From: Candidatus Saccharimonadota bacterium
Lineage (GTDB): Bacteria; Patescibacteriota; Saccharimonadia; Saccharimonadales; Saccharimonadaceae
Reading direction: 5' to 3'
Assembly (NCBI GenBank): GCA_001897305.1
Contig: MKSO01000001.1
Location: forward strand, 240,001 to 272,000
Length of the DNA: 32,000 nt
Below are positions 1-32,000 of the stretch, piece after piece (the first letter of the stretch is position 1; every line of letters begins with the position of its first letter). Made by a program: the position numbers and the translations under genes. Under the pieces are notes generated by a model that worked only from the letters and a program-made list of their open reading frames with translations, did not search any database and was not told where the DNA came from.

Positions 1-65
1 GTATTTGATACACTCGCAGCCGTCTCCGTAATACGCAGTTGTAACTAGACGGCCTTTAGTAAAAA

Positions 66-74
66 TGCTATAAT
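66..74 (+). promoter_or_regulatory. candidate extended -10 element (TGcTATAAT) upstream of rpsB-tsf
   Basis: TGCTATAAT lies at 66-74, about 90 nt upstream of the rpsB ATG. The same TGnTAnAnT pattern recurs upstream of many genes in this window. Sequence pattern only. Confidence 0.4.
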
Positions 75-163
75 AAGAGTGTAACGAGTTTTAATGAAAC
101 ACCCATCCGCAAGTTACTCCTGAAGTTTCAGGTGCGCGTGGGGAAGTAAAAAGGAGTAATATC

Positions 164-880
164 ATGGCCATAGAGGTTGATATTAAACAGCTGCTCGAAG
201 CTGGTGTTCACTTTGGACATAAAACGAGCCGTTGGCACCCAAAGATGGCGCCATACATTCACAGCAAACGTCAGGACAGCCACATTATTGACCTGACAAA
301 AACAGTTGAAGCCCTCGACAAGGCATTGCCTTTCTTGACTGCAACTGCTGCTGCAGGTAAGCCAATTCTTTTCGTGGCTACTAAAAAGCAAACTAAAGAT
401 TTGGTTCGTAAAACAGCCGAAAGCCTTGGTCAGCCATACGTAACCGAGCGTTGGCTTGGTGGCATGCTCACTAACGTGAACACAATTACTACTCAAATCA
501 AGAAGCTGAAAGACCTCGAACGCAACATGGCGTCAGGTGCTTTTGAAAAGAAGTACAACAAGCTTGAAATCCAGCGTTTCCAAGAGGAAATCGACGAGCT
601 CAACAAGAAGTACTCTGGTGTAAAAGACCTTTCTGGCAAGCCAGGCGCAGTATTTATCATAGATGTACTCGGTGATGTAAACGCGATTAACGAAGCCAAG
701 ACCCTCGGTGTTCCAGTGGTTGCTTTGGCTGACACCAACGTTGACCCAAGCCGTATCGACTATGTTATCCCTGGTAACGACGACGCGATTAAGGGTGTAT
801 CACTTATTCTTGACTACGTAGCGCAAGCTATCGAAGCTGGTAAAGGTGTAAGCAAAAAGGACAAAGAAGGGGAGGCGTAA
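164..880 (+). CDS. rpsB: 30S ribosomal protein S2
   Basis: 238-aa ORF with SD AAGGAG 7 nt upstream of the ATG. The N-terminus (LLEAGVHFGH...RWHPKM) and the GVPVVALADTNVDP motif are typical of S2. Followed by tsf in the conserved order. Confidence 0.95.
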   Translation: MAIEVDIKQLLEAGVHFGHKTSRWHPKMAPYIHSKRQDSHIIDLTKTVEALDKALPFLTATAAAGKPILFVATKKQTKDLVRKTAESLGQPYVTERWLGGMLTNVNTITTQIKKLKDLERNMASGAFEKKYNKLEIQRFQEEIDELNKKYSGVKDLSGKPGAVFIIDVLGDVNAINEAKTLGVPVVALADTNVDPSRIDYVIPGNDDAIKGVSLILDYVAQAIEAGKGVSKKDKEGEA

Positions 881-885
881 TAACC

Positions 886-1482
886 ATGGCAGTATCAATC
901 GACGACATTAAAAAGCTAAAAGAACTTACCGGTGTTGGTTTGACTGACGCTAAAACAGCCCTTGTTGAGGCTGATGGTGACTTCGACAAAGCCCTTGAAG
1001 CTATGCGCAAAAAAGGCCTCACCAAAGCTGAAAAGAAAGCTGACCGTGAAGCTCTTGAAGGTGTGATCGACAGCTACGTACACGGTGGCCGCATCGGCGT
1101 ATTAGTAGAAGTAAACTGTGAAACTGACTTTGTTGCTCGTACTGACAACTTCAAAGAGTTTGCTCACATGATTGCTTTGCAGGTTGCTTCAATGAGCCCA
1201 ATCTATGTGTCTGAAGCCGACATTCCAGCCGAAGAACTTGAGCGTGTTCGCCAGGAAGCACTTGCCAGCGACGCCTTAAAGGGTAAGCCAGCTGACATTG
1301 CCGACAAAATCGTTGAAGGCCAGGTTAAAAAGCACTTTGCCGACAAAGTCCTTTTGAACCAAAGCTACATCATGGACGATTCTAAAACAGTGGCTGATTT
1401 CTTGAAAGAAACCATTGCGAAGACTGGTGAAAACGTTGTTGTTCGTCGTTTCAAGCGTATCGAACTTGGCGTTAACGACTAG
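886..1482 (+). CDS. tsf: translation elongation factor Ts (short, about 198 aa form)
   Basis: N-terminal UBA-like motif IKKLKELTGVGLTDAKTALVEADGDFDKALEAMRKKG, then the VEVNCETDFVART motif. Directly follows rpsB. Confidence 0.93.
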   Translation: MAVSIDDIKKLKELTGVGLTDAKTALVEADGDFDKALEAMRKKGLTKAEKKADREALEGVIDSYVHGGRIGVLVEVNCETDFVARTDNFKEFAHMIALQVASMSPIYVSEADIPAEELERVRQEALASDALKGKPADIADKIVEGQVKKHFADKVLLNQSYIMDDSKTVADFLKETIAKTGENVVVRRFKRIELGVND

Positions 1483-1494
1483 GTAGGTATCGAT

Positions 1495-1530
1495 AGTAAA
1501 AAATAGACTCCAACCGGGGTCTATTTTTCT
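1495..1530. terminator. bidirectional intrinsic terminator between convergent tsf and the minus-strand gene
   Basis: Stem TAGACTCC (1504-1511) pairs with GGGGTCTA (1516-1523), including one G-T pair; loop AACC. An A-run lies upstream and a T-run downstream. The stem overlaps the stop codon of the minus-strand ORF. Confidence 0.6.
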
Positions 1531-2570
1531 TTTTGCTGATTGGCCAAGGTGTGCATCGTGCGAGAGGTGAGGCGGCCAATAGTGTTTTCTTCGACGTAGC
1601 CGAAGTCGGCCGTAATGGCGATGGCAGGCGTAAAGGTGCGATCATATTGGTGTGCAATAGCCTCAATACCTTCGTGTAGTCGTTGCATAAATGCCCGGGT
1701 GTAGTGCTGTTTGAACGTGGCAAACGATTGCGGAAGATAAGGACTGAAGTATTCAGGTAGGGGAAGTACAATATAGGCACCGTCACCCTGGTCATCATAG
1801 GCTTCATGTATACCAGCCTGTAGCCGCTTATGATATGAGGTGTACGTGTAGGTTAATTCGCGAAGAAACGCATGGACTTGTCCGACAAAAGCATCGTAGA
1901 CGCCGCCCAGGTCGCTATGTACAAAGTGAGTTGAATTCTTGATGTCCCAACGAATAACAAAGGCATTAGGGGCGATTGGTTGCTCGAGTTCAAGTCCGGT
2001 AGCCAGCGATTTGATGCCTTTGGCTTCTCTGGCTATGCGCTGCAGGCGTGCTGTTTGGTCGGCGATATGCTGTACTTCCGAGCGGTGTTGTCGATGTAAT
2101 GCGCTCATCTCTTCATTTTCTAGTAGATCAACACCCGTCCCGGGTGACTCTGGAGTGAATGAATACTGGAGAGCGCCCACGGTTCGGCCGTCATGCGCTA
2201 GCGGCTGAGTATATACGAATTGGTTGTTGAGCGGGTTGATGGCGCTCATGTCAAAGCGGGGTGGGCTGTTCGGTTTTAGCGCTTCTTGTAGAGCTGTTTT
2301 CGCAACAAGTAGCCGGCGTCCGATAATATTATCTGTGCGGAATTCGTAGCGCTCAGGAGCGGTGTCATAAGCATTCGCATTCGCCAACGGTATGGCTAGA
2401 GCTTCCCCTGGTTCGTGGCCAAAACTAACAACACCATCATAACTGCCACTCGCATAGGAAAGGCTATCATTGAGAGCTTGGGTTGCTTTATGTATTTCAT
2501 CCTGGGCACGAATGACGTCGCTGCGCTCACTAAAGCGCTCATAACCACCCGGCAATGGTAATGTTTTCAT
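1521..2570 (-). CDS. hypothetical signalling protein: N-terminal GAF-like region, predicted helical linker, C-terminal class III nucleotidyl cyclase-like domain (function tentative)
   Basis: 349-aa ORF and the only long minus-strand ORF in the first 31 kb. C-terminal motifs: FVIRWDIKNST (compare F-x-D-I-x-G-S/F-T), DDQGDGAYIVLP (compare GDG metal site), AIAITADFGYVEEN...GRLTSRTMHTLA (compare RIGIHTG...N-x-A-S-R). It is coding with good confidence, but the function call is weak. Confidence 0.6.
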   Translation of the reverse strand: MKTLPLPGGYERFSERSDVIRAQDEIHKATQALNDSLSYASGSYDGVVSFGHEPGEALAIPLANANAYDTAPERYEFRTDNIIGRRLLVAKTALQEALKPNSPPRFDMSAINPLNNQFVYTQPLAHDGRTVGALQYSFTPESPGTGVDLLENEEMSALHRQHRSEVQHIADQTARLQRIAREAKGIKSLATGLELEQPIAPNAFVIRWDIKNSTHFVHSDLGGVYDAFVGQVHAFLRELTYTYTSYHKRLQAGIHEAYDDQGDGAYIVLPLPEYFSPYLPQSFATFKQHYTRAFMQRLHEGIEAIAHQYDRTFTPAIAITADFGYVEENTIGRLTSRTMHTLANQQKEK

Positions 2571-2686
2571 GTATTAAGTATTATTATATCACTAATGTAA
2601 GAATGTTGCAATTCTCAACAGGGGTGAGTGTTGGTTGATGATGACAAGATGATGTATAATAAGGTCAATCAAAGAAAGCGAGAAAT

Positions 2687-3241
2687 ATGTTCGATACTAA
2701 ACAATATGATGACCGTTTTGCTGCTGCAGTAACTCATTTCCAGGAAGAGCTTAAAAAGGTACGCACTGGCCGTGCCCACCCGTCAATGCTCGATGGCTTA
2801 ACCGTTGAGGCCTACGGTCAGCCAATGCCGCTTAACCAGGTGGCCAACGTGGTCGCTGCTGAGGCCCAGCTTATTACCGTCACTCCGTTCGACCCAAGCA
2901 ACCTACAGGCAATCGTTTCTGCTATTCGGGCCGACCAAACACTGGGCTTAAACCCAAGCGATGATGGCCGTGTGGTACGTGTGCCAATTCCACCGCTCAC
3001 TGAAGAGCGCCGTAAGCAAATTGTGAAGCAAACTTCTGAAAAAGTGGAGGATGCCAAAGTGGCGCTACGCAATATTCGCCAAGACGCCCTTAAAGAAGCG
3101 AAGCGGCTTAAGGATGCCAAAGAACTATCCGAAGATGACCAGAAGCGTGTCGAAAAGGCAATTGACGATTCCGTTGCGACTTTTGGTGCTCAAGTTGACG
3201 CTGCCTTTAAAGATAAAGAAAAAGAAATCCTAACTATTTAA
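2687..3241 (+). CDS. frr: ribosome recycling factor
   Basis: 184-aa ORF with typical RRF features: LKKVRTGRAHPSMLDGLTVEAYG, PIPPLTEERRKQIVK and a charged C-terminal helix. Its stop overlaps the uppS start (TAATG at 3239-3243). Confidence 0.93.
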   Translation: MFDTKQYDDRFAAAVTHFQEELKKVRTGRAHPSMLDGLTVEAYGQPMPLNQVANVVAAEAQLITVTPFDPSNLQAIVSAIRADQTLGLNPSDDGRVVRVPIPPLTEERRKQIVKQTSEKVEDAKVALRNIRQDALKEAKRLKDAKELSEDDQKRVEKAIDDSVATFGAQVDAAFKDKEKEILTI

Positions 3242-3942
3242 TGTCTGAAAAAACCGCTACACCATTGCCAGCACACATAGGCTATATTGTTGATGGCAAC
3301 CGCCGCTGGGCGAAGACGCATGGGTTGCCTGTGTACGAGGGGCACCTGGCTGGCTATAACGCTTTAAAAGAGGTCGCCATTGCAACAATTGAGGCTGGCG
3401 TACCTTACGTGTCGGCGTATATTTTTTCGACGGAAAACTGGCAGCGGAGTGCTGACGAGGTCAAAAAACTACTTGGGCTTGTGTTAAGACTTGTTACAAG
3501 TGATGTGCCAGAATTTCAGCGTCGCAATATTCGACTTCGCCTTATGGGCTCACGCGAAAATGTACCGGCTAAGATTTTGAAGGCCATCGATAAGGCTGAG
3601 GCTGCTACGGCGAATAACACCGCTGGAACAATTATTCTTGGGTTTAATTACGGTGGCCAAATAGAAGTGGCTGAGGCGGTTAAAAAAATTGTTCAGTCTG
3701 GTGTTGCAGCCGAAGCTATTACCGTAGACACTATTGCCGAAGCCCTCTACGTACCAGATGTACCACCAGCTGATTTGATTGTCCGGACAAGTGGCGAACA
3801 GCGCTTGTCGAATTTCTTGCTATGGCGCTCGGCGTATAGCGAGTTGTTATTTTTAAAAAAGTCATGGCCGGATATGACAAAAGAAGATGTCGACGCTATA
3901 ATGAAAGAATACGCAAAACGGCAACGGCGCTTCGGGGCATAA
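3241..3942 (+). CDS. uppS: undecaprenyl-diphosphate synthase (cis-prenyltransferase)
   Basis: Motifs HIGYIVDGNRRWAK, FSTENWQR and RTSGEQRLSNFLLW. frr-uppS adjacency is conserved. Confidence 0.93.
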   Translation: MSEKTATPLPAHIGYIVDGNRRWAKTHGLPVYEGHLAGYNALKEVAIATIEAGVPYVSAYIFSTENWQRSADEVKKLLGLVLRLVTSDVPEFQRRNIRLRLMGSRENVPAKILKAIDKAEAATANNTAGTIILGFNYGGQIEVAEAVKKIVQSGVAAEAITVDTIAEALYVPDVPPADLIVRTSGEQRLSNFLLWRSAYSELLFLKKSWPDMTKEDVDAIMKEYAKRQRRFGA

Positions 3943-3986
3943 CCGTAAGCAATATATAAGCTGTATCGTCTAACTTTGGAGGGAAA

Positions 3987-5126
3987 ATGCTGATCTTAGG
4001 AATTATTGTCGGTTTGGTGGTGCTGGTTATTTTGGTTGTACTGCACGAGCTTGGCCATGCCATTGTCGCTAAACGCAATGGGGTAGTGGTAGAAGAATTT
4101 GGCATTGGTTTTCCTCCTAAAGCCTGGGGTAAAAAACTAAAGAACGGCATGTTGTTTACTATTAACTGGTTGCCGCTCGGTGGTTTTGTGAAGCTTCAAG
4201 GTGAACACGACGCCGCGACGCATAAAGGCGACTATGGCGCAGCGACGTTTTGGCAAAAAACCAAAATCCTCCTGGCAGGTGTAGTAGCAAACTGGCTTGT
4301 CGCTGTGTTGTTATTAACTGGGCTAGCGTTAACTTCGGGGATTCCAAAAATTATCCCTGACCAATTTTCAATTCCTGCCGATACTACAACGGTATCGACC
4401 CCTGTTCAAATAACCAATTTAGTCGATAATTACCCAGCCAAAAAAGCTGGGCTGCAAACGGGCGACAAGATCATTCGTTTTGACGGCGAGAAGATTGACA
4501 CGGTTCAACAACTTATTACTGCTAGTAAGGCCCATCGCGGCCAAACTGTTGCCGTCGAGTACACCCGTGATGGCACGACTAATAAGGTAAATGTGACTTT
4601 GCGTAACGCCGATTCGGCCGTTTTTGGTGCTGGTTTAGGTCAACAAGATAGCATAAAGGCTACATGGTCGGCACCGGTAGTGGGTGTGGTAACAACTGCA
4701 CAATACACTTGGGTGACATTACAAGGCTTTGGTAATCTGGTGGTTAACTTCTTTGGCGGCTTGATAGGGCAGCTAAGTACTAGCGAGGCGGGTCGCGCAG
4801 CTGCTAGTGAGCGGCTTAACGAAGCGGGTGCGAGCGTAGCTGGTCCGTTGGGTATATTAGGGGTTATTTTCCCAGCTGCGAGCGAAGCCGGCGTGGCGCA
4901 AGTGGTGTTCTTGGCGGCGATTATATCTTTGACACTGGCAGTTATGAACGCCTTGCCGATCCCAGCGCTTGATGGCGGTAGGTGGTTTGTAAGCGCCCTC
5001 TATAAAGTTCTTAAACGTCCGCTCACCAAAGAAAAAGAAGAAAAAATCCATGGTACTGGTTTTGCGGTACTGATGTTATTGGTAATTGTTATTACGGTAA
5101 GCGATGTCTTCAAATTCTTCAAATAA
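3987..5126 (+). CDS. rseP: RIP site-2 metalloprotease, M50 family (RseP-like) with PDZ domain
   Basis: HELGH zinc motif near the N-terminus (VLHELGHAIVAK) and the second motif NALPIPALDGG near the C-terminus. PDZ-like segment (PAKKAGLQTGDKIIRFDG). SD GGAGGG upstream. Confidence 0.85.
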   Translation: MLILGIIVGLVVLVILVVLHELGHAIVAKRNGVVVEEFGIGFPPKAWGKKLKNGMLFTINWLPLGGFVKLQGEHDAATHKGDYGAATFWQKTKILLAGVVANWLVAVLLLTGLALTSGIPKIIPDQFSIPADTTTVSTPVQITNLVDNYPAKKAGLQTGDKIIRFDGEKIDTVQQLITASKAHRGQTVAVEYTRDGTTNKVNVTLRNADSAVFGAGLGQQDSIKATWSAPVVGVVTTAQYTWVTLQGFGNLVVNFFGGLIGQLSTSEAGRAAASERLNEAGASVAGPLGILGVIFPAASEAGVAQVVFLAAIISLTLAVMNALPIPALDGGRWFVSALYKVLKRPLTKEKEEKIHGTGFAVLMLLVIVITVSDVFKFFK

Positions 5127-5883
5127 CCCTGCAGTACAGCCAAGCATGTCGCCGATGCGTAAGTTTGGGTACGCCATTGGTTTAGCGGCATGGGTCTTCG
5201 CTGGCTTTATGCTGGCCCAGTTACTGGCAATTGGTGTCGTAGAGTTTCTTAAGCTGCTCCATATTCCGCTGGGTGCCATAAATACGACGGTATTTAACAC
5301 GCTTGCAGCAGCAATGGTATACGGCATGGCTATTGTGATTGTTTTGGGCGTACCTTGGCTTATAAGCAAGAAACGCACGACACTAAAAGATTTAGGTCTG
5401 CAGCGGCTTTTGAGCTGGATGGACATCCTTTGGGCGCCAGCTGGAGCGGTTGTCTATCTTATATTGACTACACTAGTATCGGCGGCGGCATCGGTTGTTT
5501 TGCCCTTTATCGACTACGCGCAAAAACAGGACACGGGGTTCTCGCAACTTGCCAGCCAGCCTGAATATCTATTGGCTTTTGTTAGTTTGGTGATAATTGC
5601 GCCTTTCGCCGAAGAGATTCTTTTCCGCGGGTATCTGTTTGGCAAATTGCGTAAACATATGTCACTGTGGGCTGCTATCTTAGTAACGAGCCTTTTGTTT
5701 GGCCTGGTGCACTTCCAGTGGAATGTTAGTGTCGATGTGTTTGCGTTAAGTATTGTGCTGTGTTTGCTGCGGGTTGTATCAGGTAGTTTGTGGCCGTCCA
5801 TTTTGCTGCACATGTTAAAAAATGGCATTGCCTTTTATTTTCTCTTTATAAATCCAACAGTCCTTAGTACACTAGGAGGGTAA
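5104..5883 (+). CDS. CPBP family intramembrane glutamic endopeptidase (CAAX/Abi-like)
   Basis: Polytopic membrane ORF with EEILFRGYLF (EExxxR), FGLVH and LLHMLKN motifs. It overlaps the rseP end by 23 nt. An alternative start at ATG 5146 is possible. Confidence 0.8.
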   Translation: MSSNSSNNPAVQPSMSPMRKFGYAIGLAAWVFAGFMLAQLLAIGVVEFLKLLHIPLGAINTTVFNTLAAAMVYGMAIVIVLGVPWLISKKRTTLKDLGLQRLLSWMDILWAPAGAVVYLILTTLVSAAASVVLPFIDYAQKQDTGFSQLASQPEYLLAFVSLVIIAPFAEEILFRGYLFGKLRKHMSLWAAILVTSLLFGLVHFQWNVSVDVFALSIVLCLLRVVSGSLWPSILLHMLKNGIAFYFLFINPTVLSTLGG

Positions 5884-5884
5884 T

Positions 5885-7126
5885 ATGCGAGTTTCACACT
5901 TATTTACTAAGACGTTAAAAAACGCCCCAGCCGACGAAGTGGCCAAAAATGCCCAGCTTCTCATTCGGGCTGGTTTTGTATACAAAGAAATGGCCGGTGT
6001 GTATGCGTACTTGCCACTTGGTCTTCGAGTACTCGAGAACATTAAGGCAATTGTGCGTGAAGAAATGAACGCAATTGATAGCAATGAGCTTATTATGACG
6101 ACCCTCCAGCGTAAAGAGGTGTGGGAAAAAACCACCCGTTGGAGCGATGAAGTAGTCGATGTTTGGTTCAAGACGCGCCTTAAGGACGATACCGAGCTTG
6201 GCTTAGGTTGGAGTCACGAAGAGCCAATTGTTGAAATGATGAAGCAGTACATACACAGTTACCGAGATTTACCAGTTAGCTTGTACCAGTTCCAGCCAAA
6301 GATGCGTAATGAGCTGCGCGCGAAAAGCGGCATCATGCGTGGGCGTGAATTTATTATGAAAGATATGTATTCATTCCACGCCAGCAAAGAGGACCTTGAT
6401 GCCTATTACGAAAAGGTTATCGAAGCCTACAAGCGCGTCTATGATCGCCTTGGTATTGGTGGCGATACATACGTAACATTTGCTAGCGGGGGAGCTTTTA
6501 CAAAGTTCAGCCACGAGTTCCAGACTATTTGTGAAGCTGGTGAAGATGTTATTTACCTCCACCGTGAGAAAAACATTGCCATTAACGAGGAAGTCTTAGA
6601 CGACGCAGTAGTAGAATTGGGCATTACTCGCGAGGAGCTCGAACCGGTTAAGACTGCTGAATCGGGCAACATCTTCAACTTTGGTTCGCAAAAAACTGAT
6701 GAAATGGGCTTATATTACACCGATGCGGAGGGTAAGCAACAGTCGCTCTATATTGGTTCATACGGCATTGGTATTACCCGGGCTATGGGTGTTATTGCCG
6801 AAAAAATGAGCGATGAAAAGGGCCTCGTGTGGCCTAAGAGTATTGCCCCGTACCATGTGTATTTGGTAAGTATTGGCGATGTTGATGAAGAGGCCACGAA
6901 ATTGTATGGAGAATTGAAGGCTGCCGGTATTACTGTGTTATTCGATGACCGTGACGAGCGCCCGGGTGCTAAGTTCTCTGATGCTGAGTTGATTGGCCTG
7001 CCGTACCGTGTTACCATTAGCCGACGTCTTTTGGATGAAGGAAAGCTCGAATTAACATACCGAGCAACTGGTGAAACAGAGGTGTTGACACCTAGTGAAG
7101 TGCTTGCTAAAATAGCAGAAATGTAG
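5885..7126 (+). CDS. proS: prolyl-tRNA synthetase, bacterial type, lacking the INS editing domain
   Basis: N-terminus LLIRAGFV...GVYAYLPLGLRV, motif 2 RGREFIMKDMYSFH, motif 3 region GSYGIGITRAMG. Only 413 aa, with about 25 residues where the roughly 180-aa INS domain sits in E. coli ProRS. SD AGGAGG upstream. Confidence 0.9.
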   Translation: MRVSHLFTKTLKNAPADEVAKNAQLLIRAGFVYKEMAGVYAYLPLGLRVLENIKAIVREEMNAIDSNELIMTTLQRKEVWEKTTRWSDEVVDVWFKTRLKDDTELGLGWSHEEPIVEMMKQYIHSYRDLPVSLYQFQPKMRNELRAKSGIMRGREFIMKDMYSFHASKEDLDAYYEKVIEAYKRVYDRLGIGGDTYVTFASGGAFTKFSHEFQTICEAGEDVIYLHREKNIAINEEVLDDAVVELGITREELEPVKTAESGNIFNFGSQKTDEMGLYYTDAEGKQQSLYIGSYGIGITRAMGVIAEKMSDEKGLVWPKSIAPYHVYLVSIGDVDEEATKLYGELKAAGITVLFDDRDERPGAKFSDAELIGLPYRVTISRRLLDEGKLELTYRATGETEVLTPSEVLAKIAEM

Positions 7127-7137
7127 GTGTATGAGAT

Positions 7138-7167
7138 ACTCCCTACGCTATATATAGCGTAGGGGGT
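7138..7167 (+). terminator. stem-loop downstream of proS (candidate terminator, weak U-tract)
   Basis: Perfect palindrome CCCTACGCTATATATAGCGTAGGG at 7141-7164, extendable by about 3 bp. It starts 15 nt after the proS stop. The downstream sequence has only a short T-run (CTTTATC). Confidence 0.45.
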
Positions 7168-7212
7168 GCGCTTTATCAGGGATTTTAAAGAACATTTAAG
7201 GAAATTATTAGA

Positions 7213-7668
7213 ATGAAAAAACAATATCAGATTACGGCTGAAGGTAAGAAAGAATTAGAGGCTGAGTTGGCCGAATTAAAATCTCGTCGCGGAGAGGTTG
7301 CCGACAAGATTTCTGAAGCTCGTGACTTCGGTGATTTAAGCGAAAATGCCGAATACGATGCAGCTCGCGAAGAGCAGGGTCTGCTTGAAACACGTATTGC
7401 AGAAATTGAAGATATTCTTAACAACGCTGAAATTATTAAAGCCTCAAGCAAGAGTACTATTGGCCTTGGTAGCCGTGTCGAACTTAAAACCGGTGCAAAA
7501 AAAGTAGTGTACACCATTGTTGGCCCCGTAGAGGCTGATCCGCTTGAAGGCAAGGTCAGTAACGAATCACCAATCGGTATGGCACTGTATGGCAAGAAAG
7601 TTGACGAAAAAGTCACCATCACCACACCTAAGGGTGATATCTCTTACACTATTGTTTCAGTTGGCTAA
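7213..7668 (+). CDS. greA: transcription elongation factor GreA
   Basis: 151 aa. N-terminal coiled coil with DLSENAEYDAAREEQ and a C-terminal FKBP-like domain (ISNESPIGMALYGKKVDE). Confidence 0.92.
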   Translation: MKKQYQITAEGKKELEAELAELKSRRGEVADKISEARDFGDLSENAEYDAAREEQGLLETRIAEIEDILNNAEIIKASSKSTIGLGSRVELKTGAKKVVYTIVGPVEADPLEGKVSNESPIGMALYGKKVDEKVTITTPKGDISYTIVSVG

Positions 7669-7707
7669 GTCTTGTCTCGCTAAGGTGTAGCCGTACGTCC
7701 TGTAAGC

Positions 7708-7716
7708 TGATATACT
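7708..7716 (+). promoter_or_regulatory. candidate extended -10 (TGaTATACT) 10 nt upstream of the lysS ATG (leaderless-type arrangement)
   Basis: TGATATACT lies at 7708-7716 and the ATG at 7727, with no SD between them. It is embedded in the hairpin GCTGATA-TACT-TATCAGC (7706-7723). Confidence 0.35.
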
Positions 7717-7726
7717 TATCAGCGAT

Positions 7727-9271
7727 ATGTCGACATTAAAAGATTTCCGAGATGAACGTCTGCGCAAGCTTGCAGATTTAAAAGAACTGGGCTTTAATGC
7801 CTATCCTTCACAAAGTCACCGTACCCACAACGCTGGGGTAGTAAAAAACGACTTTGACTCTTTAGAAAACCAAGTAGTCACCGTTACCGGCCGGGTAATG
7901 GGTATCCGTAAATTTGGGAAACTAGCTTTTATTGTCCTACGTGACCAAACTGGTGAAATTCAACTGTTCTTACAAGCTGGTAAGGTGGGCGAGCGTAATG
8001 CTGCAGAAGGCCAGCTTTCTATTGACGACTTGCCACTGCTTGATACGGGCGACTTTTTAGAGGCAACTGGCCCCGTTATTAAAACAAAAACGGGCGAAGT
8101 ATCTATTGAGGTCCAAGCGCTACGGCTGTTAACGAAAGCCCTTCGCCCAATGCCAAGCGCCCAAGAGGGCTTTACGAATAAAGAAGAGCGTATGCGTCGT
8201 CGCTACGTTGATATGAATGTAAACTTGGATGTTCGCGAGCGTTTTGTTCGTCGTTCTGTATTTTGGCAAGCAACGCGCGACTTTTTGAACCAGCACGGCT
8301 TTGTAGAAGTAAACGTACCAGTACTTGAGCACACTACCGGCGGAGCAGATGCTAACCCCTTTGTAACCCACATGGATGCGCTTGACCAAGACTTCTATCT
8401 GCGTATTAGCCACGAGTTACCGTTAAAGCGCTTGCTAGGCGCCGGCTTTGAGAAGGTATATGACATTGGGCCACGTTTCCGCAACGAAAATTATTCCGAC
8501 GAACATCTTCCGGAACACGTCGCCATGGAGTGGTACTGGGCCTATGCCAACTGGCAGGATGGCATGCAGTTTATGGAAGCTATGTATAAAGATGTTTTGC
8601 AAAAGACGTTTGGTACTTTGCAGTTCAAGCTCGGACGTTTTGATGTTGATATGGGCGGTGAGTGGGAAGTGTGGGACTACGCCACCGTTATTAAAGACCG
8701 TTATGGTATTGATGTCTACGAAAGTAGCCTCGATGACGTTAAGAAAGCCCTGGTTGATAACAAGTTAGAGGTTGAGCAAACCGAAAACCGTGCCCGTGGC
8801 ATTGATAAGCTATGGAAGAATATCCGCAAAGACGTTGCCGGGCCGGTGTGGCTCATTAATACACCAAAGTTTATTTCACCACTCGCCAAGTCTAACCCTG
8901 AAGACGACCGTGTCGTGCAGCGCTTTCAACCTGTTATTGCTGGTTCTGAACTAGGTAATGGGTTCTCGGAGCTGAATGATCCAATCGACCAACTTAACCG
9001 TTTTGTTGAACAACAAAACATGCGTGATGCCGGTGATGATGAGGCGATGATGCTGGACATCGACTATGTTGAGATGCTTGAATATGGCATGCCGCCAGCT
9101 TGTGGCTGGGGATACAGCGAACGCGTTTTCTGGATTTTCGAAGGTGTGACGGCCCGGGAGGGTGTGCCGTTCCCGCAACTTCGTCAAGAGTATGATGAAG
9201 TAACAAAATCACTCTACCCAGAGGTCACATTTGAATCCAGCCCGAGCGATGATGAAACCCGACAAAACTAG
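7727..9271 (+). CDS. lysS: lysyl-tRNA synthetase, class II
   Basis: 514 aa. OB-fold N-domain (VTVTGRVMGIRKFGKLAFIVLRD), class II motifs (YLRISHELPLKRLL, FRNE, ELGNGFSELNDP, MPPACGWGYSERV). Confidence 0.93.
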   Translation: MSTLKDFRDERLRKLADLKELGFNAYPSQSHRTHNAGVVKNDFDSLENQVVTVTGRVMGIRKFGKLAFIVLRDQTGEIQLFLQAGKVGERNAAEGQLSIDDLPLLDTGDFLEATGPVIKTKTGEVSIEVQALRLLTKALRPMPSAQEGFTNKEERMRRRYVDMNVNLDVRERFVRRSVFWQATRDFLNQHGFVEVNVPVLEHTTGGADANPFVTHMDALDQDFYLRISHELPLKRLLGAGFEKVYDIGPRFRNENYSDEHLPEHVAMEWYWAYANWQDGMQFMEAMYKDVLQKTFGTLQFKLGRFDVDMGGEWEVWDYATVIKDRYGIDVYESSLDDVKKALVDNKLEVEQTENRARGIDKLWKNIRKDVAGPVWLINTPKFISPLAKSNPEDDRVVQRFQPVIAGSELGNGFSELNDPIDQLNRFVEQQNMRDAGDDEAMMLDIDYVEMLEYGMPPACGWGYSERVFWIFEGVTAREGVPFPQLRQEYDEVTKSLYPEVTFESSPSDDETRQN

Positions 9272-9668
9272 ACTCCTTATTATTATTTTGCTTCTCATTG
9301 TCATTGTTGGCATTGCATTAATTATGAGCCGTCCGATATTTAACTATAGCGCTCTCGTGTTTGATCTTTTGACCTATGTCGTGAGTATTGTTGCTTTGGC
9401 TCTTGCGATTTTATCGGTGCTAAACAGTATGCGACAAAATAGGATTCTTAAAAAAATGGTCCGCGACGTGCACGGCTCGATAGCAGAGTTACAAGAGGTT
9501 GCTCAGTCAACCGATGCAATTGAACGTGAGATTCGAGAAGAGTATCACATGAATAAGGTTATTACCGATGTTTTGTCGGAATACGGAATCGGTGACACAA
9601 GCAGAATGCGTCGCTCTATCGCTCGTCGAGTTGCTCGCAGGCTGAAGAAAACGCGCTATAAGGCTTGA
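9231..9668 (+). CDS. hypothetical small membrane protein (two predicted TM helices, charged C-terminus)
   Basis: ORF overlapping the last 41 nt of lysS. The real start is more likely ATG 9249 or 9252 (MMKPDK...). Hydrophobic segments LLIIILLLIVIVGIALIM and LTYVVSIVALALAILSVL. No recognisable family. Confidence 0.5.
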   Translation: MNPARAMMKPDKTRLLIIILLLIVIVGIALIMSRPIFNYSALVFDLLTYVVSIVALALAILSVLNSMRQNRILKKMVRDVHGSIAELQEVAQSTDAIEREIREEYHMNKVITDVLSEYGIGDTSRMRRSIARRVARRLKKTRYKA

Positions 9669-9683
9669 ATACCTGCACTATAG

Positions 9684-9692
9684 TGCTATACT
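9684..9692 (+). promoter_or_regulatory. candidate extended -10 (TGcTATACT) for the FMN reductase gene, overlapped by two palindromes
   Basis: TGCTATACT at 9684-9692. The palindromes GCACTATAGTGC (9675-9686) and CTATACTAAGTATAG (9686-9700) overlap it. Confidence 0.35.
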
Positions 9693-9728
9693 AAGTATAG
9701 TAAAATAATAGGTAAGGGATTTTTAATA

Positions 9729-10268
9729 ATGTCGAATATTCTTGTCGTGACCGGAAGTGTCCGTCCAAACAGTGTAAACAAAAAAATTGTACCGCTCGTT
9801 GTAAGTGAGCTTGAGACGCAAGGGGCAACTGCTACCGTAGCAGACCTAGAGGCGTTGAACTTGCCGTTTTTTGATGCGCCATTATCGCCAAACGCTCCAG
9901 GTTTCGAGCCTACAAACGAAGCGGCTCGTCAGTGGACCCAAATGGTAGCAGAAGCAGACGGTATTGTGTTTGTAACTCCTGAATATAACCACACCTTAAC
10001 GCCGGTTCAGCTTAATGCAATTGACTGGATTGGTAAGGAGTGGGAAGGTAAGCCTATTGCGCTCGTTGGGTACGGTTGGAGTACAGGTGGCGGCCAGGCG
10101 CACGATGCTGCCCGTGAAGCTCTTGAGGTTAACCTGAAGGCTAAGGTTGGTGAGACACAAACAAACTTGTTCTTTACAAAAGACCTTACTCCAGATGGTG
10201 ATGTTGCTGATGCTGACACTGTACAGCAAAAGATCGCAGCGACCATCAGCGAATTACTTGCAGCCTAG
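9729..10268 (+). CDS. NADPH-dependent FMN reductase family protein
   Basis: 179 aa. N-terminal ILVVTGSVRPNSVNKK and VFVTPEYNHTLTPVQLNAIDW match the FMN_red (flavodoxin-like) family pattern. Confidence 0.8.
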   Translation: MSNILVVTGSVRPNSVNKKIVPLVVSELETQGATATVADLEALNLPFFDAPLSPNAPGFEPTNEAARQWTQMVAEADGIVFVTPEYNHTLTPVQLNAIDWIGKEWEGKPIALVGYGWSTGGGQAHDAAREALEVNLKAKVGETQTNLFFTKDLTPDGDVADADTVQQKIAATISELLAA

Positions 10269-10304
10269 CTTCGACAAGCAATCCGTTTTTAAGTAAGCAG
10301 TTCA

Positions 10305-10313
10305 TGGTACCAT
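10305..10313 (+). promoter_or_regulatory. candidate extended -10 (TGgTACCAT) 6 nt upstream of the DUF2207 gene ATG
   Basis: TGGTACCAT at 10305-10313, ATG at 10320, no SD. Weaker hexamer than the others. Confidence 0.3.
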
Positions 10314-10319
10314 AAGACT

Positions 10320-12080
10320 ATGAAATGGCTTGTGGGATTAGGGGTAATAGTAGCAGGAGCGTTGACGACGTTTACATCGGCCGGTGCCCTGAGTGTTGAT
10401 TATTTCACTATTCCACAGTATGACATTCAGTACGAGCTCTCGCGTGATAGTGAGGGCCGTTCTGTTTTAAAGACGACAGAAAAAATCACTGCTACTTTTT
10501 CGCAGCAAGATAAAAACCATGGGATTGAACGGGCCATACCTAGTACTTACGACGGCCATCCGGTGAGTTTGTCGATAGGTTCGGTAACAAATGAAAATGG
10601 CCAGAGTGTAGAGTATTCAACCCGTGAAGATAATGGTAATACGATTGTGCGCATTGGCAACCCTTCGCAGTATGCCCACGGAGACAAGACGTACGTACTT
10701 ACCTATACTCAACGCGATGTCACAAGGTTCTATCAAGACACGGGCAAAGATGAATGGTATTGGGATACGAACGGTACCGGCTGGCGGGTCCCCATAAGCC
10801 AGCTCACTGTTTCGATTCGACTTGATGGTGAACTCGCATCGTTAACTGGTACTCCATCGTGTTATGTTGGGGCCCAGGGCGCAACAAATACCTGTGACTT
10901 GCAGCAACAGGCCGATGGTAGTTATCGAACATCTGCGAGCAACCTGGCGAGCGGGGAGAATATTACGGTTGCCTTCGGTTTCCCTAAGGATACATTTACG
11001 GCCTATACTCGTTCATTTGGTGAGTGGGCAGCTATGATTTGGGGCATTGCTTTGATTGTGAGTATTCCAATAATGCTGATACTCATCTTTGTGATCAATG
11101 CCATATACATACGCCGTACCTACAGGGTATCGGAGCTAAAACCTATTCCGGTTGAATTTATTCCGCCGCGTTATGCTAGTGTGCAGGCTTCGGCTCAGGT
11201 AGTAGGGCAGGTAGGGGTGTACCATGTTTTTACTGCGCAGCTTATTGACTTAGCGGTACGCCGATTTGTCTCTATTATCGAAACGCGCCCAAAAACTACA
11301 TGGAAAGCAGCCGAGTATGATATTGCTATTAACCAGTCATTAAGTGAATTGAAATCGGAGGAGATGGAAATCCTTACGGATATGTTTGGTAGGGTGCCAC
11401 AAGTGGGTGATCGCTTGCCACTCAAGACGCTCCGCAATAATACTTCGTATCAACTACGAACGCTCGATAATGACAAGAAGCTGAAAAAGCTGCTAGAAGA
11501 TACTTATCGGTTGCGCGCTAAGTCACCGGTTTTAACGAAATTATTCAACCGCTGGGCTGTCGGCTTACTTATTGCAAGCATAGTACTTCTTATGCCTACC
11601 TTTTTACTCCCCGCTATTGTAGCGTGGGTATCGGGACTAGTGGCGCGGCCTTTGACCGATGAAGGGCTGGCGCTTCGTCGCTACGTAATGGGCCTTGACC
11701 GCTATATTAAAGCCTCTGAAGTAGAGCGATTGAAGTTTTTCCAAGGCCCCGAAACCGCCGAGAAAGTCGGCTATTCTGTAGATACAAATAACCCAGGGCA
11801 GTTGGTGAAATTATACGAACGAGTATTGCCATATGCCATATTATTTGGCCGCGAAAAACAATGGTCAAAGCAGCTCGGAGCCTTTTATGAGAACAGTAAC
11901 ACACAGCCGGAATGGTATAACGGCAGCACGGCTTTTAACGCTGTAGTATTTACTTCTGCGATGAGTAGTTTCTCGACAGCGACAAGTTATACGTCTGGAA
12001 CGAGCTCGAGTTCGGGCGGTTCGGGCGGTGGAGGTTTCTCTGGCGGCGGTGGTGGCGGTGGCGGCGGTGGCGGCTGGTAA
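10320..12080 (+). CDS. DUF2207-like membrane protein with C-terminal Ser/Gly-rich tail
   Basis: 586 aa. Signal/TM at the N-terminus, a large extracytoplasmic N-domain, central TM helices, and a terminal SSSSGGSGGGGFSGGGGGGGGGGGW tail characteristic of DUF2207 proteins. Confidence 0.75.
   Translation: MKWLVGLGVIVAGALTTFTSAGALSVDYFTIPQYDIQYELSRDSEGRSVLKTTEKITATFSQQDKNHGIERAIPSTYDGHPVSLSIGSVTNENGQSVEYSTREDNGNTIVRIGNPSQYAHGDKTYVLTYTQRDVTRFYQDTGKDEWYWDTNGTGWRVPISQLTVSIRLDGELASLTGTPSCYVGAQGATNTCDLQQQADGSYRTSASNLASGENITVAFGFPKDTFTAYTRSFGEWAAMIWGIALIVSIPIMLILIFVINAIYIRRTYRVSELKPIPVEFIPPRYASVQASAQVVGQVGVYHVFTAQLIDLAVRRFVSIIETRPKTTWKAAEYDIAINQSLSELKSEEMEILTDMFGRVPQVGDRLPLKTLRNNTSYQLRTLDNDKKLKKLLEDTYRLRAKSPVLTKLFNRWAVGLLIASIVLLMPTFLLPAIVAWVSGLVARPLTDEGLALRRYVMGLDRYIKASEVERLKFFQGPETAEKVGYSVDTNNPGQLVKLYERVLPYAILFGREKQWSKQLGAFYENSNTQPEWYNGSTAFNAVVFTSAMSSFSTATSYTSGTSSSSGGSGGGGFSGGGGGGGGGGGW
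12003..12077 (+). repeat. low-complexity Ser/Gly codon tract (GGY/TCG repeats) encoding the DUF2207 tail
   Basis: Direct repeat TTCGGGCGG x2 at 12011-12028, followed by a run of GGC/GGT codons to 12074. The antisense strand gives the spurious poly-Pro ORF in the track. Confidence 0.8.
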
Positions 12081-12125
12081 GCCGCTGCAATCGGGTATAC
12101 TAGAAGATGAAGAAAGCGAGGGTGC

Positions 12126-12833
12126 ATGATCGAGATTAAAAACGTCACCAAGACGTATGGTAAAAAAGGGAGTACCTTCCAGGCTCTAAAGGATGTCAGC
12201 TTAACCATCCCTGATGGCGCAAGTGTTGCTATCGTCGGTAAGTCGGGGAGCGGTAAATCAACCCTAATGCATGCCATGAGCGGTCTCGATCGTCCAGAGG
12301 CTGGAGAGGTTATTATTGACGGTGTCGACATTCTAAAACTCAAGAAAAAAGCCGTTGATACCTTTCGATCAGAAAAAATTGGCTTTATTTTTCAATCCTT
12401 TTTCGTACAAGCTAACGAAAGCTGCTATGATAACGTTTCGCTTCCACTGGAGATATCCAATAGCAAGGCGAGCCAACGTAAAGTACGTATTGAAGAAGCC
12501 CTTGCAACGGTTGACTTGAGCGATAAATTAAAACAAAAAGCACGGAATTTATCTGGTGGACAAAAGCAGCGTTTGGCAATTGCCCGGGCGATCGTAAACA
12601 AGCCAAGCATTATTTTTGCTGACGAACCAACCGGTAATCTCGACTCTACTACAGGTGAAAAAGTAGAAGACCTCTTATTTAGTCTTAATAAAAAAGAGGG
12701 CAGTACGCTTATTATTGTCACCCACGACACCGACCTGGCCCGGAAGTGCGATGTACAAGTGTACATAAAAGATGGTCAAATTGAACAAACGGTTGGTTTG
12801 GCGGCAAGCACGGCTGGAAAGGAACATAAATAA
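12126..12833 (+). CDS. ABC transporter ATP-binding protein (MacB/LolD-type)
   Basis: Walker A GKSGSGKST, Q-loop, signature LSGGQKQR, Walker B IIFADEPTGNLD, H-loop VTHD. Its stop overlaps the next start (TAATG at 12831-12835). Confidence 0.9.
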   Translation: MIEIKNVTKTYGKKGSTFQALKDVSLTIPDGASVAIVGKSGSGKSTLMHAMSGLDRPEAGEVIIDGVDILKLKKKAVDTFRSEKIGFIFQSFFVQANESCYDNVSLPLEISNSKASQRKVRIEEALATVDLSDKLKQKARNLSGGQKQRLAIARAIVNKPSIIFADEPTGNLDSTTGEKVEDLLFSLNKKEGSTLIIVTHDTDLARKCDVQVYIKDGQIEQTVGLAASTAGKEHK

Positions 12834-14209
12834 TGAAAACGATTGATATTGTTCGCCGTGCGGCACGTAGCTTACGGAGTGCTAAAACCCGTACTATTTT
12901 GACAAGCCTGGCAATCGCAGTGGGTGCTTTTACGATTACGGTTTCACTAGCTGTGGGTGAGGGTGCGCGCCAATATGCTGATAATTTAATTAATTCCAAT
13001 GTGAACCCTAAAGCCTTATTTATTGTTAAAGATAAAACTTTGTTTGAAGGTGGTGCGCAGCGTGCCGCTATTACAGAATATAACCCAGATGCTGCCCAAA
13101 CTGCGGCAGGCGCTACTATCGTGTCCATGACCCAAAAAGATGTCGATGCGCTTAGTGCCCGTTCGGATATCGAATCAGTGGTACCGACGTATAATCCGGT
13201 TGTGCGTTACATGACGTTTGACGGCAGTAGTAAAAAATATAGCGCAGACGTCAGCACGTATAACGACAGTATTTTGAGCGAATCTGCGTATGGCTCATTA
13301 CCCCCGCAGAACCAGCAGCTCGGCGACACGGATGCGGTAGTCCCCGAGGCATTCGTCGATACATTAATAAAAGCAGGGGTAATAAAAGAGGGTGCCGACT
13401 TGGTTGGTAAAAAAGTAACCCTTACGGCCGTACAAGCAACCGTCACGCCAACAACCGACCAAATCTCTGCAGCCTTCGCTACGGGCGGGCAAGCGGCTGT
13501 AGAGGACTTAGTGAAGCCACAAACGAAAGATTTCACTTTTACCATCCGTGCGGTGTCACAGAAGTCATCCTCGGCACTAACAGGTGTAACGGCCGTGCAG
13601 ATTGCTCCAAACGCGGCCCGTGCAATTAGCGAGTTCATTACTGCTGGTACAAATGAGTATCAAAAGTACCTAGGCGTGACCGCGCTTGTAAAAGGCGACA
13701 CCGATCCACAGAAGGTGAAAGAAGCTCTCAATAATGCCGGCTACTACACGCAGACTGCGAAAGATCTTCAGGGCTTAATATTTACAGTCGTGAATACCTT
13801 GCAGGGTATCGTACTTGGCTTTGGTATTATTGCACTTATCGCCAGCGTATTTGGCATCATCAATACGCAGTACATTAGTGTTCTAGAGCGTACCCGTGAA
13901 ATTGGTCTGATGAAAGCCTTGGGCATGCGCGGTCGTAGCGTCAGCCGCTTATTCCAGTTTGAGGCTGCTTGGATCGGCTTCTTGGGTGGCATTATTGGGG
14001 CTGCAATTGCTGTTGTTCTTGGGGTAACGCTAAACCCATGGGTGACGAGCGTACTTGGGTTGTCCGAGGGCACGAAACTCCTTATTTTCCAACCACTCCC
14101 GATTGCCGGCATGATAATCGTTCTTATATTCATTGCTATGCTTGCAGGGTGGTTCCCAGCGCGCAAGGCAGCTAAGCTCGACCCGATTGAGGCTTTGAGG
14201 ACGGAGTAG
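12833..14209 (+). CDS. ABC transporter permease, MacB/FtsX-type (N-terminal TM, large extracytoplasmic domain, C-terminal FtsX domain)
   Basis: 458 aa. N-terminal RSAKTRTILTSLAIAVGAFTI. C-terminal ERTREIGLMKALGMRGRSV...FPARKAAKLDPIEALRTE is typical of MacB-like permeases. Translationally coupled to the ATPase. Confidence 0.85.
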   Translation: MKTIDIVRRAARSLRSAKTRTILTSLAIAVGAFTITVSLAVGEGARQYADNLINSNVNPKALFIVKDKTLFEGGAQRAAITEYNPDAAQTAAGATIVSMTQKDVDALSARSDIESVVPTYNPVVRYMTFDGSSKKYSADVSTYNDSILSESAYGSLPPQNQQLGDTDAVVPEAFVDTLIKAGVIKEGADLVGKKVTLTAVQATVTPTTDQISAAFATGGQAAVEDLVKPQTKDFTFTIRAVSQKSSSALTGVTAVQIAPNAARAISEFITAGTNEYQKYLGVTALVKGDTDPQKVKEALNNAGYYTQTAKDLQGLIFTVVNTLQGIVLGFGIIALIASVFGIINTQYISVLERTREIGLMKALGMRGRSVSRLFQFEAAWIGFLGGIIGAAIAVVLGVTLNPWVTSVLGLSEGTKLLIFQPLPIAGMIIVLIFIAMLAGWFPARKAAKLDPIEALRTE

Positions 14210-14215
14210 TATAGT
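14187..14215 (+). promoter_or_regulatory. candidate promoter TTGAGG-N17-TATAGT, with the -10 ending 6 nt before ATG 14222
   Basis: -35-like TTGAGG at 14187-14192 and -10 TATAGT at 14210-14215. It lies inside the 3' end of the permease gene, with no SD before the ATG. Confidence 0.35.
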
Positions 14216-14221
14216 TATCGT

Positions 14222-15238
14222 ATGAAACACGAACATGGTAGTGCCGGCTTTGAAGCTCAGCCTGAACGATACCAAAAAATCGAAAAGCTTAATCATGAAT
14301 CATTTTTGATGCATGAACCCTCGCCTCTACGGGTTGTGCAGTCTCTGCATAGTGTTGGGGCGCCGCGAGATGTAATTACTGATGGATATAATGACGAATA
14401 CCCCTCTGATGTTGTCGAGCAGGCTAAGGCTATCGGGCGTCATATAGTAGTGGGTAACGTCAGTCCCTTAAATGGGTATGGGCCACGAGATATGTCTGGT
14501 GAGGAAAAAGTCGCCGATGCGCAGCATAACATCCATGAATTTCTCGCTCGCAATAATGTCGATCCTAGTACCGTTCGGATGTTAAGGCCCGAGCGAGATT
14601 ACACGACGCCGTTAAGGGCTGTTAACGTTGACGAAGATAACCTCCAGCCCGATGACACGGGCCTATTACGCCCTGATACTGCTGGTGATTTTCTCTACAC
14701 GTATAACAAAGACAACGTTCTAGCTGCCCGTCCGGCCGATTGTCCTATTGTTTTTCTGTCCGCCGAAACACCAAAGGGTGATATGACGGTCTTATTACAC
14801 CTAGCGTGGCAGGGTGTGGCGCATGGGTATATAGCACAAGCGAAGAGTCAACTTGATGCTCTTGGAGTGGATTGGACTACGCTTCGTGCTCAAATTACCC
14901 CAGGTGGACACGGTGAGACATTTAAGTTTGAGAACTTTAATAAGTACAACCCGCTTGACCAGTTTCCAGAATCTTCAAGTATGTTTACTGATGTTAAAGC
15001 AAATCAAGCCGCAGACGGTGCTGCTTCTTATGACTTTGGTATTGACCTTGCGGCTGAGGTATACGAGAAGCTTGTTGAGACATGGAGCGTGGACCCGTAT
15101 CAGCTATTTCTTGACACGAGTGACACCACATCACCAACTGTAGGGTATTCATCTCACAGCCGTTCGTTTAAGGAGTATGAAGGTGCTGGTGGCGAGAATT
15201 CACGCGACTTAGTTATGGCAATACCCTCGCTAGATTAG
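14222..15238 (+). CDS. YfiH/PgeF (DUF152, laccase-domain) family protein with long N-terminal extension
   Basis: 338 aa. Family motifs RPADCPIVFL, LLHLAWQGVAHG and a C-terminal GYSSHSRS...SRDLVMA (compare ADCxP, HAGWRG, SYRR...GR). Confidence 0.7.
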   Translation: MKHEHGSAGFEAQPERYQKIEKLNHESFLMHEPSPLRVVQSLHSVGAPRDVITDGYNDEYPSDVVEQAKAIGRHIVVGNVSPLNGYGPRDMSGEEKVADAQHNIHEFLARNNVDPSTVRMLRPERDYTTPLRAVNVDEDNLQPDDTGLLRPDTAGDFLYTYNKDNVLAARPADCPIVFLSAETPKGDMTVLLHLAWQGVAHGYIAQAKSQLDALGVDWTTLRAQITPGGHGETFKFENFNKYNPLDQFPESSSMFTDVKANQAADGAASYDFGIDLAAEVYEKLVETWSVDPYQLFLDTSDTTSPTVGYSSHSRSFKEYEGAGGENSRDLVMAIPSLD

Positions 15239-15247
15239 AGGGCTTTA

Positions 15248-15256
15248 TGCTACAAT
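15248..15256 (+). promoter_or_regulatory. candidate extended -10 (TGcTACAAT) 10 nt upstream of the serS ATG
   Basis: TGCTACAAT at 15248-15256, ATG at 15267, no SD-like purine run in between. Confidence 0.4.
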
Positions 15257-15266
15257 AACCCTAGTT

Positions 15267-16514
15267 ATGTTAGATATTCGTTTTGTCCGCCAATACCCAG
15301 AACTTGTGCAGCGCAATGCCGAGGAAAAGGGCTATAAAAATGTCAATATTCAAGAGGTGCTTGCTCTTGATAGTGGTCGCCGCGATCTACAGGCTAAGGC
15401 AGATGAACTGCGTGAAAAGCGAAACACTATTGCTGCTTCTATGAAGGGAGGCAAGCCATCACCTGAACTTATCGAAGAAGGTAAGGCGATTAAAGAAGAG
15501 TTGGCGACTATCGAAACTGATCTTCGTGTGGCTGAAGAAAAGTTTGCAGCAGCATTTAACTGGCTGCCCAATATGATGCAGCCTGACGTACCTTTGGGTG
15601 GTGAAGAAGATAGCGTTGAAATTAAGGCCTGGGGCGAGAAAACCGAAGGGGCTGTTGACCATCTTGATTTTGCAACCAAACGCGATTGGGTTGACTTCGA
15701 GCGCGGCGCTAAAGTGGCCGGTGCGAAGTTCTATTACCTTAAGGGCGATATGGCGCTACTTGAAAATGCCCTCACTCAATACGGTCTTACCTTTTTGACA
15801 CAAAAAGGCTTCACTTTTATGACCGTACCGCACATGGTGAATAGTAGCGTTGCAACCGGTACTGGGTTTGCGCCTCGTAGCAGTGACCAAAACGACGAGT
15901 ACTTTATTGAAGGTGAGGACTTGTCGCTGATTGCTACCGCCGAGATGCCTCTTACGGGCTACCACGCTGACGAAATTATCGATGAAGCAGATTTGCCGTT
16001 GTTCTATGCTGGCCTTAGCCCCTCGTATCGCAAGGAAGCTGGTACCTACGGTAAGCATACTCGCGGTCTCTTCCGTGTACACCAGTTTAATAAGCTTGAA
16101 ATGTATGCCTATACATTACCCGAGCAAAGTGTTGAAGTGCACAATAAGCTCCTGAGTTTCGAAGAAGAGTTATGGCAATCGCTGGGTATCCCATACCACA
16201 TTATAAACATCGCCGCTGGTGATTTGGGTGCGCCAGCTTCTAAAAAATACGACCTTGAATACTGGTCACCGGTTGATGGTACATACCGTGAACTAACAAG
16301 TTGTTCAAACTGTACCGATTTTCAAGCGCGTAACTTAAATATTCGCGTTCGCCGTACGGATGGTTCAGTAGAAACGGTTCATACACTGAATGGAACAGCT
16401 GTTTCATTGGCCCGTTCGTTGGTTGCAGTTATTGAACACTACCAAAATGCCGACGGTACTTTGCGGGTACCTGAAGTCCTGCGTCCGTATCTTGGTGGCC
16501 GCGAGGTTTTGTAG
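15267..16514 (+). CDS. serS: seryl-tRNA synthetase
   Basis: 415 aa. N-terminal coiled-coil arm (MLDIRFVRQ...), class II core motifs (FRVHQFNKLEMY, TSCSNCTDFQARNLNIR, HTLNGTAVSLARSLVAVIEHYQ). Confidence 0.95.
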   Translation: MLDIRFVRQYPELVQRNAEEKGYKNVNIQEVLALDSGRRDLQAKADELREKRNTIAASMKGGKPSPELIEEGKAIKEELATIETDLRVAEEKFAAAFNWLPNMMQPDVPLGGEEDSVEIKAWGEKTEGAVDHLDFATKRDWVDFERGAKVAGAKFYYLKGDMALLENALTQYGLTFLTQKGFTFMTVPHMVNSSVATGTGFAPRSSDQNDEYFIEGEDLSLIATAEMPLTGYHADEIIDEADLPLFYAGLSPSYRKEAGTYGKHTRGLFRVHQFNKLEMYAYTLPEQSVEVHNKLLSFEEELWQSLGIPYHIINIAAGDLGAPASKKYDLEYWSPVDGTYRELTSCSNCTDFQARNLNIRVRRTDGSVETVHTLNGTAVSLARSLVAVIEHYQNADGTLRVPEVLRPYLGGREVL

Positions 16515-16520
16515 CTTTTT

Positions 16521-24801: not shown

Positions 24802-25293
24802 ATGTTCGAAGCAATCAGCATGACCGACCAAGCGCGTTCGATGATCGATGACGCCGGTTTGGCGGCGCTCCAGCTCCAGGACCCATTCGTGTCCAGCGAG
24901 CACCTGCTGCTCGTTCTGTCCGCTTCGGCGAACACCGTCGCCCGACGGCTGCTCGATCACTTCGGGCTGTCCCACGAACTGGTCGACCGAAATGTCGGCC
25001 TGTATCGTCAGGCGACTGGCTACTTGCCGCTCTCGGGCGGCTTGCCGATCGGCGATGGCAAGTACGACATGATGTTCACGAAGGCCATCGACTTGGCCTG
25101 GAACGAGGCGACCTACTTCGGTGGGCCGCGAGGTACCCGAGGAGTCGTCGGCACCGAGCATTTGCTCATTGGGTTGTCGCTCGACCCGAAGGGCTTCGCG
25201 GGCAACTTCTTGCCGACCAACGGCGCTGACTACGTCAACCTGCGATCGGTTCTGGCCAAGTTCGGCGCCCAAGAGGGTGCCGTGCCGGCCTGA
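24802..25293 (+). CDS. stand-alone Clp N-terminal (Clp_N double repeat) domain protein, on a high-GC island
   Basis: Repeat 1: MFEAISMTDQARSMIDDAGLAALQLQDPFVSSEHLLLVLS (compare the ClpC/ClpB N-terminus MFERFT..A...A...A......I.TEHLLLGL). Repeat 2: FTKAIDLAWNEA...GVVGTEHLLIGLS. No AAA+ module follows. SD-like GAAGGGAAG upstream. The track ORF starts at GTG 24733, but ATG 24802 fits the family N-terminus. Confidence 0.8.
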   Translation: MFEAISMTDQARSMIDDAGLAALQLQDPFVSSEHLLLVLSASANTVARRLLDHFGLSHELVDRNVGLYRQATGYLPLSGGLPIGDGKYDMMFTKAIDLAWNEATYFGGPRGTRGVVGTEHLLIGLSLDPKGFAGNFLPTNGADYVNLRSVLAKFGAQEGAVPA

Positions 25294-25309
25294 GGGGTCG
25301 GTTTCTCAA

Positions 25310-25346
25310 GCAAGCAGATACCCGTGTCGCGCGGGTATCTGCTTGC
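25310..25346 (+). terminator. strong stem-loop without U-tract downstream of the Clp_N gene
   Basis: GCAAGCAGATACCCG (25310-25324) is exactly complementary to CGGGTATCTGCTTGC (25332-25346). It starts 17 nt after the TGA stop and has no T-run after it. Confidence 0.5.
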
Positions 25347-25410
25347 AAGAGATATCAGGATTCGTAGTTGTACATACAAAGCCCTGACAATGGAGTATAC
25401 TATAAGCGTT

Positions 25411-25584
25411 ATGAATAAACTTCTTATTACTATTGGCGCTGCAATTGGCGGTATCATCGGAGCTTACATACCATTTCTATGGGGTGACACTGACATATTT
25501 AGCGGCTGGAGTATTTTACTTGCCACGGTTGGTGGCATTGTGGGTATTTGGGCTGGGTTTAAACTCGCTCAGCGCATAGGCTAG
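25411..25584 (+). CDS. hypothetical small Gly-rich membrane protein (two TM helices)
   Basis: 57 aa from ATG 25411 (MNKLLITIGAAIGGIIGAY...LLATVGGIVGIWAGFKLAQRIG). The track ORF begins at 25324 inside the upstream hairpin, which is unlikely to be translated. ATG 25390 is an alternative start. Confidence 0.5.
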   Translation: MNKLLITIGAAIGGIIGAYIPFLWGDTDIFSGWSILLATVGGIVGIWAGFKLAQRIG

Positions 25585-25596
25585 TCAATACGATTA

Positions 25597-25605
25597 TGCT
25601 ATACT
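25597..25605 (+). promoter_or_regulatory. candidate extended -10 (TGcTATACT) 10 nt upstream of the ftsE ATG
   Basis: TGCTATACT at 25597-25605, ATG at 25616, no SD. Confidence 0.4.
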
Positions 25606-25615
25606 TCATACAGAG

Positions 25616-26299
25616 ATGATTCTACTAGATAGGGTAACAAAAACATACGGCAAAGATAACGCTCCGGCCCTCAACCGCATGAGCCTTTTTGTTGAACCGC
25701 GCGAATTCGTTATTATTATTGGTTCATCGGGCGCCGGAAAATCAACGTTGTTAAAACTACTCACCCGCGAAGAGAAGCCAACTAGCGGCAAAATCGTGGT
25801 GGGCGGCATCGATTACGACACTCTTAAAGATTCACAAATCCCTATGCTCCGCCGTAAAATTGGCGTGGTTTTCCAAGACTTCAAACTACTTCCACAGCGC
25901 ACGGTGTTTGAGAACATCGCTTTTGCGCTGGAAATCGCCGGCATGACCGGCCGCGAGATTAAAAGTACCGTACCAAAGGTGATTGACCTAGTGGGCTTAA
26001 CGGGTAAGGAAAAGCAGTTCCCAAGCCAGCTATCTGGTGGTGAACGTCAGCGCGTTGCTATTGCCCGTGCGATTGTTCGTCAGCCTAAAATCCTGATTGC
26101 CGACGAGCCAACCGGTAACCTCGACCCTAAAAACACTTGGGAAATTGTGCGTTTACTTGAAAAAATTAACAAATACGGCACTACCGTACTGCTTACTACT
26201 CACAATGCCGATATCGTGAACAAATTAAAGCGTCGCGTTATTACTATTGAAGAAGGTAAAATTACCGGTGACCAGGCCGAGGGAAGCTACCGGCAGTAG
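25616..26299 (+). CDS. ftsE: cell division ABC transporter ATP-binding protein FtsE
   Basis: 227 aa. Walker A GSSGAGKST, VFQDFKLLPQRTVFENIAFAL, LSGGERQRVAIARA, ILIADEPTGNLDP. Followed by ftsX. Confidence 0.92.
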   Translation: MILLDRVTKTYGKDNAPALNRMSLFVEPREFVIIIGSSGAGKSTLLKLLTREEKPTSGKIVVGGIDYDTLKDSQIPMLRRKIGVVFQDFKLLPQRTVFENIAFALEIAGMTGREIKSTVPKVIDLVGLTGKEKQFPSQLSGGERQRVAIARAIVRQPKILIADEPTGNLDPKNTWEIVRLLEKINKYGTTVLLTTHNADIVNKLKRRVITIEEGKITGDQAEGSYRQ

Positions 26300-26308
26300 G
26301 GTAATAGT

Positions 26309-27340
26309 ATGGTACGACAGAATCAAAAAGAGAATCGGCAAGAGCAGAAGGCGAATAAGGTCGTCAAGGCTAAAACGAGCGCTAAAGCTTTAGCCCAGAA
26401 GAAGCATCATCGCCGCCAGTGGATTACTTTCCTGCGCATGTGTCGCTACGGGGTCAATAATTTTACCCGTAATGCTTGGTTAACAGTGGCTGCTACCGCG
26501 GTTATGACTATTACGCTGTTTGTTATTTTTGTCAGTTTTGTTTCACATAACGTTCTTATTGATACGGTTGACCAACTCCGCGATAAAGTAAACATGTCTA
26601 TTTACTTGAAAAACGACACCACCGAAAAGGATGTCGATACGGTAGTGGCGCAAATTGAGAATCTGTCCTCGGTAACAAGTGTAAGTACTAAGTCCCCAGA
26701 AGAAGCCCGAACAGACTTTGTTAACCAAAATAAAACGGATGAGGGAACGCTGGGTGCTGTTAAAGAAGCGACCAACAAATTCCCTTGGACGATCAGTATT
26801 AAGGTAAAAGATATCAACGACACGGCGCAATTGTCTGACTTGGTTAAAAACAACGAACTCGTGAAGGAGCACATTGATCCCAACCGTGACCCGTCGTTTG
26901 CGGGTAGTCGCCGCACCGCCATTGAAACTATTGGTAGGGTAGCGCACTTTGCACAGCAAATCGGTATTCTTATGAGTATCGTTTTTGTGGCTATTTCTAT
27001 GCTGATAATCTTCAATACTATTCGTATGGCCATCTTCAACCGTCGTGAAGAAATCCAGATGATGAAGCTGATTGGGGCCGATAGGGCATTTATTCGCGGG
27101 CCATTTTTAGTAGAAGCGATTGTGTACGGGTTCTTCGCTGCCATTATTGCTACCGGTATGGGCTTTGCATTGTTAGTTCTCGCCGCACCTGCGCTTGCTA
27201 CATATGACATTAATGTTCAGCCAACTCTCACTCTCGCTACGTATTACGCGGGGATTGTACTACTGGCTATGATTATTGTCGGTGCTATTATTGGCATGAT
27301 CTCATCATTACTTGCAACTCGTCGTTATCTTAAGCTTTAA
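26309..27340 (+). CDS. ftsX: cell division permease-like protein FtsX
   Basis: 343 aa. Basic N-terminus, TM1, an extracytoplasmic domain of about 120 aa (MSIYLKNDTTEKDV...), and a C-terminal three-TM FtsX domain (EEIQMMKLIGADRAFIRGPF). Confidence 0.88.
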   Translation: MVRQNQKENRQEQKANKVVKAKTSAKALAQKKHHRRQWITFLRMCRYGVNNFTRNAWLTVAATAVMTITLFVIFVSFVSHNVLIDTVDQLRDKVNMSIYLKNDTTEKDVDTVVAQIENLSSVTSVSTKSPEEARTDFVNQNKTDEGTLGAVKEATNKFPWTISIKVKDINDTAQLSDLVKNNELVKEHIDPNRDPSFAGSRRTAIETIGRVAHFAQQIGILMSIVFVAISMLIIFNTIRMAIFNRREEIQMMKLIGADRAFIRGPFLVEAIVYGFFAAIIATGMGFALLVLAAPALATYDINVQPTLTLATYYAGIVLLAMIIVGAIIGMISSLLATRRYLKL

Positions 27341-27350
27341 TAAACATTTT

Positions 27351-27500
27351 AAGCATACTATCACGGTGGGCACTTCTCTTTTGAGATACAAGGAAATATC
27401 TGCAGCCCGAGTCTGAACGGGACGCTGGCGCCCGAGAAGACCCGGTGCGAAGCCATTTCCGGTAGATCGAAAGAGAAGTGCCCACCGTGATAGTATGCTT
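27351..27500 (+). repeat. hairpin-capped conserved-core element, copy 2
   Basis: The 31-nt arm AAGCATACTATCACGGTGGGCACTTCTCTTT (27351-27381) is exactly complementary to 27470-27500. Pairing continues inward (GGAAAT/ATTTCC and others). The core at 27400-27455 is 53/56 identical to 17230-17285. The stem sequence is unrelated to copy 1. Confidence 0.85.
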
Positions 27501-27527
27501 GACTGTACATAAAGCTTATGCTAATGT
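27499..27527 (+). promoter_or_regulatory. candidate promoter TTGACT-N17-(TGc)TAATGT for the PcsB-like gene
   Basis: TTGACT at 27499-27504, starting in the last 2 nt of the hairpin arm. TG at 27519-27520 and TAATGT at 27522-27527. ATG 27538 lies 10 nt after the -10. Confidence 0.45.
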
Positions 27528-27537
27528 AGGTAGAGTA

Positions 27538-28755
27538 ATGATGAAACTGAAAGCCACCACACCAGCTTCAATCACTCAATATACGAAAAGGGCGTTTCTC
27601 ATTGTGAGTGCGCTTGTTTTAGTTGGTGCCGGTGCATTCGCTCTAAAATCTCAGCCAGCCGCCGCCGACCAATACGACGACAAGATCGCTTCGCTGCAGG
27701 CCGATATGGCTCGTTACCAGGCTGAGGCTGATCGTCTTAATGCCGAAGCGACTACTCTTGCTAATGCTTTAGCGCAGATTACCAACGAAAAGAATGCCCT
27801 CCAAGCCCAAATTGATGTTGGTCAGGCTCAATACGACAAATTGGTTATTCAAATTGCTGATACTGAAAAGCAAATTCAGGAAAACCAAGACGCGCTTGGT
27901 ACTACTATTGCCGACCTTTATGTAGATGACAGTATTTCGCCAATTGAAATGCTTGCCAGCAGCCAAAATATTGGCGATTATCTTGATAAGCAAGAGTACC
28001 GTAACTCGGTAAAGGACCAACTAAGCACCACTATTAAAAAAGTCCGCGACCTTAAGGCCCAATTAAGCCAACAGAAGTCAGATGTTGAAAAAGTTTTGGC
28101 TGAGCAAAAATCTGCTCGTGACTCGTTAGCAGCTAAGCAAGCCGAGCAAGCTAACTTGTTGGCGTCTACCCAGAATGACGAAGCTAACTACCAAAATATG
28201 ATTAAAGACAACCAATCTCAGATTGCCGCTGCTAAAGCCGCACAAGCAGCTATTCGTGCACGAGCTAATTCAACGGGTGGGGGAGTACTGGTTGACGCTG
28301 GTTCATTAGCTGCCTACCCGTGGAATGAATCAAACTGTTGGATGATCGGCTACATGTCTGAAGGTGGCGCCGGTAACGGCCTTGACGGTCACGGCTACGG
28401 ATGTCGCCAGTGTGTTAGCTATGTTGCGTGGCGCGTTGCCAAAGAGACTGGCGTATACTACGATACCGTACTTGGTAACGGCGGTAGCGCAGCGTACAAC
28501 CTAGCGCAACGCGGCTACCAAAACCTTGGCCGTACTCCACAACCTGGTTCAGTCGCGTCACTTTGGGGTACTTCATCGGCACCGTATTCATCGGCTAGCT
28601 CACCTGGTCACACTGCCTATGTAGAAGACGTAAGCCCTGATGGCAGCAAGGTGCTCGTAAGCCAATACAACTACAACTATGGTTCAGGCTATGGTATGTA
28701 CAGTAAAATGTGGCTATCTTCAAACTTTTTTGATCAATACGTCAAAATTAAATAA
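27538..28755 (+). CDS. secreted coiled-coil + CHAP-domain peptidoglycan hydrolase (PcsB-like)
   Basis: Signal peptide from MMKLKATTP...AFALKSQPAAA, then a coiled-coil region of about 200 aa. C-terminal CHAP domain with Cys (GCRQCVSYVAWR) and His (PGHTAYVEDV). The track start at GTG 27478 would translate the hairpin arm, so I moved the start to ATG 27538. Confidence 0.8.
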   Translation: MMKLKATTPASITQYTKRAFLIVSALVLVGAGAFALKSQPAAADQYDDKIASLQADMARYQAEADRLNAEATTLANALAQITNEKNALQAQIDVGQAQYDKLVIQIADTEKQIQENQDALGTTIADLYVDDSISPIEMLASSQNIGDYLDKQEYRNSVKDQLSTTIKKVRDLKAQLSQQKSDVEKVLAEQKSARDSLAAKQAEQANLLASTQNDEANYQNMIKDNQSQIAAAKAAQAAIRARANSTGGGVLVDAGSLAAYPWNESNCWMIGYMSEGGAGNGLDGHGYGCRQCVSYVAWRVAKETGVYYDTVLGNGGSAAYNLAQRGYQNLGRTPQPGSVASLWGTSSAPYSSASSPGHTAYVEDVSPDGSKVLVSQYNYNYGSGYGMYSKMWLSSNFFDQYVKIK

Positions 28756-28844
28756 TACAACGCACAAAACTTCAGTGAATACCCAGCTAAAGCGGTATAA
28801 TAGTAGCAGTATTTACTGATATTTCATTCGGAGGGTTACAGGTA

Positions 28845-30068
28845 ATGGTTGAGTATGAACAGGCCACTAGCGCGCCTAGTGGGCGACGACGTCGTGATAG
28901 AAAACAGCGACGGCTGCCTGTAGCGGTTGTAATATTAGCATTTGTTTTTGTGGGTGGCATAGGCTACCTGGCAGGTACTTTAAATGCCGGTACGTGGCTT
29001 CATTCGGGCGTTAATAGCCTTATAGGCAAAGAGGATATCGACCTATCGACTGTTCAAAATACCTATCATGCTTTGGCAGATAACTTCGATGGAAAACTCG
29101 ACGCCGATAAACTTATTGCCGGGGCAAGTCGTGGCCTTGTTCAGGCGGCGGGTGATCAGTATACCGTGTACATGGATAAAAAAGAGGCCTCCGACTTCAA
29201 TAACAGCCTGACAGGATCAATTGGCGGGGGTATTGGTGTCGAGCTCGCTGAGCGCAATAACTTACCAACTGTCGTCCGGCTTTTGCAAAATAACCCAGCC
29301 GAGAAAGCTGGCCTGCAAATTAATGACATTGTCGTTAAAGTGAATGACGAAGATGTGACCAAAGCTTCAATTAACGATATTGTAACGAAAATACGCGGCG
29401 ATGCTGGTACGACTGTTAAGCTTACGATAAGCCGCGACGGTGAACTAAAAGACTTTTCGTTAACCCGTGCCGAAGTCAACAACCCCAGTGTGTACGGCTC
29501 CGTTAAAGACGGCATTGGCATTATGACCGTTACGCGTTTCGATGATAACACCGGTAGCTTGGCTCGTCAGGTAGCTCGTAGCTTTAAGGATCAGAATGTT
29601 CGTGCGGTCGTGCTTGATCTCCGTGGGAACGGCGGTGGCTATGTGACTGCAGCCCAGGCCTTAGCGGGTGTGTGGCTCGATAATCAGATCGTCACTACCG
29701 AGCGTACGGGTGGTACGGTGACGGACGAACTCCGCTCTACGGGCAGCCCAATCCTTAACGGCTTACCAACTGTAGTATTAGTAAACGGGAGTAGTGCTAG
29801 TGCTAGTGAGATTGTAGCTGGTGCGCTTCACGATCACAAGGTAGCAACTCTTATTGGCGTGACGACATTTGGCAAGGGGAGCGTACAAAAACTGATCAAT
29901 CTTCCCAACAGTGCCATGCTCAAGGTAACGGTAGCCCGCTGGTATACACCTGATGGTATTAATATCTCTGAAAAGGGCATTCAACCAGACAAGACGGTGA
30001 CGTTAAGCGCCGACGATGCTAATGCTGGTAGGGATCCGCAACTTGATGCCGCCCTGCAGTCGTTCTAG
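28845..30068 (+). CDS. ctpA: S41 family C-terminal processing peptidase with PDZ domain
   Basis: 407 aa. N-terminal TM anchor, PDZ (PAEKAGLQINDIVVKVNDEDV), DLRGNGGGYV, catalytic Ser region NGSSASASEIVAGAL and Lys region TFGKGSVQ. SD GGAGGG upstream. Confidence 0.88.
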   Translation: MVEYEQATSAPSGRRRRDRKQRRLPVAVVILAFVFVGGIGYLAGTLNAGTWLHSGVNSLIGKEDIDLSTVQNTYHALADNFDGKLDADKLIAGASRGLVQAAGDQYTVYMDKKEASDFNNSLTGSIGGGIGVELAERNNLPTVVRLLQNNPAEKAGLQINDIVVKVNDEDVTKASINDIVTKIRGDAGTTVKLTISRDGELKDFSLTRAEVNNPSVYGSVKDGIGIMTVTRFDDNTGSLARQVARSFKDQNVRAVVLDLRGNGGGYVTAAQALAGVWLDNQIVTTERTGGTVTDELRSTGSPILNGLPTVVLVNGSSASASEIVAGALHDHKVATLIGVTTFGKGSVQKLINLPNSAMLKVTVARWYTPDGINISEKGIQPDKTVTLSADDANAGRDPQLDAALQSF

Positions 30069-30069
30069 C

Positions 30070-30098
30070 TTGTGCTTATCTTTGGACCGTAGTACAAT
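30070..30098 (+). promoter_or_regulatory. candidate promoter TTGTGC-N17-TACAAT, with the -10 ending 9 nt before the response regulator ATG
   Basis: -35-like hexamer at 30070-30075, TACAAT at 30093-30098, ATG at 30108, no SD. Confidence 0.4.
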
Positions 30099-30107
30099 AC
30101 AGCGTAT

Positions 30108-30488
30108 ATGGACGCAAAAAAGAAAATCTTACTAGTAGAAGATGACGAGGCGTTGGCAAATGTCTACAAGTCGCGTCTCGACATCGAAGGCTTCGAAACA
30201 GAATGGGTACCTAATGGTGAAGAGGCGCTGGCTACGGCTACACGCTACAAGCCTGATCTTATTTTGCTCGACGCCATGATGCCAAAAATCAGTGGCTTCG
30301 ATGTGCTCGACATTCTTCGTAACACCCCTGAAACCGCTAATATTCACGTTATTATGCTCACGGCTCTTAGCCAGCCAAAGGACAAAGAACGTGCTGAAGC
30401 ACTTGGCGTTGATGATTATCTTGTGAAATCACAGGTAGTTATTGGCGATGTTGTTGAGCGGGTGCGATATCATTTAGGGCAGTCGTAA
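30108..30488 (+). CDS. single-domain response regulator (receiver only, CheY-like)
   Basis: 126 aa. Acidic pocket LVEDDE, phospho-acceptor LILLDAMMP, and conserved T (IMLTAL) and K (DYLVKS). No output domain and no histidine kinase in the window. Confidence 0.88.
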   Translation: MDAKKKILLVEDDEALANVYKSRLDIEGFETEWVPNGEEALATATRYKPDLILLDAMMPKISGFDVLDILRNTPETANIHVIMLTALSQPKDKERAEALGVDDYLVKSQVVIGDVVERVRYHLGQS

Positions 30489-30524
30489 GCCATATTAGAT
30501 ATTAATTAACACTAAAAACAAAAA

Positions 30525-31652
30525 ATGACAGATATCGAATCGCAAAATCCAACACCAGAGCAAGACTTATCAAAGAAATTTCTTACCGAAGCAACCGATC
30601 TTAGAGATTCCCTGACCCCTGAGACTAGCCAGTTAGTGCTTGATGCCCAAATGGACCGGTTTATATCTGGCATAGAAGATGCTTCACAGAATGGTGAGCT
30701 TGTGGGCTCTACTGGAAAGCAATATAGTCTCGAAGAAATAATGGAGCGACTTGATGTTCTTCGCTCACTTATAGATGAAACGACGAAAGAGGGGCAGCCC
30801 GTACCGATGACTGTTCTTCCGGTTGCGTTGAGGGACCCGTTTCGATTACTTTTAGCTAATGAAACCACTGCACAAACGTTGAAGGGCAGTATCGATACTG
30901 CTGTGGCTATTTTTAAACAGGAACAGGCGGGTGTTCGTGAGCCATCTCCAAGTGTTGCTAATATACCGTTTAGTGACAAGTTTCCTCGGAAGAGTGAAGT
31001 TGGTGCCGCTAAGACTATTGTGAATCTAGAAGGCATAATGTCCGGTCAGGACGTTGCACCCAAAACTGAAGCTTACCAGTCGACTGAACGTTTTGTGGAC
31101 AAAGAAGCGCGCGAGCAAATTATCGAAGATCTTTCCGAAGAAGCAACGAATGCTTCAGGGATCGCAAACCCCATCGAGCACGAATCCGCTAAACATTTCT
31201 CGCCTGGTCAAGAAGTAAGGGTTAAGCGTAGTAGCGGAGAGTTGGAAGGTGGGTGGAAGGTAGACTTCGTTAATAAGCAAGATGGCACACTTCTTCTTGT
31301 GTCGCCTGATGGGCGTCATGAAAAGCCCTATAAAGCGAGTGAACTGCTCGTATTGAACCCATCCGGACAGACTAATGAGGTACCAGTAGCAACTCCTGAT
31401 GATATGAAAGATGACCCAGATCTCCGTATTGATGCGTTGTCGGCAAGGATGGATGATATTCGTGGTAAATTCGATGCACAAGACGCTCGCTTGCTTCATA
31501 AATTTGCTTCGGCGGTACATGAGTTTGAATTTAATTCTGCATATGGTGACATGAGCCCTGGTGCAAGGGGTGTCGCGTTGCAATACAGAGATCTTCTTGC
31601 CGAGTTGAAGCAAGCAAGGGCTGATAAGGAACAGTCAAAGGGGAGTAGATAA
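30525..31652 (+). CDS. hypothetical acidic protein (possible SH3-like central segment)
   Basis: 375-aa ORF starting 36 nt after the response regulator and sharing its terminator. I recognise no family motif. The central segment FSPGQEVRVKRSSGELEGGWKVDFVNKQDGTLLLVSPDG resembles small beta-barrel (SH3/Tudor-like) folds. Confidence 0.65.
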   Translation: MTDIESQNPTPEQDLSKKFLTEATDLRDSLTPETSQLVLDAQMDRFISGIEDASQNGELVGSTGKQYSLEEIMERLDVLRSLIDETTKEGQPVPMTVLPVALRDPFRLLLANETTAQTLKGSIDTAVAIFKQEQAGVREPSPSVANIPFSDKFPRKSEVGAAKTIVNLEGIMSGQDVAPKTEAYQSTERFVDKEAREQIIEDLSEEATNASGIANPIEHESAKHFSPGQEVRVKRSSGELEGGWKVDFVNKQDGTLLLVSPDGRHEKPYKASELLVLNPSGQTNEVPVATPDDMKDDPDLRIDALSARMDDIRGKFDAQDARLLHKFASAVHEFEFNSAYGDMSPGARGVALQYRDLLAELKQARADKEQSKGSR

Positions 31653-31690
31653 AAATAAAACCCGTGAGGTACCTCACGGGTTTTATTTTA
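31651..31690. terminator. bidirectional intrinsic terminator between convergent genes
   Basis: Perfect 20-nt palindrome CCCGTGAGGTACCTCACGGG (31661-31680), flanked by AAAAATAAAA upstream and TTTTATTTTA downstream. Confidence 0.8.
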
Positions 31691-31706
31691 CTTTTGGCAA
31701 GAAGGA

Positions 31707-31979
31707 CTAGCTAACGCTTACTTGCGTACGCTGAACAGTTTTACCGGTGAAGCTGCCTTTTTTTACCTTGGCAAAGCTTACGACGCCATCTTGAGCGGCA
31801 TGAATAGTGTAGTTGCGGCTAATAAAAGTTCCAGGGCCAGCAACTTTAGTGCTACCGGTTTGGCGAACGAGAACTTCACCAGTACGAACCTTTTGGCCAC
31901 CAAAGCGCTTAACGCCAAGGCGGGCGCCAGCGTTGTTGTGGATGTTCTTACTTGAACCACCTGCTTTAACGTGTGACAT
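31707..31979 (-). CDS. rpmA: 50S ribosomal protein L27
   Basis: 90 aa. MSHVKAGGSSKN...ARLGVKRFGGQKV..GEVLVRQTGSTK is typical of L27. SD AAGGAG on the minus strand at the window edge. No N-terminal Prp-cleaved extension. Confidence 0.95.
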   Translation of the reverse strand: MSHVKAGGSSKNIHNNAGARLGVKRFGGQKVRTGEVLVRQTGSTKVAGPGTFISRNYTIHAAQDGVVSFAKVKKGSFTGKTVQRTQVSVS

Positions 31980-32000
31980 ACTTTATTATCTCCTTATGAG

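What the first reader, a model, noticed from the sequence alone, without database searches (positions are those of the whole stretch)
27351..27500. Second copy of the conserved core, in an unrelated perfect 31-bp hairpin between ftsX and the PcsB-like hydrolase
Positions 27351-27381 are exactly complementary to 27470-27500 (31 bp). Pairing continues inward with copy-specific sequence: TGA/TCG including one G-T, then TAC/GTA, then GGAAAT 27392-27397 with ATTTCC 27455-27460.

The geometry matches copy 1 closely. The spacers between arm and core are 18 and 14 nt here, versus 17 and 13 nt in copy 1. Both copies have the same orientation as the flanking genes. Both sit after a gene that has no ordinary terminator, and just upstream of the next gene's promoter. 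Here the -35 TTGACT at 27499-27504 overlaps the end of the arm.

The six-frame track's N-terminus for the downstream ORF (GTG 27478, MPTVIVCLTVHKAYANVGRV) is simply the 3' arm read as protein. The real start is almost certainly ATG 27538, which is followed by a signal peptide.

The two copies have the same architecture, the same core and totally different helices. That amounts to natural compensatory variation along about 40 bp of stem.
Basis: seen in the sequence. Interest (0 to 1): 0.8.

Follow-up and report, generated by a model that had tools for sequence, protein, structure and literature searches.

The report
Conserved hairpin-tip repeat module in Saccharibacteria
The giant hairpin between ftsX and the cell-wall hydrolase gene is real, and it is one of at least six copies of a small palindromic DNA module found in a few Saccharibacteria; the module sits at the tip of locus-specific hairpins in either orientation (once in-frame inside topoisomerase I), so it looks like a low-copy, possibly selfish repeat and not a strand-specific regulatory RNA, although its core is conserved far more strongly than a simple selfish repeat would predict.

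Summary
27351-27381 is the perfect reverse complement of 27470-27500, and the region folds at -99.6 kcal/mol (z = -13.9). A 57-nt core (27399-27455) recurs at 17229-17285 inside unrelated arms.

The host is Candidatus Saccharibacteria bacterium 47-87. Its genome or same-species contigs hold at least six copies:
- four more intergenic copies (one strongly diverged);
- one in-frame in topA.

Eight of 120 related TopA proteins carry the insert at the same point, scattered among insert-free relatives.

Related species show empty sites: no hairpin (hpf site), a plain short hairpin (ftsX site), or a plain hairpin with orthologous outer arms (dut/der site).

The module is inverted in the sister species at the ftsX site, apparently also at its hpf site, and in two TopA lineages. 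It is antisense to its neighbours at a further locus. A sense-strand RNA function is therefore unlikely.

Arms diverge fast but stay paired (21 of 48 pairs compensatory in topA orthologs). The arms also show a symmetric indel and near-perfect Watson-Crick pairing. Published work attributes such patterns to replication template switching at inverted repeats.

The core is almost frozen: 79/81 identical where fourfold sites are 38% identical. This is unexplained.

There is no match in Rfam, phage or plasmid collections.

Verdict: a new variant of palindromic repeat, closest to the Rickettsia palindromic elements (RPEs).

The parts
27349..27502 (+). Copy 2: the whole hairpin between ftsX and the CHAP/PcsB-like gene
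   Evidence: MFE -99.6 kcal/mol, z -13.9; inverted repeat I1
27351..27381 (+). 5' outer arm, locus-specific, 31/31 Watson-Crick with 27470-27500
   Evidence: About 60% identical to the sister-species arm, with 9 pairs changed on both sides. Unrelated to the arms of the other copies.
27470..27500 (+). 3' outer arm; its last bases run into the conserved TTGAC(T) box
27387..27467 (+). Unit shared by subfamily A (copies 2, 3, 5 and the sister ortholog): inner stem TACAAGGAAATAT ... CCATTTCCGGTAGAT plus the core
   Evidence: 79/81 identical to the inverted sister ortholog, where ftsX fourfold sites are 38% identical.
27399..27455 (+). Conserved 57-nt core (imperfect hairpin: P1 CU/AG, loop GCA/GA, P2 GCCCG/CGG.GC, bulged A, P3 GUCU/AGAC, loop GAA/AGA, P4 CGGG/CCCG, apex)
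   Evidence: Covariance models R1 and R2 score 88-89 bits on this strand and 19-25 bits on the other.
17187..17324 (+). Copy 1 (subfamily B) between the Cu-oxidase_4 gene and hpf; the stop codon of the upstream gene (17190-17192) lies in its 5' arm
   Evidence: Empty site in L020/L021, where the ORF runs 3 codons longer.
17229..17285 (+). Core of copy 1
   Evidence: 95% to copy 2; 90.6-91.3 bits
27499..27527 (+). Promoter-like block for the CHAP gene: TTGACT 27499-27504, 17 nt, TAATGT 27522-27527. TTGAC and GCTTATGCTAA are conserved in four lineages; the exact -10 is uncertain.
   Evidence: Not listed by the consensus scan. Inference only.
26309..27340 (+). ftsX (upstream gene)
   Evidence: Pfam FtsX and FtsX_ECD
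27538..28755 (+). CHAP-domain, coiled-coil (PcsB-like) hydrolase gene, with its start at ATG 27538
   Evidence: Pfam CHAP; public gene calls

Best explanation
Copy 2 belongs to a small family of palindromic hairpin-tip modules in a few Saccharibacteria. The module is an ~57-nt imperfect hairpin plus ~12-25 nt of inner stem on each side.

Shown:
- The module occupies the apex of long inverted repeats whose outer arms are specific to each locus.
- Related genomes have the same sites without it.
- It occurs in either orientation, in intergenic DNA and in-frame in topA.
- Arm sequence turns over at about the neutral rate while staying complementary.
- The core evolves roughly ten times more slowly than neutral sites.

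Inferred:
- The module is a DNA-level element that gets copied into the tips of existing inverted repeats or hairpins, or into other tolerant sites. The route would be replication template switching or short-homology recombination, not a classical transposase. This would explain the absence of terminal repeats shared between copies and of target-site duplications, and the variable boundaries of the shared unit.
- The same template switching keeps the arms perfect, lengthens them and occasionally flips the centre.
- In the ftsEX transcript the structure would fold into a very stable 3' hairpin just before the next gene's promoter. It probably takes over whatever role the plain ancestral hairpin at this site has (3'-end stabiliser or factor-dependent terminator). 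That role would not need the module.

Why the core is so conserved is not explained. Either only this sequence is propagated, or a protein reads it.
For: Family and copy number:
- Copies 1 and 2 are in the window. Copies 3 and 5 are on same-sample contigs L004 and L007.
- The topA copy is in the organism's own genome (P0241, L022/L023, 90 bits).
- A diverged sixth copy is at L022 3821-3960 (53 bits with R2, which was built from an alignment that includes this copy).

Empty sites:
- hpf site in L020/L021: no hairpin.
- ftsX site in L020/L021: a plain ~20-bp hairpin. In L018 the site holds a long inverted repeat with a different interior.
- dut/der site in L014: a plain hairpin with orthologous outer arms.
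- topA: about 109 of 120 orthologs lack the insert, and the carriers are scattered among insert-free nearest neighbours.

Orientation-free: L017, L016, L014, the P0002 peptide and copy 5. Flipping the L009 hairpin in silico reproduces the P0020/P0002-type peptide.

Arms:
- topA orthologs are 86.8% paired, against 33-43% for slid controls.
- 21 of 48 pairs have changes on both sides, and 0 of 500 shuffles reach the observed values.
- Nine double changes separate copy 2 from its sister ortholog.
- A symmetric CCAAG/CTTGG indel is present in both arms.
- The outer arms of copies 1-3 are 31/31, 31/32 and 20/20 Watson-Crick.
- Plain hairpins at other gene ends also differ completely between species.

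No match in Rfam, phages, plasmids or viral contigs.
Against: - Individual copies of a purely selfish repeat should decay. Yet the orthologous ftsX-site module is 79/81 identical between species whose fourfold sites are 38% identical.
- Several unpaired nucleotides (GCA/GA loop, bulged A) are invariant in 11 copies. This points to sequence-specific recognition of a folded strand.
- Arm mismatches lean towards G.U on the transcribed strand (21 vs 9), which fits some RNA-level selection.
- Insertion into hairpin tips by template switching is inferred, not observed.
- The hpf site shows no pre-existing hairpin in the only outgroup available.
- Copy number is very low for a mobile element.
Confidence: 0.5

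Rival explanations
1. DNA-level functional site. The folded strand or an extruded cruciform presents the conserved core to a sequence- and structure-specific protein, such as a rolling-circle HUH Rep, a tyrosine recombinase or a host DNA-binding protein. The long arms serve to drive extrusion. Because a cruciform shows both strands, orientation would not matter.
For: - Nucleotide-level conservation is independent of orientation and of coding context. The same core encodes LQPESERDAGAR in one orientation and SSRAPASRSDSG in the other.
- The core is nearly frozen where neutral sites are saturated.
- Unpaired bases are invariant.
- There are only a few copies per genome.
- Copy 3 abuts a tyrosine recombinase gene.
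- A rolling-circle Rep of an inovirus-like prophage lies about 7 kb from topA in this genome.
Against: - No module copy was found in the visible part of the prophage.
- No recombinase or Rep gene is near copies 1 or 2.
- The diverged sixth copy and the L011/L013 topA copies have lost much of the core sequence, including the GAA/AGA loop, while keeping the hairpin.
- Patchy presence in topA argues against an essential site.
- The GC-skew check gave no link to the origin or terminus.
Confidence: 0.22
2. One reading: a strand-specific cis-acting RNA element in the 3' UTR or intercistronic region. It would act as a terminator, insulator, RNase III processing site or protein-binding hairpin, with the core as the functional part and the variable stem needed only as a helix.
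For: - The predicted RNA folds are very stable.
- Compensatory changes occur in the core and the arms.
- G.U wobbles are enriched on the host-sense strand (21 vs 9; 45 vs 27 in MFE pairs).
- The sense-strand fold is the more stable one in 9 of 12 copies.
- Copies 1 and 2 follow genes that lack a U-tract terminator and precede promoters.
Against: - The core is antisense to host transcription in L017, L016, L014, P0002 and copy 5, yet it is equally conserved there.
- One copy is translated inside topA, and one lies between divergent genes.
- No U-tract follows the stem.
- Terminator-like sites are not enriched in the region (18 found vs 17.5 expected).
- No Rfam family matches.
- Wobble-free 20-31-bp arms are not what RNA-level selection alone produces.
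- Strand asymmetry of base-pair types in RNA stems has itself been attributed to template switching (PMC8794818).
Confidence: 0.15
3. An ordinary non-autonomous transposon (MITE or RPE type) moved by a transposase encoded elsewhere in the genome, with the arms being its own fast-evolving terminal inverted repeats.
For: - Multiple near-identical cores occur in one genome, with patchy distribution among relatives and in-frame insertion in a housekeeping gene, as described for the Rickettsia palindromic elements (review PMC10969869).
- At the hpf and topA sites both arms are absent from the empty site.
Against: - The outer arms share no sequence between copies, and no flanking direct repeats are seen.
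- The outer arms at the dut/der site are present in the empty-site species.
- The boundaries of the shared unit differ from one pair of copies to another.
- No transposase lies near any copy.
- There are only six copies.
Confidence: 0.1
4. An assembly artefact: a spurious inverted duplication.
For: One short contig (L016) joins the arms of two different copies through the core, which shows that assemblers can be confused by this repeat.
Against: Identical sequence is present in independent assemblies from ENA and JGI (L001-L003), and the FtsX protein is named in an NCBI genome. Orthologous copies with diverged but still complementary arms exist in other species.
Confidence: 0.01

Closest known systems
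Rickettsia palindromic elements (RPEs)
   Same: Small (~100-150 bp) hairpin-forming repeats in a reduced genome. They are found both between genes and inserted in-frame into housekeeping proteins, where they add a peptide (review PMC10969869). Here the topA insert adds ~36 aa in a lineage-specific loop.
   Different: In RPEs the whole element is conserved within a family, and there are dozens of copies, many of them in ORFs. Here only the central 57-81 nt is shared. The outer arms are locus-specific, there are about six copies, only one coding host was found, the centre flips, and the core is under strong constraint. No sequence relationship to RPEs was tested, and the host phylum is different.
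MITEs and other bacterial palindromic repeats (Correia, ERIC, BOX, RUP, SPRITE, REP/BIME)
   Same: Non-coding, hairpin-forming and repeated, often at gene ends, sometimes acting like or mimicking terminators (names and general properties from PMC10969869 and from my own knowledge).
   Different: MITEs are defined by terminal inverted repeats shared between copies and by target-site duplications. Neither is present here. REPs are much shorter and occur in hundreds of copies.
Inverted repeats maintained by replication template switching (quasipalindrome correction)
   Same: Arm homogenisation to perfect complementarity, arm expansion, multi-base and indel 'compensatory' changes, and reversible spacer inversion, including in coding DNA (PMC8604942, PMC8794818, PMC13100816). 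All of these are seen here.
   Different: That is a mutational process, not an element. It does not explain a conserved ~57-nt spacer shared by unlinked loci, or its spread.
Invertons (invertible promoters flanked by inverted repeats)
   Same: A short segment between inverted repeats is found in both orientations.
   Different: The orientation differences here are between species; four assemblies of the same species agree. In invertons the conserved parts are the inverted repeats, which a nearby invertase binds. Here the repeats are the variable part, and no invertase lies next to copies 1 or 2. No promoter is evident in the core.
raiA motif RNA and other Rfam families
   Same: Copy 1 lies directly upstream of an hpf/raiA-family gene.
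   Different: No Rfam model, raiA included, matches at gathering score or at E<=10. The best hit is a chance match to a miRNA hairpin model (25.7 bits against a 100-bit threshold).

Membership tests
Rickettsia palindromic elements (RPE-like selfish palindromes) | Short repeated element able to fold into a stable hairpin | tested here: met
   Folds of -71 to -100 kcal/mol, z -5.7 to -13.9
Rickettsia palindromic elements (RPE-like selfish palindromes) | In-frame insertion into protein-coding genes, tolerated by the protein | tested here: met
   The topA ORF stays open through the insert in 7 species. The insert falls in an expansion loop absent from solved TopA structures. It is predicted as coil between two strands, in a low-confidence model.
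Rickettsia palindromic elements (RPE-like selfish palindromes) | Copies of one family alignable over the whole element | tested here: not met
   Only the central 57-81 nt is shared; the outer arms are unrelated between loci
Rickettsia palindromic elements (RPE-like selfish palindromes) | Sequence homology to a described RPE family, or occurrence in Rickettsiales | not tested
   No RPE consensus was available in the tools. The host is a Saccharibacterium.
MITE (miniature inverted-repeat transposable element) | Terminal inverted repeats conserved between copies | tested here: not met
   The arms differ completely between copies 1, 2, 3, 5 and 6
MITE (miniature inverted-repeat transposable element) | Target-site duplication flanking the element | tested here: not met
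   No direct repeats at the hairpin borders of copies 1, 2, 3 or 5 (read from the sequences)
MITE (miniature inverted-repeat transposable element) | A related autonomous IS or transposase in the genome | not testable with these tools
   The whole genome could not be fetched. No transposase occurs in the 59 kb of this genome that was examined.
Intrinsic (Rho-independent) terminator | G+C-rich hairpin immediately followed by a U-tract | tested here: not met
   Copy 2 is followed by GACTGTACAT and copy 1 by TGCCTTAGGG. Neither is listed by the terminator scan. Copy 5's outer stem does have flanking A and T runs.
Any Rfam 15 RNA family (incl. raiA, ribozymes, 6S, SRP, group II domains) | Covariance-model match at or near the gathering score | tested here: not met
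   No hit at gathering score in the window. No credible hit at E<=10 or E<=1 around copies 1, 2, 3, 5 and a same-species topA copy (L009), nor around the sister-species ftsX-site ortholog (L017).
Inverton (phase-variable invertible segment) | Both orientations present within one population, and an invertase gene nearby | tested here: inconclusive
   Orientation differs between species, not among the 4 assemblies of this species or the 2 of the sister. Read-level data were not available. There is no recombinase near copies 1 or 2; one lies next to copy 3.
Structured functional RNA (generic) | Covariation supporting the fold AND a consistent transcribed strand | tested here: inconclusive
   Covariation is strong, but at least 4 of 13 copies are antisense to host transcription, and DNA-level processes can produce the same covariation (PMC8794818).

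The most novel reading that the evidence does not exclude
The module is not junk. It would be a previously undescribed, orientation-independent nucleic-acid signal of Saccharibacteria: a ~57-nt imperfect hairpin read as folded single-stranded DNA or as a cruciform. It would be kept nearly invariant by purifying selection and propagated to hairpin tips without a transposase. That would amount to a new kind of 'hairpin-tip' replicator, or a recognition site for a rolling-circle Rep, a recombinase or DNA-uptake machinery.
Probability: 0.27. Interest if true: 0.8.

Novelty: new variant of a known kind. Interest (0 to 1): 0.6.

Why it matters
Saccharibacteria and other CPR bacteria have tiny genomes in which almost no non-coding or mobile DNA has been characterised.

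- This family gives a compact natural example of long hairpins that keep perfect pairing while their sequence turns over. It also shows that such 'compensatory variation' need not indicate a functional RNA, which matters for comparative RNA discovery.
- It shows in-frame colonisation of an essential enzyme (topoisomerase I) outside Rickettsia.
- The unexplained near-invariance of the core, in either orientation, marks a short, testable candidate for a protein-recognised DNA or RNA signal in organisms that have only recently become genetically tractable.
- In practice the element misleads gene callers (false N-terminus at GTG 27478) and assemblers (contig L016).

Tried and rejected
- Rfam at gathering score on the whole window, and at E<=10 or E<=1 around five copies: nothing real.
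- tRNA/tmRNA scan: none in the window.
- Exact-pattern scans: viral contigs with two patterns gave 0. Metagenome contigs gave 4 hits, one of them a chance GC-rich match, L005. Genome contigs gave 1 hit. blastn against phages and plasmids gave nothing.
- Peptide search with all stop-free frames of the core, to find other in-frame hosts: 44 word candidates and none significant.
- parS-like or origin-linked site: the window holds only housekeeping genes. GC skew has the same sign in the window and in the topA block, so no terminus or origin lies between them. Idea dropped.
- 'Both orientations must stay open-reading' test in topA: confounded by frame and later indels, so not used as evidence. The exception is that flipping L009 reproduces the P0020-type peptide.
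- Link to the neighbouring inovirus-like prophage Rep: no module copy in the visible prophage DNA. Kept only as a lead.
- Canonical terminator: no U-tract, and terminator-like sites are not enriched.
- The TopA structure prediction had low confidence (pLDDT 57.8), so only the coarse 'coil between two strands' reading is used and no fold search was run.
- A broadened covariance model that includes the diverged copy found no further members in 196 kb.

Full report
**1.

Positions 27351-27381 are exactly the reverse complement of 27470-27500. With the imperfect continuation, the arms are 27351-27389 and 27462-27500.

The 'first copy' lies at 17187-17324 (-96.2 kcal/mol, z = -10.9). The two share a 57-nt core (17229-17285 and 27399-27455) at 95% identity, inside arms that have nothing in common. 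Two of the three core differences form one compensatory pair.

The same sequence occurs in independent assemblies (L001-L003), so it is not an artefact. The FtsX protein names the organism as Candidatus Saccharibacteria bacterium 47-87, with contigs of 0.9-1.3 Mb.

**2. It is a small family, and this genome holds at least six copies**

Exact-pattern scans found very little elsewhere: nothing in viral contigs, four metagenome contigs and one genome contig. Covariance models built from the copies then defined the set within about 240 kb of Saccharibacteria DNA:

| Copy | Location | Context |
|---|---|---|
| 1 | window 17187-17324 | Cu-oxidase_4 gene \| hpf |
| 2 | window 27349-27502 | ftsX \| CHAP hydrolase gene |
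| 3 | L004/L007 | between a 419-aa gene and a convergent tyrosine recombinase gene |
| 5 | L007 2085-2155 | between ndk and tRNA-Arg, antisense to both |
| topA copy | L022/L023 11508-11577 | inside the organism's own topA (P0241, 90 bits) |
| 6 (diverged) | L022 3821-3960 | between the divergent dut and der genes |

The sixth copy has the same segment lengths and junctions as the others but an AT-rich apex.

Copies 2, 3 and 5 share a longer unit (window 27387-27467). Copy 1 and the topA copy share a different inner stem. Beyond these units every locus has its own arms.

No Rfam family matches any copy, including raiA for the copy upstream of hpf. Phage and plasmid collections have nothing similar.

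**3. The topA copy**

In a different Saccharibacteria MAG (L008) the core lies inside an 821-aa topoisomerase I ORF, and the frame stays open.

Among 120 TopA homologs:
- about 109 read ...LSV-xPGxx-VEREVVQEKTG...;
- eight carry a ~36-aa insert at exactly that point;
- one carries a partial remnant;
- two carry an unrelated insert.

The carriers are not a clade; their nearest neighbours are mostly insert-free.

In E. coli TopA, 8 residues stand where P0017 has 75. A low-confidence model puts the insert as coil between two strands. This in-frame, patchy, tolerated insertion is what has been described for Rickettsia palindromic elements (PMC10969869).

**4. Empty sites**

- **hpf site:** L020/L021 have no hairpin, and the upstream ORF runs three codons further. 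In the window the 5' arm supplies the stop codon.
- **ftsX site:** L020/L021 have only a ~20-bp plain hairpin. L018 has a long inverted repeat with a different interior. In all lineages the 3' base of the hairpin runs into a conserved TTGAC box.
- **dut/der site:** L014 has a plain hairpin whose flanks and outer arms are orthologous to those of the filled site in 47-87. The two differ by a symmetric CCAAG/CTTGG indel present in both arms.

Plain long hairpins without any module are common at gene ends in this window (1499-1528, 7138-7167, 25304-25352, 31652-31689). At one such position, after the Clp_N gene, relatives carry unrelated hairpin sequences. Canonical U-tract terminators are not enriched.

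The locus-specific helix is therefore largely a property of the site, and the module is the visitor at its tip. This is clearest at the dut/der and ftsX sites. At the hpf and topA sites both arms are absent from the empty site.

**5. Orientation does not matter**

- In the sister species (FtsX 90% identical) the whole centre at the ftsX site is inverted relative to the window (L017). The hpf-site arm seen in L016 implies the same there.
- In TopA, L014 and (by peptide) P0002 carry the inverted core.
- P0017 and P0020 are each other's closest TopA (94%) yet differ in orientation.
- Flipping the L009 hairpin in silico yields the P0020-type peptide.
- Copy 5 is antisense to its neighbours.

A sense-strand RNA function cannot be reconciled with equal conservation in both orientations.

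**6. Arms change fast but stay paired, and the core hardly changes**

- Across six orthologous topA inserts, 86.8% of cells are paired against 33-43% for slid controls. Twenty-one of 48 pairs show changes on both sides, and no shuffle out of 500 reaches the observed values.
- Between copy 2 and its sister ortholog, nine arm pairs changed on both sides.
- ftsX fourfold-degenerate sites are only 38% identical between these two species, so neutral sites are saturated. Yet the 81-nt unit is 79/81 identical, and its two differences are one compensatory pair.
- Several unpaired positions (GCA/GA loop, bulged A) are invariant in 11 copies.
- In contrast, the L011/L013 topA copies and the sixth copy have lost much of the core sequence while keeping the hairpin.

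**7. Mechanism**

Nearly wobble-free arms (31/31, 31/32 and 20/20 Watson-Crick), symmetric indels, arm lengthening and inversion of the centre are consequences that published work attributes to polymerase template switching between inverted-repeat arms. These effects are also reported within coding DNA (PMC8604942; PMC13100816). The same process has been shown to 'create and maintain RNA hairpins' and to mimic compensatory evolution (PMC8794818).

I therefore read the helix variation as mainly a DNA-level phenomenon. I infer that the module spreads by the same kind of event, or by short-homology recombination between hairpins. Three things fit this: there are no terminal repeats shared between copies, there are no target duplications, and the boundaries of the shared unit vary.

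A modest excess of G.U over A.C mismatches on the transcribed strand (21 vs 9) leaves room for some selection on the transcript hairpin. For copy 2 that hairpin probably continues the role of the plain ancestral hairpin at the end of ftsEX.

The strong conservation of the core is not explained by this model. It is the main reason to keep a protein-recognised DNA (or RNA) signal as a serious rival. Leads for that rival are the tyrosine recombinase next to copy 3 and an inovirus-like prophage with a rolling-circle Rep about 7 kb from topA. No module copy was found in the visible prophage DNA.

**8. Verdict**

The feature is real and reproducible, and it matched nothing in Rfam, the phage, plasmid and viral-contig collections, or the literature searches run here.

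I classify it as a new variant of palindromic repeat element. It is RPE-like in its in-frame topA insertion. It is unlike RPEs and MITEs in having locus-specific arms, an invertible centre and a strongly constrained core.

- Interest: 0.6.
- Best explanation (a template-switch-propagated hairpin-tip module with no strand-specific function): 0.5.
- Functional DNA site: 0.22.
- Strand-specific RNA: 0.15.
- Classical MITE: 0.1.

Noticed in passing
L016 1-1512 (ENA ERZ28615959, sister species): This contig joins ftsX and the ftsX-side arm, through the core, to the hpf-side arm and hpf. That is the junction expected from recombination between copies 1 and 2 (an excised circle or a tandem duplication of the ~10 kb between them), or from an assembler crossing the repeat. 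L017 from another sample has the normal arrangement.
   Followed up: partly
L022 about 17260-22439 (same scaffold as the window, ~7 kb downstream of topA): An inovirus-like integrated element. It has a rolling-circle replication initiator (PF23343, phrog_3419) at 19092-19826(-), a weak Zot-like ATPase match at 20253-20900(-) and several small ORFs of unknown function. It is absent at this position in relatives L014 and L010. No module copy is in the visible part.
   Followed up: partly
L018 about 10992-11135 (ftsX|CHAP spacer of a species with 80% FtsX identity): A long inverted repeat (26-bp arms AAGTTGGAGTGCCATACGTTGCTTTT / AAAAGCGACGTATGGCACTCCAACTT) encloses a different interior made of two smaller hairpins. 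It may be another kind of hairpin-tip cargo.
   Followed up: no
window 1499-1528, 7138-7167, 25304-25352, 31652-31689: Plain perfect or near-perfect hairpins (13-21 bp stems) lie right after genes. At the one position checked in relatives (after the Clp_N gene) their hairpins are unrelated in sequence. U-tract terminators are not enriched, which suggests an unusual 3'-end or termination style in these genomes.
   Followed up: partly
L022 3821-3960 versus L014 3985-4030: A symmetric indel (CCAAG in the 5' arm, CTTGG in the 3' arm) distinguishes the orthologous hairpins of two species. A compensated multi-base change like this is most simply produced in one step by template switching.
   Followed up: partly
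TopA proteins P0029 and P0036; P0071: P0029 and P0036 carry a different, unrelated short insert (…GAAAGAGEQTVAQG…) in the same TopA loop. P0071 keeps what looks like only the right-arm part of the module insert (…SEVGINGV…), a probable deletion remnant. This loop is a hotspot for length change.
   Followed up: no
L007 3576-4501 versus L004 5919-6617: The tyrosine recombinase gene next to copy 3 is split into two overlapping ORFs in L007. In L004 there is a 232-aa ORF that begins 69 nt before the contig end and so may be cut off there. Both contigs come from the same sample, so this may be a frameshift or strain difference, or a sequencing error.
   Followed up: no
window 27478-27537: The mechanical ORF starting at GTG 27478 extends the CHAP gene by 20 codons that are simply the 3' arm. 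Public gene calls use ATG 27538 or 27541.
   Followed up: yes
window 12550-12648 and 26031-26129: This 99-nt direct repeat at 73% identity is just the conserved ABC-ATPase signature region of two paralogous transporter genes (a MacB-type ATPase and ftsE), not a repeat element.
   Followed up: yes
core sequence, e.g. window 27400-27447: The core is dense in short palindromic restriction-type sites (CTGCAG, CCCGAG twice, GGCGCC, CCGG), and five of its six reading frames are stop-free. The stop-free frames help explain why it is tolerated in-frame in either orientation.
   Followed up: no
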